DNA of 64,000 nt, taken from positions 1 to 64,000 of the forward strand of contig JALGVJ010000012.1 in assembly GCA_029838195.1 (NCBI GenBank), given 5' to 3'. Positions 1 to 64,000 of the stretch are shown here, piece by piece. Each line of letters starts with the position of its first letter. The first letter of the stretch is position 1. Below the pieces are notes generated by a model. The model was not told the DNA's origin, made no database searches, and saw only the letters and a program-made list of their open reading frames with translations. A program made the position numbers and the translations under genes. This DNA comes from Promethearchaeota archaeon. Lineage in GTDB: Archaea > Asgardarchaeota > Lokiarchaeia > Sigyniarchaeales > SOKP01.

Positions 1-149
1 ATTTTTCGATACATTAATATATAATAGATCGTTATGTTTTTTCAACTTTTTAGTGGTTTTGTCGCCAATCTTAGAGCTGGAGCGTGGTAACTGAGATTAA
101 TTTGCTACCTCATAAAAAAAAATAAATAAAAAATTTCATCATTTTTTGT

Positions 150-2213
150 TCATATCTTAATTTCTGCCCATAATGCCGGATGATCTGATTGAGGATCCAT
201 GATGAAGCGTGCTTCAACCACGATAAATTCGTTTGAAACAAAAATATGATCAATTCTACGCCTCATGTCCAAGCCATTATCATCAATTCCACTCGGCCAT
301 CGTGCTCTCCACACATCTTTTAATACGGATGCTTGCATTTCGTAATAGATTGACCCTTCCCTACTATTAAAATCACCCATTGAAATTACATTCTCCTTAC
401 CATCAATTTGAGCAAGGAGGGCTTCCACGTGAGCTAATTTTGCCTCCTTACTTCCAGCAGGATGATTGACGAATACATTGAAAATTTCATTCCCGATCAT
501 GATTTGCACGTAAGTCGTTCCAATTTCATCTTCGTCGCTATAGGTAAAAATCGTTTTTGCACTAATAATGGGATATTTTGAGAGGACTGCTGCTCCATAA
601 GTTCCAGTTACGGTTTTCGGACCATAAAATGAATAATAGTTCATTCCCGTTAAACGATTCACAAAATATCTCACTACATCAGAATTTCCTCCGGAAATAC
701 GGGCTGAATCACACTCTTGAAGCCCAATAATATCGGGATTGACTTGTTTAATAAGTTCTAACTGATTATCATAATTTTTATCGCCGGTGATATTTACTCC
801 TTGTTGAATATTATAAGTAAGGATTCTCAAAGAAACCACTTTATCGTTCGCGCTGGTATTTGGCACGGGATTGGTAAGAATAACACCTAATCCCGTGAGA
901 AGCATGAGAATTACAAAAATGGCCGAAATGAGGGGTTTTTGGTCAAAACTTTTAAACTTTTTAATGCCATTGATCACCCTATTCTTAATTGTTAAAAAGG
1001 GTAAAGTAAAAAAGAGTCCCGCTAATACAAATGGAAGCCAAAATAGATTTCGAAAATAAGGACTTACCGGCTCAACGTAGCCCCAAATATTAGTGAATAT
1101 TAATGCAAGAGATAGCATAATGAATAAAATTCCACCTAACGTGAATCCCTTACTTAGTTTTGATAAGGAAGGTTTTTTTTTTAGGAGCATCCGTGAAACG
1201 AAAGTAAAATCCACGTATAGAATGGGTGTTAATGCGATCATCCCAATTAATGGGATATAAGTATACAATGCCGGAGGATGATCAACAAGGACTGGTCCAG
1301 ATGTAGGTGTTGAGGGAAAGAAAACAATTTGGGCAAAAATGGTAAAGAATACACATGCTACGAATAAAAGGTTCCACGTGACGATTATTTTTAATGACAA
1401 TGATTGAAAAAACCGTGGTTTAATGGTCATGACCAACCCGATTAACGAGAGAATGATAGAAAGAGAAATAGTTATGAGGATATAGTTTCCTTCAGTCCAT
1501 CGTGAAATAACCGTGGGGCTAAGGAGAGCAAAATAGATGAAGATAAGCACGCCGAATAATCCAAGGATCATGAGGTAGATATGATTTGAAGTATCCATGG
1601 CATGTTCAAGTTCATGTGGTGTATTAGTATTTTTTTCTTGCTTGATAGATTTATTATTTTCGGCTAAATTGCTTGTTTTTACTCTATTAAAGAGAGTAAA
1701 TAATGCTAGAATAGCTAAAATCCATCCAATAACTTGAAAACTCTTGTACATGGATAAATCAAGCGTGGAATTAAGACTTCGAAAAGTTATTGACAATAAG
1801 GTAGCAAATATAAGGCCAAGCCCCATGAACTTGCTAATTTTTTCTTCTTCCCGCTCTTTTTCCGTCGAAATATAAAGGGGTAAGAATATCATGAATGAAG
1901 CCACGCCAATCCCTGAGACAATAATTTTAATTGGCGTCCTTACCAGGGGATCGATGAGACGAGCCGCTATTACAATTGTAGCAGATATTTCCACTGATCG
2001 CCCGATTCCTTGATTTTTAAAAGCTAAAAGAGCTAAGGGAGAACACAAGAAGAATAATCCTAGTACTTTTTCATCCATTTCTAATTGAAGCAAATCTAAC
2101 ATGTAAATCGATTCGATTAAATCGGTTATCAGCTGGAAAAAGAACAAGAATAGAATGCTCAATAATATTAAATCCGAATTAAATTTTTTTAATAAATTAT
2201 CTCGAAAAGTCAT
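150..2213 (-). CDS. Polytopic membrane protein with C-terminal endonuclease/exonuclease/phosphatase (EEP) domain, Cwh43/PGAP2IP-like
   Basis: About 12 hydrophobic helices followed by EEP motifs TYNIQQG, GLQECD, GDFN, RIDHIF and SDH. The segment LIKQVNPDIIGLQECDSARISGGNSDV resembles the Cwh43 C-terminal domain. Confidence 0.75.
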   Translation of the reverse strand: MTFRDNLLKKFNSDLILLSILFLFFFQLITDLIESIYMLDLLQLEMDEKVLGLFFLCSPLALLAFKNQGIGRSVEISATIVIAARLIDPLVRTPIKIIVSGIGVASFMIFLPLYISTEKEREEEKISKFMGLGLIFATLLSITFRSLNSTLDLSMYKSFQVIGWILAILALFTLFNRVKTSNLAENNKSIKQEKNTNTPHELEHAMDTSNHIYLMILGLFGVLIFIYFALLSPTVISRWTEGNYILITISLSIILSLIGLVMTIKPRFFQSLSLKIIVTWNLLFVACVFFTIFAQIVFFPSTPTSGPVLVDHPPALYTYIPLIGMIALTPILYVDFTFVSRMLLKKKPSLSKLSKGFTLGGILFIMLSLALIFTNIWGYVEPVSPYFRNLFWLPFVLAGLFFTLPFLTIKNRVINGIKKFKSFDQKPLISAIFVILMLLTGLGVILTNPVPNTSANDKVVSLRILTYNIQQGVNITGDKNYDNQLELIKQVNPDIIGLQECDSARISGGNSDVVRYFVNRLTGMNYYSFYGPKTVTGTYGAAVLSKYPIISAKTIFTYSDEDEIGTTYVQIMIGNEIFNVFVNHPAGSKEAKLAHVEALLAQIDGKENVISMGDFNSREGSIYYEMQASVLKDVWRARWPSGIDDNGLDMRRRIDHIFVSNEFIVVEARFIMDPQSDHPALWAEIKI

Positions 2214-2310
2214 AAGTATTAAGAGTATCTGGAATTTTTTAAAACTTTTTAAGAACGAAAAGAGAAAATGGAATAATAAAATAAAAAAAAAAGTTCGATT
2301 TAGTTAATTA

Positions 2311-3216
2311 TTACACACTTGCCAGTAGCATGGCCAATAATTGAAGGAAAATCTCCAATTTTAACAATGAATTAAGCTTTTTAGAAAATTGTTGGCGTTT
2401 TACCTGCTGCAGTGTAATTAAAATTGTAATAATTAGGAGAATGGAATTGATAACTATTACGATGAGATATAAAAATCTTGTAAGAAGAGGGGTGAAGATC
2501 GGAAGTATGATAAATATTAAAGCGACTCCTTGAACCAGGATCAGGAATTTAGAGGTTTTTGCGAAATCATGGAATGGGATCGGTAATTGCACTTGGGATT
2601 TCTCCACCATTTTCTCTTCCAATGACGAGCTTTTCATCTTTTTTGTAATTTCTCTCGCAAGTTGAAGGAAAAAAATAGCAATGACAAGATAATAAATGAA
2701 GATCAGCGAAAGCCGTGAATTAAGAACGGCTCCATAAAAAAGACCTAACGAAAAAGTTAGACTCAAGATAATACTTTGGAATAAAAAGGAATAATCTTTT
2801 TTAATAGAAATGATGCCGAGAATTATCCACAAAATGCCTAAAAGAACCAAAACAACATGTATCAAAAGGGTGAGCCCGTAAAGACTTACTTGAATAATCG
2901 TTAAGACGAAACTAATTACAAAAAAGAGCCCTAAGAGCTGTTTAATTCGTTTTTTTGACACGTATTCCGCAGGAAATTGATTTTCTGACAGCTTTACAAG
3001 ATTAATTGCCATCATTGCCGAAAGAACCATCAGAAAATAGGAAATCACGCCAAGAAATAAATTCATTTGTATTATTTTAACGCTAATGGCCGATCTCGTG
3101 TTTAAAATGCCTAAAATGCATGCCACGGCACCTTTAATGCAAGCACGCGTGTTCAAAAACCGATTCCCTTGCTTGAATTTCAGATACCCATTAGTTATTT
3201 TTAATTTTATTCCCAT
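2311..3216 (-). CDS. UbiA-family prenyltransferase (DGGGP synthase-like) paralogue with degenerate catalytic motifs
   Basis: TM pattern and segments GILNTR, SLGLFYGAVLN and LAREITK match archaeal DGGGP synthases. Both Asp-rich motifs are absent. Confidence 0.65.
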   Translation of the reverse strand: MGIKLKITNGYLKFKQGNRFLNTRACIKGAVACILGILNTRSAISVKIIQMNLFLGVISYFLMVLSAMMAINLVKLSENQFPAEYVSKKRIKQLLGLFFVISFVLTIIQVSLYGLTLLIHVVLVLLGILWIILGIISIKKDYSFLFQSIILSLTFSLGLFYGAVLNSRLSLIFIYYLVIAIFFLQLAREITKKMKSSSLEEKMVEKSQVQLPIPFHDFAKTSKFLILVQGVALIFIILPIFTPLLTRFLYLIVIVINSILLIITILITLQQVKRQQFSKKLNSLLKLEIFLQLLAMLLASV

Positions 3217-3252
3217 TTTTTTCGCCTACTTGATGTTTTTATTTAAAATTCA

Positions 3253-5322
3253 TTATTCGCTCACGACAGTTCTTTCAACGTTTTCAAAATCCAAGATTAA
3301 TCGCTGCGAACCATAACGAATGACCGTTTTCATGGTACCAAATTCTTGATAGCAGTATTTATTATCAAAGCGAGGATACGGCCCTAAATCCACCACTTCT
3401 CCATTAACGAACATGTCTCCCTCCCAACTCACGGAAACATTCCCTCTTGAAGGCGAATCATAATAAACATTGTATCCTAACTCTAAAGGGGTTATTTCTA
3501 CAGCCGAAGCAAGTATAGAAGCCATAAATTGCTCAAAGGTTCCACTTTCCTCCTTACTACCAAGTTCTACAATCCACACGTTCTTTTTACCCAAGGCACG
3601 TAGCTCATACTCTGAAACCCATCTCGTCGGCTCATGCGAATATAAAGCAATATAACTATCTCCTTTAGCCCCAAATGTCCATTTTCCGCTGCTAATAACT
3701 TGATCAAACGCCCATTTCGGAAAATAAGCATGATTATAGGGCTTGTATTCTAATATCAAACTTATTAATTCTCCGTCTAACGAGAGCATTCTTCTATCGT
3801 ATTGAATCACCCCGACATTCTTATAGAGCGTTGCACGGGGCTTCCAACCCCCGGTAAACTCCTGAGGACTGATTCCTCCGGGCGAGCTGGTATATACCAC
3901 CGCATGGGGATCTAAACTGGCTTGCCATACATGCTCTTGGAGACCATCCATTCCCTTTTGATGATCTTGGGCACCAGAGAGTTGATAATAGGGCGTACGA
4001 TATGTGTAAGTGTTAGCCGTTTCTAAACATACCCCTTGCGTGATCTCATCAATAATCGTGCAGTATTCTGAAACATTTACCCCATGCAATTTGGACCCAA
4101 TCTGCAACACGTCTACGAACAGCTCATCATTATAAATTAATTCTGGTTTTAAATCATATTTATACATCAATTCAAATGATGCATCGACTGTTTCTGCTGC
4201 TGCGGGAGCAGACATTGGCCACCAAAACATGAGATCATTTTGCGTGCGATATCCAATTCCATGGGAAGGACCTTCTTCAATGTCGATGCTATTTCGGCTT
4301 TTATGTTCATTATTAGAGACTATTTTTTGGGCGATTCTTTCTAAGATAACAGGGGGGGCATATTTTTTACTGGTGGATAAAGCGATGGCAGCATCATCTC
4401 CTTTATTATTGGGGTCATGTTCTCCAATTCCTAACATCAACCAAGCAGCCTCATTCGTCGAGTCTTTATCAGGAGGATCCTCCAAGCTCGTTCCTACTTT
4501 CTTACGATCTTCCGTTCTGCCGTGTGTTGTAGCATAAGTGCCCTTAAAATAATTATTTGCAAAATCAAATGCTAGGAGATCTAAAAGCATGGCCGCTTTA
4601 GTAGCTATTTCGGTATTTTCGGAAAATTCTACCAAATTAGCTAATGCCATGATATCTAGCTTATAGTAAATATTAGAATGAAATTCCGAAAAGCCGAATT
4701 TAGCGCGGCGGTCAAGCCATTGAATGATGAGGGGCGTGGCATGTCTCACGTGGTCCGTTCCAGTCATTCCTGAGTTAGGGAAAATCCTATCGGGATAAAG
4801 TTGGCCTGCTAATAATTCAGCGGTATGAAATAAGATCATGTGATTTTCCGTCCACATTATCATGTTATCATCATTAGGTTCATCAAACCAATATTTAAAA
4901 TTCAGAATAGCATCTCTAATTTTAATTTCCGTTTCAATAGGGAGAACGTTTTTCGTTCGCTCGAAGTACATCATTCGAACGAATACGTTCATTCTGAAAT
5001 CACTTGTATCTTTTCTAGCATTTACGTGATTTAAGGCTTTTTCGATTACCTCAGAATTTATAGGAAGTCCCATGTAAACACGTGCTGCTTGAGCAGGAAG
5101 ACTATCACTATCTTTGCATCCTTGCAAATAAATGCTCTTTCTTTCTTGATATGTCAAGGAGGAGGGAACGCCCATTACTTGAATGATACCATTGTTATCC
5201 AGATCGATATTTGAATCCTTTAAATCATCATCTTTAAATGAGGGAGTTAATTGGATGAAAGGCGTTGAAGTGATCGACAATAATATAAAAATAATTAAAA
5301 ATAGTTTAATTTTGTTATTCAT
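3253..5322 (-). CDS. Secreted or membrane-anchored hypothetical protein, possibly heparinase II/III-like architecture
   Basis: N-terminal basic plus hydrophobic signal, 689-aa ORF, and conserved-looking WTENH, GFSEFHSNIY and THGR segments. The fold assignment is tentative. Confidence 0.45.
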   Translation of the reverse strand: MNNKIKLFLIIFILLSITSTPFIQLTPSFKDDDLKDSNIDLDNNGIIQVMGVPSSLTYQERKSIYLQGCKDSDSLPAQAARVYMGLPINSEVIEKALNHVNARKDTSDFRMNVFVRMMYFERTKNVLPIETEIKIRDAILNFKYWFDEPNDDNMIMWTENHMILFHTAELLAGQLYPDRIFPNSGMTGTDHVRHATPLIIQWLDRRAKFGFSEFHSNIYYKLDIMALANLVEFSENTEIATKAAMLLDLLAFDFANNYFKGTYATTHGRTEDRKKVGTSLEDPPDKDSTNEAAWLMLGIGEHDPNNKGDDAAIALSTSKKYAPPVILERIAQKIVSNNEHKSRNSIDIEEGPSHGIGYRTQNDLMFWWPMSAPAAAETVDASFELMYKYDLKPELIYNDELFVDVLQIGSKLHGVNVSEYCTIIDEITQGVCLETANTYTYRTPYYQLSGAQDHQKGMDGLQEHVWQASLDPHAVVYTSSPGGISPQEFTGGWKPRATLYKNVGVIQYDRRMLSLDGELISLILEYKPYNHAYFPKWAFDQVISSGKWTFGAKGDSYIALYSHEPTRWVSEYELRALGKKNVWIVELGSKEESGTFEQFMASILASAVEITPLELGYNVYYDSPSRGNVSVSWEGDMFVNGEVVDLGPYPRFDNKYCYQEFGTMKTVIRYGSQRLILDFENVERTVVSE

Positions 5323-5404
5323 GGTCAGATTCTTTTAAATTTTATTGAGCATTATTTGGTTAACTTCCTATAAATAGATTACTTTCATACTAAAGAGCGA
5401 GAGA

Positions 5405-5607
5405 GCACCGGCCCATCTTTAAGGTGGTGATGATACATGCGGGGTGTTAAATATTTATTATTTTATAATAATTATAGCGAAGCGATGAATAAGCTTCTCT
5501 AAGTACAGGAACTACGGAGCTAGCGATTGGAGAGAATGTAAGACTGACACTCGCTTAATAATTCTCGATGAGTTAGGAATCTCACGTCTTTTGATGGGAG
5601 TAGTTAA
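5405..5607 (+). mobile_element. Non-autonomous IS200/IS605-family relic (PATE/MITE-like) with omegaRNA-like tnpB 3' end
   Basis: Left hairpin CCATCT-tta-AGGTGG (5413-5427) and right hairpin CTCACGTC-tttt-GATGGGAG (5581-5600) followed by TAGTT. The internal GGAACTACGG..GGAGAGAATGTAAGAC..CTCGATGAG..GGAATC is typical of tnpB 3' ends. There is no ORF. Confidence 0.65.
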
Positions 5608-5858
5608 AGAATTCAGTTTTTTCCCTCATATCAAAAAATCATTTATTTAACGGACCTATTAAAAAATAAATAATAAAAAGAAAACATTTCCCTTTTAATA
5701 GAGAGGCCGTAATTTTTAAACTAATTAAGAAAAAAGATTTTCATTTAAATTTTAATAAAATGGGTTGCCACGAGGATATTTTTTCGGTTTCTAAAGAGGA
5801 TTCACAAGGGGGGATTAATTACACGTTAAAATTAAAAAAAAAGGGTTTATTTGGAGAA

Positions 5859-6554
5859 TCATTCTTCAAATTTCTTTCCATAAAAAGCTTTACCAATGAA
5901 AAGCATGCCTAAAGATAATAAAATAAATAGTATCGTGTCAAACAGAACTTCAATTTCTATAATGTTGCCAATCGCATCATTAATTAGAGCGGCAATGAAG
6001 ATAGTGATTCCAATTAAAAAAGAAACCATTCTTTTCCGTGATTCTCCCTCCGATTTTTTGATTCCGTGATGGTAAATGGAAAAAGTAGTATATACTAACA
6101 TGATAGAAATAAAGAGGCTAAATAAAGTATAAGCAAAAGGCTGGAAATGCGTTTCTGCTGTTTGAACATTAATGATAATAATGAAATCAGTAAAAATCAT
6201 TATCATGGCAATAATAAGAAAAGCAATAAGGGGAACAATAAGTATCATTTTTTTTGTAGTTATTACCTTCGAGGAATGTATGAGAATCTGCATGGTATAG
6301 AATAAGAATAATACGCTGCACATGAGAGAAAGCATGCCTATTTTTAAAAAAAGAATGATTATAAGTTCTCCTCCGATTAAAGAGTAAATGATCGTGGACA
6401 AAGCATAGATACCAAGTGTCAAGCAACCAAGGGCAAGAAATAAGTTTCCAAGAGGGACTCTGGAATATCTTCTTTGAAATAAAAGTAACATAGTAATCAG
6501 AATGGAAATGATTAACGTTAAAAATTCAAATACATGCGTTATTACTTCGGTCAT
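5859..6554 (-). CDS. 7TM membrane protein (HisKA_7TM/MASE-like, Asgard-expanded)
   Basis: About 7 hydrophobic helices, with basic motif ESRKRMVSFLIG before TM6 as in two other paralogues in this window. Confidence 0.6.
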   Translation of the reverse strand: MTEVITHVFEFLTLIISILITMLLLFQRRYSRVPLGNLFLALGCLTLGIYALSTIIYSLIGGELIIILFLKIGMLSLMCSVLFLFYTMQILIHSSKVITTKKMILIVPLIAFLIIAMIMIFTDFIIIINVQTAETHFQPFAYTLFSLFISIMLVYTTFSIYHHGIKKSEGESRKRMVSFLIGITIFIAALINDAIGNIIEIEVLFDTILFILLSLGMLFIGKAFYGKKFEE

Positions 6555-6754
6555 CCTGACTCATAAAAAATTTTGGAATAGTTTAATATAATCACATAAA
6601 TTTTGGAATTAAAATTTATCTAAATCGTCTTTAATGAACAAACTCTTTTAAATTAGGAAAATATGAACCAAGATAATAGAATTTAATCAAATCAATTCTC
6701 AGCATGTATTATATCCAGGAGCTTATAAAGAGCTTGAGGAGGTAATCGGGCGAT

Positions 6755-7186
6755 TTAAATCTGGAAGGTTAGGTGAGAATCCAAGGAATTTTTCAAAAAA
6801 AATGCTACTTTTTTAATCAATTCCTTTGCATTTTCAAAAGTAGCTTTTTTAATTGCTTTTTTATAGGGTAGCCATTTAAAATCCACGTGTTCTTTACTTA
6901 ATCGTATTACATTTTGATCTACAATCATGAGAAAAAATTTTACTTTTTTTTGAACTAAATTATTATGAATTTTGAAATAATATTCGATTGAATCTTCAAA
7001 ACCTTTAATTATTTTAGCTTTAGTAATGCCCGTCTCTTCTTTCAACTCTCTAAAAATTGTGTCTTCATCACTTTCTCCAATTTTTTTATGCCCTTTCACG
7101 AACCCCCAATGGCCTGCCTTATATTTAAGTAATAAGAACGCATTTTCATGAATTACGATGGCTCATGCGGAAAAATCTTTTATCAT
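6755..7186 (-). pseudogene. Nudix hydrolase (Ap4A hydrolase-like) interrupted by an in-frame TGA at 7163-7165
   Basis: The frame reads MIKDFSA*AIVIHENAFLLLKYKAGHWGFVKGH..GES..RELKEETG, containing a Nudix box. The stop sits at the Gly of the usual SAG. Confidence 0.75.
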
Positions 7187-7455
7187 GATTCAACAAGTAA
7201 GGAAAAAAAATTTAATTAAAGTTGTAACAAATTTTTGAATTATAAAGTTTTAGATCAAGCAAATCTAATAAAAATGAAAAGAACAGAAAATACTCAACCT
7301 TTTACTCACCATTCTCATATTATAAGGTTTTTAAAATAATTTTTTTCCCCCGTGAACGCATAAAATTCACGCACCATGTATAAAGAACGAGTTAAATTAA
7401 TATTAAAATTAATAGTTAATAAAATAATGACTAAAGAATAGGGATCACCTTATAA

Positions 7456-9030
7456 TTAGACACTCTTACTCGATTTTAAAAGGATTATTAGAGCAACTCC
7501 TTTTGAAGGAATTCCCTCGATTTTATCAGTAATTACAATTTCTCCTCCATATCGAGCTATCAGTGTTTTGATTAAAAGTAATTCAAGACCCACTCCCTCT
7601 TTGCTTACTTTTAAAGGGGGGGTTTTATCCAAGAGCACTTGTTTTTTTTCCTCTGATAATCCCATTTCATTATTATCCATGAATTGAAAGTGAATGAATT
7701 CTTTCTCATTTTTTTTAATTTTAGATATTTTGATTCGGATTTTTATGATGAGATTGGAATTGCCTCGAACTGCAAGATAAAAAATATTTTCGAATACGTT
7801 GAGCAAGAATTCATCAGCTTCCACCCAAATATTATCTAATTTAGTATCTATTGAAAAGTGAATTTCCTTTTTAGAAAAATCTTCATGCGTGATATTTATT
7901 GCTTTTTGCAACAATTCCAACGCATCAATTCTTTTTAAAGAGGCTTCAAATTCTTCTAAATTTGAGAGAATTTGAACATCGGATATAAATTTTGCCCCTC
8001 TTTTCGCTTCTTTTTCAATTATCTCAAGAATTTCTTGAATTTCTACCTCTTTTTTTGGGTCATTCTTCAAAATTGAAATGAGATTGACTGAAGATAAAAT
8101 GCCCTGAAGGATGTTTTTCATGTTATGACGAAATAAATCTTCATAAAAACTAATTTTTGATAAAGCCCTTTGATACTTCTCTCTCGATTTAATTAATTTC
8201 TCTCCATTCCTTATCCGATCCGTGATATCATGTCCAATGGTTTGAATAATAGTTTCATCTTCCATCTTAATTAAATTGGTTCGAAAATTAATCCAAATAA
8301 CGTCTCCATCTTTTTTTTTTTATTGTATTTCAAGAGGAGGTTGAGGATGACCCCCCACCCAGTTAATCAATCGCTCAAACAGCATTGGTAAATCTTTCTG
8401 GAAAATAGCTGGAGTCTCATAATAATTTTTCCCAACTACTTCTTCTCTCGAGTAACCCGTTAATTTTAATAATTCAGGATTTACATCTAATATCGTGCCC
8501 TTTTTATTCATTAGTAAAAGGGGATGAGGAAAATTTTCAAATAACATTTTATATTTTTTTACTAAATCTTTCAATTTTTTTTCTGCATCTTTTTGTTCCG
8601 TGATATCAATAAAAAATCCTACGAATATCGTTTTATTACCCTTTTTAATGGTTCGAGCAAAAAATTCTACCCATATTATTTTTCCACTTTTAGTTACGCA
8701 TTGAATTTGGAGTCTTTCAAAAGCGCTTTCTTTTAATCGCATACATTTCTCAATGAGCGTCAAAACCATCTTCCGTTCCCTCGGAATTAATACTTTAATA
8801 AATTCATGAGGTCCCCACCATTGGACATCGTCAATGGAATATTCAAAAATTTCCGTTGCTTTTTGATTCACGAAAATAATTCGAAAATCTAACAAGATGG
8901 CCATTCCTACTAATGGCTGATCAATAATATGGACGATAAAATCCTTCGGTTTCATCAATTCATCGAGTAATTTCTCCATCTCTCGATTAACCTTATTGAC
9001 TTCTCTCTCGCTTCTTTCTCGATTTACCAT
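7456..9030 (-). pseudogene. PAS-PAS sensor histidine kinase split by an in-frame TAA at 8320-8322
   Basis: ORFs 8320-9030 and 7456-8265 are in the same frame: LEIQ*KKKDGDVIWINFRTNLIKMEDETIIQTIGHDITDR completes the second PAS/PAC. The kinase part has H-box RHNMKNILQ and degenerate N/G boxes. The stop abuts an A homopolymer. Confidence 0.7.
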
Positions 9031-9552
9031 TAAATCTTTAATTCCTTCTTTATCTAATTCAAATAAAAATTTTTTTCATTAATCTAATGTAAAAGATGAC
9101 TTAATTAATTTAAAATTGTTGATAAAAAAATAAGAATAAGAATTTTTTATTACCTTTCCCTTTTTGATTCTCATGGTCATGCGTGAAATATTTATACCCC
9201 ATGAAACAAGAACTTACTTTCAAAATGGTCATTAAATCTTTTCTAAACGTATTTCAATCGCAATTGAACTCTAAAAACATTCACTTTCAGCTGAAATGAT
9301 CGATACCATTCATTTATTTTCCTGTCTTGAAAAAATAATCGAGAAATGTAAGAAAAATCTTTTTTTTCCAAAAATAAAAAATTACCTATTTCATTTTACC
9401 CTTAATCATGAAAATGACCATCATTCAGTTTCAAAATATTATTTGACTCAATGAAGTGCTCAAATCAATTATTTCCTCATTGATGTATTCCATTCTTTAA
9501 TACTGATAAAGAATTTTCCCTTTTATTAAACAAGTATTTAAACAAATAAACT

Positions 9553-9567
9553 GAAAGGTTTTTAAAA
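9553..9567 (+). promoter_or_regulatory. Putative BRE-TATA promoter of aIF1
   Basis: Purine-rich GAAAGG followed by TTTTTAAAA, about 70 nt upstream of the inferred start. Confidence 0.4.
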
Positions 9568-9636
9568 GAAAATTGTCTATTATTCGTTAGTATATTAAAA
9601 ATTAATTAATTACAATAAAGGAAGGAATAAAGAAAC

Positions 9637-9957
9637 ATTAAGGAAAACGAAAATATTTGTTCAATGTGCGGATTGCCGAAAGACTTGTGCCTCTGCGGCA
9701 GTTTGGATCAAGAAGAATCACGGGTTTCTATCTATAACGAAACGAGAAAGTGGGGAAAAGTCGTTACAATGGCGGAATTTAAAGGCAATACGAATATCAA
9801 CCTTGAGGAATTCCTATCTAAAGCCAAGAAAAAATTTGCTTCCGGTGGAACCGTACGTGGAAATGCCATTGAATTAAGGGGGGATCACCGTTTTAGGCTT
9901 AAGAAATTCTTAATGGATTTGGGCTATCCTGAAGAAAATATAATGATCAAGGAATAA
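9637..9957 (+). CDS. sui1: Translation initiation factor aIF1 (SUI1); probable non-AUG start upstream of the called ATG at 9664
   Basis: C-S-M-C-GLPKDLC-L-C zinc knuckle, RKWGKVVT, ASGGTV and IELRGDHR are SUI1 motifs. The first Cys codon (9658) lies upstream of the ATG. Confidence 0.9.
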   Translation: MKENENICSMCGLPKDLCLCGSLDQEESRVSIYNETRKWGKVVTMAEFKGNTNINLEEFLSKAKKKFASGGTVRGNAIELRGDHRFRLKKFLMDLGYPEENIMIKE

Positions 9958-10366
9958 GTTTTAAGCAAGAGTGTTTTTAAAAAAAATCCGCAATTGAACA
10001 AATGGTAATGGGAATAAATTTTTGGATTAATTAAATTAATTCACGAATTTTTACGTTAAATTGATTAAGAGATTTTGATTTTATTTTTTTTTGATTAAAT
10101 ATCGTGTTATTCCATCTTCAACTAAAATTATTCTCAAATTCATTAAATTGAATGACTTCAAATGTTAATGTATGGTGTAAAACAAATAAGTGTAAACGTT
10201 GAAAAAAGAAGGGTATTAGAAATAATTTTAAATTACATGCGTGAAGGATTTTTTTAGAGCTTAGTATTCAGTCGTGTAGGTTAAAACAACAAAATAGTTA
10301 ATCTAATTAAGAATACAATATTATATTTAAAAAAATTTGAAATTTTTTCTATGAGAACCAATTTTC

Positions 10367-11026
10367 ATGTCAATAAACCGTATATATAAGAGGCTATTGA
10401 ACGAAAACAAGAAATTTATTACATCTAAGGATTTAATATCCTTTAGTCGAGAGTTTTACTATGATTATTATAATGTCATTCGATATTTGCTTAATTGTAA
10501 TTATCTATTGAAGATTTTTAAAGGAATTTTTTATGTAAAAAGTGAGGAAGAAATCAAACAAAATAAAACAAAGTATTCATTATTGGAATTAGTTGGGAAA
10601 GCACTCGAACTAAAGGGGATAAAAAATTGGTATTTCGGTTTATATACCGCTTTAATCTTGAATGGCGTGATGGTAAAAGATGAAAAAAAAGAACTTTATG
10701 TAATGAGTGATGAAATTTTTAGGGCAAAACCAATAAATATTTTAAATCATGTTTTTAAATTCATTAAATTGAATTATAATCTCACGACGTTTGGCATCAT
10801 TGACAATATAATCCGCTATTCAGATTTAGAGAAAACCATTTTAGATTTTATATACCTTGCTAAAAACAAATCGGTAGCAGATCAAATAATTATTAATAAC
10901 ATGAGAGGGTATATGAGCACGGTTTCGGAAGAGAGGATCTTACACCATGCTCAATTTTATCCTAAATCCAATTTAAATATTATAAAAAAATTAATAGAAA
11001 AAGAATGTGTCAAGTCGATAAATTAA
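10367..11026 (+). CDS. AbiEi-like (type IV TA antitoxin) wHTH transcriptional regulator
   Basis: N-terminal wHTH (YLLKIFKGIFYV), WYFGLYTAL and YSDLEKTILDFIY. Confidence 0.65.
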   Translation: MSINRIYKRLLNENKKFITSKDLISFSREFYYDYYNVIRYLLNCNYLLKIFKGIFYVKSEEEIKQNKTKYSLLELVGKALELKGIKNWYFGLYTALILNGVMVKDEKKELYVMSDEIFRAKPINILNHVFKFIKLNYNLTTFGIIDNIIRYSDLEKTILDFIYLAKNKSVADQIIINNMRGYMSTVSEERILHHAQFYPKSNLNIIKKLIEKECVKSIN

Positions 11027-11935
11027 GCGGGTATGATTTAAAAATACCATCAGACTGATGTTTTCTGATATATCATTATCGTGCTCATCATCCCCTGAAT
11101 ATTGAAATAAAATAAATCGATTTAGAGTAGTACTCAAATTCTATAGAAAATTGTTAAAGCTGAATTCTAAATCTAATATATTGTTTAATATAACTATTAA
11201 TTTTAAATTCGTTCAAGATTTTCAGATTTTGTATTAATTCACTGGCTTAAGTAATAATTATTGGGTCTTTCAGCTCATCAATTATTAAAAATTTTTTAAA
11301 TCGTTTAATGAAGGCTTTAAAAGTTTCATTGGTAATGGCTTCTAAAGTCATTTTCCCTTTTTTATTCAGTATATGTAAGAGTTGAGCTTCTTTCTCATGG
11401 AGGGAAAAAAGGAAAGGTTTTTATCTTTCAATTAGATTATCGGTTATGGGATTCTTTCCATGTCCAGACCATATTAATGGTTCCATGAAAAGGAGAAAGA
11501 ATAAGATAATCGGGGCGTAAATTTCTTATCGATGGTTCAAAATAAACATGTGCTTGATCTATTTGAGAAAAAAATTAGTTTAATCTATTAAATAAACGTT
11601 TTTCTCCGGCAGTTGCCGATGAGGGTGGACGGCTTAAAATTCTTGCCATTTTTTTTTGAAAAGTTTTTATAAAAATTATTCATTACATTTAAAATTGTAA
11701 AGATTATAAATAAATATTATTGCCATGTCACGTAGAAGATACCTTCTTTTGGAAGAATATATGAAGCTTTTCAACTTTTTTCAAACCAATGAACTATAAT
11801 TAAAAGTTCAGCATTGAATAATTCTTATTCAAAAATTTTTAATTAAAACGTGAATTTTAATGTAAAAATTATGAATATTTTCATTTTCCTTTCCCTTTAA
11901 GGATTATTAAATATAATATTTTAAATTTAGACATT

Positions 11936-12883
11936 ATGGGATTACAGAATATTTGGATTTGTGGAATAGGGGGCGTTGGAGGATATTTTGGAGGCAAAAT
12001 GGCTTGGAAACTTTCACAACAAGACAATCATGAGCAATCCATTTATTTTCTTGCGCGAGGCGCCCATTTAAAAAGGATTCAACAAAACGGCCTCGAATTA
12101 CATGTTTCCGAAGGAGTTATTTTCACCTGTAAACCGACTTTAGCTTCGGATAACATTCAGGATTTTCCCCCTCCTGATCTTATTTTCATCTGCGTAAAAA
12201 GCTATGATTTAAACTCATTACTTGAGGGTCTGAAATTAAAAATACTAAATCACACGGTAATCATTCCTCTAATGAATGGAATCGATATTCATGAAAGAAT
12301 TAGGAAAATCATTAAAAATGGGATCGTACTTCCATCGTGCGTGTATGTAGGCTCCCATATTGAACAACCAGGTATGGTGATTCAAACGGGTAATCCTGGT
12401 TTTTTTTATTTCGGACCAGATCCCCAACATCCAGAATTTAATCCACAAGAACTCTTGAGTTTGTTCAAAATGCTTGAAATTAATGGACATTGGACGAAAG
12501 ATGTTGAAACAGAGATATGGAAAAAATATTTGCTGGTTGCATCTTTTGCATTAGTTACAGCGCATACCGGCCAAACTTTAGGGGGCGTGATTAATGATCC
12601 TAAATCGCTCGAGATTTTAAAAAAAATCATGAAAGAAATTTTAATAATAGGACAAAAGAAAGGATTAATTTTGCCGGATAGTTTAATAGAAAATATTATA
12701 GAATTTTGCAAGGATTATCCGGATGTAAAGACATCATATCAGAGAGATGTGGAAAAAGGAAAGAAAAATGAGGGAGAGCTGTTTGGAGGAACCATCATTC
12801 GGTTAGGAAAAGAAATGGGAATTCCAACTCCAATGACCGAGAAAATTTATTCTTATCGATTAAAAAACAAGTTATCTGCTTAA
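11936..12883 (+). CDS. panE: 2-dehydropantoate 2-reductase (ApbA/PanE family)
   Basis: GIGGVGGYFG Rossmann motif, CVKSY, PLMNG, IWKKY and TSYQRD..E. Confidence 0.9.
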   Translation: MGLQNIWICGIGGVGGYFGGKMAWKLSQQDNHEQSIYFLARGAHLKRIQQNGLELHVSEGVIFTCKPTLASDNIQDFPPPDLIFICVKSYDLNSLLEGLKLKILNHTVIIPLMNGIDIHERIRKIIKNGIVLPSCVYVGSHIEQPGMVIQTGNPGFFYFGPDPQHPEFNPQELLSLFKMLEINGHWTKDVETEIWKKYLLVASFALVTAHTGQTLGGVINDPKSLEILKKIMKEILIIGQKKGLILPDSLIENIIEFCKDYPDVKTSYQRDVEKGKKNEGELFGGTIIRLGKEMGIPTPMTEKIYSYRLKNKLSA

Positions 12884-13047
12884 TATTAGGGATTATCTTA
12901 AATGAAGAAAATTCAATTTTTTCAATCTTCTCTCTTGTTGGTTTTAATTAAAGTCTAAAAGACTCATGATATTATACCAAATGGTAAAAATTTATAAATA
13001 AACGATACATAAAACAATTTGATAAGATTTGTACTTTAAGAAAAAAA

Positions 13048-14358
13048 ATGGCAGAACCAAATTTTTTATCTAAAGAACCGAAAAATCATAATAATGCAAG
13101 AGATAAAGCCTATTTTATATTATTTTTCATAATTATAATGATTTTTCTGGGTTTTGCTCCTTATTTTAAATCCGAATCATACCAAGAATCAGATGAGAAA
13201 ACAAATGATCCTTCAGAGCTCCCTAGTATTTATTTAACTTGCTTTGAAAATATTACCCAAAATTATACTAGTTGTAAATTTACCCTTGCATGTGAAATTT
13301 CATCACAAAATATAAGTTCTCTAGATGCGAAAATTAGAATAAGAGGTAGATTTAGTGCTATTCTCCCAAAGAAGGGATACTCCTTAGAATTATCCGAAAA
13401 AATAGCTTTACTGGACATGAGAAAGGATGATGATTGGTATTTATTTGCCATGTATTTAGATTTCACTAGAATGAGATATAAATTATCTTTTGATCTTTGG
13501 AATAGTTTACAGAATTTGAACGAACAAACACCTCCTTTGCCCGAATCTAGGTATGTAAAATTATATATAAATAATGAATTTCAAGGACTTTATCTACTGG
13601 CTGAAAAAGCGGATAGAAAGCTTTTTAGGCTTGACCCTAACTTAAGTACTCTTATTTTTCAACCCATACGACCAACAGCTTTAAATAGATATAATTCATT
13701 TGACTGGGAACAAGAATGGCCTAATCCCGAAGATCTGATGATAATTGATGAAATTTTACCAGAATTGATTGACTTTATTAATAATAGTGCTGATGAAGAA
13801 TTTTTTGACCCTACTTTTGGAATTTATTCTAAAATTGATAAGCAAAACTTAATTGATTTTTTCTTATTTAATTTTTTTATTCTCCATACTGATTTTTGGT
13901 CTAAAAATTATTTTTTAATACGCAATACTCCTCCGAGCAAATTCCAGTTAATTCCATGGGATTTTGATGGGTCTTTTGGACAAACCGGATGGATCAAACA
14001 CCATCCTCACAAAAACATGATTTCAGCCATAAAAAGAATTAATGTATTATATCGCCGTTTATTGAATAATACTGAATTTCTGGAAATTTGTAGAGAGCGT
14101 TGGAAAGAGATAAGAGAAAAACTCTGGACGGAAAATTTTATTTTATCTCTTTTAAAGGAAATACATGAAGAAATTAGAGATATTCTTGAGATTGAAATGG
14201 ACCTGTGGAAACCCATGACAGTTGATGAGGAACCAACAAATACTGTTCAAAAAATATATCTATCGACGAAAGAATTTGATTTGCAAGAATATATAGATGC
14301 TCTATATAGTTGGATTGGAGAGCGATTAGAATTTTGCGATTCCTATTTTGAATTTTAA
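13048..14358 (+). CDS. CotH kinase family protein with N-terminal TM anchor
   Basis: IRGRFS..LPKKGY, GLYLLAEK, D..SKNYFL and PWDFDGSFG. Confidence 0.85.
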   Translation: MAEPNFLSKEPKNHNNARDKAYFILFFIIIMIFLGFAPYFKSESYQESDEKTNDPSELPSIYLTCFENITQNYTSCKFTLACEISSQNISSLDAKIRIRGRFSAILPKKGYSLELSEKIALLDMRKDDDWYLFAMYLDFTRMRYKLSFDLWNSLQNLNEQTPPLPESRYVKLYINNEFQGLYLLAEKADRKLFRLDPNLSTLIFQPIRPTALNRYNSFDWEQEWPNPEDLMIIDEILPELIDFINNSADEEFFDPTFGIYSKIDKQNLIDFFLFNFFILHTDFWSKNYFLIRNTPPSKFQLIPWDFDGSFGQTGWIKHHPHKNMISAIKRINVLYRRLLNNTEFLEICRERWKEIREKLWTENFILSLLKEIHEEIRDILEIEMDLWKPMTVDEEPTNTVQKIYLSTKEFDLQEYIDALYSWIGERLEFCDSYFEF

Positions 14359-14415
14359 AATAAATTCATTAAAAAATTTTATTATAAATAGTAATAGTTA
14401 AATAATAATTGATAA

Positions 14416-15015
14416 ATGGAACTATTTGATACAATTTATTTTAAAGGAATTGTCATGGAAGAAGAAGATTTTGTTATTTTGGAAGAAGAAATAAAGCAAA
14501 GAGTTCAAGAATTAGCCAAGGAAATTCATGAATTTTATTCCGAAAAGAAGATTTCTCTCATCCACGTGATTTTTGTCTTAACAGGTGCCTTTATTTTCAC
14601 ATCGGATTTAATTCGGGAGCTAAATAGCTTAGGGATAAAAATGAAAATAAAAGAAATCATCGTGCATTCATATCGTGGCATGCATTCTGGAGAGGTGTTG
14701 CTTGAAGATAGAGATTTTCTGGATCTCAAATTAAATAATGCGGATGTTCTCATACTTGATGATATTTTGGATACGGGAAAAACTCTCCATGCGATCAAGG
14801 AAAAAATTTTAGAAATTTATGCCATCAAGTCAATGGAATTTTGCGTGTTTCTTAAAAAAGAAAATAATGAACGTCAAGTGGATTTGGATATTAGATTCGT
14901 AGGTTTTAACATTCCAAATATTTTTGTCGTAGGATATGGTCTAGATTACAATGGAGAGTATCGTGAGTTGCCTTATATTATCAATCTTGCTCAATTAATG
15001 AAAGATCATGAGTGA
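14416..15015 (+). CDS. hpt: Hypoxanthine phosphoribosyltransferase
   Basis: VLTGAFIF, PRPP motif VLILDDILDTGKTL and FVVGYGLDYNGEYRELP. Confidence 0.9.
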   Translation: MELFDTIYFKGIVMEEEDFVILEEEIKQRVQELAKEIHEFYSEKKISLIHVIFVLTGAFIFTSDLIRELNSLGIKMKIKEIIVHSYRGMHSGEVLLEDRDFLDLKLNNADVLILDDILDTGKTLHAIKEKILEIYAIKSMEFCVFLKKENNERQVDLDIRFVGFNIPNIFVVGYGLDYNGEYRELPYIINLAQLMKDHE

Positions 15016-15312
15016 ATTACAAAAAGATCTCGTTCCGCCTACTAACGTAAAAAGAAAGACCACGAAACTTAAAATTCCGAATGTAATATATTTAATTTTC
15101 TTAAATTAATAAAACCTTCAAACCCGCTCGAAATGATCGGATAGGGCGACAACCAATTAAAAGTAATTGGTAAGACTAAAATCTATGAATAAATTATTAT
15201 CTTTCTTAACTTAGAAAGTCTTATATGTTGTCCCATTTAAAGTAGATCTAAATTATTACGTTTTAACCCAAAATAATAGAGTTAAGAAATTTATTCATTA
15301 AAATGGGTTAGT

Positions 15313-16170
15313 TTATTTTATAATGATGTTTTCAATAAATTTTAGATATTCAATGCATTCTTTTGTATAGATTACTGCCTCCGGCAAGATTTTATTTTGG
15401 CATGTATAAAAAGTTTCAGAGTGAGGGGGAAGAAATTCTCCTACGATGGCTCCATCATATTTGATGTCTCTTAAGGCTCTAAAAATTTCAAACCAATTAA
15501 TTTGACCTCGGCCAGGTGATTTTCTATTGGAATCTGCCACGTGAAAATGAATTAATTCTCTGTTTGCTGAGCGTATTGCTTCTGCATTGTTATTTTCTTC
15601 AATATTAGAATGAAACGTATCTAGCATCATTTTTACCCTAGAATGATGGACTTCTTTAACTAATATCAGAGCTTGAGAGCACGTGCGTAAAAATATGTTT
15701 TCATACCGGTTTAAAGGCTCTAAAGCTAAGAGAATTGAACCTACAGATTGAGCATGGTCGCCGAGTTCTTGAAGTGCTCGAGTACAAGCTTCTATATTTT
15801 GTTTTGTCCAACGATCTCGAATATTGAATACCCCTGATGGCACGATGAGAACTAATTTAGCTTCCAATTCAACTCCGATTTCGATGCATTTTTTCAAATA
15901 GAGCAAGGAATTTTTTTGAATATCTTTATCATTATCGATTAAGTTTTTACACTTAGATTTATCTGAGGAGAACATCATATTTGGGCAAATACTGCTGCAA
16001 ATAAGCGAAAAATCTTTTAAATATTTTTTAATAATCTCCAGATTAAAACCTATTAACTCATTTATTCGAATCTCAACCCCGTCATATCCATATTTTTTAA
16101 TTCTCTGAAATTGAAGTTCTAGTGGTTCTTGACCATAAATCCAGTGAGATATACTATATATCAAATTCAT
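15313..16170 (-). CDS. Sugar phosphate isomerase/epimerase (D-psicose/tagatose 3-epimerase family, AP-endonuclease-2 TIM barrel)
   Basis: GYDGVEI, LEPLNRYE, DTFHSNIEE and HVADSNRKSPGRG. Confidence 0.85.
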   Translation of the reverse strand: MNLIYSISHWIYGQEPLELQFQRIKKYGYDGVEIRINELIGFNLEIIKKYLKDFSLICSSICPNMMFSSDKSKCKNLIDNDKDIQKNSLLYLKKCIEIGVELEAKLVLIVPSGVFNIRDRWTKQNIEACTRALQELGDHAQSVGSILLALEPLNRYENIFLRTCSQALILVKEVHHSRVKMMLDTFHSNIEENNNAEAIRSANRELIHFHVADSNRKSPGRGQINWFEIFRALRDIKYDGAIVGEFLPPHSETFYTCQNKILPEAVIYTKECIEYLKFIENIIIK

Positions 16171-16390
16171 TTCTTTCCCTTGAAATGAAACCTGTTGATA
16201 ATCATGCTATTGACTCATGAAATTTTTGTTTTCATTTAATTTTTTTCTTTAATTTAATTTGAACTCATTTTAGCGAAATTATCATGATAAAGATAAATTT
16301 AAATATTCTATAATGATGATATTATTTATTGAGAATATTATATTTTTAAAATATTTAAAGCAATAATTACAAGCAATATCCTAATAGAAA

Positions 16391-16614
16391 ATATTTAAGT
16401 CTCAAGACTCTATTTCTAAGATTTTAATCATTTTAAATGAATTTGGAATGGAATATATCACTTTAGGACAATCTACACCGACTTTAGGTAGAGATGAAGC
16501 TCAGAGGATAAAATTAGACAAGGAATTAGGTCTTTTTATGACGCTGTAAAATTAATCGATTTATTAGAAAGATTAGTACAAAAAGGAAATACGGGTCCTT
16601 TTCTAAAACCATGA
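16391..16614 (+). pseudogene. uvrA: Internally deleted relic of a UvrA-like ABC ATPase C-terminus (not in the ORF track)
   Basis: Translates as ILNEFGMEYITLGQSTPTLGRDEAQRIKLDKELG, then after a frame change FYDAVKLIDLLERLVQKGNT-GPFLKP*. This matches UvrA GLGYI.LGQ..TTLSGGEAQRIKLAKEL / DV.KL...L.RLV.KGNT / TG.FLK. Confidence 0.75.
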
Positions 16615-16647
16615 TATCTCACTAAAAAGTCATAAATAAATAAGGTA

Positions 16648-17232
16648 TTATTGTAATTTTTTACATTGTTCATATCTAAAACAAGAAATTACATGATCAT
16701 TAACTATGCCCGTGGCTTGCATGAACGCATAAATAATTTTTGAACCAATAAATTTAAAGCCACGATTTTTCATATCTTTCGAAATTTTCTTAGATAAAGG
16801 TGTTTCCCCAGGTATTTCTTTTTCCGATTGCCAAGAGTTTTGAATGGGCTTATAATCAACGAAGCTCCACACGTAATCATTAAACGTACCAAATTCTTCA
16901 CTAATCTTCAAAAATATTCCCGCGTTATGAATGATAGACTCGATTTTTAATCTATTTCTAATGATACCTCGATCATGTAATAATTCTTCGATTTTCTTCA
17001 CTTTATAATTTACAATCTTTTCAGGAACAAAAAAATCAAAAGCTTTTCTATAATTTTCTCTTTTTTCTAATATAATTTGCCAATTTAATCCAGCTTGTGC
17101 GCTTTGTAAACATAACATTTCAAACAATTTCAGATCTTCATGTTGCGGAACTCCCCATTCGTGGTCATGATAATGTAACATCAATTTGCTCTGAAAACTC
17201 CAAGTACATCTTTTCATTTTTATATCTTTCAT
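16648..17232 (-). CDS. tag: DNA-3-methyladenine glycosylase I
   Basis: RCTW, YHDHEWG, QAGLNW, GIIRNRLKI, FKFIG and GIVNDH..C. Confidence 0.95.
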   Translation of the reverse strand: MKDIKMKRCTWSFQSKLMLHYHDHEWGVPQHEDLKLFEMLCLQSAQAGLNWQIILEKRENYRKAFDFFVPEKIVNYKVKKIEELLHDRGIIRNRLKIESIIHNAGIFLKISEEFGTFNDYVWSFVDYKPIQNSWQSEKEIPGETPLSKKISKDMKNRGFKFIGSKIIYAFMQATGIVNDHVISCFRYEQCKKLQ

Positions 17233-17305
17233 GATAAAATTAAGATTTAATCCAATAAAAAGGAGAATTTAAAAATTTCTTTTAAACTTCCTTAATTTGG
17301 TATCT

Positions 17306-18187
17306 TTAACATTCAAATTCTAAAACAGATCCTGCTAAAAAATCATGAAATATTTCAGCACCAAATCGTTTCTTGAAATATTTTGTGGCTTTTTTACCCG
17401 TACAATGATTTAAGTATAATTTTGGGAGTCCATACTTTTCTTCTAGTACATCTGCAACATGTTTAATTTTTTTTTTCGAAAACATCAACATGTGAGTGCC
17501 TCCGATAATTCCATGGATTTTTTCTTCTGGAAATAATGATCGTGCTTGAGCGCACGTATTTAAAATTCCTGAATGACAACATCCACATATTAGAACCAAA
17601 CCTTTTTTAGTTTTTAAAGCTAAGGAAAGGTCATCATACAATAAATCTTTTTTCCATTTCCCATTCACTTGATGTACCATCAAGGAACTAGAGCCATCGG
17701 GTTCCTCTCTATTTGATACCTCTCCGAGAGTAGATAAATAAGGAGTAATTTGAAATGGTTTTTCTTGGAAATTAAACTCTATTTTTGACAGTAAACTGTC
17801 AGGAAGCTTAGGAAATCCGATTTCTAGTTCTCTATACAAAATATAAAAGAGTAGCGATGCCTTCAAGGAAGCTTTTTTTCTTTCAATAGCGAGAGGATGA
17901 GCAATAATTTGTAAAGGGACCCTCGTATTCCTCGAGGAAAGGAGCTTTACTAGACCTCTTGTATGATCATTGTGGCCATGAGATAAAATTAAAAGATTTA
18001 TCGAATTGGGATCGATATTAGCGCAATTTAAATTATGTATCAAAATATCTCCATTATTTCCCGTATCGTACATGATTAATTGATTATCATCTTTAATAAC
18101 GACGGCATTTCCATAATCTCCCTTGAAATTAGTATTAGGGAGGGCTTTATTATTATAAATACATGTAATTTTAACTTTCATTTTCAC
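17306..18187 (-). CDS. MBL-fold metallo-hydrolase (COG1237 type)
   Basis: DTG, SHGHNDHTRG, GCCHSG, GGTH and HCTG. Confidence 0.85.
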   Translation of the reverse strand: MKMKVKITCIYNNKALPNTNFKGDYGNAVVIKDDNQLIMYDTGNNGDILIHNLNCANIDPNSINLLILSHGHNDHTRGLVKLLSSRNTRVPLQIIAHPLAIERKKASLKASLLFYILYRELEIGFPKLPDSLLSKIEFNFQEKPFQITPYLSTLGEVSNREEPDGSSSLMVHQVNGKWKKDLLYDDLSLALKTKKGLVLICGCCHSGILNTCAQARSLFPEEKIHGIIGGTHMLMFSKKKIKHVADVLEEKYGLPKLYLNHCTGKKATKYFKKRFGAEIFHDFLAGSVLEFEC

Positions 18188-18445
18188 GTTATATACAATT
18201 TTCTATTGATAATTATACTTTTCTTTAAAAAGAATTAATTTAAAGTTATCTTTAATGAGGTGTAATTTCTGACAATAACGATGATTATATTAAATTTCTG
18301 CTGGTTTTAGTGAATTTTAATGTAGATAATAGTTTTAGGAAGTGACTTTTAAATCTTGAAAATTATTCTTGTCAAAAAATAAAAATTAAAAAATAAAATA
18401 GAATAAAAAATTGAAAAAAATCAATTCTTTTTTAAAATAATTTTT

Positions 18446-20005
18446 TTAAACTTGATTATTTTTGAACCTATTAAATACATGTTTTTCTTCTTTTTCTTTA
18501 GGAATCCACATTTGATTTAACCAATAATTCATTTCAGCTTTATTTTTTGTTTCAAAAATATTCATAAAAACGTCCATGAGCATTTCCGTAGGCTTTCCTG
18601 TATGAGCTGATAATAGGTGTATTAATTCCATATTTTCCTTTATCCGCATTTGCTTCCAAGCATCATATCCTTCTAAATAACTTTTTATCGAATTCCAATA
18701 TTCCGTATTTTTCATGCCATTTATCAGGTAATAATCTGTTTCTAATTCATTTTTACCCTCGATATATGCTTTTAGTAATATTTGCTTCCAATTATCTGGT
18801 AATATAATATTATATTCAGAAGGATTAACTGAAATATAAGAACCGGGAGTAAGTCGAAAGGCTGACATGCTATAGTTGGTTAAGTTTAATTCTTCGATTA
18901 AACACAAGGTTTTTTTTATACTTTCTTCATTTTCGCCAGGATGCCCTACTATAAATGAGCCAGCCCCGTGAATGTTTAAATTCTTTACAATGGCATGTGT
19001 TTCTTTCATTTTATCCAAAGTAATTCGTTTGTACATTCTTTTTAAGATTCTTTCATCTCCAGATTCCCATCCAAAATATAAAGTAACAAGCCCAGATTGT
19101 TTTAATTTGCTTAAGATTTCATGATTAAAAGAATCAAACCGTCCAAAAGCGAACCAGTTGATTTTCATATCGTTTTCAATTATATAATCTGCGAATTTGC
19201 TTAAAAGAGAGATATTGGGAGTGGAATCCACGATATATAAATTTCCAATCCCGTGAAAATAGTAATCATTTTCAATCTCTTGAACGATATTATCCCAGTT
19301 TCTTAATCGGATGCTATTTAATTTTTGAAATTGTCCATGTGAAATATGATTTGGACAGAAGACCTCTCTCTTTTTTCCCCATAAATAAGAATGGGAACAA
19401 AAACTACAAGCATTTTCACATCCTCTTTTCATGTTAATTGGAAGGATGGGGAAATAATCTTTTAGATTAATTCCGTTCCATGTCACGATTATTTCATTTA
19501 CATCAAATAATTCCCACTTTGTTTTCACGATTTTACCTTCTTCCCTATATATCGTATTTGGTACTTCTTTTAGAGAAGCTTTATCAATGAGCGCATTATA
19601 AATCTCTACGATTGCTTTTTCACCTTCACCATACACTAAAGCATCAAATACATGAAATTCCTTGAGATCATAGCAGATTTCTTCAAATAATTGAATGATG
19701 GGTCCACCCGCTACCAATATGCTCGAAGAAATTTTTTTGATTTCATTAGCAAGATTAATTATCTCTTTTAATCCATTCCCTACATTTTCAATCTTGAATC
19801 CAACAATCATGGGATTAGTCTCTTGGATATATTTTAATGCATCTTCTTTTTCATTATTCCATGAATTAAGATCGAAGTATTTACTTTTTATTCCGGCATT
19901 TTCAAGGCTTGCCATCAAGTAAGCAATTCCTAAATCTGGAACTAATTGATCAAAACAATCCATTTTACCCGTATATTTAACCAAAACAACTTCTTTTCCA
20001 TTCAT
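18446..20005 (-). CDS. B12-binding domain radical SAM protein
   Basis: LGIAYL, AGGP and GEGE cobalamin-domain motifs; RGCENACSFC; GWESG; FIVGHPGE. Confidence 0.9.
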   Translation of the reverse strand: MNGKEVVLVKYTGKMDCFDQLVPDLGIAYLMASLENAGIKSKYFDLNSWNNEKEDALKYIQETNPMIVGFKIENVGNGLKEIINLANEIKKISSSILVAGGPIIQLFEEICYDLKEFHVFDALVYGEGEKAIVEIYNALIDKASLKEVPNTIYREEGKIVKTKWELFDVNEIIVTWNGINLKDYFPILPINMKRGCENACSFCSHSYLWGKKREVFCPNHISHGQFQKLNSIRLRNWDNIVQEIENDYYFHGIGNLYIVDSTPNISLLSKFADYIIENDMKINWFAFGRFDSFNHEILSKLKQSGLVTLYFGWESGDERILKRMYKRITLDKMKETHAIVKNLNIHGAGSFIVGHPGENEESIKKTLCLIEELNLTNYSMSAFRLTPGSYISVNPSEYNIILPDNWKQILLKAYIEGKNELETDYYLINGMKNTEYWNSIKSYLEGYDAWKQMRIKENMELIHLLSAHTGKPTEMLMDVFMNIFETKNKAEMNYWLNQMWIPKEKEEKHVFNRFKNNQV

Positions 20006-21309
20006 GTTAATTCCCTCATATATTCTATTCTTGAGAAAAAATTGGTTTCTTTCAAAAATCTTTCATTTTCTTCAGCACATTTTAGAATTTCTATTTTTCC
20101 TTTAAACCAACAAAAACCGACAGCGTCCTCAAAAATTCCCAATCTATCATTATAAAAATAAGAAGGAACATACCCACAAGGTATAAATCCGTTTCTGATT
20201 AAAATTTTTTGATGTTCTGGTTCATACCCGGATACAAAAACTTCCACATAGCGAATATCTATTTCCTGAAGCAATATTTTTAATTTTTTGATAAAACATT
20301 CTAATTCCTCTAATTGTTCTATATCATACCTACAATTTTCGATGTTTTTATTATATTCATCGTACTCGAATTTAAAATATGAGGTGGAATTTTTCAGAGT
20401 GATTGTAAATTTAATCTTACCAAAATTTTCTAGAGTTTTTGTTAAATTTAAATTGTTCATGATCCATTTCTCTTTATTTTTATTAATGATAATCCCATCC
20501 TCATTAATAAGGGGGCGCCCTAATCCATATCGTTTATTTGAATAAGAATAGAAATCGACAATTTCAGGAATGATATGAGGGATTTCTTCAGTCCTAAATT
20601 TTTTTATAGCTACTTGATCATAAATTACATGTAAAAAACTAGATTCTGGGACATTAAATATTAAATCTTTATTTGGGAAAAAAGCGACTGGTTTAAAACC
20701 AATAGAATTGCCAATGCTTTGGGCTTTTGGATGCTTAGTGCGCGCTTCTGAAAAATATCTTATAACATCATTTTTACATGAACAATACATATAAATAATA
20801 CATGCAAAAACGGTATTTTTCATATCAAATTTGCCTTGATATTCTTCTTTTAAAATTAATCCATGTGGATTCCCAATTTTCTCTTTAAAATTTAATTTAT
20901 ATCCTAGAGCTCCAATTATTTCATCATTTAGCTTAAAGATTAACCATTTATAATTTTCACTAGTCAAAATATGGGTAAGCTCTTTCTCATCTTCATATCG
21001 CTTATTAGGATAAGTACCTTTATAAACTTCATAAATAAGGTTTTTAATATTAATTGAATCTTCAGGTTTAGCAACTATTATAGTTGGGAATATTTTAGAG
21101 CTTTTCCGCTTTTGTAAATTAAAAAGAGTAAGAATATCACTTTTTAAATTATGATTCGCTCTTAAGATCGAATTTTTAAATAATTTAAAATAATCTTCTA
21201 ACCATAATGGTTCCACTTGATGATTCTTTTTGTATAAAATATCTTTATTTTTCATCGCTCTTCTATCAAAAAAAGTAATATTTTTAAATAAAGATAATGA
21301 ATATCTCAA
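20002..21309 (-). CDS. Tandem GNAT-like protein (true start probably at or after 21255)
   Basis: N-terminal GNAT (YKGTYP, EARTKHPKAQ..GF.PVAF) and C-terminal GNAT-like (YVEVFV..GFIPCGYVP). Its stop overlaps the radical SAM start (ATGA). Confidence 0.6.
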   Translation of the reverse strand: MRYSLSLFKNITFFDRRAMKNKDILYKKNHQVEPLWLEDYFKLFKNSILRANHNLKSDILTLFNLQKRKSSKIFPTIIVAKPEDSINIKNLIYEVYKGTYPNKRYEDEKELTHILTSENYKWLIFKLNDEIIGALGYKLNFKEKIGNPHGLILKEEYQGKFDMKNTVFACIIYMYCSCKNDVIRYFSEARTKHPKAQSIGNSIGFKPVAFFPNKDLIFNVPESSFLHVIYDQVAIKKFRTEEIPHIIPEIVDFYSYSNKRYGLGRPLINEDGIIINKNKEKWIMNNLNLTKTLENFGKIKFTITLKNSTSYFKFEYDEYNKNIENCRYDIEQLEELECFIKKLKILLQEIDIRYVEVFVSGYEPEHQKILIRNGFIPCGYVPSYFYNDRLGIFEDAVGFCWFKGKIEILKCAEENERFLKETNFFSRIEYMRELT

Positions 21310-21328
21310 TAATTATTAAAACGAAATT

Positions 21329-22348
21329 TTGGTTTTATTTACAATGAAATCCAAAAAACAAGAGTTAAAAGTTATTTTATTGAATAATGTTGACGATATC
21401 ATGAAATATATTTCTCATGGCATGTCTTTACCTTGTTTACCTGCTCTTAAAAAATATATTCGATATGATATAGAATATTATAACACAATATCTCTTATAA
21501 TAAAAGAGAAGGATGAAATTAAAGGGCACGTTTTGCTATATTCTGATAAGACAGATGATGAAAAAATACTTTATTTTGGACACTTTCAAGTTGCTAATCA
21601 TTTAGGATCATTTATCGAAATTTTGATAAAGAACATTTTAGAATTTGCACGGCATAATAAATTTAAAATTATTCGGGGACCAATCAATCCACCAACAATA
21701 ATCTATGGATGGGGTTTTTTAAATTCAAAACATTCTCCTCCGCAACCTACAGCTCGATTACCAACGAATCCTCTAATTTATGTTGAAAAATTCGGAGATC
21801 ATAGATTTATACCAGTAAAACAAGATGTACATCGAGAGATTCCTATTTATGAAATTTCCATAAATGAATATGATTATTCAGATTATGAATATTTTAATCC
21901 TAAAACTAAAGAAGAATTCGTAGAGAAATATTATGAAATATTAGAAGATATGCAACTTAGGAATTTACCAAAGGAAGTTGCAGTTACTCCAAGTGCCGCC
22001 AAACTTTTTAAAAGCCATCATAAATTCATTTTAGAATATGGAAATCGCTACATGTTTGATTTCGTGCGATATAAAAAGACAAATGAAATCATAGCTTCAG
22101 GATTAAACGTTCCCGATCCTTTTAGACGAGACCATGTCATTTTCTATAGCTATTCAGTGGAAAAAGAGCACCGTAGAAAAGGCCTCGCCATGTTAATGTT
22201 GAAAAATACTTTAGATAATTTAAAACCTTTAGGATGGAATTATGCGAGTGGAAGATTTAATTCTAAAGTTAAATCCTCTTGGAACACTGCTTCTAAAGTT
22301 AAAGCATCAAAAGCAATCTCCTATATTTTATTTGAAAAAATTTTATAA
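21329..22348 (+). CDS. GNAT-family N-acyltransferase, two-domain YghO-like (likely start 21344)
   Basis: YFGHF, RGPINP..YGWG and acetyl-CoA motif VEKEHRRKGLA. Confidence 0.7.
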   Translation: MVLFTMKSKKQELKVILLNNVDDIMKYISHGMSLPCLPALKKYIRYDIEYYNTISLIIKEKDEIKGHVLLYSDKTDDEKILYFGHFQVANHLGSFIEILIKNILEFARHNKFKIIRGPINPPTIIYGWGFLNSKHSPPQPTARLPTNPLIYVEKFGDHRFIPVKQDVHREIPIYEISINEYDYSDYEYFNPKTKEEFVEKYYEILEDMQLRNLPKEVAVTPSAAKLFKSHHKFILEYGNRYMFDFVRYKKTNEIIASGLNVPDPFRRDHVIFYSYSVEKEHRRKGLAMLMLKNTLDNLKPLGWNYASGRFNSKVKSSWNTASKVKASKAISYILFEKIL

Positions 22349-22415
22349 AAAATTAAATTGACTTAATTAATTTTAATGTGATTACCATACTTATAAGTAC
22401 TCTATGATAATTTGT

Positions 22416-23108
22416 TTAAAGATCTGTACCAATTCCTTTATAAAGTAAATAAGAAAAAGGAATTAAGCCAAGTGATATAAAAATATAGATTGTTGTAAAA
22501 ATAGGATTTTTCCATGTATTATAAAGAATTCCAGAATATAAATAAAGAGACATTCCAACAAATCCAAAGAGAAATAGTTTCCACTTTTTTTTTAAACTAT
22601 TATCATGAATTTTCATGTAAATATTTACATGATAATAATATGTAATTAAAAAAATTATTGAAAGATAAGAATAAAGCAATATTAATAATTGCCAGCTCCA
22701 TATGGGACGCCAATTGGTTGTTTCATTAATAACAATATTGCCAGGAATATTTAAAAATAAAGTAATTATTATCCCGTGGAAGGTAATTATTAAAAAATGT
22801 TTAAATTTAGAACTTTTGGGATATAATAGCAATAAGTCAAAAATTAATGGAAAAATAATGGCAAAAAAGATGAAAAAGGTCGCTAATACATGGAGGGGAT
22901 ATACGATTGGATCTTGAAGATTAATATAAATGATATTAATAATTAGACCTAAAACAATAAAAAAATAGAGATTCACGAAAACAAATCGAATATATGAAGC
23001 TTTTTTATTAATAATCATTTTAGCTAATATAATGGAATAAAATACAATTACGAGTAGCTGAATGAAATAAGTGAAGAAGTATCTCTGATAATTTAACACT
23101 AACTCCAT
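22416..23108 (-). CDS. 7TM membrane protein (Asgard-expanded family)
   Basis: About 7 TM helices with TNWRPIWS loop and LKKKWKLFLFG. Confidence 0.65.
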   Translation of the reverse strand: MELVLNYQRYFFTYFIQLLVIVFYSIILAKMIINKKASYIRFVFVNLYFFIVLGLIINIIYINLQDPIVYPLHVLATFFIFFAIIFPLIFDLLLLYPKSSKFKHFLIITFHGIIITLFLNIPGNIVINETTNWRPIWSWQLLILLYSYLSIIFLITYYYHVNIYMKIHDNSLKKKWKLFLFGFVGMSLYLYSGILYNTWKNPIFTTIYIFISLGLIPFSYLLYKGIGTDL

Positions 23109-23231
23109 TATATAAAAATAATCGAGCAGAGATTTTTAAATATTTGCTCATTATTTAACATGTCTTAATTTTTACGATGTAAAATATCTAAAATAATTTG
23201 TAAAAATCAATATATTCTCTTTATAACAATA

Positions 23232-23708
23232 TTGAAAGGCATTCCTATTTTGTTCATTGCAGAATGGAGCAAAGAATCAAGTTCTCGTTTGCTTCATTTG
23301 TATCCTTCTTCCCTTCCTTTTGATTTAAATTTAATTTCCTTAAAAATATTCTTGACATTTAATGGATTATATTATTCAAGGGATGAAAAAGAGATACAAG
23401 GAACCTTTTTTACCATCGCGATTAACAATATTGGTAGAATAGCTCGTATTTTTTTAGACAAAATTAATGATGACAACATGTTCAACGAGGACAAATCGAA
23501 GCTCTTTATAGTGGTATTATTGGTCCCGGATTATTTTTCAGAAGATAAAGTTTCTGTTGAGTCAGCAAAAAAGATTTTAAAAATCATTTACATTCGATTT
23601 TGGAAAGAATTTCACGATTTAATTATTAATTTTCAAGGGAATGTCACGCCATTTTATCGCTTTATAAATATTATTGAATCTTTAGATTTAACACTGATTA
23701 AAACGTAA
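23232..23708 (+). CDS. uDENN/longin-like domain protein, possibly truncated
   Basis: Pattern ILFIAEW..SSRLLHLYP..helix..FFTIAI..ARIFLD..LFIVVLLVP fits a longin-type beta-beta-alpha-beta-beta-beta order. It overlaps the convergent gene by 11 nt. Confidence 0.45.
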   Translation: MKGIPILFIAEWSKESSSRLLHLYPSSLPFDLNLISLKIFLTFNGLYYSRDEKEIQGTFFTIAINNIGRIARIFLDKINDDNMFNEDKSKLFIVVLLVPDYFSEDKVSVESAKKILKIIYIRFWKEFHDLIINFQGNVTPFYRFINIIESLDLTLIKT

Positions 23709-24369
23709 TATTAGAACGATTATTGTCTTTTATTAGTTCTTCATAAAAGTGCTTGATCATGTCATGCCGTGATTTTGCCAACTGCTTTGAATAATCTAAA
23801 TAGAGAAGATCTTTTAATTTTAAAATTTTATTTTCCAAATGTCTTATTACATCTTCAATCCTACCGCCATTCCTTATCGTAAATCCAATCGTACGATATA
23901 TTCCAATCGCACCTAAAGCATCTAATTTATCGCAATCAGAAAGGATTTTAGCTTCTAAAGTGTTAGCAGGAATATTATTGGAGAAGGAGTGCGCTCGAAT
24001 GCAATGAAGTATATTATTCAAGATTTTTTCGGGAAATTCAATTTTTTCCCATTTAAAAAATTTTTTTGCCATTTCAGCGGAAATTTCCGCATGATTTTTA
24101 CCTTTAAAAATTTCGCCATGATCCATTCGTCCAATATCATGTAAGAGTGCGGATATTTTTAAGATAAACAAATTTGCATTTAATTTTTTTCCCATTTCCA
24201 TGCATGATTGATAAACTCTTTCTACATGAGGAAATCCATGAATGTCATCTTGTTCTGAATGTGATCTTGCATGGTTTTTTATCAACAAAATAAGTTTATC
24301 ATCCGACATGGTAATTATTCGAAATTTTTTTTTTAATTTTGAAAAAAAATACTCAATTAGAATTTTCAA
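23698..24369 (-). CDS. HD-domain phosphohydrolase
   Basis: HGFPHVERV, LLHDIGR, HA..SA, AHSFS and DCDKLDALGAIG. Confidence 0.9.
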   Translation of the reverse strand: MKILIEYFFSKLKKKFRIITMSDDKLILLIKNHARSHSEQDDIHGFPHVERVYQSCMEMGKKLNANLFILKISALLHDIGRMDHGEIFKGKNHAEISAEMAKKFFKWEKIEFPEKILNNILHCIRAHSFSNNIPANTLEAKILSDCDKLDALGAIGIYRTIGFTIRNGGRIEDVIRHLENKILKLKDLLYLDYSKQLAKSRHDMIKHFYEELIKDNNRSNITF

Positions 24370-24373
24370 TAGA

Positions 24374-25345
24374 CTATTTTAATGAATTGAGGATATTTTT
24401 CATTTTAAGTTCGAATCCATCCTTTCTCTCAATAATTTCTTGAGAAGACGCATCAAACACCACTTTTAGATAATATGCTCTTTCACGAGCATAACTTTCA
24501 GCAAGAAATAAATATACTATTATCTTATTATCGCTTCTCTTCATGATGGGAAGAAGGCATTCCCATTTAGCAAAAAAGGGATATGATTTACTTATTTTTA
24601 ATGCTTTATTTAAGATATTATCTTCCAATGAATTTCTCTTAACTGATAAATTAAAAAGAGTCTCGTTTTTTTTCGAAAAAATGGATTTTTTATGTAATGT
24701 AAAAAAAAAATACTCATTATTTTCCATTCTTTCATGAACGTAATAAAAAAATGGCATAATTCCAGGAATATATCTTTGAGTAGAATTTAGCCGTGCGTAA
24801 ACCCCTATTTTTACAAAGATTTTAGAACCAAAGTAAAAAATGTAGAAATAGGTATAGATTTGAAAAATAAAAAGAAAAATTGCTAAGTTTCGGGTAATAA
24901 ATAGGACTAATAGAGAAATGGTAAAAAAGGATGGCGAAATGATAAATAAAATGGGATTTATTGCCCTATCGATGAAAATTCTATATCTTTTTTTAGAAAA
25001 AGGAAAAAATAAAGGAATTTTTGAAGCCGCCAAGCCATCTAACGATACATGTAAACTATAAAAAATGAAGGCTGAAAAAATAGAGAAAAGAATTGGCTCA
25101 TCGGTGATATAAGTAAAAAATAATCCCATAGGGATGGAAATAATTAATCCCCCAATGTAAGAATGGGAAACCCCTTTATGAGCTAAAAGAGGTTTTGATC
25201 TTACTTTCTTGAAAACATCTAAAAATACGTCTAAATCGGGGAAAATTGTCATGAATCCCGTAAACAAGATGAATTTAAAATCTAATATCCCGAAGAGAAA
25301 AATATTTAATATTAGCCCAATTAGTAAATGCGTGAAAAAATCCAT
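24374..25345 (-). CDS. Membrane-bound metal-dependent hydrolase (YdjM/DUF457 family)
   Basis: MDFFTH, FPDLD, HKGVSHS and HVSLD. Confidence 0.85.
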   Translation of the reverse strand: MDFFTHLLIGLILNIFLFGILDFKFILFTGFMTIFPDLDVFLDVFKKVRSKPLLAHKGVSHSYIGGLIISIPMGLFFTYITDEPILFSIFSAFIFYSLHVSLDGLAASKIPLFFPFSKKRYRIFIDRAINPILFIISPSFFTISLLVLFITRNLAIFLFIFQIYTYFYIFYFGSKIFVKIGVYARLNSTQRYIPGIMPFFYYVHERMENNEYFFFTLHKKSIFSKKNETLFNLSVKRNSLEDNILNKALKISKSYPFFAKWECLLPIMKRSDNKIIVYLFLAESYARERAYYLKVVFDASSQEIIERKDGFELKMKNILNSLK

Positions 25346-25770
25346 TTTAAATCTTGATTTCCCATTAATTTAAGATAATAAAGGAAAGCATTCATGAAAC
25401 ATTTAGATAAGGGGAGATGAGCGAAAAATGGTGCTGTGTCATATATTCAGTCAAATTAAATTGATATTTAGCTAAAAGATTCATGATTTAAAAAATGCAT
25501 CGTGATTATTAATAAGATAATATGATTCCATGGATTTTTGAAAAAATCGGTAAGACCATGAATATTTATTAAACAAAGAAAATTGAAATTTTAATCAATG
25601 AATCATAATATTAAAAATCATTTGCTTATAAAAAAAGGATAAAAATTTTTGTCGTATCAATTCCCTTTTTAAAGAAACTTAAAATAAATTAGTCTTGAAA
25701 ATATTTATTATCGTTTCTTTTTATTAAGTGAATAGCTTGAAAATAATCATGAGGAAAAAATAGTATAAGT

Positions 25771-27045
25771 ATGAAAAAACTAAATTCACGCGAAAGATTT
25801 TCGATGTATTTCAAAATGAATCCATTTTCGGAGATTCGTGTTGATAAGAAAGATATTTTTATTCGAAATAAATATGATGATATTTTAAATTATATCAAAT
25901 TAATCATTACTTCGCCAAAAGATACGGTATTACTTAATGGATTAAAATTAAAAGGAACACTTTTATTACATGTTCCTGAAGGAACAGATATTATTGAATA
26001 CATTAAATTAATTGCTAAAAATTATTATTTGAATATACTTGAATTAGATTTTATTGAAATTTCAAAAAATCCTCTCGATTTTTTTACCAATTTTCGCGAT
26101 TATTTTAGAAGGTTGTTAGAGAAATTTGATTCCTCTCATGAAGAATTACGTAAGGAGGAAGAACAGGAAATTAGAGATAATGCGGGTGAAGAATTAGAAA
26201 ATGTTAAAACCATTCTCCTTATTAATGAAAACAAAAGTATTTCCAAATATTTTAGAGATAAAAGCTTAATTGAGCAATTGATAATGTTCAATCTACAATT
26301 ACCCGAGACCATTGATTTCATTAAAAAGGGGCTCATATTAATCTGGATTAGTCATGAAATGAATGATATCATTGATAATTCTATTGAACTTTTGGAACTT
26401 TTTGATTTATTCATTAAAATCCCGCTTTTAAATGAGATTGAGCGGGAAACTTATTTAAAAGCGTTTTTAGAAAATAATAAAGAATTAACCTTCCATCTAT
26501 CTCATGTTTTAAACATGACTAAAGATTGGGAAATAAAAGAAATAGCTCATCTCCTTCGACTAGCCATAATAAAATATCATTTAAAATTTGAATTGAACAA
26601 CGTGAGTAATGAAATTACTGAAGTTATAAATGACATTATCAATGCAGAAGAATTAATTCCTTTAAATGCTAAGAGCCCCGAAAAAATAGTTGGAGAATCG
26701 ATTGATGCAGGTACATCCTCAGAGAGAAGAAAACTACCCATTGTTCAACCATTAAAACAAGAAGAGAAGGAACAGGGGCTAAAATCGTTTTTAAAGGAAT
26801 TAGAGGAGAAAAAATATCATGAATTTTTATCAGAACAACTTTATGAGGAAGCAGCTTCAAAAAATTATGAGGATTTGGTCATAATAATCGAAAAATTAAA
26901 TAAAAATGAAATTCTCGAAGATAATGCTAAAAAAATCTTAGCGAAATATCCTTTTATTTTAGCGGACACCCCAACCATGGCTCAAATCAAGCTAGAAAAA
27001 GCGAAAAAGAAAGTCGATTTCTTAAAACAAGCATTTAAGAAATAA
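25771..27045 (+). CDS. Degenerate (inactive) classical AAA+ domain protein with C-terminal helical extension
   Basis: KGTLLLHVPEGTDIIEYIKLIA is a decayed GILLYGPPGTGKT..AKAIA. ILLINE lies at the Walker B position and FDLFIKIPLLNEIERE matches RFD..I.IPLP...ER. Confidence 0.6.
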   Translation: MKKLNSRERFSMYFKMNPFSEIRVDKKDIFIRNKYDDILNYIKLIITSPKDTVLLNGLKLKGTLLLHVPEGTDIIEYIKLIAKNYYLNILELDFIEISKNPLDFFTNFRDYFRRLLEKFDSSHEELRKEEEQEIRDNAGEELENVKTILLINENKSISKYFRDKSLIEQLIMFNLQLPETIDFIKKGLILIWISHEMNDIIDNSIELLELFDLFIKIPLLNEIERETYLKAFLENNKELTFHLSHVLNMTKDWEIKEIAHLLRLAIIKYHLKFELNNVSNEITEVINDIINAEELIPLNAKSPEKIVGESIDAGTSSERRKLPIVQPLKQEEKEQGLKSFLKELEEKKYHEFLSEQLYEEAASKNYEDLVIIIEKLNKNEILEDNAKKILAKYPFILADTPTMAQIKLEKAKKKVDFLKQAFKK

Positions 27046-27065
27046 ATTACGGTGGAGAGGAAAAC

Positions 27066-30000
27066 ATGGTCAATAAGAAATCGTCAAGGAAAAAAAAAAG
27101 CGGAAAAGAAATTGTACTTGAAAAAACCCAGGTCCCTTTTATTAAAAAAGTAATTCTTGAGAATTTTTTATCTTTCGAGAAAGATGAGGTAGAATTTGGA
27201 GATTCAAAATTCACAATCATTATAGGTCCTAATTGGAGTGGCAAGACCTCCGTTTTCCAGGCAATAAAGTTTTGCTTAGGTAGCAATGAAAGAGATGAGC
27301 GATATCATAAATGGTCTGATTTTATAAGACACGGACAAAATCATGCGCTTGTAGAGCTCCACATTCAAGATGGAAAAAGAGAGATTTATATTCGGAGAAT
27401 AGTAATTCGGGGTCAGTCTCCTTATTATCAGCTGATGGAACCACCTGACACACGATTTAAGAAAGTGCCTGCTAAAAAAATTCAAGAGTTGATAAGAACC
27501 CTCCAATATGATCCCGATAATGAATTCGCTTTAGTAAGTCAAGGAAAAATAGATGCCATAAAGAATTTAAAACCTTCAACATTGTGTGAATTTCTTGAGA
27601 AAGGAATTGGTTTAAATGATTTGCGAGAAGAGATTATTCATCAAAAAGATTCTATAATGCACCTTAATAAAGAATTGGAGTCGCTTTCTACAAGAAAAAA
27701 TACGCTCAATATTAATTTGGAGCTTCTAAAACCCAAATTGGAGCGATTAAAAATAAAAAAAGAATTATTGAAAAAAAGAAAAAAACACGAAGACGAGCTT
27801 TTATGGGCAAATCGTCAAGTTCTCTTAGGAGAAATTGTATTATTAGGAGAAAAAATTAAGAAATTAGAAAAAAAAATTCAAGCATCTAAAAATAAAAAGA
27901 AAGATATAGAAGAAAAAATAGAATTCCTTCAAAACCAAATATTAGAGTTATCGGATTCTTTGACCTTCCTTTCTGAAAAGGCAGGAGCATGTAACAATGA
28001 GTTAGAACATTTAAAGAATGAGATAAATTCGTTTCATAGTGAAAAAGTTGAACAAAAAAAAGAATTAGAACAATTAAGCGATGAAATCGAGGAGAAAGAA
28101 ATTGCTTTAGCAAATTTAAAAGAGAACGAGAGGCAAATTGAAAAAGAAATTAAAATAATAAAAAAAGAAAAAAAAAAGATTAAAGACACGATAGGGAGAT
28201 TAATTAAAGAGCAAAATGAAATAACAAGAAAAATTGAACAGAACAAGAAAATTCTCGAACTTCATGATGATTTATCTTCGAAAAAAGCTCAATTAATAAA
28301 AAAATATCATGAAAACGAAACTCTTATTCAAGATAAAAATAATGAAATTAATCAAATATTTCAAAGCCTCAAAGATATTGAACATAAATTCCAAAAGAAT
28401 AAATGGTTTTTGGAGGATCCCTCGAAAAATTTATTTAAAGAATTAGATCAGGAATTAAGGAACACGCAATTTCAGCTTTATGACATTGAAAATAAGATAC
28501 ATGAGTTAGAGATAAAAAAAGGAAAAGCCTTAAAAAATTTGAAATTATATGAAGAATCACTACGAAAACGTCAGATTTTATTACCCACTCCCATAACTAT
28601 TTTAAAGGAAGAGATTCAGGAGCGGGAGTTGGAAGTAAAAGGACCTATCATTGAATTCCTTAAATTTGATGATAAATTAAGCTATGCGATTGAATCGATA
28701 TTAGGAGAAAGAGTATTATTTGGTTTTATTGCAAAGGATTGGGATACGTTAGAATTATTAAAACGATTAAAAAACAAATATAATGCTTATTGTAATTTGT
28801 ATCTTCCAAAAAATTTAAACCTTAATCCATTTCCACGCATTTCAACTCCCGGAATCCTTGGATATTTAGCAGAGTTAATTCACTGTGAAGATATTGATGT
28901 TAAAAAAGTGATTTATTCGATTGCTAAAAATTGTTTAGTTGTAGATAATTATCGCTCCGGTAGAAAATTATATCAAACGATAGGTTTTAATGGAAAGTGC
29001 GTGACTTTAAAGGGTGAACAAATTTCCTCTTTAAAATATGTATATGAAACTCCCTTTACGAAAAAATTAAAAGGGATGTTGAGCACGGGGAGTCAAAAAG
29101 AACAGATAAAGGTGACTGAAGCGGAGATTAATTCAATTAATGATGAACTCATGAAATTAAAAACAAGGGCTAAACAACGCGATCAGCAACAGAGAGAGCT
29201 TCATAACAAAATACACTCATTCGATGATTTACTTTATAATTTCAATCAGAGAACCCGTTTGACAAATAAAAAAAATAAGTTATATGATGAGCGCAAGAAC
29301 CTCGAAGCGCAAAATGCAAATCATGAATTAGAGATAAAGAAATTAGAAAACAAGATAAAAGAACTAGAGGAGAACCAAGATCCTGAAATTTGGAGGTGGA
29401 ATAAAAGAATCAAGGAAATCCCCGTTGAAATGAATGAGCTGAATGAAGAAGAAAAAAAATGGGAAAAGAAATTAAAAACTAATATTTCAATTTCTGAAAA
29501 ACTTAAAGAAGAGATTAATGAGAGCTCTTCTACTCTTCAAGTATTGAAAAATACGCTTGCCATTAAAAAAGAAGAGTTTCAAAAAGCAGATAAACAAATT
29601 ATCGAGACGTTTAAAAAATATGATGAAGTAGAAGAAGATTTAAAAAAATTAAAGAAATTGATGGAGGAGAAAAAAGAACTTAAAAACGAGTTAGAAGAAA
29701 AGAAAAGCAATATTGAAAAAATGAAATTCGAACGAGAATTAGAATTGAAAAGAAAAGTCATCAAGCTAAACACACTAAAAAAAGAATTTTCAGAGAAAAA
29801 TGAAGATTTAGATAGAATTAATTCCGAAATAGGCCCTTTAGTTTCTGTAGAAAAATTTGAACTTCGCCCGATCGAAGAGATCAAAAATGATATTTATCAA
29901 CTCAATAAAGAATTATTAAATTACCTTGATGTCGATGATTCATTATTAATTGAAAAAGAGCAAATAGTAGAATCTCTTAAAAAAATCACTCAAAATCAAT

Positions 30001-30533
30001 ATAATTTGGAAAAAGACATAAAAGAAGCGAAAAATACAGAAAATGAATTGGAAAAAGCGTATAACACCAAATTTAAAGCCATCTTGAAAAAAATTGAATC
30101 AAAAATTAATACCAAATTTAAAAATGCTAAAATTAACGTTTTATGTTCGCTCAAATTAAGAGGAGATTTCGAATCTCTTGAAGTAGAGATTAAAGCAGGC
30201 ACGTCGAAGGAACAATTAATATCTTGTTCAGCTCTCAGTGGTGGACAAATTTCAATCATTTCCATTTGTTTAATTCTATCATTACAAGAAATTAGGCCTT
30301 CTCCCTTATGCATGTTAGATGAAGCGGGCATGTTTTTAGATGAGAGAAATTCCGAGGCAGTTTTTCATTTAATTCATTCCACATTAGAACAAAATCCCAT
30401 TCAAATGATTTTATTTCTTCCAAAATCTTCTAAAACGTTATTTTCATTAGCAGACAAATTAATTGGAATAGCAAGAACGGGAAAAAATCAAGCTTCTACG
30501 GTTCTTATTCCTAAATTTGTCTTAAATAAATAA
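27066..30533 (+). CDS. smc: SMC protein, Smc5/6-like
   Basis: ENFLSF, Walker A GPNWSGKTS, Q-loop VSQGK, coiled coil-hinge-coiled coil, signature LSGGQ, Walker B PLCMLDEA and ILFLPK in place of the H-loop. Confidence 0.9.
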   Translation: MVNKKSSRKKKSGKEIVLEKTQVPFIKKVILENFLSFEKDEVEFGDSKFTIIIGPNWSGKTSVFQAIKFCLGSNERDERYHKWSDFIRHGQNHALVELHIQDGKREIYIRRIVIRGQSPYYQLMEPPDTRFKKVPAKKIQELIRTLQYDPDNEFALVSQGKIDAIKNLKPSTLCEFLEKGIGLNDLREEIIHQKDSIMHLNKELESLSTRKNTLNINLELLKPKLERLKIKKELLKKRKKHEDELLWANRQVLLGEIVLLGEKIKKLEKKIQASKNKKKDIEEKIEFLQNQILELSDSLTFLSEKAGACNNELEHLKNEINSFHSEKVEQKKELEQLSDEIEEKEIALANLKENERQIEKEIKIIKKEKKKIKDTIGRLIKEQNEITRKIEQNKKILELHDDLSSKKAQLIKKYHENETLIQDKNNEINQIFQSLKDIEHKFQKNKWFLEDPSKNLFKELDQELRNTQFQLYDIENKIHELEIKKGKALKNLKLYEESLRKRQILLPTPITILKEEIQERELEVKGPIIEFLKFDDKLSYAIESILGERVLFGFIAKDWDTLELLKRLKNKYNAYCNLYLPKNLNLNPFPRISTPGILGYLAELIHCEDIDVKKVIYSIAKNCLVVDNYRSGRKLYQTIGFNGKCVTLKGEQISSLKYVYETPFTKKLKGMLSTGSQKEQIKVTEAEINSINDELMKLKTRAKQRDQQQRELHNKIHSFDDLLYNFNQRTRLTNKKNKLYDERKNLEAQNANHELEIKKLENKIKELEENQDPEIWRWNKRIKEIPVEMNELNEEEKKWEKKLKTNISISEKLKEEINESSSTLQVLKNTLAIKKEEFQKADKQIIETFKKYDEVEEDLKKLKKLMEEKKELKNELEEKKSNIEKMKFERELELKRKVIKLNTLKKEFSEKNEDLDRINSEIGPLVSVEKFELRPIEEIKNDIYQLNKELLNYLDVDDSLLIEKEQIVESLKKITQNQYNLEKDIKEAKNTENELEKAYNTKFKAILKKIESKINTKFKNAKINVLCSLKLRGDFESLEVEIKAGTSKEQLISCSALSGGQISIISICLILSLQEIRPSPLCMLDEAGMFLDERNSEAVFHLIHSTLEQNPIQMILFLPKSSKTLFSLADKLIGIARTGKNQASTVLIPKFVLNK

Positions 30534-30565
30534 TTCAATAACAAAAATGAGGAAATATAAATATC

Positions 30566-31204
30566 GTGATAAATTTAAAACATTTTCAAGAAGAATTAAA
30601 AGAAATTGAAAAGCGCCTAATAGAGGGAGAAATTTCACTTTTAGAATTCGAATTAGTTCCAATCTTTTCAAGGTTAAATGCTCTTATATCTCCCGAAAAC
30701 TTAGAACCAACCCTTGATCTTTTTCAAGAAGCGTGCTCGATCCTTCATCAAAAATTTCAAGAATTCAAATTTATTCTGGAATCCATGGATTCACCTCACA
30801 AACTCATGGAATATCTTAAACAAGAACCTTCAGAAGCTGAAATCTTGAGCTTGATAAGAGAATGTTGGATAGAACCTTTTTTCATGAGTTCCTTATCCCT
30901 AGATTTTTTAATGGAAAGTAAGAAAAAATTGGAGAAAAAAACAAGAGAATCAAAAAGTTTTGAAGAATTACAAATGAGAATAAAAAAGGAAAACTTTACT
31001 TTGGAAATTTCTGAAGTAAGTTTTGCTGACAAAATGAATGTATATTATAATAAAATCATTAAAAAACTTCCTTGTTCTTTTGAAGATATTTTTGAAAATG
31101 AACATGATCAAATAACGATTTACGAGCATTTTGTATACCTTTTACATTTATTACAATTAGGAAAAATTAAATATCAAAAACCTACTCGAATGCTTTATAC
31201 TTGA
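30566..31204 (+). CDS. Kleisin (ScpA/Nse4-like)
   Basis: Directly follows smc. It has an N-terminal helical region and a C-terminal winged helix SFEDIF..EHFVYLLHLLQLGKI..Q typical of kleisins. Confidence 0.75.
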   Translation: MINLKHFQEELKEIEKRLIEGEISLLEFELVPIFSRLNALISPENLEPTLDLFQEACSILHQKFQEFKFILESMDSPHKLMEYLKQEPSEAEILSLIRECWIEPFFMSSLSLDFLMESKKKLEKKTRESKSFEELQMRIKKENFTLEISEVSFADKMNVYYNKIIKKLPCSFEDIFENEHDQITIYEHFVYLLHLLQLGKIKYQKPTRMLYT

Positions 31205-31219
31205 GGTGAGAAGAAGAAC

Positions 31220-31744
31220 GTGGTAAATGAATTTTCTGTATTGATGTATTTACTTACCCGAAAAAATGGTAATCATGGTTATGGAACAACTAAAAAAGAA
31301 ATAATAGAAAAATTAAATATTAAAAATAAAAATAAAGATTATCTTTTTATTCATCTACTTGAAAATTTAGCCAACTATATCTTTCCTTTAGGGTTGAAAA
31401 TCCGATATAATCCCATTGATTCTCATTGGTTCATTGCTCATGAGGAAGAACTAACCCATTTAACTCGCTCAAATCCCTTCGAAAACCATCCCAAATTAGC
31501 AGCTACTTTGTTATGTGTATTAACGTGTTGCTTGAAAAACGCCAGTCCAGCAAATATAAGTGAGATTAAAAATTTGAGAAATAAGAAAAATATCATAGAA
31601 GACTTAAAAGAATTAGAAAAATTAGGTTATCTGAGGATCGATGAGATCCAATCAGAAATAAATTTGACACCTTTAATAGGATATCAATTAGATCTTTCAA
31701 AATTATTTTTAAAGATCGCACTTAAAACTAATGAAAAAGGTTAG
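31220..31744 (+). CDS. Kite subunit (ScpB/Nse1/Nse3-like tandem winged helix)
   Basis: 174 aa with two WH-like units (GTTKKEIIEKL..PLGLKIRY..WFI and ANISEIKNLR..LKELEKLGYL). It is the last gene of the smc operon. Confidence 0.7.
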   Translation: MVNEFSVLMYLLTRKNGNHGYGTTKKEIIEKLNIKNKNKDYLFIHLLENLANYIFPLGLKIRYNPIDSHWFIAHEEELTHLTRSNPFENHPKLAATLLCVLTCCLKNASPANISEIKNLRNKKNIIEDLKELEKLGYLRIDEIQSEINLTPLIGYQLDLSKLFLKIALKTNEKG

Positions 31745-31761
31745 AATAGCTCATTTACCAT

Positions 31762-32517
31762 TCATTGAAATAATTCCTTGACGGCCATGAGAACACTATC
31801 TTTATTGGTTAATCCTTCGAGAAATTTAGCCTCGCTAAAGATGACCAGTTGAAAAGCAAAGTGCTTGATATAATCAGGTGGAAGATATGATATATATTTA
31901 GCCTTAAACCATAAACGAATACTTGGTAATCTATATCGATCGAGTGCATCAGCCGTTTTAAGAATGTCAGTTAAGATTTTATATTTTAAATAATATTTTT
32001 CCTTTTCTATTTTTGAATAAGGTATGTTATGAAAAATGATTGCATGGTAAATCTCATCAATATCATGGGAAGATAGAGAGATGTTGTATTGTTTTTCTAT
32101 TAACGTAATATTATTTTTGAACCATCTTGCCGCTCTCTTTCCATGATTAATATCCATCAAATCAGATCTTCGTCTTAAATCATGAATAGAGGAGGCAACC
32201 AGGGCATTTTTAAAACACGTTTCAAAACGTTTTTTTTTAAGCGTGAGAAGAACAAAAGAATTAATCATCACTCTGATCACGTGTCTTAATCCGTGAATGG
32301 TATCTTTCTTCTTTAAGATTAAAAACCAATCGATTTGAGGGATATAGTTCTCGATTTCATGTAAATGATCTTCAATCTTCAATTTTAAATTTAATTCGAG
32401 AAGTGGTTCAGCATTAAAGGCAGGTTCATTCTCTCTTATCCAATTTAAAGTTACCGCATCCATGTATTGATTTCGCGGTAATTTTCCCATCTTGATAAGT
32501 TCTATTAAGGGGACCAT
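31762..32517 (-). CDS. HD-domain protein
   Basis: IHGLRHVIRV, IHDLRR, HGKRAA, FHN and ADALDRYR. Confidence 0.8.
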   Translation of the reverse strand: MVPLIELIKMGKLPRNQYMDAVTLNWIRENEPAFNAEPLLELNLKLKIEDHLHEIENYIPQIDWFLILKKKDTIHGLRHVIRVMINSFVLLTLKKKRFETCFKNALVASSIHDLRRRSDLMDINHGKRAARWFKNNITLIEKQYNISLSSHDIDEIYHAIIFHNIPYSKIEKEKYYLKYKILTDILKTADALDRYRLPSIRLWFKAKYISYLPPDYIKHFAFQLVIFSEAKFLEGLTNKDSVLMAVKELFQ

Positions 32518-32675
32518 TTTTAATTAGAAAGATACGAATTTAACAAATTAAATTCAATTTATTTAATGTTACTCGCGATGATCAAATAAAAGATTCACGT
32601 TCTTAATATTTAAGGTCATCTAATGATATGAATCTTCTTATAATTTTCTTTATTTTATAATCTTGTCATTTATTT

Positions 32676-34103
32676 TTATTTCTTTCTTGATTTTAATTTA
32701 CTAAGAAATCGCATTACTTCAACCGGTTTATTGATATTTATTAAGTCCTTTAAGGTTTTTTTCTCTGCATCTAACAAGTTCAATGGGAATGTTTCAATAA
32801 GTTTACGGACTTGAGTCAAGCCTAGATATTTTCTGGTATATTCTGCGTTAGAATATTTATAAGTCGTTAAAAATTCACTATCCGTTTTTTCTCGAAAATA
32901 TTCTAACATGAAATTAAAATAGTTTTTTAAAAGTACTTGATCTTCATGAACTAAAGTTGGGGTTAAAAATAATTGAATGGGACAAGTTCTATACGTGGCT
33001 TTTGAAACGTAAATTCCATCCACATTAAAATCTTTTTTAATGAGATACAATCCCACCCGCCCCTCAAGGGACCCGGTATCGACGGTTCGCACATAAAGAA
33101 TATTTTTTTGGACTTTATTTCTCAAAAATTCATTTGCTTTAAGAGTCCTCTTTTCATAATTGTTTGAAACATACGCATTCGTGTCTATTACCAAGATTTC
33201 TTGATTACCCTTATTTTGCTCTACTTCTTCTTTTAATAAATAATATTTAACCTGTATGGGTTGGAATGTTTTAAATTTTTTTGTGAACTCATCAAATTCT
33301 GTTCCACCCCGATAATGATTTTCTGGTTTCAAATGATATACTCGTTCATTAACAATTCCTTTCTTCTTAATTTTCATTCCCTTAAATATTTGGGGCTCAT
33401 TTTTTAAGATTTTCTTTCGAGTAAAAAAACCAATGCAAATATTCGTTCCGGTGAATTCAAAAATAGGAGTTTCAAAAATATACATTTTTTTTATGAAATA
33501 ATATTTCAGGAAATCTTTTCTAAATTTGTTAGAAACTGTAGCGCCAAAGAGAAAATTAGAAGGAATGATATAGATCATATTTTGAATGCCATTCTTTAAA
33601 TCTCTCATCATTGCAATCTGATACAAATCTTGATAACCTTTATTTTCCCTTTGGAAATATTTTAAATATGGGGCCGTCTTTGGATGCTTTTTAATATATC
33701 CTAAATATAAATAAGGGGGATTTGTCACGTGAAATAAAGGATATTTAGATGTTTTCAAATGATCGGGAAAAGAATTTAAATTATCTCTTTTGAAAATATT
33801 CCTATTAATTAAATCTAAAGGGATATTAAGCAATTGAGCCTTTTTCTTACATACTTGTACCATTGAATCTTGGATATCTGATAAAAAAACATGCTCTTGA
33901 AAAAAATCAATTCTTTCAGTGGAAGGTATGGCTTCTAAAATGGGAAAAATTAAATTACCTTCCCCGCAATAAAGGTCCATCCAAGCATGAGCATAAAGGA
34001 GATCTTTTATTTCAGGAAAAATGCATGCTTTAAATATTTCTTTGGGCGTAAAATGAATACCATAAGTTCTTCGTTTTAATTTTCTCTTTTTTCCCTCAAT
34101 CAT
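32676..34103 (-). CDS. N6-adenine DNA methyltransferase (gamma class) with C-terminal TRD-like region
   Basis: HFTP, motif I DLYCGEGNL, motif IV TNPPY, DLY and YIIPSNFL. Confidence 0.85.
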   Translation of the reverse strand: MIEGKKRKLKRRTYGIHFTPKEIFKACIFPEIKDLLYAHAWMDLYCGEGNLIFPILEAIPSTERIDFFQEHVFLSDIQDSMVQVCKKKAQLLNIPLDLINRNIFKRDNLNSFPDHLKTSKYPLFHVTNPPYLYLGYIKKHPKTAPYLKYFQRENKGYQDLYQIAMMRDLKNGIQNMIYIIPSNFLFGATVSNKFRKDFLKYYFIKKMYIFETPIFEFTGTNICIGFFTRKKILKNEPQIFKGMKIKKKGIVNERVYHLKPENHYRGGTEFDEFTKKFKTFQPIQVKYYLLKEEVEQNKGNQEILVIDTNAYVSNNYEKRTLKANEFLRNKVQKNILYVRTVDTGSLEGRVGLYLIKKDFNVDGIYVSKATYRTCPIQLFLTPTLVHEDQVLLKNYFNFMLEYFREKTDSEFLTTYKYSNAEYTRKYLGLTQVRKLIETFPLNLLDAEKKTLKDLININKPVEVMRFLSKLKSRKK

Positions 34104-34462
34104 CTTTATTTTATATAGATTTTAATAATTCTTTCATTTCTTAATAAGAAATCCGCTTACTATGGGTTCCACGATATAATTTCTTCTTGAACGATTTCTT
34201 GAGATGTAATTTTTCAAAACATGGAAAGGATATTTAAATATAAATTCGTGAGTTTAGTTCTCTTTAGATCATTTATTATTTTAGAGATTATTATAAATAA
34301 AGGTTTATAATAAAATCAGAGGAGATAATAATAAAAAAATCCTTTCATATGGATGATCATTTTAAATTCCTCCTATTTTAAACACTATTATCAATCAGGA
34401 TTTTTTAATGCCCGGTGGGAAAAAATTACGCAAATTTAAGAGTGAAAGAGTTAAAAAAAAAA

Positions 34463-35086
34463 TTATTCCGAAGTAATTTTTAATAACATTTCTGCTACAG
34501 CGTTATTATATGTTTCCACATCTTCAAAACCTTCTACAGTTTCCCCGCATGTGATGAAAACATCCTCCACGGTAATCTTTTTATTTTTAAAGAACTCCAC
34601 GATTTGTTTTTTTACCTCCTCAATCTTTTTTTGTTTTGCCGAAGCATCCCCATCAACCAAATCAAATTTGTTTATACACACGTTTATTTTATCCGGGAAA
34701 AATCGAACATCATTAAAAAATTCAAACTGTTGTTTTAAATCACGATCCATAGCAAATACCGCAATAATTTGAGTTGCAATTCGAGAAATCGTAATGATAC
34801 CCATGCGAACTACCGCCCGTGAAGCATCTCCTCCTGGGCCAAAAATCGTGTGCGTCTTACCCGTATCATCCTCCCGAAATACCACGCGGTTAGGATGAAT
34901 CGTTTTAGTTTCCTTTTCTCCGCCGGTTGGAATAGTTGCTTCTCCAGAAAAGTCCGTTTTCACTACCGTACATTTTTTACCTCCTTTAACGTTCTCTATT
35001 TGCCCTTTATTCAGATATCTTACAAATAAACGCAGGATGGATGTTTTTCCCACGCTCACATCACCTAACAAGCCAACATTGACCAT
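34463..35086 (-). CDS. Divergent Ras-superfamily small GTPase
   Basis: G1 GDVSVGKTS, G2-like KTIHP, G3 position FGPGG (no Asp), G4 NKFD and G5-like TCG. Confidence 0.8.
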   Translation of the reverse strand: MVNVGLLGDVSVGKTSILRLFVRYLNKGQIENVKGGKKCTVVKTDFSGEATIPTGGEKETKTIHPNRVVFREDDTGKTHTIFGPGGDASRAVVRMGIITISRIATQIIAVFAMDRDLKQQFEFFNDVRFFPDKINVCINKFDLVDGDASAKQKKIEEVKKQIVEFFKNKKITVEDVFITCGETVEGFEDVETYNNAVAEMLLKITSE

Positions 35087-35087
35087 T

Positions 35088-35909
35088 TTAAAATCCCTCC
35101 GCTTTTAATAATTCATTTAAAAGTCGTTCATAATCTTCGATGAGGAATTGTTCCAAGTAGGCATTATTATGGCTATGGATTAAAGCGATAAGCACTTCTT
35201 TGATATTTTTTGCTTTTTTCACGTACTTAATGAGATTTTCAGGAGAGGGTTCACCTGAGAAATCTCTAGGTTTCTGTTCAAAACCAAACTCTTTCCGTGT
35301 GGGAAGAGAATTAAAAAATCCGAAGGCTGTATATCCTTGATATTGGAAAAAAGTAAAAAAACGCGTTTTAATGGATTTAATCACGGAGGAGAGATATACT
35401 GAGGGATATATTTCTCCTAGGATCAAATCCTCATCTTGTTCTATTATAAAATAAGGAGAAATAGGGGAAACTCGGTTTCCATACATTTCCTTGGGAGGGA
35501 GTGAAACGAATGGTAATTTATCCGATACAATCGCCCATAGATCCTCTCTTTTTTTCTCTAAAAGGAGCTCCTTTATTTCATCATAAGCATAATAGAAATC
35601 TGATTGCAAGGATAAAAGAGAGCTTAAATAAACAGAGAGCGAGGCAAAGGTAGCTTCTAAAAGGGGTCTTCGTCCACCGTCATCTTCAGAGGGCTTTACC
35701 GCACCTTTCCATGCACGTAATGCGGAATATGCGAAACCTTTCACATCAAAAAAGCCTCCCGTGAGGAAAATATAAGAAGGGGCGCTTTTTTCTTCCGTGG
35801 ATAGTAATTGCGTGGCTTTTTCCGTCAGCGCATCCTCAAGTTCCTTATGATTGAATTTGGAATGCACTTTAGGTATTTGTAGCCAAGACTTTTCTTTTTT
35901 CTTTCCCAT
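35088..35909 (-). CDS. Hypothetical protein coupled to the GTPase, possibly roadblock/longin-like
   Basis: Ends 1 nt before the GTPase ATG. It has an alpha/beta pattern LLEATFASLSVYLSSL..YFIIEQDEDLILGEIYPSVYLSSVI. Confidence 0.45.
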   Translation of the reverse strand: MGKKKEKSWLQIPKVHSKFNHKELEDALTEKATQLLSTEEKSAPSYIFLTGGFFDVKGFAYSALRAWKGAVKPSEDDGGRRPLLEATFASLSVYLSSLLSLQSDFYYAYDEIKELLLEKKREDLWAIVSDKLPFVSLPPKEMYGNRVSPISPYFIIEQDEDLILGEIYPSVYLSSVIKSIKTRFFTFFQYQGYTAFGFFNSLPTRKEFGFEQKPRDFSGEPSPENLIKYVKKAKNIKEVLIALIHSHNNAYLEQFLIEDYERLLNELLKAEGF

Positions 35910-36084
35910 CCTTTCTTTCGCCTTATATCATGGATTTTATTTCATTATGTCAAGAATACACGTTCATTTTAATTTTGATATATAGTATTGCATAAATAAC
36001 TTTTTCGTCAATGTGGATAGTAAGGTAGGTTAGATTAATTTTAACACGTGTTTAATCTAATAATTATATTACAAATATAAAATT

Positions 36085-36711
36085 TTATGGCTCTTCTTGA
36101 AAAAATTCGCTTATTTTTGAAGTAATCATATCAAATTCCCCAATGGTATTCAAATTCTGAATAGTGATACGGTCTATAATATCAGTATTCTTGTAGAAGT
36201 GATATGTTAACTCCATTGCGGGATTTTTCTCTTTTATTGGGACAAGGGCGCCTTTTACAAAAATCTCCAAAAATTTTTCGGACGTTTCTTTTATGGCCCT
36301 CAATTCGGGGTCTTGAAATTTAATTTCAACGGTATTAAAATCCTTAAAATTTAAGATGCATAGAAGCTCTCTTTTCTCATCATTTGAGAAGATTTTTCTT
36401 TTAATAAAGGTATCCTTGAGGAGTTCTTTAGGCAATGGTTCTCGAAAATATGTTTCTTCGATTTCCTTTAGTTCTTCTTCTCTTAGTCCTTCTTTTAACT
36501 CTTGGAATAAAATTTGATCTGCGCTTTGAAAGGATTTATTAGAGACAATTTTATTCAATTCTATGATGATTTCTCGGAATTGTTCGATTTCATTCTTGAG
36601 CTGTTCTAATTCCTCCTTTTTTTTGATATAAAGTTGATTAAGGTGACTCAAGATGGCAGAGAGTTTCTCAATTTCTTTAGAATCCTTTTTTTGTTCCATT
36701 AACATAAACAC
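36085..36711 (-). CDS. Conserved archaeal hypothetical protein with N-terminal coiled coil
   Basis: Coiled coil ending in SF..A followed by an alpha/beta domain. Confidence 0.55.
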   Translation of the reverse strand: MFMLMEQKKDSKEIEKLSAILSHLNQLYIKKKEELEQLKNEIEQFREIIIELNKIVSNKSFQSADQILFQELKEGLREEELKEIEETYFREPLPKELLKDTFIKRKIFSNDEKRELLCILNFKDFNTVEIKFQDPELRAIKETSEKFLEIFVKGALVPIKEKNPAMELTYHFYKNTDIIDRITIQNLNTIGEFDMITSKISEFFQEEP

Positions 36712-36789
36712 TTTTGATGAAAAAAATGGTTTAATTTAAAATTAGTTACATCTATTTAAAAATTAGTGCTCTCTATTAAATAAATAAAA

Positions 36790-37674
36790 TTGGTAATAAT
36801 ATTCATGAAAAGTTTAATCATTACTCCAAATCCTTCTGATCCCGAAGTAGTGTTATTAAGCAAGGAATTCGAAAAAAAAGGATATCAAGTAGACTATTAT
36901 ATTCCTTCCAACATGAAAGTTAGCATACCTCATCGCGATTTTGAACGCCTCTTCAATTGCGTGGAGCCGAAAGGCGCTTTGGTGAGGGGATTTGGAGCTT
37001 GTCCCTCGCAAAAAATATTTTTCCGTTTAGATCTTCTAAATGCTCTAGAACTTAATGGATTTAAACTCATAAATTCCCGTGAATCTTTAGAGATTGCAAG
37101 TGATAAATTCTTATCTTCCGTTTATTTTGAAAAATATAACATTCCCACGCCTAAAACAGTCATCTGCGAAGACCCTCAAGATGCCTTGAATTCCTTTGAT
37201 AATTTAGGAGGTGATGTCATTCTAAAACCTTTATTCGGATCTAAAGGAATTGGCATTACCAGACTACAAGATAAAGCATTTGCAGAAAATGTAATATTTA
37301 CTTTAAGCCATTTGAACGAAGTGTTTTATCTACAAGAATTCGTCCCTCATTATCATAGAGACATTCGAGTATTGGTTTTAGGAGATGAGGCGATTGCCGC
37401 CATGTATAGAATTAGCGATAGCTGGAAAACTAATGTTCACGCAGGAGCCAAAGTTGAACCATTAGAATTAAATGAGGAGTTAAAAAAATTGGCTATAAAA
37501 GTAGCAAAAATAACCAAAACGGAAATCGCAGGCGTAGATATCATGGAAAGTGAGCGGGGATATTTAGTAATCGAAGTAAATTCAATTCCAGGATTTATTG
37601 GCCTTCAAAAGGTGACAAATCTTAATTTAGCGGAATGCATTGTAGATTACTTCTTAGAAAATATAAAATCCTGA
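36790..37674 (+). CDS. RimK/LysX/MptN-family ATP-grasp alpha-L-glutamate ligase
   Basis: DKFLS, IPTPKT, LKPLFGSKG, YLQEFV, DIRV, WKTNVHAG, GVDI and EVNSIPG. Confidence 0.9.
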   Translation: MVIIFMKSLIITPNPSDPEVVLLSKEFEKKGYQVDYYIPSNMKVSIPHRDFERLFNCVEPKGALVRGFGACPSQKIFFRLDLLNALELNGFKLINSRESLEIASDKFLSSVYFEKYNIPTPKTVICEDPQDALNSFDNLGGDVILKPLFGSKGIGITRLQDKAFAENVIFTLSHLNEVFYLQEFVPHYHRDIRVLVLGDEAIAAMYRISDSWKTNVHAGAKVEPLELNEELKKLAIKVAKITKTEIAGVDIMESERGYLVIEVNSIPGFIGLQKVTNLNLAECIVDYFLENIKS

Positions 37675-37755
37675 AAATTTCCCGAGATAAAATAAAAAGG
37701 AAAGGAGAGAATAATAATATAAAAAATAAAAAAAAAGATGTAATTTTTAAAGAAA

Positions 37756-39486
37756 TTATAATAACGAGACCGTTGTTGTCTCCAAAATGATGATTACCGT
37801 GGCAATAATGGTGCCTACCGTGATGTTTCTCGTTTTCTCATAGCAATAGACCGAGACATAACTTCCCAATAAAGTTGTTGGAATCACCACCGGCATGAAC
37901 ACGCCAAAAGTGAACAAGCTGCCTTGTAAATAGCTTAAGAAGAGCAGAAAAACGATCATGTAGATGATTTGCATAAGAAAGATGAGAAGACCCGCCTTAA
38001 AAGTTCCTTTCTCCACGTCTTTATATTTCGCTTGGAAGATGACATTTGCAAATATATTAAACGCCAGGAGAATCAAGAATTCAATGACGAGATACATGGG
38101 AACGTATATATATTTTGTCACAGAAGGCGCCAACCCGAAATAATTCAATCCAATGGAAACGTATACGATTATATAGACAAGAACGGCCAATATGCCTCCT
38201 AAAAGAAGCTCCATGAGAAAATCGTTTTCATGCTTGAAAGGTTTTAAAAGAATCGCTTTCATGGACATATCTGCGTTCTTGCCGATTCGCCAGATTAAGA
38301 ACAAAATGCCAAACGATTGCCCGAATAATAACATTATGACCTGTCCCATGGTGGTCAACGGAAGGACGAATGTGAGGGGCAAGAAAAGGAAAATTCCTAC
38401 CAGCCCAAGCACGAGAATGAATAAAATTGCCTTCAAGAACAAGCCCATTATGGAGATGTCAGGGGTTTCGATCCGGAATATCTCTCCCCTTTTTCCCGCT
38501 TCAGCGCCCTCCTTTTTTCTTAATGCTAGAATATAATCCGATAAAGGTTGTAAAATGGTGAAAAATATACCCATTCCGCCGATCATTTGAATGAGCAAGA
38601 TAACCCCCCGAATGTTCACGTAAAAATTCTCATCCGGTGCACGCACGGAAGGAAACGTGTTAATCACCCAATCACGAGCCACCCGAATGAAATCTTGATC
38701 CCAACATAACAGCAAATGATTCGAGTTGTCATCCACGTAAATCATGGACGCCGTGCCTGCTTGAAACGATCCGTATAGCTTGTTGATGTCAATTTCCGCC
38801 GCAGACATCCCCAACCGCAACGCCATACCTTCCTTCAAACGATCAACCGTGACTGCCTCATCAAATTTTCCCATTATCATCAATACATTTAACTTGCGAC
38901 CGGAATTTACCGTTACTGCATATTCTGGATTATAAGAAGGCGAGGGCAAGCCCGTGCCAATCCCAATGAAGCACTTGAAACGCGTGTCCTCATGTATTAT
39001 TTGCCACCCCGGATAACCTCCCATGCTATAACCAATATAACCCATATTATTCAAATCTACATCATCCCTCGTTTTTAAGTACTCAAGAATCGCTTTCACG
39101 TCAAGTATCAATTTATCCCGCTCAAGCATGCCCGTGCTCTGACCATGGCCCCTAAAATCGAAAGGTATTGCAATGAAACCCGCTACTGCCAACTCTATCG
39201 CATATCCCTTCAGCATCTCCTTGTTGGCCCGATGTCCGTGCCCAATTAGAATAACTTTCTTCTTGTCATCCCCATTCTTCGCTTGATAGAGCTCTTCATC
39301 CGGCTCAAACACGTTAAAATAGATCGTCACGCCATCGTCCGTCTGAATCGTTTGCAAATAAGTTATTTTGATGGAAGTCGGCACCGTGAAGATCAACACC
39401 GTACCACAAATAAATAACGCCAAAAAGATGACGAAAAATGCCACTTTTTTACTTATCATGGATTTACTCATTTTATTACAACTCAC
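37756..39486 (-). CDS. Membrane-anchored alpha/beta hydrolase with C-terminal multi-TM domain
   Basis: HG, DFRGHGQS and nucleophile elbow GYSMGG, with about 8 C-terminal TM helices. Confidence 0.85.
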   Translation of the reverse strand: MSCNKMSKSMISKKVAFFVIFLALFICGTVLIFTVPTSIKITYLQTIQTDDGVTIYFNVFEPDEELYQAKNGDDKKKVILIGHGHRANKEMLKGYAIELAVAGFIAIPFDFRGHGQSTGMLERDKLILDVKAILEYLKTRDDVDLNNMGYIGYSMGGYPGWQIIHEDTRFKCFIGIGTGLPSPSYNPEYAVTVNSGRKLNVLMIMGKFDEAVTVDRLKEGMALRLGMSAAEIDINKLYGSFQAGTASMIYVDDNSNHLLLCWDQDFIRVARDWVINTFPSVRAPDENFYVNIRGVILLIQMIGGMGIFFTILQPLSDYILALRKKEGAEAGKRGEIFRIETPDISIMGLFLKAILFILVLGLVGIFLFLPLTFVLPLTTMGQVIMLLFGQSFGILFLIWRIGKNADMSMKAILLKPFKHENDFLMELLLGGILAVLVYIIVYVSIGLNYFGLAPSVTKYIYVPMYLVIEFLILLAFNIFANVIFQAKYKDVEKGTFKAGLLIFLMQIIYMIVFLLFLSYLQGSLFTFGVFMPVVIPTTLLGSYVSVYCYEKTRNITVGTIIATVIIILETTTVSLL

Positions 39487-40358
39487 GCTTTCTTGAATTT
39501 CTAAATTTAAAGTTAATTAATTTAAATTTCATCATGAGTCTTTATAAAAGTTATTTATCGACCAATACGATCATTGGATCTTGTCATGCATGTTTTTGCC
39601 GTATAAATTAATTTTCACGCCTCATTTTTCAGTAGAGGTTCTCTTCCTAATCGTGATTATATAATGAGGGTTTTTCGCTCGGATAATTTTGACTTTAAAA
39701 ATTCTAAATTATAAGAGTTCCATTTCAATCAAGAAAAATAGCGATAAAAAATTAATAGGAAAACATAGCACGATTATTCTCTTTCTCAAGCTCATTTCTT
39801 TTCCCCACTATTGTTTAAAGTTTCTTTTTTTTCTTTAATTAAAATTCACGAGAGAACCTTGATTTAAAAATTCATCCTCGTTTTTTTAGGGATCTCTCAA
39901 AGAATATTATCATCAACTTTCATTTTAATTTTAGTTGGTTTTTTTCAGAAGTTTGGTTTCAGAGGGAGGGAGCAAGAATTCTAAATTAAACTTTCATTTC
40001 TTGCTTTTTGATATACATTATCTTGCCGCTCTTGCTAACATGTTCGTCAAAAATCTAAAACAAAAGTCAAACCTAACTATATCGCTAACTTAAAAAGAGA
40101 AATCCAAACTCACCCGAATCAAAATGAATTCATAATATTCACTTTCATGATTTTTAAAAAAAAATAAGGGAAAAAATAAAAAAAACAGCCGGCCCTCCTA
40201 AATCGTTCCAAAATTATTATTCAAAAAGAGGAAAATTTAAACCAATTACTACAAGTAGGAAAAAAAAATAAGAGTTAAGAAATTTTATTCGAAACTTACA
40301 TTACTCCTAACACGTGACTTTTTAAAGGTTTTTGAATAGTACTTTTTGCCTCGAGAAT

Positions 40359-40790
40359 TTATAATTCCTCGGCATAATCCTCAAAAGCTTCCATCGCTAA
40401 CTCTAAAATCTCCTGAAATGCCATAGCATCCTGTAAATTGCCCTCTACCGTGATATCTCCTGCCATGTAAGCGGAGGTGGCATCTACCTCTCCCGCTAAC
40501 ATTCCTGCTCCAACCTCTAACGTGCACGTGAAGGTGAAGGACGGATTATCAATATCTCCCTCTCCATAATCAAGTTTCCCTTCACTTGCTTTAAGCCAAT
40601 ACTTCTTATCGATGTCGGTAATAACTTGTTGGACTGTAATGTCCATGTCCTCTAATTCTTCCTTCAAATCTTCATTCTCTGCGGCTACTGCTTTAATAAA
40701 TTCATACATCGTTAAGACGTCATCCGCCGTAGCGGCACTGGCGCCCTTATCAATTATAGCCTTAACTTTCTTGACTAATTCCATATCCAT
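40359..40790 (-). CDS. SCP2 sterol/lipid-binding domain protein
   Basis: G.ID.P..T and GEVDATSAYMAGDITVEGNLQDAM.F. Confidence 0.85.
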   Translation of the reverse strand: MDMELVKKVKAIIDKGASAATADDVLTMYEFIKAVAAENEDLKEELEDMDITVQQVITDIDKKYWLKASEGKLDYGEGDIDNPSFTFTCTLEVGAGMLAGEVDATSAYMAGDITVEGNLQDAMAFQEILELAMEAFEDYAEEL

Positions 40791-40869
40791 TGTTTTGATT
40801 CACAACCTTTTGTTATTATTTGACTATATTTGAAATTAAATATAGCAATTAACAAATAATGCTTGCAAG

Positions 40870-40877
40870 TATATAAA
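40870..40877 (-). promoter_or_regulatory. TATA box of the SCP2 gene
   Basis: TTTATATA on the minus strand about 80 nt upstream of the ATG, next to the palindrome CTTGCAAG. Confidence 0.45.
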
Positions 40878-41025
40878 TGTTGAAGGCATATTAAAACCTT
40901 TCCGCATGGAGAAGGCATCGAACATGAAGAGAAGGAGGAAAATTATATTCTTCTTTTTACTAAAATTAATTTAAGACTTTAAGTTTTGGGGTACAATTGA
41001 GAGAGGATTGTGCCATAGAGAAGAT

Positions 41026-42327
41026 TCAAGGGCGTGTATTGATTAATTTATAGATTTTATCATTTTTTTTGACGAGGGAGACGACGAGCATGCCGACGGT
41101 AATGGGGTTAGAGATGGGGACGGTAATGGGGTTAGAGATGGGGACGGTAATGGGGTTAGAGATGGGAGTGATGTGCGGGGTTTCGGTAAGATTTTTCTTT
41201 TGCTTTATTTGAAGTGAGGTAATTTTTTGTTTAAGGAAGGTGTGGGAGCCTGCTCCAACAATTTAGATGGTGTCGTTAATTTTGAGGTGGTGATTTTTGA
41301 GGAAGATTTTAACAGCTTTTTTTTTGGGGTAATAGGAAAGAACGGAGCCGATTTGGATTTTTTTAAAAGTGGAGTTATTTCCATCATAGAATTGTTCGAT
41401 TTCGCTCCCCTTGGGCATTTTGAAGTAGAAGCCCGTGGAGAAGCCGGGGTTATAGACTTGTTGGAGCCGGGCGAGCCAAGCTTTGACTTTTTCTTGAGAG
41501 AAAGAGTTTTCATGATAGGCATTGATGGCTTATCGGTAGCATTTAGTAGTTTCGTGGATGTAAATGGGATCTCGCATGCGTCCTTCGATTTTAAAGGCGT
41601 CAATGCGAGCTTCGATTAATTGAGGCAAGTATTCAATTATGTAGAGGTCTTTAGTATTTAGGAAGAAGGTTCCGTCATAAAGGAGTTCATTATTTTGTTC
41701 ATCGATAACTTTCCATTTTGTTCGGCATGGTTGGACGCATTTTTCCCCGTTGGTAGAATATTGACGGGAATTTCAGATTTGCGCGGAGAAATAGCAGCGC
41801 TCCGATGGAGGTGCATTGAGCGCTATGGACGAAGGTTTCAATTTCTACGATGTTTAAAACTTTTTTAATGGACTTAATTTGTTCGAGAGAAAGTTCACGG
41901 ACTAGGATCAATCGTTTTGCACCAAACTTTTCTTAGAATTTAGCGGAACACGTATTAGAAATGTTAGCTTGGGTAGAAATGTGGAAATTCCATCCCAATT
42001 CTTTGGCGAGTTCGATGGCACCAATATTATGAACGGTAATGGCATCAATTTCGGAAGCAGCAGTCTCTTGAAGGATCCGTTCCAAAACAGGGAACTCATT
42101 ATCGTAGATGACGATATTCATAGTAAGATATGCTTTAACTTCATGGTCATGGCAAGTTTTTGTGATTTTTAGCAAGTCATTGAGTTAAAATTATCGCTGA
42201 ACATGCGCATGTTGAAGAATTCGACGCCGAAATATATGACATCAGTCAGGGAGAGGAGGGTGTTGGGGGATTTAAAATTCTTCAAGAGAGCCATTAATTC
42301 TACTTTTTTATCGATATTAGACACCAT
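41026..42327 (-). pseudogene. U32 peptidase family (TrhP-like) pseudogene with several stops and frameshifts
   Basis: Fragments VELMA, VIYFG..FNMR, HISTQANISN, RELSLEQI, ETFVH, CYFS..NRGKCVQPCR, KIEGRMRD and GFSTGFY, plus a C-terminal beta domain. Confidence 0.85.
41095..41166. repeat. Perfect tandem repeat, 3 x 24 bp (GACGGTAATGGGGTTAGAGATGGG)
   Basis: Three exact copies, encoding PISNPITV x3 in the U32 frame. Confidence 0.95.
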
Positions 42328-42466
42328 GATGAGATGCTTTAAAGCAGGCGTGTATAATTGGGGAATTCCATTCCATAATTGAGATTAAAAAAAATCGAGT
42401 TCAATCAAAAAATGATAAAGATAAAAAGAAATTAAAAAATAATTGGATTTGGATCCTCCCCCTATT

Positions 42467-44194
42467 TTACCCAAATAACCAGAGAGCGAGGAGTACTATG
42501 CCGACAAGAAACGCCAGGATAGCCCAAATGTAGGTCATGTGCTTGGAATAATTTCTATATCGCTCTCCATGAGCAGTTTCGATGGTATCGACTTGAAGGT
42601 AAGGGGATGGTCCTCGGCGATACCATCCTTTAATTCTTACTCGCTGCCCGACGAGCTTTCTGGCTTTTAGAATGGCCCAGAAAAAATCCACGATACTCAA
42701 GCCAAACCGATAATCGATGTACAACAAGCCAGTATCATCTTGGAAGTAGAGATCATCACTAAAATAATACCCGGGAATTCCTTGACCAACTATTATGCCT
42801 TCTAAGATGGCGGGTTCGCAACGGATGGGAGATACTTTCACGTTTACCAACAAATCGCTAATGTGCTTGGGTTCGAAGCCGCTTTTGTACATGAATTGGG
42901 TTTTAATGATGAAAGCAAAGGCAATCAAGTAGAAGCCAACGGCCCACATGAGGAGCAGGTTTGAGCCGGTAAAGGCATTTGTTATGGTGTCATTTACTTG
43001 TAATAAAATAGCGAAGAACCATACGATGGATACGGCAACTAACAGAACGAAAACGACGCTTGGGAGGTATTTTATCAATAAATCGGTGAGGAATTCATCC
43101 CAGAGTGTTTTTCCTGCTTGTTGTTCCTTTAATTGTCTTGCCCTGGAGAAATCGATGGCAGGTTTGAGCCCATAAGTGGGACATTGTTCATTTAATCGCA
43201 TGATTCTTTTGGCGGGAAGGGGATGCGTGCTGATGAGCTCATAGAAGCGAGCCCAAGGATTGAATAAATCCCATGCGGCAGTAGCTTCGATGATGTCTTT
43301 AGAAAAAGATCCTCCTCGTCCCACGCTAGAAATAGCAACTGCTTTTGCAGCTCTTGGATCGAAGATGCCCAGTCCTTTTAAAGCTCTAACGGGTGATTTT
43401 CTTCTTTCTTCCACGTTTGCATCGACCAGCAATCCATAAGCTATTTTAATCAAGCCAGTGGATAGAGCATTAGGATTCCTGAGGACCTCAGCAGAGTGTT
43501 CATCTGCATAATATTCTCGAATCCTACTAACAATGAGAGAAATTAAAAAGCCGATATAATAGGCGATGTAGGAGAGTGCAGCGATGATGATGAGAGCAAT
43601 CTGTAAATATGCGGCACTTTCACTGTCTTTCGAGGAGACTCTTCGAGTTCGAGAAAAAAAGCTGGCATAATAGGCCCATCGGGCAATGGTAAGGAGCACC
43701 AACGGGATGGCAAACACGATGGTCATTAAAATAAAATCCGAATGAATTACGTGTCCCAATTCGTGAGCTAAAACAGCATTTTGTTCATCTTCGTCAAGAT
43801 AATGAAAGATACCATCCGTGAGAACGATTCTAGAGGAGTTTTTCCCCCAACCAAAAGTAAAGGCGTTTGGATTGAAGTCATGAATTACTCCAAGCTTGGG
43901 CATTTTAATTCCATTGGTACGGACGACTGTATCGAGTGTATCTCGCAATTGTGGATATTTCCATGCGAATTCATCGGGTGTCATCCAATCTATTCGATAT
44001 ACCCAGTTTATAATGTAAGGGGATATCAAGTATTGAAGAAATACGATTCCTATCGTGATGAAAACCATTATTAACAAGCCATAGAGCGTGAAGGGGAGGA
44101 ACCAAGTTCCGATGAGAAATACTACAGCATATAATAATGCGAATAGAGCAGTCGTGGCAATTGTTGAAGCTAATCTTAATCCGATTTTTTTCAC
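42467..44194 (-). CDS. htpX: HtpX-like M48 zinc metalloprotease, long form with C-terminal extension
   Basis: PNAFTFG, AVLAHELGH, SRIREYYAD and STHP. Confidence 0.85.
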   Translation of the reverse strand: MKKIGLRLASTIATTALFALLYAVVFLIGTWFLPFTLYGLLIMVFITIGIVFLQYLISPYIINWVYRIDWMTPDEFAWKYPQLRDTLDTVVRTNGIKMPKLGVIHDFNPNAFTFGWGKNSSRIVLTDGIFHYLDEDEQNAVLAHELGHVIHSDFILMTIVFAIPLVLLTIARWAYYASFFSRTRRVSSKDSESAAYLQIALIIIAALSYIAYYIGFLISLIVSRIREYYADEHSAEVLRNPNALSTGLIKIAYGLLVDANVEERRKSPVRALKGLGIFDPRAAKAVAISSVGRGGSFSKDIIEATAAWDLFNPWARFYELISTHPLPAKRIMRLNEQCPTYGLKPAIDFSRARQLKEQQAGKTLWDEFLTDLLIKYLPSVVFVLLVAVSIVWFFAILLQVNDTITNAFTGSNLLLMWAVGFYLIAFAFIIKTQFMYKSGFEPKHISDLLVNVKVSPIRCEPAILEGIIVGQGIPGYYFSDDLYFQDDTGLLYIDYRFGLSIVDFFWAILKARKLVGQRVRIKGWYRRGPSPYLQVDTIETAHGERYRNYSKHMTYIWAILAFLVGIVLLALWLFG

Positions 44195-44631
44195 CTTTTA
44201 TTTTATTTCTTAGAATTTCAAAACTTATTTCTAATAAAATATTCCTTGATAATTAAATAACTTTAATGGATTATTAATTTTTTTCATTAAAATTATAATT
44301 TTCTTGGGAAAAAGGGGAAACAATTAGAGAAAAAAAATAGGAAAACCTATAAAGAGGGATTTTCATGAAATTTTTAGGAATAAAATATAAGAAAAAAAGA
44401 AAAAAAATCCCAAATTCTTACGCGTGGAGTACGAATTGGACCATTTTTATTAAGTTTCTCCCAATGCTTTTAATCTTCCTTGAAACCAATCAAATGAATG
44501 AATTAATTAGGGACAAATTTATTAACTTGAGATCATAAATTATTTAGGAAACAATATCTATAATTTCCTTAGGATTGGAAGGTAAAGATTGTTCATGCGT
44601 GATAGTTTGAAATGAGGAAGGGGGATTATTA

Positions 44632-45657
44632 TTGGAACGTAAAAAAAGGAAAGTTCGTTTCAATATCAAGGTTAAAAGATTTATGACAAATACGAAATTT
44701 TCGAAATTTTTTTTCGTGCTCATGGGTTTAATTCTTACCTTTCTAATCATTTTTTCAGAAAGCATTGTTCACGTGTGTGTTTTAGGCATCAATGGTAATT
44801 TCTGGACTTACTTGTTCTTTCCCTCCCTCAGTGATTTTTTATTGCGTTTAATTATATTAATTGTTCTTATATCATTTGGAATTTCTACCCAATTATACTT
44901 TAACATAAAGAAAAAGAGTGAGACTCGAATTAGAGTCTTGGAAGCTAGGACTCAAGATTTACTGGATAAATCTCTCTTGTATGGAAATCTTTTAATGCAT
45001 GATATTAAAAACATTTTTCAAAACATAAAATCTGCTGTAGAACTACTTCTTCTTTACTTACAACAAAATAAAGATTTGACTGAAAAAATGGAATTTTTAT
45101 CAATAATTAAAGACCAAGTTGATAGAGGAGCATCTTTAATCAAAGATATTAATTTCCTCATGCGATTTGAACAAGAAAAGGAGATTCTAAAATTTTTGGA
45201 AATCATGGAAATCTTAAAAGAAATAATTACTCATATTAAAAGAATTTATCCGAATCAAATCATTGAAATAACCATGGAGGCTCCTCAAGATCAGATTTTC
45301 GTGAAAGCAAACGAGTTAATTAGAGAAGTTTTTGAAAACTTGTTAGAAAATGCCATTAAATACAATGATAGCGACATCAAGAAAATCTTCGTTAAAATCT
45401 CTATAATCCAGAAAGATCATGAAAAATTCGTGAAGATGCAGTTCCAGGATAATGGAAGAGGTATTTTAAGTGAAAATAAAAAAATCATATTTCAAGACAT
45501 TTCAGAAAGGATTCAAGATAAATCTGGAAAGGGAATGGGGTTATCAATCGTGAAAAAATTGATTGAAAGTTATGGAGGGTCCATTACCGTAAAAGATAGA
45601 GTTCCAGGAGATCCTTCTCAAGGTTCGAATTTTATTTTGGAACTTCCCTATGCATGA
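44632..45657 (+). CDS. Membrane sensor histidine kinase
   Basis: Two TM helices, HDIKN, NLLENAIKY, DNGRGI, GMGLSIV and GSNF. Confidence 0.9.
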   Translation: MERKKRKVRFNIKVKRFMTNTKFSKFFFVLMGLILTFLIIFSESIVHVCVLGINGNFWTYLFFPSLSDFLLRLIILIVLISFGISTQLYFNIKKKSETRIRVLEARTQDLLDKSLLYGNLLMHDIKNIFQNIKSAVELLLLYLQQNKDLTEKMEFLSIIKDQVDRGASLIKDINFLMRFEQEKEILKFLEIMEILKEIITHIKRIYPNQIIEITMEAPQDQIFVKANELIREVFENLLENAIKYNDSDIKKIFVKISIIQKDHEKFVKMQFQDNGRGILSENKKIIFQDISERIQDKSGKGMGLSIVKKLIESYGGSITVKDRVPGDPSQGSNFILELPYA

Positions 45658-45862
45658 AAAATGAATTATAATTGTTGATAGCAAATCGTTCAAGGCGTCG
45701 TCCTTGAAGGGTTATTATGAATGTTCTACTCATCTTGTCCAAGAAAAAGTTTGAAATAAAAACCATTTTAATGTTCCGAAAAATCCCGGGATCAAAATTA
45801 GATTTAATACTAACTAAGTAATATTATAGTTTATATTAATGATCTCGAGAGTTAAGTAAAAA

Positions 45863-47797
45863 GTGAAATTTATAGATCCAAAAAAAGATGTTTCTCAACT
45901 TTTAAACAAGTATAGTAAGAAGCGTGTATCTCTCGAAAAAGCAATTAGAGGACACGTTCATCCAGGGGATCGAATTTTTATCGATTCCGGATGTTCCGAA
46001 CCTATTGATCTCACAAAAAAATTAATTGAATTAGGACCTGAACTTCCGGACGTGGAAATCCTTCATTTTCTTTCATTAAGTGATTTGGATTATTACGAAA
46101 CAGCAGGCGGGATTGAAGATTTATTCCGACACAATGCGTTTTTTATTGGAAAATCACTTCGAAAGTACATTAAAGCCGGACAAGCAGATTATACGCCCAT
46201 GTTACTTTCTGAAATTCCATTGCTATTTAAAAGAGGAAAAATGCACGTGGATGTGGCTCTCATTCAAGTCAGTCCGCCGGATAAATATGGTTTTTGCAGT
46301 TATGGGATTAATGTGGATATCGTAAAAGCCATAGCCGAATCAGCGGAAACCGTGATAGCCGAAATAAATCCTAAGATGCCCCGAACGTTAGGAGATTCAT
46401 TCATCCACATGGACGATATCGATGCATTTGTTATCAGTGATCATGACATTATTGAATATACATATAAAGAACCGGACGAGGTGGCTATTAAAATCGCGGA
46501 ATATACCGCTTCTTTAATAGATAATGAGTCTACCATTCAAATGGGAATAGGAACCATTCCTAATGCTGTAACGAAGGCATTAGAAGGTAAAAAAGATCTA
46601 GGCGTACATAGTGAAGTATTCTCAGATGGTGTCGTAGATTTAGTTGAGAAGGGTGTGATTACTTGCAAAAAGAAAACCATTCATGAGGGAAAAATCATCT
46701 GCTCTTTCATAATGGGATCACGACGCTTGTATGAGTTTGCAGATGAAAATCCCATGTTAGAATTTCATCCTTGTGAATATACAAACGATCCCTTCATCAT
46801 AAGTCAGAATAGAAAACAAGTTGCCATTAACGCGGCCCTGACCGTGGATTTAACGGGACAAGTCAATGCAGATTCTTTAGGACATCAATTTTACAGCGGT
46901 ATAGGAGGACAAGTAGATTTTGTAAGGGGTGCGAGCAGGGCTCCTGATGGTAAACCCATCATGGTATTACCTTCTACGGCGACTTTAGAAAACGGCAAAA
47001 TAATATCCAGAATCGTTCCTTATCTCCAGCCTGGTTCGGGAGTGGTGATAACTAGAGGAGACGTGCATTATATTGTCACGGAATGGGGAATTGCATATCT
47101 TTATGGAAAAAGCGTGAGAGAGCGTGTCTTGCAAATGATCAATATTGCTCATCCGGACTTTCGGGAAGAGCTCCTCGAGCATGCAAAGAAATGGAATTAT
47201 GTCTATTCAGATCAAGCGCTACCTAAATCCATTGACGGAAGAATTAGTATTTATCCTTCTCAATATGAAACTACATTGGTTTTGAAAAATAATAAAAAAT
47301 TATTAATAAGGCCCGTCAAACCGACGGATGAACGGATGATTCAAGAGTTGCATTATAGTTTAGATGAAAATGACCGTTATTATCGTTTTTTTGCCCCTGT
47401 TCGGGATTTTCGTCATAAAAAAATACAACCCCTTGTTAATATTGATTATTCGACTAACATGATTTTAGTTGCCGTCCATGCTGAGGATTCTGAAGAAAAA
47501 ATAATAGCCATGGGAGCCATATTTAAAACAATTCATCCCTCTTTGGGTGAATTGGCCTTTGTTACTCATCCTGAATGGCGAAGCTTGGGTATTACTAAAT
47601 TTTTATTGGAATATTTGATTAAAATTGCGAGAGAATTAAATTATAGCAAGTTAGGAGGGTCTATTCTATTAGAAAACAAGCCCATGCTTCATATCATCAA
47701 TTCTGCAGGATATGATTTGACAATAAAAAAAATCGAGGGAGGAGTTTGGGAATTTGAAATGGATATTACCAATAAATTGCGTCGAGAAAATCGCTGA
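45863..47797 (+). CDS. Acetyl-CoA hydrolase/4-hydroxybutyrate CoA-transferase with C-terminal GNAT domain
   Basis: QMGIGTIPNAV, GVHSE, SGIGGQVDF and VTEWG. The C-terminus has IRPVKPTD..RFF..ELAF..WRSLG. Confidence 0.9.
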   Translation: MKFIDPKKDVSQLLNKYSKKRVSLEKAIRGHVHPGDRIFIDSGCSEPIDLTKKLIELGPELPDVEILHFLSLSDLDYYETAGGIEDLFRHNAFFIGKSLRKYIKAGQADYTPMLLSEIPLLFKRGKMHVDVALIQVSPPDKYGFCSYGINVDIVKAIAESAETVIAEINPKMPRTLGDSFIHMDDIDAFVISDHDIIEYTYKEPDEVAIKIAEYTASLIDNESTIQMGIGTIPNAVTKALEGKKDLGVHSEVFSDGVVDLVEKGVITCKKKTIHEGKIICSFIMGSRRLYEFADENPMLEFHPCEYTNDPFIISQNRKQVAINAALTVDLTGQVNADSLGHQFYSGIGGQVDFVRGASRAPDGKPIMVLPSTATLENGKIISRIVPYLQPGSGVVITRGDVHYIVTEWGIAYLYGKSVRERVLQMINIAHPDFREELLEHAKKWNYVYSDQALPKSIDGRISIYPSQYETTLVLKNNKKLLIRPVKPTDERMIQELHYSLDENDRYYRFFAPVRDFRHKKIQPLVNIDYSTNMILVAVHAEDSEEKIIAMGAIFKTIHPSLGELAFVTHPEWRSLGITKFLLEYLIKIARELNYSKLGGSILLENKPMLHIINSAGYDLTIKKIEGGVWEFEMDITNKLRRENR

Positions 47798-47829
47798 CGA
47801 GTATTTGAAGGTTTAACACTCACAATTAG

Positions 47830-48726
47830 TTGATCATTAATATAGGTGGAGGTGATCCCTTGATTTCATTATTAATTACCGAATTTCATGCTAACTATAT
47901 GAAAGAAGGTTTATCCGATAGGGTAATTGATGATTTTCGAAGAATTATTTTGGGGTATTATAATAAAAATAAGCGAAAATTTCCCTTTCGAGAAACGAGA
48001 AATGAATATTACGTGTTAGTAAGTGAAATCATGCTACAACAAACTCAAACGGGTGCGGTAGCGGAAAAATTCCTTAAATTCATAGAGTTATTTCCAGATT
48101 TTGCCTCGCTAGCTCGAGCTTCCTTAGAGGATGTATTGAACGCGTGGCAAGGATTAGGATATAACCGAAGAGCTCTTGCTTTAAAGACCATCGCAGAAAA
48201 AATCGTGAAAAACCATAGGGGTAAATTACCAAGAGATAAAGAAATCTTAATTTCTTTTCCTCAGATCGGAGACTCTACGGCATCATCCATTCTTGCATTT
48301 GCCTTTAATGAGCCCACCGTATTTATAGAAACTAATATTAGACGCGTGTATTTGTACTATTTTTTTCCCGATCAATACGTGGTAAAGGATACAGAGATTT
48401 ATCCGATCGTAGAAAAAACGCTTGATTGAGAAAATCCGAGGGGATGATATAATGCATTAATGGACCATGGAGTCATGTTCAAAAAGAAATTTCCAAACTT
48501 GAATAAAAGGAGCTTTCATTATAAAAAACAAAAAAAATTTGAGGGGTCCACCAGACAACTAAGGGGAAAAATATTAAAAATTCTTCTTACAAAAAAAGTC
48601 ATTAACAAACACGAGTTAATGAAAGAATTGAATATTAATGAAAAGAAATTAAGTGAGATAACAATTAGATTAGAAAGAGAGGGTTTTATAACAAAAAAGG
48701 ATAAACAAATTGTTTTAAACACCTAA
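47830..48726 (+). pseudogene. mutY: A/G-specific adenine glycosylase MutY with two in-frame TGA stops (48427-48429 and 48445-48447)
   Basis: VSEIMLQQTQ, WQGLGYNRRA and IETNIRRV. The junction reads LD*ENPRG*YNALMDHG in a single frame and continues to FEGSTRQLRG. Confidence 0.85.
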
Positions 48727-48776
48727 CAGGTTCTCTAATTCAATGGATCTGAAAATATTCTCGTTTTAGACGGAAA

Positions 48777-50093
48777 TTATTTAGAACTCCGCTGTTTTAA
48801 AAATTTTTTGGCTAATTGAGCTTGTCTTTTCCATGAACCGAATAAATTTCCGTTAGAAGTTAGCTTTTCTATCACGTTCAATAAATTTCCTTTCAGGAAT
48901 CCCGGAGCTTTCGAAGAAAAAGGTGTTTGAGGTAGGGGCATGAAGTAGTGAGCGTGAATTGTCGCTCCAAGCTTCGTTAAATCTTTCATTACTTTAATTG
49001 TTTTCTCTACATCACTTTCATTTTCTCCCGGTAATCCAAAAATAAAATCCACGATTGCTTTTAATTTATATTTAGTTGTTAATTCCACGGCTTTACAAAT
49101 ATCTTCTACGGAATGTCCTCTATTACAAGAATCTAATATTTTTTGACTCCCAGATTGGGCTCCTATTACGATATTATCATTAGATGCGTATTTTTTAATT
49201 AACTCAAGAGAAGCGGGAATGACATGTTCAGGTCGCGCTTCGGAAGGAAATGTACCAAAAAAAAGCCTTCCTTTCTTAGAAAAGCGATCCTTGGTCGTTC
49301 TCAAAAGCTCCTCAATTTTATTTAGATTCAGCTTTTTTCCGTCAATAGAACCGTAAGAAAAAGCATTAGGTGCCACGAATCTCACATCCGTGTGATCCTT
49401 GAATTGTTCAACCAAATCATCCACATGCTCGCAAATAGATTCTATACTTCTATGCCGAGGCTTGGTACCGAAAATGTGGGGTGTTTGGCAAAAATAACAA
49501 GCATGAGGACATCCTCTTGTGATTTCAATGGGGCCAAATCTTTTAAATTGGTGTTTGGGAAATGAGCGATAATCATCCAATTGAATAAAGGAACGCTTTC
49601 CGATGTATTGATGCTTTCCTTGCTCGTTAATGAAATAAATTCCTTTAACTTTTCTGATATCATCATTGTTTTTAACGTGTTTTAGGAGTTCAGAAAAAGT
49701 TTTCTCTCCCTCCCCAAGAACGCCAATATCAACTCCTATATCCAGAGTTCTTCGAGGATCACCTGTAGGATGAGGCCCACCCGCAATTAACTGAAGTTTT
49801 TTCCCATATCTCCTTTTTAAATTCTTCACGAGCCATTTTATTTCAAAAAACTGGGAAGTGAAAAGGGAAAAGCAAACATGGAGGAGAGCATGAGTTCTTA
49901 ATAATTCATTTATTTTTTGAAGAAGATCCCATTGAGACTCAATAATGAAAATATCCATGTCTCTCCCTTCTAAAACGTTTTCCGTTTCCAAAGCTGCTAA
50001 GAGAGCATTCCAACTATTCTTATTCACGTGCTCGTGATAAAGGATTACTGCGGTATCTTTAATAATATCACCTTCGAAATCATTAATATCCAT
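48777..50093 (-). CDS. B12-binding domain radical SAM protein (TIGR04013-like)
   Basis: AGGPHPTG, GEGE, EITRGCPHACYFC, FFGTFPSEARP, GAQSGS and HAHYFMPLP. Confidence 0.85.
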   Translation of the reverse strand: MDINDFEGDIIKDTAVILYHEHVNKNSWNALLAALETENVLEGRDMDIFIIESQWDLLQKINELLRTHALLHVCFSLFTSQFFEIKWLVKNLKRRYGKKLQLIAGGPHPTGDPRRTLDIGVDIGVLGEGEKTFSELLKHVKNNDDIRKVKGIYFINEQGKHQYIGKRSFIQLDDYRSFPKHQFKRFGPIEITRGCPHACYFCQTPHIFGTKPRHRSIESICEHVDDLVEQFKDHTDVRFVAPNAFSYGSIDGKKLNLNKIEELLRTTKDRFSKKGRLFFGTFPSEARPEHVIPASLELIKKYASNDNIVIGAQSGSQKILDSCNRGHSVEDICKAVELTTKYKLKAIVDFIFGLPGENESDVEKTIKVMKDLTKLGATIHAHYFMPLPQTPFSSKAPGFLKGNLLNVIEKLTSNGNLFGSWKRQAQLAKKFLKQRSSK

Positions 50094-50232
50094 GCCACTT
50101 AAAAAGGTTCATGGTTCTTATATTAAAATTAAGCGAACAATAATTAATCATCTAAATTTATTAACCACCATTTTATTATATTATTAACCTAAAATATTCA
50201 TTATAGTAGAAATTCCCATCAAGTGAAAGATA

Positions 50233-50700
50233 ATGCTATTTAATTGGTTAATTGCCACTTCCATCGATGAAGTGGGTGTCAGTTGGTTTGATTTTTATAG
50301 TTTAGGCCATATATGTTTTGGAATCGGTGTTTTTTTGTTTTTTTCCCTATTTTATACCATTCCGAAGCATCAAGGGAAAATTCCTATCTTTTCCCTATTA
50401 TTCGTTTTTATTTGCTCGCTTGCCGTTCTCATTACATGGGAGCTTTTAGAGAATTCCCTTTTTATTGAACTTGGATGGAAGTTTGAAGGGAGAGCAGATA
50501 GCTGGCAAAACATTACCACGGACATCATATTGGGGGTCGTGGGCGCCCTTTTCACGTGGCTTTATTGCTATTTAGTATTCGAGAAAGAGAAGAAACTCTG
50601 GCTCTATTACCTCTATGGACTGCTTGCTTTTGGCATCTGGTTAATATTTTTCTTCATTGGACGCTATATAACGTACTGGTATGCGGGACTCTACGCTTGA
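50233..50700 (+). CDS. Small membrane protein with putative metal-binding H/E/D motifs
   Basis: Four TM helices with FDFYSLGH, WELLEN and DSWQNITTD. Confidence 0.55.
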   Translation: MLFNWLIATSIDEVGVSWFDFYSLGHICFGIGVFLFFSLFYTIPKHQGKIPIFSLLFVFICSLAVLITWELLENSLFIELGWKFEGRADSWQNITTDIILGVVGALFTWLYCYLVFEKEKKLWLYYLYGLLAFGIWLIFFFIGRYITYWYAGLYA

Positions 50701-50846
50701 TGTGGCTTTTTAAATTTTTTACCCATAAAAATCGATATTATTATTTTTTTTTCCCTATTTATTAAATTTACTTTTTCTTTTATTAAAGAAAGCTTTAGAT
50801 TCTCGGGACACCTTTTCCATTAAACCTTTAAAGGATTAAATCTAAT

Positions 50847-51644
50847 ATGATACTACCCATGGTGGAAAAAGTAATAAAAATGCCCATGTTTTTTGAAAAA
50901 GGCACGATTCCTTTAATATTTTCAGTACCGCATGGAGGTTCCTTAAGGTGTAAGGAAATTCCTGAAAGAGAAAATGGTATATTTGGGATTGATAAAGGAA
51001 CGATAGAAATAGCAAGAAAATTATGCTCCATCATTTCCTCTCGATTAAAGATTAAAGAAAATAATGAAAAATCCATTCCTTCTCTCATCATATCCAACCT
51101 AAAGCGCTCACAAATTGACCTCAATAGAGATGAACATGAAGCCTTTAATTCTAACTCGAAAATAGCCAAAAAACTATATCATTTTTATCATGATAAAATA
51201 CGAGAATTCATTTCCTATAATTTAAAGTATTTTGGAATATCTCTTCTGATTGACATTCATGGATTTGAAAAACATAAGCGACCAGCGGGATTTAGGGACG
51301 TGGATATCGTCCTTGGAACTAATAATTTAAATTCCATTTCAAACACCCCTATTCCAAGAAAGGATTGGGATAAAAATATTAGAGGGATGCTCATTAAAAA
51401 ATTCTTGGAACATGATATTCCTATTGCGCCGGGCCATCCGAGAAGAAGGGAATACGTGCTCACGGGCGGATATATAACTCAAATCCATGGAGCATCGAGC
51501 ATTAATAATAGTCAGGCGATTCAAGTTGAATTTTCCGATAAAATTCGAATACATTATAAAAAGTATCAACAAGAAATCTTAGAAATCATGGCAACCGCGA
51601 TTATCGAATATTTAGATACTGCTCAAACATTAAAAATAGGTTGA
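50847..51644 (+). CDS. N-formylglutamate amidohydrolase family protein
   Basis: SVPHGG, IDLNR, YH, DIHG, LGT, GGYIT and IQVE. Confidence 0.8.
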   Translation: MILPMVEKVIKMPMFFEKGTIPLIFSVPHGGSLRCKEIPERENGIFGIDKGTIEIARKLCSIISSRLKIKENNEKSIPSLIISNLKRSQIDLNRDEHEAFNSNSKIAKKLYHFYHDKIREFISYNLKYFGISLLIDIHGFEKHKRPAGFRDVDIVLGTNNLNSISNTPIPRKDWDKNIRGMLIKKFLEHDIPIAPGHPRRREYVLTGGYITQIHGASSINNSQAIQVEFSDKIRIHYKKYQQEILEIMATAIIEYLDTAQTLKIG

Positions 51645-51957
51645 AATATCCGTGAAATTTATTCTTAAACATAGTGTTTCCATCAAAAAAAAAATCAAAT
51701 CCGCATGATATGGTTTAGATTTATCTTACCTCACTACAATATCCATGTTTCGCAAGGTTTTATTTCACGCTTGCTTAATGGGTGAAAATTCTCTTTCTCA
51801 TATGGCCAAATGACTTGAAGATATAGAAGAATAGAATTTTTAGTGGTCTTAAATAAAGGTTTAGACTATTTTGTTGAAAATTGATGATATCTCTTCTTAT
51901 TAATGGATTCTTCTAAATGATAAAATATTATATTAAAATTTCATTTTACACGATAAT

Positions 51958-52701
51958 ATGGCTCGCTCTGAAAATTTTAAGATAGGATTTGTTTTCGACC
52001 TCGATGGAACTTTAATAAATAGCATGGATATTCGAAAAATAATAGCTAAAGAAATTTATGAGAAATTTAATATCAAAACCAATGACAAAATTGAACGAGA
52101 GATTGAAGAATTAATATATGAACTGGTGGGGGGCGAAAACAGGAAGCACTTAACAACCAAAGTAATGCTTTCAGTGTTTAAAAAATTAGGATTATCATTT
52201 TTTCAAAGAATTAAAGCGTTAATGATGGCAAATAAAATTTTTAAAAGAGAATCAAAAAATATCACCCTCTATGAGGGCGTGAAGGAATTATTTCAAATTT
52301 TAGATGAGAAAAACATCCCTTATACCATCGCTACGACCTCCTCAAAAAAAGAAGTGGAAGAACGACTTTCAAAATTCCCGGAGTTTTACAAGAAATTTGA
52401 TGGCAAAATCATTACTCGAAGTGATGTGAAAAATTTGAAACCCCATCCCGAAAGCATCATTAAAGCTTCAAAAATAATGAATGTTCCCATTAATAATATT
52501 ATAGTGATTGGGGACATGTATACGGACGTTCAAATGGGAAAGAATGTACACGCTATTACCGTGGGTGTCGCAACGGGATTTCTCTCAAAAGAACAATTAA
52601 AACAACTTGAGCCGGATTTTATAGTTGAAACGGTTGCGGATGTGAAAGAAATATTGAGTGATATCATGGCGGAAATAGAAAAAAGAGCTACCTTGCTTTA
52701 A
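51958..52701 (+). CDS. HAD-superfamily hydrolase (phosphoglycolate phosphatase-like)
   Basis: FDLDGTL, KPHPE and IGDMYTD. Confidence 0.9.
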   Translation: MARSENFKIGFVFDLDGTLINSMDIRKIIAKEIYEKFNIKTNDKIEREIEELIYELVGGENRKHLTTKVMLSVFKKLGLSFFQRIKALMMANKIFKRESKNITLYEGVKELFQILDEKNIPYTIATTSSKKEVEERLSKFPEFYKKFDGKIITRSDVKNLKPHPESIIKASKIMNVPINNIIVIGDMYTDVQMGKNVHAITVGVATGFLSKEQLKQLEPDFIVETVADVKEILSDIMAEIEKRATLL

Positions 52702-52867
52702 AAGTCAAAATTCTTTTTAATAGTATTTCGATTTAAAATAACAAAAATTTTTATAGAAAACTTTTCATTAATTTTCACATTCTACTCAACAATAATTAAT
52801 AAAAAGTATTAAAAATCGGTTAATATTTAAATTGAACTATTTAACAACGCAGAGAATTTTAATTTAA

Positions 52868-53212
52868 ATGAATGATAATATCGATCCTGTTGATCCTAAA
52901 GATTTACAATCATTTATTGATGGATTAAAAACATCTTTAGATTTTTTAGGCGAAGCAGACCCGATAGAATCGAAAGGATTTCAAGCTCAACTCGCTAAAG
53001 CGATTTCAAAGCTTAGAATAAAAAAAGTAGCGAAGATTGATGAAATTAAACCGCAGTTCGAACGATTTTCAAGAGAAGATTTAAAGCAATACCTTTTAGA
53101 AGAATTAAAAGCATTAAAAGATAGAATTGAACTGAAAGACATCAGCTCTTTCAAGCGATATGAGCTTGCATTGGAAATCACCAAATTACGAGAACGGATC
53201 TCCAAATTATAA
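52868..53212 (+). CDS. Hypothetical helical protein
   Basis: 114-aa ORF with typical codon usage and no recognised motif. Confidence 0.5.
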   Translation: MNDNIDPVDPKDLQSFIDGLKTSLDFLGEADPIESKGFQAQLAKAISKLRIKKVAKIDEIKPQFERFSREDLKQYLLEELKALKDRIELKDISSFKRYELALEITKLRERISKL

Positions 53213-53260
53213 CTTCTTGGTTTCTTTTCGTTTCTTGTTTTTCTCATTTAGTTTATCAAG

Positions 53261-54025
53261 GTGGTAAAAATGATATGTGATGTGCATTGTCACGTGAATT
53301 TATATCTCACCTTAGATCAAATCATTGAGGAAGCTTTAAACGCTGGCGTGAATAAAATTATCGCCGTAGGAATGAGTTATATTGGTTTAAAACGCATTAT
53401 TGAAATCTCGAGCCAACAGGATATCATTTATCCGGCATTAGGAATCCATCCGGAGGAAGTCAAGATGAATAAAAATATCGAAAATCAAATGGAAAGCGCA
53501 TGCGATTATATTAAAAAACATGCCGATAAAATAGTTGCCATTGGAGAAATTGGGATTGACCATTATTTTATTAAAGAAAAAGAACTTTACCCCCTTCAAG
53601 AAAAGATTTTTAAAAAAATGCTTGAATTAGCTCAAGAATTAGCATTACCCGTCAATCTTCACACGAAAGGAGGAGAAAAACAAGTTTTTGATTTACTTCC
53701 CAGTTATTCAATACCGAATGTTAATATTCATTGGTATTCGGGACCAGAAAAATATTTAAAAGAAGGAATGGATAGAGGCTATTACTTTTCCATTACTCCC
53801 GCTATTTCTTATTCTCCCGCCGTGCACAATACCGTTGAAATGGTCGATATTTACCATCTTTTAGTGGAGAGTGATGGTCCTGTGAAATATAAAGGAAAAA
53901 TTGGCACGCCTGCCATGATACGCCAAGTAATTCGATCCATTTCCCTAATTAAAAACGTACCAGAAGGGGAAATTGAGGAGCAAATCTATCAAAACACGAG
54001 ACACATTTTCCCTAAACTCTTTTAA
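53261..54025 (+). CDS. tatD: TatD family deoxyribonuclease
   Basis: DVHCH, GIHP, GEIGID, LH, HWYSG and ESDGP. Confidence 0.9.
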   Translation: MVKMICDVHCHVNLYLTLDQIIEEALNAGVNKIIAVGMSYIGLKRIIEISSQQDIIYPALGIHPEEVKMNKNIENQMESACDYIKKHADKIVAIGEIGIDHYFIKEKELYPLQEKIFKKMLELAQELALPVNLHTKGGEKQVFDLLPSYSIPNVNIHWYSGPEKYLKEGMDRGYYFSITPAISYSPAVHNTVEMVDIYHLLVESDGPVKYKGKIGTPAMIRQVIRSISLIKNVPEGEIEEQIYQNTRHIFPKLF

Positions 54026-54087
54026 AGTTCTAATCTCTTTTTCTTATTTTAAACCTTGAATATTTTATCTTTTTCATTTACTCGCTA

Positions 54088-55080
54088 TTATTCAGTTTGC
54101 GATAAATCTTCTCGCATTCTCATTCTTTCTAATAGATCTTCTACTTCGGGAATGGTATTTCCATAAATATGAAGGGAATTACTAAAATCGACGTAATGAC
54201 CAATTTCCACATTTAATTGTTCTGCGACGTATTTCTGAATTCTAATCATTCCATTCACGTTGGCTTCCCAAGCTCGAAACAAATCCCTGCTTCTCCACGT
54301 GGTTTGCATTAAAAGATGGTCATTTTTAATGCGCATGTAAATTCTCTGGAGACAAGGCGGGTCAAAATGATAAGGATCTACTAAGGGACGCCATGTTATG
54401 GCTTGAGCCCTTCTACTATAGGGTTTTTCTCTTAATTTCTCTATGATATACTTTATTTGATTGACCCTTGGAAAATTAAAAATTCCCATGGGAAGCTTTT
54501 CAAATCCCATTTGGTCTTTGATTTCCTTATCCAAGTGTATTTCCATTCCTTCCTCTAATTTCCAAACGTAGGTGTCTTTTATTTTTTCTATTTTTTTTGC
54601 CCTGTTTAATTTTTCATGATGGATAACTGAGTCGTTGTTCACGATCTCCATGTTATAATGCTTATGAATCGTATCTTCCAGAGAATAAGGCGCATAATTA
54701 AAAATCCGATCGTGGTAAGAATAAGGAAAACTCGTCCCGGATTCTTGAATGTACTTATCATTCACGCCTTCCATGATTTCTTCGATATAACCACTCTGAA
54801 TGGAACCAATTAAATAAGTATCTCCTAAATTACCGTACACCTCGTGATAATTTCCAAACTTGGATTTTATTTTCAAGATTTTATTTTTTCTCGTTATGGG
54901 TTCGCTGAAGGGTTCTTTAACTTCAATTAAAACCGTAGCATCCCGAGAGAGAGGATCGCCGGGTTTATCATATTCTGTCTTGATCTCATCACCCTTGTAC
55001 AGAACCTCTTGTAAGGCTTTCAGCCACGCTCTTTTCACGCTTTTTTCGGAAATAAAAAATATTTTTGCCATGGAAAACAA
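54088..55080 (-). CDS. thyA: Archaeal-type thymidylate synthase with a large internal insertion
   Basis: YSYHDR, SRRAQAITW, catalytic PPCLQ, WRSRD..AW..N and SLHIY. Confidence 0.85.
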   Translation of the reverse strand: MFSMAKIFFISEKSVKRAWLKALQEVLYKGDEIKTEYDKPGDPLSRDATVLIEVKEPFSEPITRKNKILKIKSKFGNYHEVYGNLGDTYLIGSIQSGYIEEIMEGVNDKYIQESGTSFPYSYHDRIFNYAPYSLEDTIHKHYNMEIVNNDSVIHHEKLNRAKKIEKIKDTYVWKLEEGMEIHLDKEIKDQMGFEKLPMGIFNFPRVNQIKYIIEKLREKPYSRRAQAITWRPLVDPYHFDPPCLQRIYMRIKNDHLLMQTTWRSRDLFRAWEANVNGMIRIQKYVAEQLNVEIGHYVDFSNSLHIYGNTIPEVEDLLERMRMREDLSQTE

Positions 55081-55258
55081 GTAGAAATTTTTGGAATAAT
55101 AAATATCAACATTATTTTAAGATTTTTATTATAAACTTAATAGTTATTATAAGATAGTTGATAGTTAAACAAATGTATTTAAATGAAAAAATATTTAGAA
55201 ATAAATTTATTTAATGTTTATGGAAATTTAACTAATAAAATTAGGTGATGAGAGTAAA

Positions 55259-55549
55259 ATGAAATTAAATCTTGAGTTTTCGCCCCCTTTCAACGAGATT
55301 ACCGGAAAAGTATTTCAAACCATGGAATTTGAAAAACCCCTCACGCTCCGAGAATTATTACAACGCCTTAAGGAAAAGTTCGGGCAAAAATTCTATGATT
55401 TAATCTGGGAAAATGGGAATGAAAATCAATTTAATAAATTACTCTCCATCATTATCAATGGACATTCTTACAGACATGAAAAATTTTTAGATACGGTCTT
55501 AAAAGACGGCGATGATATAGTATTTATCTACATCTATTTTGGAGGGTAA
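55259..55549 (+). CDS. MoaD/ThiS/SAMP ubiquitin-like protein
   Basis: Beta-grasp pattern with IING..LKDGD and a C-terminal GG. Confidence 0.85.
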   Translation: MKLNLEFSPPFNEITGKVFQTMEFEKPLTLRELLQRLKEKFGQKFYDLIWENGNENQFNKLLSIIINGHSYRHEKFLDTVLKDGDDIVFIYIYFGG

Positions 55550-55559
55550 GAGTAAACAG

Positions 55560-55970
55560 TTAAAATTCTTCCCAAAATTTTTTAATGGGCTCTTGAAGGG
55601 CGTCCTCTATTACTTTTTCAAATTCCTCAAATTTACTCAACTCGTAATCAAAATTTTCATTTTGTACCTCAGGGTAAAGCTTTAAGAATTTCTCAGCAAT
55701 CGCTTCCAATTCGGCATTTACTTTTTTTTCTTTTACCTTTTTTGAATAATTGCAAATGAAGAGTAGATCTTTTTTCTTTATTAACGTAAATTTTTTATCA
55801 CTTAATTCAAAATTACTTAATCCTCCTTCCGATAATTGCTCAGCAAATGAATTTAAGGCGCTCATCAATGCCCCAAAAAGCTGATCTTCAATTTTCTTAT
55901 TAAATACTCTGCTAAATAATACAATACCATTCTTTTTTTGAATCCAAATATCTTGTATGAGCTTGACCAT
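55560..55970 (-). CDS. Longin-like small protein (eukaryotic signature protein)
   Basis: IQDIWI..GIVLFSR, DQLFGALMSALNSFA, LSNFEL..KFTL..LLFI and a C-terminal helix. Confidence 0.75.
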   Translation of the reverse strand: MVKLIQDIWIQKKNGIVLFSRVFNKKIEDQLFGALMSALNSFAEQLSEGGLSNFELSDKKFTLIKKKDLLFICNYSKKVKEKKVNAELEAIAEKFLKLYPEVQNENFDYELSKFEEFEKVIEDALQEPIKKFWEEF

Positions 55971-56081
55971 GAAATTCCCCTATTATTTCAAATAGGAAGA
56001 TGGTTTTTAAATTTAATCTAAATACTCGAATAAAAAATTTATCATAAAAAAATAAAGAGATAAATCTTGCTTGACATTATA

Positions 56082-56834
56082 TCAATTAGCCGACTCCGAT
56101 TTGATTAGGATTTTTTTCATCCATTTGGGTAGCATGAAAGCGTTATAGAATTCAAAGGCGCTTAATATGAGAATGACTCTGAAAATAATGAGCGTAACTG
56201 CATTAGAAGGAAATGTTGCATCTAAGATCGCTCCCACGCAAAAAGTGGGAAACGCAGCAAGTAAAAGCTTTCCCTTAATTTTTGTTTCTGGATTGTCGAT
56301 TTTTATGGATTCCCAGGCAAATTTAAGTCCCGTTAATAAGAAAGAAAAGATAAAAAAGAGCAGGTAAACAATTAATATCGAGGGATTGGCAGTAGTATCC
56401 ACCGGTGAGATTTTGTGCCCTATATACCCGGGATCATTGATTAAGAAATAAAGAAATATAATATAAAAAATAAAAGTAATGAGCAGATAAATCCCAATAA
56501 TCAATTTTTGCCGTTCTTTATAAAGGAAATTCGTAAAAGCCATGAGCCATGAGATTAAGCCAATTGGCAAGGGAATAAAATTCCATGCTAATATTGCCGC
56601 AAAACTTAACCCTTCTCCACCCGTGATCAGAGCTACGAAAAAAGAAATCGTAGTGCCATACCATCCTGACACAAAAAAACACCACGCAATGCCCACATAC
56701 AAGAAATTAATATCCTTGTTCTTAAAATATTTAAACGTGATGATAAGACCTAAAATAATGGAGGTTCCAACTAATAACGTGCCTAAAATGCCGTTTAACA
56801 AATCTAAACGGGTTAGACTCATGGTAAAATTCAA
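56082..56834 (-). CDS. 7TM membrane protein (Asgard-expanded family)
   Basis: Seven TM helices with PETKIKGKLLLAA before TM6. It lies directly upstream of the longin gene. Confidence 0.65.
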   Translation of the reverse strand: MNFTMSLTRLDLLNGILGTLLVGTSIILGLIITFKYFKNKDINFLYVGIAWCFFVSGWYGTTISFFVALITGGEGLSFAAILAWNFIPLPIGLISWLMAFTNFLYKERQKLIIGIYLLITFIFYIIFLYFLINDPGYIGHKISPVDTTANPSILIVYLLFFIFSFLLTGLKFAWESIKIDNPETKIKGKLLLAAFPTFCVGAILDATFPSNAVTLIIFRVILILSAFEFYNAFMLPKWMKKILIKSESAN

Positions 56835-57291
56835 GGGTTCAATTTTTAATTTGTTAATTGCATATTGTTTTTCTTTAGTTAAAATAATTAATTCAATTCG
56901 TAATAAAGGTTTAGATCTTGATGAATGCGTTCGCTAAGAAAATTTTAGGTTTATCTAGTTTTTAAACTACTGATTACTGATTTCAACATTTAACAATCTT
57001 TTAAACGGTAGCAAAATGATCATTATCTCATGAATCAGTTCCCAAACAAATCACCTGGTAAAAGAGTCGTGATCAAATCAAAATTTTTTCTAGGGGACAT
57101 CTAAAAGGTAACATTTAAAAAGAATAAAAATAATATATTTTTGCCCTCTTATAGGCTATTCGCATGGAAATGGTGTGAGAATCCCTCTCATCATTCTTAT
57201 TCTAATTTGAATGGATGATTTTAAGTTAGATGAAAATTCCATTTAGAATGCATTTGAAATCAGGAATCAATTTTAGTGAAGAAGATCAAAA

Positions 57292-58245
57292 ATGGCCGAA
57301 GTTTTAATGTATAGTTTGTTGTTAGTAGGAGGAATCGTTTTAATCATGTATTCCAGTAGAGTAGCTGTAATTCATTCTGCTAGATTAGCTTCTCAATTAG
57401 GAGTCTCAAGTTTAATCATAGGGATAACTCTTGTATCTATTGGAACTGATTTCCCCGAAATATTTAATTCCATCATTTCCAGTTATTTAGGCCATAGTGA
57501 CATTAACGTGGGTGATTCTGTAGGTTCAGTTTTAACGCAATTAACTTTAGTGTTTGGCTTATTACCTTTCCTCTGCGGAACGATTTATATAAAACGAAAA
57601 GAATTCATTATTATTGGTTCATGTTTAGTCTTATCATTATTTTTGATTTTTACCGTGGTGGAAAAGGGCTATTTCACTCGTTTAGATGCCTTATTCATGC
57701 TGTTAAGTTTTATATTTTATACACTTATTACTTATAACGTTACGCATTCTGACATGTTAGAAAAAGTAGATCTGATGGTTTTAGACAAATATAAACCAAA
57801 AAAGATACACCTCATGTTAGCGATTTTAGGTTTTCTGGGAGTTGCTATTAGTTCCTTTATTATCATCCAATCGATAATTATTTTATCATCTTTCTTACAA
57901 ATTCCCGAATATATTTTAAGTTATACCATTTTAGCTATTGGGACATCTTCCCCTGAGTTATTCATAGAAGTCACGGCAATTAAAAAAAAAGAATATAACA
58001 TTGCAATTGGAGATGCCTTAGGAAGTTGTATCGTTGATGCTTCTATATCCATTGCGATAGGAAATTTCTTATTTCCTCAGAATGTTTCCGCAGAATTGGC
58101 CATGCCCACTATCCTCTATACAATAATTTCTTGCACAATGGTAATAGTGTTGGTCTCGGTCAGGCAAAAGTTAGACAAGAAAGCGGGAGCCATATTAATC
58201 TCATTGTATGCGATTTCCTTCATCTTATTTATCTTTATTCTATAA
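57292..58245 (+). CDS. Na+/Ca2+ antiporter (CaCA, YrbG-like)
   Basis: Alpha repeats GTDFPE and GTSSPE, with GDSVGS and GDALGS. Confidence 0.9.
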   Translation: MAEVLMYSLLLVGGIVLIMYSSRVAVIHSARLASQLGVSSLIIGITLVSIGTDFPEIFNSIISSYLGHSDINVGDSVGSVLTQLTLVFGLLPFLCGTIYIKRKEFIIIGSCLVLSLFLIFTVVEKGYFTRLDALFMLLSFIFYTLITYNVTHSDMLEKVDLMVLDKYKPKKIHLMLAILGFLGVAISSFIIIQSIIILSSFLQIPEYILSYTILAIGTSSPELFIEVTAIKKKEYNIAIGDALGSCIVDASISIAIGNFLFPQNVSAELAMPTILYTIISCTMVIVLVSVRQKLDKKAGAILISLYAISFILFIFIL

Positions 58246-58365
58246 CACCTAATTTAAATCATGAATATTTCATACACCCCATTCAATTTCATGAGGAGGG
58301 AAGGAAATATTTTAAATTAGAAAAAATTACATTAATCCTATCCGAAAAGTTATCGTTGAATTCTT

Positions 58366-58965
58366 ATGAAAAAAATCATTTTAGCATCAAAATCAATCGA
58401 TAGAAGCGAACTTCTAAAGCAAGCGGGAATCTCCTTTGAAATATTGGTTACTAATGTCAATGAAGAAGAATTTAAACGTAAGATCCCGGATCCCGTAAGT
58501 CTCGTGGAAGAATTGGCAAAACAAAAGGCTTTGGCCGCTAAAAATAAACTAATTTCAAGAAAAAACGAGTATATTATTATTGGATTCGATACCGTTGTTG
58601 AGCATCAGAGAGACATCATTGGAAAGGCTAAGAATGAAAAAGAAGCATTTAATATTCTAAAAAAATTACAAGGCACCACCCATTCATTAATTACCGGCAT
58701 TGCAATTAGCGAAGTTCCCTCTCCTAAAATTATCGTCGATCACGATATTACTCGAGTCAAGTTTTTACCGCTCTCAAATGAAGATATTTGGGCTTATATA
58801 AAATCAGGCGAATGGAGAGGGAGAGCTGGCGCATATTCAATTAGACAAAAAGCAGGCTTGTTCATCGATTATATTGAAGGTTCTTCGTCAAATGTAATGG
58901 GATTGCCTCTTAATAAATTATTTTTAATTTTAAAAAGAGAATTTAATCTAAATTTACTTCTTTAA
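58366..58965 (+). CDS. maf: Maf nucleotide pyrophosphatase
   Basis: ILASKS..R, DTVV, IIGK, AGAYSI and NVMGLP. Confidence 0.9.
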   Translation: MKKIILASKSIDRSELLKQAGISFEILVTNVNEEEFKRKIPDPVSLVEELAKQKALAAKNKLISRKNEYIIIGFDTVVEHQRDIIGKAKNEKEAFNILKKLQGTTHSLITGIAISEVPSPKIIVDHDITRVKFLPLSNEDIWAYIKSGEWRGRAGAYSIRQKAGLFIDYIEGSSSNVMGLPLNKLFLILKREFNLNLLL

Positions 58966-59008
58966 ATTTAATAAAAGGAATAATTTTAGGATTTATGGAA
59001 CAGTATCC

Positions 59009-59572
59009 ATGTTAAAAATATGCGTGGGGTCTTTAAATCCCTTGAAATATGAGGCAGTAAAAGATGGTTTTGCGAAATACTTCTCATCTTTTACCGTGAG
59101 TAAGATTAAAGCAGATCCGAAAGTTCGAGCCCAACCAATAGGAATTGAATTAATTTTGAAAGGAGCAATCAATCGAGCTAAAGAGGCTTTAAAATATTTA
59201 ATGCAAGAAACAAAACAAACACGCGACATTTTTGGCGTGGGAATTGAAGCGGGCTTAGTTAAAATACCCCCTGCGATTACGGGCTACATGGATTTTCAAT
59301 TCTGCGTTATCATGGATGAACATGAGAAAATAACTATTGGAAGCGGAATCGGCTTTGAATATCCTCCACGGGTAATTAAAAAAGTATTATCGGACAAAAC
59401 CACCGAAATAGGGGAAATCATGGGAAATTTATTCGGAAATAAAAACTTGAAATATAAACAAGGTGCCATCGGAGTTCTTAGCATGCATGTTCTAAATAGA
59501 AAAACAATTTTAACTCAAGCTGTCATTTGTGCTTTATTACCCCGCATTAATAAGACATTATATAGTGAATAG
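59009..59572 (+). CDS. yjjX: Inosine/xanthosine triphosphatase
   Basis: VGSLNPLK, QP..GAINRA, GVGIEAG and GAIGVLS..R. Confidence 0.9.
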   Translation: MLKICVGSLNPLKYEAVKDGFAKYFSSFTVSKIKADPKVRAQPIGIELILKGAINRAKEALKYLMQETKQTRDIFGVGIEAGLVKIPPAITGYMDFQFCVIMDEHEKITIGSGIGFEYPPRVIKKVLSDKTTEIGEIMGNLFGNKNLKYKQGAIGVLSMHVLNRKTILTQAVICALLPRINKTLYSE

Positions 59573-59705
59573 TGAAAACTCTCCCCTAATGATTAGAACT
59601 AAAGGCTCCTTTGAACTATTATTAAAAATTAGATCATCATTTAAATATTAACATTAGTTATAATCTATATTATTTATTGATTAAAAAAATGAAAAGAGGG
59701 TACAA

Positions 59706-60020
59706 ATGCCTAAATATAAGCGATATTCCATCATGAAAATACTCGCTGTAGTAGGGGGAGTTTTAGCTCTAGTGGAATCTTTCTTGAGTTTTGTGGGGCG
59801 CTCCTTTACAATTTTCATCTCTTTAGGAGGCTCCATTATCGGCCCAATTATTGGAATTATTCTTGGAATAGTCGTTATTTTAGCGTGCGTGAGACCGGAA
59901 GATCCCATACCTTTTAATGCCGTACTATTTCTCATTTTGGGAATTTTAATTATTTTATTCTCGAGCTTAATTGGAGGAATTTTGGTCTTGATTGCCGGAG
60001 TTCTCGGGCTAATTAAATGA
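59706..60020 (+). CDS. Small Gly-rich membrane protein, paralogue 1
   Basis: About 4 TM helices; shares P.DP.PFN and GG..VLIA..GLI with the next gene. Confidence 0.65.
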   Translation: MPKYKRYSIMKILAVVGGVLALVESFLSFVGRSFTIFISLGGSIIGPIIGIILGIVVILACVRPEDPIPFNAVLFLILGILIILFSSLIGGILVLIAGVLGLIK

Positions 60021-60195
60021 TCTTAATAGTTCTATTTTCCATGAATTAAATAACAAACATTTTTTTTACATGTTTTTATATAACTATTAATTTTTTTTTT
60101 ATCATCTCATCGCATTATTAAAAATAAACTAAAAAATTATTTGAGATCCAATGGTTATTTTTAATTAACATTTTGAACGAATTAAGGGTGATTAA

Positions 60196-60534
60196 ATGAA
60201 AAAGCACTATAAGAATGAAAAATTAATGAAGTTTCTAACCATCATCGGCGCAATTCTAGGCTTAGTGGGTGTAATATCCATGTTCGCTTCCTTAGCGGGA
60301 TTAGGTTTTTTTCCTACTCCTGTACCTGTTGTTGTTAGCATTATCGTATCGGCGATAGTTGGTTTGATAATCGTCATCTTGACGTTTTTGTGTGCATTAA
60401 AACCAGATCAACCCCTTCCCTTTAACTGGATCGTGTTGTTGGTTCTTGCCATCTTGCTTATCATTTTTGCTAATCTTTGGGGCGGGCTGATTGTTTTAAT
60501 TGCGGCTATAATCGGGCTAATAGAAGATTTATAA
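60196..60534 (+). CDS. Small Gly-rich membrane protein, paralogue 2
   Basis: Tandem paralogue with KPDQPLPFN..GGLIVLIAAIIGLI. Confidence 0.65.
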   Translation: MKKHYKNEKLMKFLTIIGAILGLVGVISMFASLAGLGFFPTPVPVVVSIIVSAIVGLIIVILTFLCALKPDQPLPFNWIVLLVLAILLIIFANLWGGLIVLIAAIIGLIEDL

Positions 60535-60805
60535 TCTAAAATCGAGTAAAGATAAAAAAACTCATTCTTTTTTTTTAATTTTATTTTTCATTTCTCCCTA
60601 TAATTTTTCCTTTTCTCTTATCATGATCCCTTTTATTTTCATTTAGTGATGCAATTTTTTTGAAATTCTCATGCGAGATTTTTATTTTTAATGTTTTTTT
60701 TTAAATTTTTAATTTGAAGTAAAAATTTGGGTGATTTATAATAATTTTAGAGTTGACTTTAAGTGCAGATCTAAAAGTATTTACTTGTTAGATTTCCATT
60801 TTAAA

Positions 60806-60861
60806 AAATCACTTTAGAGGAGGTGACCCTAACCGAAAGATTTATATATGTAAAGTGATTT
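60806..60861 (+). promoter_or_regulatory. hsp20 BRE-TATA promoter flanked by an 11-bp inverted repeat
   Basis: CCGAAAGA-TTTATATA (60833-60848) lies between AAATCACTTTA (60806-60816) and TAAAGTGATTT (60851-60861). Confidence 0.65.
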
Positions 60862-60894
60862 GTATAAATTAGGGTTTGTCAATCTATTATTGTC

Positions 60895-60935
60895 ATCCAT
60901 CCATTAACTTAAAATCAATAAGTTAGGAGGTGGAT
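60895..60935 (+). promoter_or_regulatory. 5'-UTR hairpin occluding the Shine-Dalgarno of hsp20 (candidate RNA thermometer)
   Basis: ATCCATC pairs with GGTGGAT and TTAACTTA pairs with TAAGTTAG, covering GGAGGTG (60926-60932). Confidence 0.5.
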
Positions 60936-60938
60936 CAT

Positions 60939-61493
60939 ATGTCTGATTCCAAAAAAGTAGATGTTAAGAAAACAGAAAGTAAGGAAGATAAAAAATCGCG
61001 TGAAATCACGCTCAGACGAGAAAGCCCATTTTCCTTGTTTCAAGAAATGGATCGCTTCTTCGATGATGTGAGGAGAAGTTTTTTTGAGGATTGGTGGTGG
61101 CCATTTAGTGGACGAGCTTTTCGACCTTTAAGCCTAGAAATTAGCGAAGATGAACCCATTTTCAGAACTCCCTTGGCAAACATCAGCGAGACAAAAGATT
61201 ACTTCATAATAAGTGCTGAAATGCCAGGCATGGATAAAGGAGATTTAGAAGTTACCATTCACGATGGCATGTTAGAAATCAAGGGCGAGCACAAGGAAGA
61301 GAAAAAGGAAGAAGAGAAAGGAGAACTCATCAGACGCGAATATCGCTCTGCCAGCTATTACCGAGCGTTCAACTTGCCCGAATACATTGATGAGGACAAG
61401 ATTGATGCTTCCTTGGATAAGGGCGTGCTTACCATTAAAGTGCCAAAAATAGAGCCTCCAGAACCCGAGAAAAAGAAAATCGAAGTAAAATGA
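60939..61493 (+). CDS. hsp20: Small heat shock protein Hsp20 (alpha-crystallin domain)
   Basis: AEMPG, LEIKGE, RAFNLPE, A.LDKGVLTI and C-terminal IEV. The SD-spaced ATG at 60939 is preferred over the called GTG at 60930. Confidence 0.92.
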   Translation: MSDSKKVDVKKTESKEDKKSREITLRRESPFSLFQEMDRFFDDVRRSFFEDWWWPFSGRAFRPLSLEISEDEPIFRTPLANISETKDYFIISAEMPGMDKGDLEVTIHDGMLEIKGEHKEEKKEEEKGELIRREYRSASYYRAFNLPEYIDEDKIDASLDKGVLTIKVPKIEPPEPEKKKIEVK

Positions 61494-61516
61494 ATTTGCG
61501 ACCAATTTACTAATGA

Positions 61517-61545
61517 ATTTCTTTTTTTTTTTAATTTATTTTGAT
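61517..61545 (+). terminator. Oligo-T archaeal terminator after hsp20
   Basis: Long T tract about 25 nt downstream of the stop. Confidence 0.5.
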
Positions 61546-61822
61546 TTCACATGTTATCTCTTGCTTTTTGCTCCTTATTTTTAGCCTCATAATTCTCATA
61601 ACGCCTCAATCTTTTTTTTATACAAAAATTTTATATAAAAGAGAGAAAGAGAGAAATTTCACTTGAAATGAAAGGATAAGAAGGTTTTTTTGATAATTTC
61701 ATTAGGAATTAGATTTCTATATCTTAATTCCTTAAATTATTTCCCTAAATCGTGGTAAACTTTAACTTTCATGCCGTGCTTTAAGATTTAGTAGCACGCT
61801 TAAAACATGTAATAAAATTTCC

Positions 61823-63064
61823 ATGGAAAAATCAGTGATGATCTCGAAATGGCCCTTTTGGCCCGTGCTTTTATTAGCCATTATCTATCCTATAAATGGT
61901 GCGCTAATAAATCTCGCCATCCCTCTTTATTTCTTTAACCAAGGCGTAGATGTGAGAATTATCGGTTTATTAAGTTCAGGCATGGCAATAACGTATTGCT
62001 TTTCCCCCATGGCCGTTAATAAATTTTCAAATAAAATAGGTCGCAAGTATAGCATCATATTAGCGTGTGCCGGAGGATTTCTTGCCCAATTGACCTATTA
62101 CTTCACGCTGCATCCTTTCGTTTTTTTTTTCTCTCGGGTTTTTGAAGGATTCATCATGGGCTTTTATTGGTCAAGCTTGCAATCGAGCATATCGGACTCA
62201 GGGCTTGAAAAAATTGACACGCTCATATCCCGCTATAATTTCTCTTGGAACTTTGGCATTCTCTCCGGATTCCTGATTGGGTTCATCCTATTATTTTCAT
62301 TAAATGAACTCCTTTTTATTTTTTATATTAGCCCCCTCTTCCTTCTTCTAATGATTCTCATCAGTACTTGCTTTTTTAAAGAACCCCCTAAATTTAATTC
62401 TGTCAATTCCCTTTCGCTTGCGTCTCATTCTCCCGCCATTCCATCATCTTTTCAAACTTTAAACTCGAAGAATGAGGAAAATCACCTTTCTCTAAATACG
62501 GAGCAATTTCATGTCCCTATTGCCATTCCCATCTATTTCATCGTTTTTTTTGCCTTGAGCGCTACAGGAATTAATTTCCTATACCCTTTAAAATCGGAAA
62601 TCTTAGGTTTCCCCGCTTATACAACTTATCTATTGGCTTTTTTGGCACTAATCATGCAAACCACGGTTGCTTTCTTATCCACCAAGGTATCCCTCTCAAT
62701 ACTGATGAAATGGTCGTTGCCTTCCATTTTGATCATGTTAATCGTAGAAATCTTGTTTGGCATTACCAGCTCATTTCTAATTTTTATCTTCCTTTTTCTG
62801 TTCATCGGCTCCCTCAACGGCTTTTTCTACAGCATTGCTCTAAAGATATTCATTTTCTTAAACATCTTGAAAAATACCTCCAAGTATTCCGGTATCGCTG
62901 AAAGTGCAAATGGAATCTCATTCTTCTTTTCAACCAACTTTTTAAGCTTGATAGCAGCGATTTCCTTGAATTATAGCTTTTTTTTCTTATCAATGATCCT
63001 TGGAATCTTCTTGATCATCCATTTAATCCTCATGAAAAAAATAATCATTCCAAAAACATTTTAA
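61823..63064 (+). CDS. MFS transporter
   Basis: About 12 TM helices, motif A-like KFSNKIGRK and SRVFEG. Confidence 0.85.
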   Translation: MEKSVMISKWPFWPVLLLAIIYPINGALINLAIPLYFFNQGVDVRIIGLLSSGMAITYCFSPMAVNKFSNKIGRKYSIILACAGGFLAQLTYYFTLHPFVFFFSRVFEGFIMGFYWSSLQSSISDSGLEKIDTLISRYNFSWNFGILSGFLIGFILLFSLNELLFIFYISPLFLLLMILISTCFFKEPPKFNSVNSLSLASHSPAIPSSFQTLNSKNEENHLSLNTEQFHVPIAIPIYFIVFFALSATGINFLYPLKSEILGFPAYTTYLLAFLALIMQTTVAFLSTKVSLSILMKWSLPSILIMLIVEILFGITSSFLIFIFLFLFIGSLNGFFYSIALKIFIFLNILKNTSKYSGIAESANGISFFFSTNFLSLIAAISLNYSFFFLSMILGIFLIIHLILMKKIIIPKTF

Positions 63065-63321
63065 ATATTATTCGCTCAAATTAAAAAAAAACAAAAACGC
63101 AGCAATCTCATCGAAATTTCATTTCCTTGAAACATATATCAGAAAAAACTCAAATTTAAAAAATAATCTAAATAATACTCTTGAAATATATTTAAAAAAA
63201 TCTTTTAGTGATTTCCGAAAAATTTCTCTCTTATCAAAGTAATAAAATTACTCCAAACATAATTATTTAAAATAGTGAAAATAAAATTACACTTTTATTA
63301 TTTAAATCGAAAAAAATTTTA

Positions 63322-63963
63322 CTATTTTTTTAATTCCCTTAACGTCATTTCAGCATTAGAACGATCCTCACCAGATAATTGTCCTAAATGAAATTTAATC
63401 TCGTCTCCATTTAAAAACATAATATCTTCAAATGCCAGTCTGCTGAAAAATCTAGTAATTTTATCAATTAATACTTTCAATGCGGGTTCCTTTAGCCGGC
63501 AAACATAAAAATATTGAATATTATTTTGAAAAAATTCATATGGAATTAAAAAAAGGCTTTTAAAATCTAATAATTTTGGTTTTTTAAAAAATTCAATTTG
63601 TTCCATCGGAGGAAAATAGTAAAACCTTGTTTCATCTCTAATGATATTTCTTATTCCCTTTACTCTCTTTTTAATATTATTAACAGAGAGTTTATTTTCA
63701 GGAAGATCTGTCAATTCCGCAAATAAAATTGAATAACCTTGTCGAATATCGCAAGATTGTGACAATATGACGCCATGAGCAAGAATAGGTTTTATTTTAA
63801 AATCTCCTTTTTCAGGTATTTCATTAATTTGAATGTTTTCTAACCAATAATTCTTAATATCATCGAAATTAACTTGATTAGGAGTTATTTTGGGAATATT
63901 TTGTAAAACATCTCCTTGTTGAGAAGGCCTTTCGGTACATTCGTGTCGTAAATCATATGTTAT
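63322..63963 (-). CDS. Hypothetical protein of the QGD...SQSCD type (possibly PemK/MazF-like fold); reading frame extends 66 codons upstream of the called TTG
   Basis: The open frame from ATA at 63963 reads ITYDLRHECTERPSQQGDVLQNIP...HGVILSQSCDI...RFYYFPP..LDF..RL..RFFSR. Confidence 0.5.
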   Translation of the reverse strand: MTYDLRHECTERPSQQGDVLQNIPKITPNQVNFDDIKNYWLENIQINEIPEKGDFKIKPILAHGVILSQSCDIRQGYSILFAELTDLPENKLSVNNIKKRVKGIRNIIRDETRFYYFPPMEQIEFFKKPKLLDFKSLFLIPYEFFQNNIQYFYVCRLKEPALKVLIDKITRFFSRLAFEDIMFLNGDEIKFHLGQLSGEDRSNAEMTLRELKK

Positions 63964-64000
63964 TCAAAAAAAAACGCATGGTTTTTAAAAATTAATCATT

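Follow-up and report, generated by a model that had tools for sequence, protein, structure and literature searches.

Does translation of archaeal initiation factor 1 (aIF1) in a Promethearchaeota archaeon of the class Lokiarchaeia begin at a canonical codon, and if it does not, why would a gene for a start-codon fidelity factor carry a weak start? The question arose from the first 64,000 nucleotides of contig JALGVJ010000012.1 (assembly GCA_029838195.1), which are referred to below as the window. The region 9637-9957 of the window is the only aIF1 of this genome, a SUI1-family protein whose N terminus carries a zinc knuckle (Table 1), and one copy of SUI1/aIF1 was found across the 4.5-Mb genome assembly. 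The read-through product matched Pfam PF01253 (SUI1) with an E value of 1.9e-13 and 51 bits (cut-off 25.5), and it matched NF002096 of NCBIfam with 107 bits (cut-off 98) in an alignment that ran from residue 7. Matches to aIF1 were found in 240 of the 251 genomes of the phylum.

The plus-strand frame reads TAA(9628) AGA AAC ATT(9637) AAG GAA AAC GAA AAT ATT(9655) TGT(9658) TCA ATG(9664) TGC(9667) GGA TTG CCG, and there is no ATG, GTG or TTG codon between the in-frame TAA at 9628-9630 and the first Cys of the zinc knuckle. The open reading frame listing calls aIF1 from ATG 9664 as a protein of 97 aa, and this call falls within the C-S-M-C of the knuckle. A preliminary description of this DNA had made both observations, that no canonical codon precedes the first Cys and that the called ATG lies inside a CxxC, and our re-reading of the sequence agrees with it. 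The CX2CGLPX3C-phi-C motif and its binding of zinc have been defined for archaeal aIF1, in which the motif is present in about 64% (PMC6237735), and all four Cys residues were invariant in our orthologue alignment. Since the full knuckle is obtained only if translation begins upstream of 9658, the product of ATG 9664 has an incomplete knuckle.

Table 1. Coordinates of the features at the aIF1 locus of the window, and of the Pfam-checked loci with near-cognate starts in the same genome
Feature	Position	Strand	Remark
Purine-rich SD-like element AAGGAAGGA	9618..9626	+	10 nt before ATT 9637
In-frame TAA closing the upstream frame	9628..9630	+	
aIF1/SUI1 coding sequence	9637..9957	+	106 codons plus TAA
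ATT, inferred start codon	9637..9639	+	context AAC ATT (A at -3, C at -1)
ATT for the conserved Ile preceding the first Cys	9655..9657	+	internal residue
Zinc knuckle C-S-M-C-G-L-P-K-D-L-C-L-C	9658..9696	+	form CX2CGLPX3C-phi-C
ATG within the knuckle	9664..9666	+	start chosen by the ORF caller
SUI1 domain	9715..9930	+	PF01253, residues 29-100 of the read-through from 9631
Nine Pfam-checked loci (contig:position)	C1:60159, C1:201358-, C6:48945-, C35:164342, C38:138223, C38:24573, C42:16674-, C43:8987-, C70:21770-		

The start codon of aIF1

The contigs of two independent studies span 9509-9855 with zero differences, so ATT 9637 is real and no assembly error; the match was complete at 9637-9639 as well, the three positions for which the preliminary description had advised a look at the reads. 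An assembly or sequencing error, or a private mutation at this codon, was ruled out by these contigs together with a census of orthologues. The census covered 102 phylogenetically related orthologues, drawn from 12 genera of the Lokiarchaeia-type family to which this genome belongs; the locus was also gathered outside the family, from the rest of the class and from a further 50 genomes of the phylum. Within the family, the codon at the start position was ATT in 95 orthologues, ATA in 4 and ATC in 3, and it was ATG, GTG or TTG in none, which disposes of the possibility, raised in the preliminary description, that the orthologues carry ATG there. No canonical codon was found from the in-frame stop to the first Cys in 96 of the 102, and the six exceptions have a GTG that belongs to a conserved upstream block. 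Such uniformity goes far beyond what chance would give. On the other side of the first Cys, the first canonical codon lies at a median of about 50 codons downstream, with seven genes having none at all, and in most orthologues a start at this codon would delete half of aIF1. Furthermore, at least two in-frame stops were present in the 12 codons preceding the first Cys in 44 of the 102 orthologues. Read-through of the upstream stop, or insertion of selenocysteine at a TGA, was rejected on the grounds that the window has TAA and that these 44 orthologues have at least two stops to pass.

The layout of the region is nearly invariant in the family (AAAGG TTG TGA NNN NNN NNN ATT AAA GAC GAC GAN ATT TGT), the GTGA block being followed by ATT at a distance of 9 nt in 93 family genomes and of 8 nt in two. 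The conserved GGTTGTGA block of other genera shares its register with AAGGAAGGA of the window, its 3′ end lying 9-10 nt before the start. When entropy was calculated per codon position over 80 distinct family sequences, the coding pattern set in exactly at the homologue of 9637. From the conserved ATT on, only the third codon position is free to vary, the first two being fixed. The three codons immediately before ATT vary at every position, and the AGG TTG TGA block before these is conserved at all three codon positions, and is thus a non-coding sequence element. Because the three-base coding signature begins at the homologue of 9637, the start is placed there and not at 9655 or 9664.

The conservation, the fixed distance to the SD-like block and the coding signature strongly support the need of aIF1 for a near-cognate start, as the preliminary description had held, and we place that start with high confidence at ATT 9637. 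The preliminary description had offered two ATT codons, of which 9637 was borne out and 9655 proved to be an internal Ile. ATT 9655 lies 27 nt from the SD-like block, and it was rejected as a start since the homologous Ile is also present in archaea with an ATG 3-6 codons upstream and since the coding signature begins earlier. In the public protein collection, aIF1 is present both as the 97-aa product of ATG 9664 and as a 100-aa NCBI product starting MCSMC, the latter being ATT 9655 translated as Met. Annotation has thus already employed a non-canonical start at this gene, and the 100-aa product is probably six codons too short.

Second copies of aIF1 were seen in 7 family genomes, in which a perfect GAGGTGA is found 8 nt before ATT or ATA AAA GA and the SD duplex reaches -12 to -16 kcal/mol; since the GTG within this SD is in frame, a gene caller would pick it. 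No match to the window aIF1 protein was obtained in 13 of 117 family genomes, and five of the 13 (93-100% complete) were searched again, with no aIF1 recovered by either a closer protein query or PF01253. In those genomes the aIF1 region may have been masked or left out of the bin, or it may be genuinely absent.

Near-cognate starts at other genes and in other lineages

Near-cognate starts were also found at other genes of this genome. In nine genes (Table 1), the first ATG, GTG or TTG comes only after the Pfam domain has begun; these are the genes for an SDR, Dcm, a phosphodiesterase, a MinD-like ATPase, a Zn-ADH, two Ras-like GTPases, an ABC ATPase and an acyl-CoA synthetase. The Zn-ADH frame reads TGA ATT RAAVFEDV, 5 nt after GGTGA, and that of the MinD-like ATPase reads TAA AAG CTG KIAVSGKGGVGKT. 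PCNA, uS3 and Rpo7 of this genome were likewise checked and have near-cognate starts, and long open leaders are in excess genome-wide, pointing to more non-canonical starts. SD 5-mers were 2.8-fold enriched before ATT (26/676 vs 83/5978) in a comparison restricted to ATT codons without a nearby canonical codon, as the unfiltered version is confounded by codons adjoining real starts. By a rough estimate, ATT, ATA, ATC or CTG serves as the start of tens of genes, up to about 100. Within the window, the minus-strand frame 63322-63963 opens with TGA ATA ACA TAT and reaches its first canonical codon at 63765, 66 codons in; the leader from 63963, where the preliminary description had also suspected a non-canonical start, has strong in-frame coding potential and holds a candidate for such a start. 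A Pfam search of the open leaders at 63963 and 56933, both on the minus strand, gave zero hits.

The start of aIF1 was then compared across lineages. In Thorarchaeia (30 genomes, 16 genera) the codon is GTG in 16, CTG in 13, ATT in 1 and ATG in 0, and several of the genes with CTG have an in-frame stop two codons upstream. In four further Asgard families aIF1 starts at an ATA that is preceded by AGGAG(G). The codon is ATA, TTG or GTG in other genera of the order, with ATG in three genera, and the sister family has TTG, GTG or ATG in the same register relative to the SD-like block. The remaining sampled Asgard families start aIF1 at ATG. A search of the genome collection yielded 589 confirmed stretches, from which the best 80, mostly of non-Asgard archaea, were kept; unlike the gene studied here, aIF1 of these outgroup archaea starts at ATG in 73 of the best 80 of the 589 matches. 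Feedback through the start codon would thus not be general to aIF1, given that, Loki and Thor apart, most Asgard families use ATG, as do most other archaea. A sporadic case outside Asgard was seen in an Aenigmatarchaeota MAG, where GAGGTGG plus 6 nt is followed by ATA GCA GTT TGC and there are zero canonical codons upstream of the knuckle. The aIF1A gene of Thorarchaeia has an apparent conserved TTG start directly after GGAGGA (read-through WRIIL-SRRGK...), and would thus be a second initiation-factor gene with a fixed weak start in that class.

The above observations bear on a reading in which AUU 9637 is the start codon and only sets a low constant expression, or follows a habit of the lineage, with no feedback that depends on aIF1. 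In its favour, AUU, AUA, AUC and CUG starts occur behind SD-like motifs at many genes of the genome and the family, and the weak TTG of Thor aIF1A is conserved likewise. Relaxed usage throughout the lineage could explain the presence of the near-cognate codon at aIF1, but not its fixation. In counts of 30 loci each from the same family, PCNA had ATT in 2 (this genus only) and ATG in 28; uS3 had ATT in 6, ATG in about 16, TTG in 5 and ACG in 1; Rpo7 had ATT in 13 and ATG in 15, with switches even inside one genus; and aIF1A had ATG in about 27. Those PCNA and Rpo7 genes that have ATT carry a GGTG-type SD 7-9 nt upstream, which the ATG orthologues often lack, and in this genus PCNA gained AAGGTG along with the change from ATG to ATT. 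Near-cognate starts thus switch at PCNA, uS3 and Rpo7 and never at aIF1, where the codon is ATH in 102 of 102 genomes of 12 genera, and this difference argues for gene-specific selection at aIF1. The preliminary description had counted equally common AUU starts genome-wide, with no dependence on aIF1, as evidence against its reading; such starts do occur elsewhere in the genome, which weakens a claim of uniqueness, but the constancy of the start sets aIF1 apart. It is also at odds with a mere habit that independent lineages reached different weak codons on aIF1, and that aIF1 is a known AUU-rejecting factor (PMC4705826), for which reason some dependence of the AUU start on the level of aIF1 is hard to avoid. 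We consider constant low expression or habit unlikely, and from the comparison of these genes the weak aIF1 start is probably under gene-specific selection.

Positioning of the ribosome at the AUU codon

No 16S gene was found in the genome itself, and the anti-SD was taken from the 16S of relatives, whose 3′ tail is GGAUCACCUCC. With this tail, the SD-like duplex energy at the window aIF1 is a moderate -5.8 kcal/mol, which is the 27th percentile of 1713 ATG genes (median -3.6); a typical family sequence gives -7.5 kcal/mol, and the value is about -4 in two genera. The spacing of GGAGG to ATG in this genome is 7-12 nt, equal to GTGA plus 4-9 nt. The spacing of GTGA is kept where it is out of frame, as in the genera with 8 nt and in the second copies, indicating that the element works as a sequence and not as a stop codon. 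The 1713 confident ATG starts have a Kozak-like context: 57% of them have A at -3 and 38% have C at -1 (against a background of about 10% C), and C at -1 is seen in genes with and without an SD. The AAC before ATT 9637 has both of these preferred bases. No conserved RNA structure was predicted around the aIF1 start. The sole initiator-type tRNA found has a CAU anticodon, and an initiator tRNA with an Ile anticodon was sought and not found among the about 15 tRNAs recovered by aragorn. A tRNA-Sec (TCA) is present in this set, which was obtained without intron handling, and most tRNA genes are probably intron-bearing or were missed by the program.

The same region could be read as a site where initiation on AUU is not SD-led, and either the mRNA is leaderless, with the A of AUU as its first base, or ribosomes reinitiate after the TTG-TGA or after a GTG mini-ORF. 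TATA-like hexamers peak genome-wide with their ends 23-26 nt before start codons, which suggests that the genome holds many leaderless mRNAs; a TATA-like sequence at aIF1 ends about 22-24 nt before ATT, and as this distance matches the genome-wide peak, the aIF1 mRNA could be leaderless as well. However, leaderless translation is strongly AUG-selective in studied systems, much more so than initiation led by an SD, and in bacteria SD pairing aids near-cognate starts (PMC8459731). As for reinitiation, an in-frame TTG-TGA "start-stop" is conserved in most family orthologues, and a GTG mini-ORF of 5 codons terminates at a TAA or TAG overlapping ATT (tATTAa) wherever it was traced by eye, that is, in the common types and in four divergent genera. 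The second codon of aIF1 varies (K, N or S) and always has A[AG] first, by which the stop of the mini-ORF is preserved. The weak SD pairing in two genera also speaks for initiation of another kind. On the opposite side, the distance from GTGA to ATT is kept even where GTGA is out of frame, as it is at 8 nt in two genera and the second copies, the genus of the window is without any upstream ATG, GTG or TTG, and the TTG and GTG are without an SD of their own at a workable spacing. Moreover, wherever an independent lineage has a near-cognate start on aIF1, a clear SD is found 6-11 nt upstream of it. Leaderless initiation and reinitiation are therefore improbable on balance, and we favour initiation of aIF1 led by the SD.

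It is highly improbable that aIF1 of this genome starts at ATG 9664, a possibility that the preliminary description had itself raised and that gene callers have adopted: it is the only canonical codon, the 97-aa call stands in the public protein collection and the knuckle is absent in about a third of archaeal aIF1s (PMC6237735), but this ATG is private to the genome (the nearest relative reads AGA, and a canonical codon within three codons past the first Cys occurs in 1 of the 102 orthologues, this one), its distance to the SD-like block is about 37 nt, the Cys upstream of it and the K-E-N-E-N-I stretch are intact and in frame, and in the 101 other orthologues, where it is absent, a start at the next canonical codon would cost half of the protein.

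A possible feedback on start-codon stringency

The best explanation overall is that aIF1 has an AUU start through which it exerts negative feedback on its own synthesis, and we assign this reading a probability of roughly 0.55. In the proposed loop, the 30S subunit would be positioned by weak-to-moderate SD pairing upstream of AUU 9637, and Met-tRNAi (anticodon CAU) would initiate on this codon to give M-K-E-N-E-N-I-C..., with the predicted N-terminal peptide MKENENICSMCGLPK. The aIF1 of S. solfataricus destabilises AUU and other non-AUG initiation complexes in vitro (PMC4705826, PMC6237735). If the factor studied here likewise destabilises non-AUG complexes, more aIF1 would lower and less aIF1 would raise initiation on its own AUU, and the negative feedback would hold both the level of aIF1 and the stringency of start-codon choice at a set point. 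What the locus offers to such a loop is a suboptimal start site on the mRNA of aIF1 itself, for which no canonical codon could substitute without loss of the complete knuckle, and a weak start that is retained more strictly than at PCNA, uS3 or Rpo7, which switch, or at aIF1A, which has ATG. Stringency feedback predicts that the gene of a fidelity factor will have a weak start and that selection will keep it fixed. For the autoregulation taken by itself, which we derive from the published rejection of AUU by aIF1 and from analogy with infC and eIF1, the chances appear about even.

Two known systems invite comparison. The bacterial infC gene for IF3 has an AUU start with translational autorepression (Butler et al., 1987, as cited in PMC4705826), and eukaryotic eIF1 is autoregulated via an AUG in poor context (Ivanov et al., 2010, as cited in PMC6237735 and PMC4705826). 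As with infC, a fidelity factor that rejects non-canonical starts is made from a conserved AUU (here also AUA or AUC) behind an SD, and the weak codon is kept across relatives. In contrast to infC, where the feedback has been shown experimentally, that of the present aIF1 is deduced; IF3 and aIF1 are unrelated proteins, and AUU also starts many other genes in this lineage. The likeness to eIF1 lies in membership of the SUI1 family, the same fidelity function and a conserved weak start on the own mRNA. Eukaryotes, however, weaken the context of an AUG in scanning, whereas here the codon is near-cognate and placed by an SD-like element. In E. coli pcnB and other rare bacterial AUU genes, an SD plus AUU limits translation; such genes have no tie to start-codon fidelity and are closer to the other AUU genes of this genome than to aIF1. 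We know of no start-codon peculiarity reported for the studied aIF1 proteins of M. jannaschii, P. abyssi and S. solfataricus, and archaeal aIF1 was reportedly also the subject of work by Hasenohrl in 2009. The aIF1 of the window belongs to the same SUI1 fold family as the former three proteins, has the zinc knuckle as they do and, at about 100 aa, is of similar size (PMC6237735). Our search of the literature retrieved no paper on a non-AUG start of archaeal aIF1 and no archaeal counterpart of the start-site autoregulation of IF3 and eIF1.

A practical consequence is that, in these genomes, standard gene callers shorten aIF1 and tens of other genes or fail to call them. Start-site autoregulation of this kind is known in bacteria (IF3) and in eukaryotes (eIF1), and a case in Asgard archaea would be relevant to how eukaryotic control of initiation arose. 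In a more speculative and, in our judgement, rather doubtful extension, the near-cognate start of aIF1 would be the set point of a stringency homeostat, one that lets tens of genes form a "near-cognate regulon" and that is a possible forerunner of eIF1 autoregulation. If such a homeostat is at work, aIF1 would be made only when initiation on AUU works, so that the cell would be kept permissive for SD-led AUU, AUA and CUG starts, and the Asgard loop may be a prokaryotic precursor of the start-site autoregulation of eukaryotic eIF1.

Follow-up and report, generated by a model that had tools for sequence, protein, structure and literature searches.

The SMC operon and its first gene

The window analysed here, a stretch of 64,000 nucleotides from a Promethearchaeota archaeon (GCA_029838195.1 JALGVJ010000012.1:1-64000), contains an operon of four genes lying on the same strand (Table 1). 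The first of them encodes the protein P0001, hereafter called the AAA-like protein, and it is followed, after intergenic gaps of 20, 32 and 15 bp, by the genes for an SMC protein, a kleisin-sized protein and a kite-type protein, so that the gene indeed heads an SMC operon, as the first-pass annotation of this DNA had described it. On the 5' side, a YdjM-like gene (24374-25345, minus strand) is divergent from the operon across the 425-bp intergenic region. The other genes flanking the operon in the window encode HD domain, radical SAM and N6 methylase proteins, none of which is evidently connected with chromosome biology.

Table 1. Coordinates of the operon genes and of the features predicted in the first gene product (positions counted from the first nucleotide of the window)
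Feature	Coordinates	Strand	Remarks
AT-rich intergenic region, 425 bp, putative promoter	25346..25770	.	5' of the operon
Gene for the predicted dead AAA-fold protein (P0001)	25771..27045	+	424 aa; first in the operon
Walker A remnant HVPEGTDII, aa 67-75	25969..25995	+	family consensus N-x-x-P-G-T-D-I-I
Acidic insertion, aa 118-146	26122..26208	+	pI 4.5; pLDDT <50 at aa 122-142; poorly conserved
Walker B remnant ILLINE, aa 148-153	26212..26229	+	canonical hhhhDE; LINQ in most relatives
Sensor-1 strand LILIWISHE and Arg-finger-less second region of homology ELLELFDLF, aa 206-214	26332..26412	+	
AAA lid domain, aa 219-300	26425..26670	+	well conserved; relatives match Pfam AAA_lid_3
Variable linker, predicted disordered, aa 301-349	26671..26817	+	pLDDT 25-45
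Family-specific C-terminal helical domain, aa 350-424	26818..27042	+	best conserved part
SMC, 1155 aa (P0002)	27066..30533	+	SMC_N and SMC_hinge matches
Kleisin candidate, 212 aa (P0003)	30566..31204	+	assigned by position and size alone; no family match
Kite-type winged-helix protein, 174 aa (P0004)	31220..31744	+	

Translation of the first gene probably begins at the ATG at 25771, rather than at the codon of Met16 chosen by the gene callers (P0005/P0006), because residues 1-15 are conserved in the homologues. The gene is single-copy in the host genome. A word-indexed search retrieved 265 homologues of the AAA-like protein from Asgard MAGs, all of them named 'hypothetical' or carrying no name, and the word-indexed search with the profile A5 was filled by close relatives and gave no extra reach. 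An exhaustive phmmer search with the AAA-like protein gave 90 representatives, and each one checked for its neighbourhood or source name was Asgard and SMC-linked. Moreover, none of these 90 matches, all at most 623 aa in length, is a fusion of the AAA-like protein to a subunit of an SMC complex. Judged from its homologues, the ORF is a genuine gene and not a fortuitous one.

The SMC encoded by the second gene has an intact Walker A motif (GPNWSGKT), signature motif (LSGGQ) and Walker B motif (MLDEA), and reaches about 200 bits against TIGR02168/02169, far under the cut-offs. In phmmer comparisons it scored highest with canonical SMC heads (61-50 bits), followed by Smc6 (45) and Smc5 (28), these being raw scores and not a phylogeny. 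The absence of the H-loop His was considered as a mark of Smc5/6 and rejected, since the canonical SMC of Pyrococcus, the best match, is also without this His. The canonical SMC of the genome, which has an ISHR H-loop, is encoded at C38:95528-99892 with a helix-hairpin-helix protein downstream and ScpB (113 bits) 4 kb downstream, and the only other large SMC_N protein of the genome is found in a HerA-Mre11-Rad50 cluster. A 411-aa ORF upstream of the canonical SMC was considered as a further member of the AAA-like family and found to be unrelated (hhalign probability 0.2%). The SMC of the window can be assigned as the second SMC paralogue of the genome, beside the canonical Smc-ScpB locus, in agreement with the picture of two archaeal SMC operons given by van Hooff et al. 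(10.1101/2024.01.07.573240) and by Yoshinaga and Inagaki (PMC8665677). As to the remaining genes, a profile of the kleisin candidate found no match in PDB or Pfam, while three of 28 relatives of the kite protein weakly match Pfam SMC_ScpB (best E 8e-8) and none of the 28 matches Nse1 or MAGE.

Fold and catalytic motifs of the AAA-like protein

Searches of Pfam and NCBIfam with P0001 gave no meaningful family match, and a family profile built from 34 sequences found no match among the PDB sequences. The AlphaFold2 model computed from the family alignment (mean pLDDT 75) presents the beta-alpha-beta order of AAA followed by a helical lid, then a separate helical domain from aa 350, with low-confidence stretches at aa 122-142 and aa 302-349. 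The first-pass annotation had recognised a classical AAA scaffold and proposed a Foldseek comparison with Cdc48, Vps4 and PAN; in this search p97 D2, Msp1, Vps4, PAN and Rpt subunits are indeed the best matches of the model (E ~1e-7). Similarly, VIA-align superimposed model residues 5-303 on SPATA5, Vps4, spastin, katanin, p97 and PAN with Z of 14.6-15.6, 240-260 residues being aligned at an rmsd of 4-5 A. In addition, the Thor homologues (L083 and L085; 356-357 aa), which belong to another Asgard family and occupy the equivalent operon position, can be connected to AAA proteins by sequence: a Thor homologue reaches 43 bits against Pfam AAA (PF00004) and E 1e-19 against both D1 and D2 of Cdc48/p97, and a Freya homologue reaches 76 bits against PF00004. 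The NCBI entry of one homologue of the L083/L085 type is labelled Thorarchaeota and mis-named 'FtsH 4'. Since homologues at the same position match PF00004 and Cdc48, P0001, itself without a match, can be placed in the classical AAA clade by transitive homology. The model, both structure searches and the Cdc48 match of the Thor homologue agree on the AAA scaffold, and we consider the family to be homologous to Cdc48/p97, beyond a likeness in shape.

The catalytic motifs of this scaffold are degenerate in P0001. Walker A (GxxGxGK[ST]) was described at first as having lost GKT, and the stretch HVPEGTDII is found at this place; every Loki- and Thor-type member has other residues in place of its Lys and Thr, and the aligned homologues show little or no variation at G71, T72 and D73 of the P-loop remnant. 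Walker B, for which INE had been noted, does not follow hhhhDE in any of the groups compared, reading ILLINE in P0001, LINQ in most relatives, IER in the Thor members and IDN in the Jord and Freya members. Sensor 1 is Ser194 (WISHE) where Asn is expected. The Arg finger had been called missing, and there is no Arg in ELLELFDLF, of which ELFDLF covers aa 209-214. The same losses can be followed in the alignment of the Thor homologue with Cdc48, in which GPPGTGKT corresponds to GPPGTDF, IDEID to IERIE and the sensor-1 Asn to His, while the FGR stretch of the Arg finger is deleted and pore loop 1 is absent. Judged by these motifs, P0001 is a catalytically dead protein with a classical AAA fold, as had been proposed, but this description does not extend to the whole family, because the members from Jord- and Freyarchaeia keep Walker A and the Arg finger.

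The 34 aligned homologues share 50 invariant columns, which are accompanied by a very uneven conservation of the domains: the mean majority fraction is 0.84 in the C-terminal domain, 0.78 in the lid, 0.54 in the alpha/beta domain, 0.36 in the linker and 0.30 in the acidic insertion. Among 32 loci, the mean pairwise identity is 0.53 for the AAA-like protein, 0.55 for the kleisin candidate and 0.63 for the SMC. The AAA-like gene is evidently under constraint and not decaying. Both the acidic insertion and the C-terminal helical domain mentioned in the first-pass annotation are present, the latter with 75 aa. When modelled alone, the C-terminal domain has a pLDDT of 92.6 and consists of a 39-residue helix, two short helices and a 23-residue helix, the last helix bearing a conserved basic patch (LEKAKKR). 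Foldseek against PDB returned only matches with E above 2 for this domain, the best Z in a wide VIA-align search (4.9) is within the background of helical models, and the Atlas feature search yielded no usable match, while the Atlas shape search returned only Thor members of the AAA-like family. As the fold is not a recognisable one, no partner can be inferred from the C-terminal domain.

Taken as a whole, the AAA-like protein has the same alpha/beta-plus-lid fold as Cdc48/p97/VAT and other classical AAA proteins (Vps4, spastin, PAN/Rpt, AFG2/SPATA5), with the lid motifs kept. Compared with Cdc48/p97/VAT, however, it has a single AAA domain, no N-domain and no complete catalytic motifs, it carries the acidic insertion, the disordered linker and the C-terminal helical domain in addition, and it is always encoded together with SMC.

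Gene order and divergent forms in Asgard lineages

The association of the AAA-like gene with SMC was examined from both sides. Starting from the AAA-like gene, 68 species-level genome loci were fetched, and in all 65 that have downstream DNA the AAA-like gene is followed on the same strand, and in this order, by orthologues of the SMC, the kleisin-size (212 aa) and the kite (174 aa) genes of the window. Starting from SMC, 80 metagenome loci were collected via the peptides GPNWSGKT and ILENFLSF; the AAA-like gene lies directly 5' of SMC in all 77 loci for which 230 bp or more of upstream DNA is available, and the remaining three end less than 100 bp from the SMC start. The four-gene order also occurs in every examined locus of seven further families or lineages, among them Thorarchaeia, three further GTDB families, Freyarchaeum and Jordarchaeum, and is kept around three distant homologues (428, 516 and 603 aa) that have little in common beyond the lid and the C-terminal domain. 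In several lineages the stop codon of the AAA-like gene and the start codon of SMC overlap by 4 nt. Since the flanking genes differ between loci, the four genes can be regarded as a conserved unit. The adjacency expected in the first-pass annotation is thus strict from both sampling directions and across several Asgard classes, and gene context could not tie the AAA-like gene more closely to the SMC genes.

The distribution of the family was further compared with that of the SMC subtype. A full-length profile (A4) gave matches in 371 of 400 Asgard genomes, a figure which was discounted, as the weak matches (E 1e-8 to 1e-13) probably stem from generic AAA ATPases. With a profile of the C-terminal domain (A6), the family was found in five of 20 genomes from other families. 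In all five carriers the AAA-like gene adjoins an SMC of the window type, which matches with E from 1e-43 to 0, compared with only about 1e-12 for canonical SMC. Among five genomes without a match of the C-terminal domain, four have SMC matches at the canonical level only, or none, and the fifth, a Freyarchaeum genome (G117), carries a divergent AAA-like homologue beside a divergent SMC; the profile misses divergent members such as this one. In these 10 genomes, a small sample in which related genomes are not independent, presence or absence of the AAA-like gene follows the SMC subtype, which is the co-occurrence that the first reading of the DNA had suggested looking for.

In Freyarchaeum deiterrae and Jordarchaeum, the first operon gene encodes a 459-aa protein with a 130-aa N-terminal extension, and it is followed by genes for a short SMC (831-835 aa), a kleisin-size protein and a kite-size protein. 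This protein is homologous to the AAA-like family over 304 columns including the C-terminal domain (hhalign probability 98.9%, E 2e-17), and the homologue from Ca. Freyarchaeum deiterrae (WXG40903.1, named 'ATP-binding protein') matches Pfam AAA and AAA_lid_3. The motifs GRSGTGKT, FIDN and TRFD are invariant across 11 Jord/Freya clusters, with Asn as the consensus residue at sensor 1; that is, P-loop and Arg finger are intact and the DE of Walker B has become DN. These members probably bind ATP, and they probably hydrolyse it poorly, since Asn replaces the catalytic Glu. At the other extreme are forms of 276 aa (L175) and 315 aa (L174), which match only AAA_lid_3 and the C-terminal domain, most of the alpha/beta domain being gone. 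The lid and the C-terminal domain recur in every lineage and are all that some lineages keep, so that they may be taken as the conserved core of the family. The sequences thus appear to form a natural series, from a form with an intact P-loop, through a fully dead form, to one made of lid and tail only, and such a graded series illustrates how an ATPase can turn into a structural subunit and singles out the lid and the C-terminal domain.

In the literature, the 'SMC5/6-related' operons of TACK and Asgard archaea are composed of three genes (10.1101/2024.01.07.573240; PMC8665677), whereas a fourth gene stands first in the operons described here, and the word AAA never occurs in the text of van Hooff et al. 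(10.1101/2024.01.07.573240). An operon in which the genes for SMC, kleisin and kite are joined by a fourth, AAA-derived one appears to be new. The Jord- and Freyarchaeia homologues with an intact P-loop and the forms reduced to lid and C-terminal domain in other lineages are new as well. A description of the AAA-like family was not found in the literature searched, outside which most subscription journals lie; that no AAA+ pseudo-ATPase is known as a subunit of Smc-ScpAB, MukBEF, Wadjet or Smc5/6 had been stated in the first-pass annotation.

Possible role in the second SMC complex

SMC complexes are built from SMC dimers, a kleisin and kite or hawk subunits, and their loaders and regulators differ from lineage to lineage, those of archaea being poorly understood. 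To our knowledge, an AAA-derived component is known for no SMC complex. We favour, with somewhat more confidence than doubt, the explanation that the AAA-like protein serves the second Asgard SMC-kleisin-kite complex as an accessory component without catalytic activity, and the candidate is probably an undescribed fourth partner of this complex. The first-pass annotation had proposed an accessory factor, scaffold or recruiter; the dead AAA fold and the strict gene linkage with SMC speak for that proposal, but its premise of a dead protein does not suit the family uniformly, given the Jord- and Freyarchaeia members. A complex prediction that combined P0001 with the kleisin candidate and with the SMC head, the latter entered as two fragments, and used a 32-row alignment per chain gave a score of 0.00 (mark 0.32) and speaks neither way on binding.

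We suppose that the AAA-like protein descended from a Cdc48-like classical AAA domain and acts as a regulator, scaffold or recruiter. The Loki-type protein would be unable to bind or hydrolyse ATP or to thread substrates; its working parts would be the AAA lid and the C-terminal helical domain on its flexible linker, which as a module might dock on the SMC holocomplex, with the dead alpha/beta domain serving as a structural platform. The ancestral form was probably as in the Jord- and Freyarchaeia, an ATP-binding switch with slow hydrolysis, and the Loki- and Thor-type lineages could then have fixed the protein as a nucleotide-free subunit. The reuse of an inactive AAA+ fold has precedents, since the clamp-loader delta and delta-prime subunits and the torsin partners LAP1 and LULL1 are inactive AAA+ folds kept as structural or regulatory subunits, although they belong to other AAA+ clades and have other partners, and we know of none that acts with SMC. 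Nse5/Nse6, which loads eukaryotic Smc5/6 and inhibits its ATPase, is comparable in that the AAA-like protein is likewise proposed to be a non-kleisin, non-kite accessory module regulating an SMC complex; however, Nse5/6 is an alpha-solenoid, while the AAA-like protein is modelled as an alpha/beta-plus-lid AAA fold that carries a small tail of helices, and there is no homology between them. As the operon comprises four small-to-medium proteins, reconstitution is feasible and the idea of an accessory component is directly testable.

It is also conceivable, although we consider it unlikely, that the protein is an adaptor which connects the SMC complex to a true AAA machine or to a ubiquitin-like pathway, the dead AAA domain co-assembling with, or mimicking, a Cdc48/VAT protomer and so promoting extraction, unloading or turnover of SMC. 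The closest sequence relatives of the family are the D1 and D2 domains of Cdc48/p97, dead AAA+-like proteins can partner active ones, as LAP1 and LULL1 do with torsin, and eukaryotic SMC complexes are among the targets of Cdc48. Furthermore, the operon of Freyarchaeum and Jordarchaeum lies directly 3' of a cluster of ubiquitin, E2, E1, RING and JAB genes. However, this cluster is found there in only two related genomes and is not next to the SMC operon of the window, and the Loki and Thor forms lack an Arg finger that could serve a neighbouring protomer. An extension of this reading, that the ancestor was a nucleotide-binding Cdc48-like subunit tying the second Asgard SMC complex to ubiquitin-like modification, of which the Loki and Thor proteins would be fossilised nucleotide-free versions, is in our estimation quite improbable; if true, it would mean that the connection of Smc5/6 with ubiquitin/SUMO ligases and Cdc48 in eukaryotes had a prokaryotic forerunner.

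The strict gene order and the co-occurrence are equally expected for a co-regulated factor acting elsewhere, and the protein might instead be an independent co-transcribed factor, for example one associated with DNA or chromatin, being neither a subunit nor a direct regulator of the SMC complex. The association with SMC is one of gene context, and the basic patch of the last helix (LEKAKKR) could itself bind nucleic acid. This possibility is given a low probability, as the gene stays strictly adjacent to SMC from class to class although the surrounding genes change, stop and start codons overlap in several lineages, and no genome of the tested sample that lacks the SMC subtype has the gene. 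An accessory component of the SMC complex remains our preferred reading of the AAA-like protein. That the Loki-type protein is instead an active enzyme handling nucleotide via non-canonical residues, as the nearly invariant G71, T72 and D73 and the full P-loop of the Jord and Freya relatives might suggest, is very improbable, because the Lys of Walker A, the two acidic residues of Walker B, the Asn of sensor 1 (in P0001) and the Arg fingers have all given way to other residues, and some lineages keep the gene in spite of having lost most of the alpha/beta domain.

Forms of the AAA-like protein and of the operon SMC

Database gene calls begin at Met16 for the 424-aa AAA-like protein of the window and for a 91%-identical relative (409-410 aa). 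Residues 1-15 are conserved among the homologues, which favours the upstream ATG at 25771 over Met16 as the gene start. The first operon gene of two further Asgard families is reduced to only 276-315 aa; its matches are limited to AAA_lid_3 and the C-terminal domain, and the alpha/beta domain is mostly lost. The SMC of the Jordarchaeum and Freyarchaeum operons is only 831-835 aa, far smaller than the Loki and Thor forms (1120-1155 aa); since SMC_N and the hinge are intact, its coiled-coil arms must be much shorter than those of the latter.

Neighbouring and other SMC-type loci

A complete ubiquitin-like system, comprising JAB, ubiquitin, E2 (UQ_con), E1 (ThiF), RING proteins and an M48-RING protein, lies immediately 5' of the AAA-SMC-kleisin-kite operon in two mutually related genomes only, those of Ca. 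Freyarchaeum deiterrae (G117) and Jordarchaeum, and no such cluster adjoins the operon in the window. The canonical SMC locus of the window's genome is on another contig (C38), where a helix-hairpin-helix protein and ScpB are encoded 2.5 kb downstream of SMC. The ORF directly upstream of this SMC belongs to no known family and has no relationship to the AAA-like family. Clustered HerA, Mre11 (Metallophos) and Rad50 genes on contig C87 explain this genome's third large protein of SMC_N type.

Coordinates of the features
Feature	Location
Codons 1-15, AAA-like gene	window 25771-25815
Reduced first gene	L175:987-1817; L174:4568-5515
Short SMC, Jordarchaeum/Freyarchaeum operons	L177:4570-7077; L178:8377-10872
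Ubiquitin-like cluster, Freyarchaeum	L179:3710-10079
Ubiquitin-like cluster, Jordarchaeum	L178:1075-6881
411-aa ORF	L088:639-1874
Canonical SMC	L088:2002-6465
354-aa helix-hairpin-helix protein	L088:9034-10098
ScpB	L088:10121-10852
HerA-Mre11-Rad50 cluster	G000:C87, L087:37-5965
Thorarchaeota homologue TXT55942.1	L085:1140-2207

Database labels and binning

The Thorarchaeota homologue TXT55942.1 is named 'ATP-dependent zinc metalloprotease FtsH 4' at NCBI. Its sequence has neither a protease domain nor the P-loop lysine, so the label is a mis-annotation. A full Asgard four-gene operon was also found on DATKTW010000069.1 (L058), a probably mis-binned contig that bears the label of a 'Candidatus Nanopelagicaceae bacterium' MAG.
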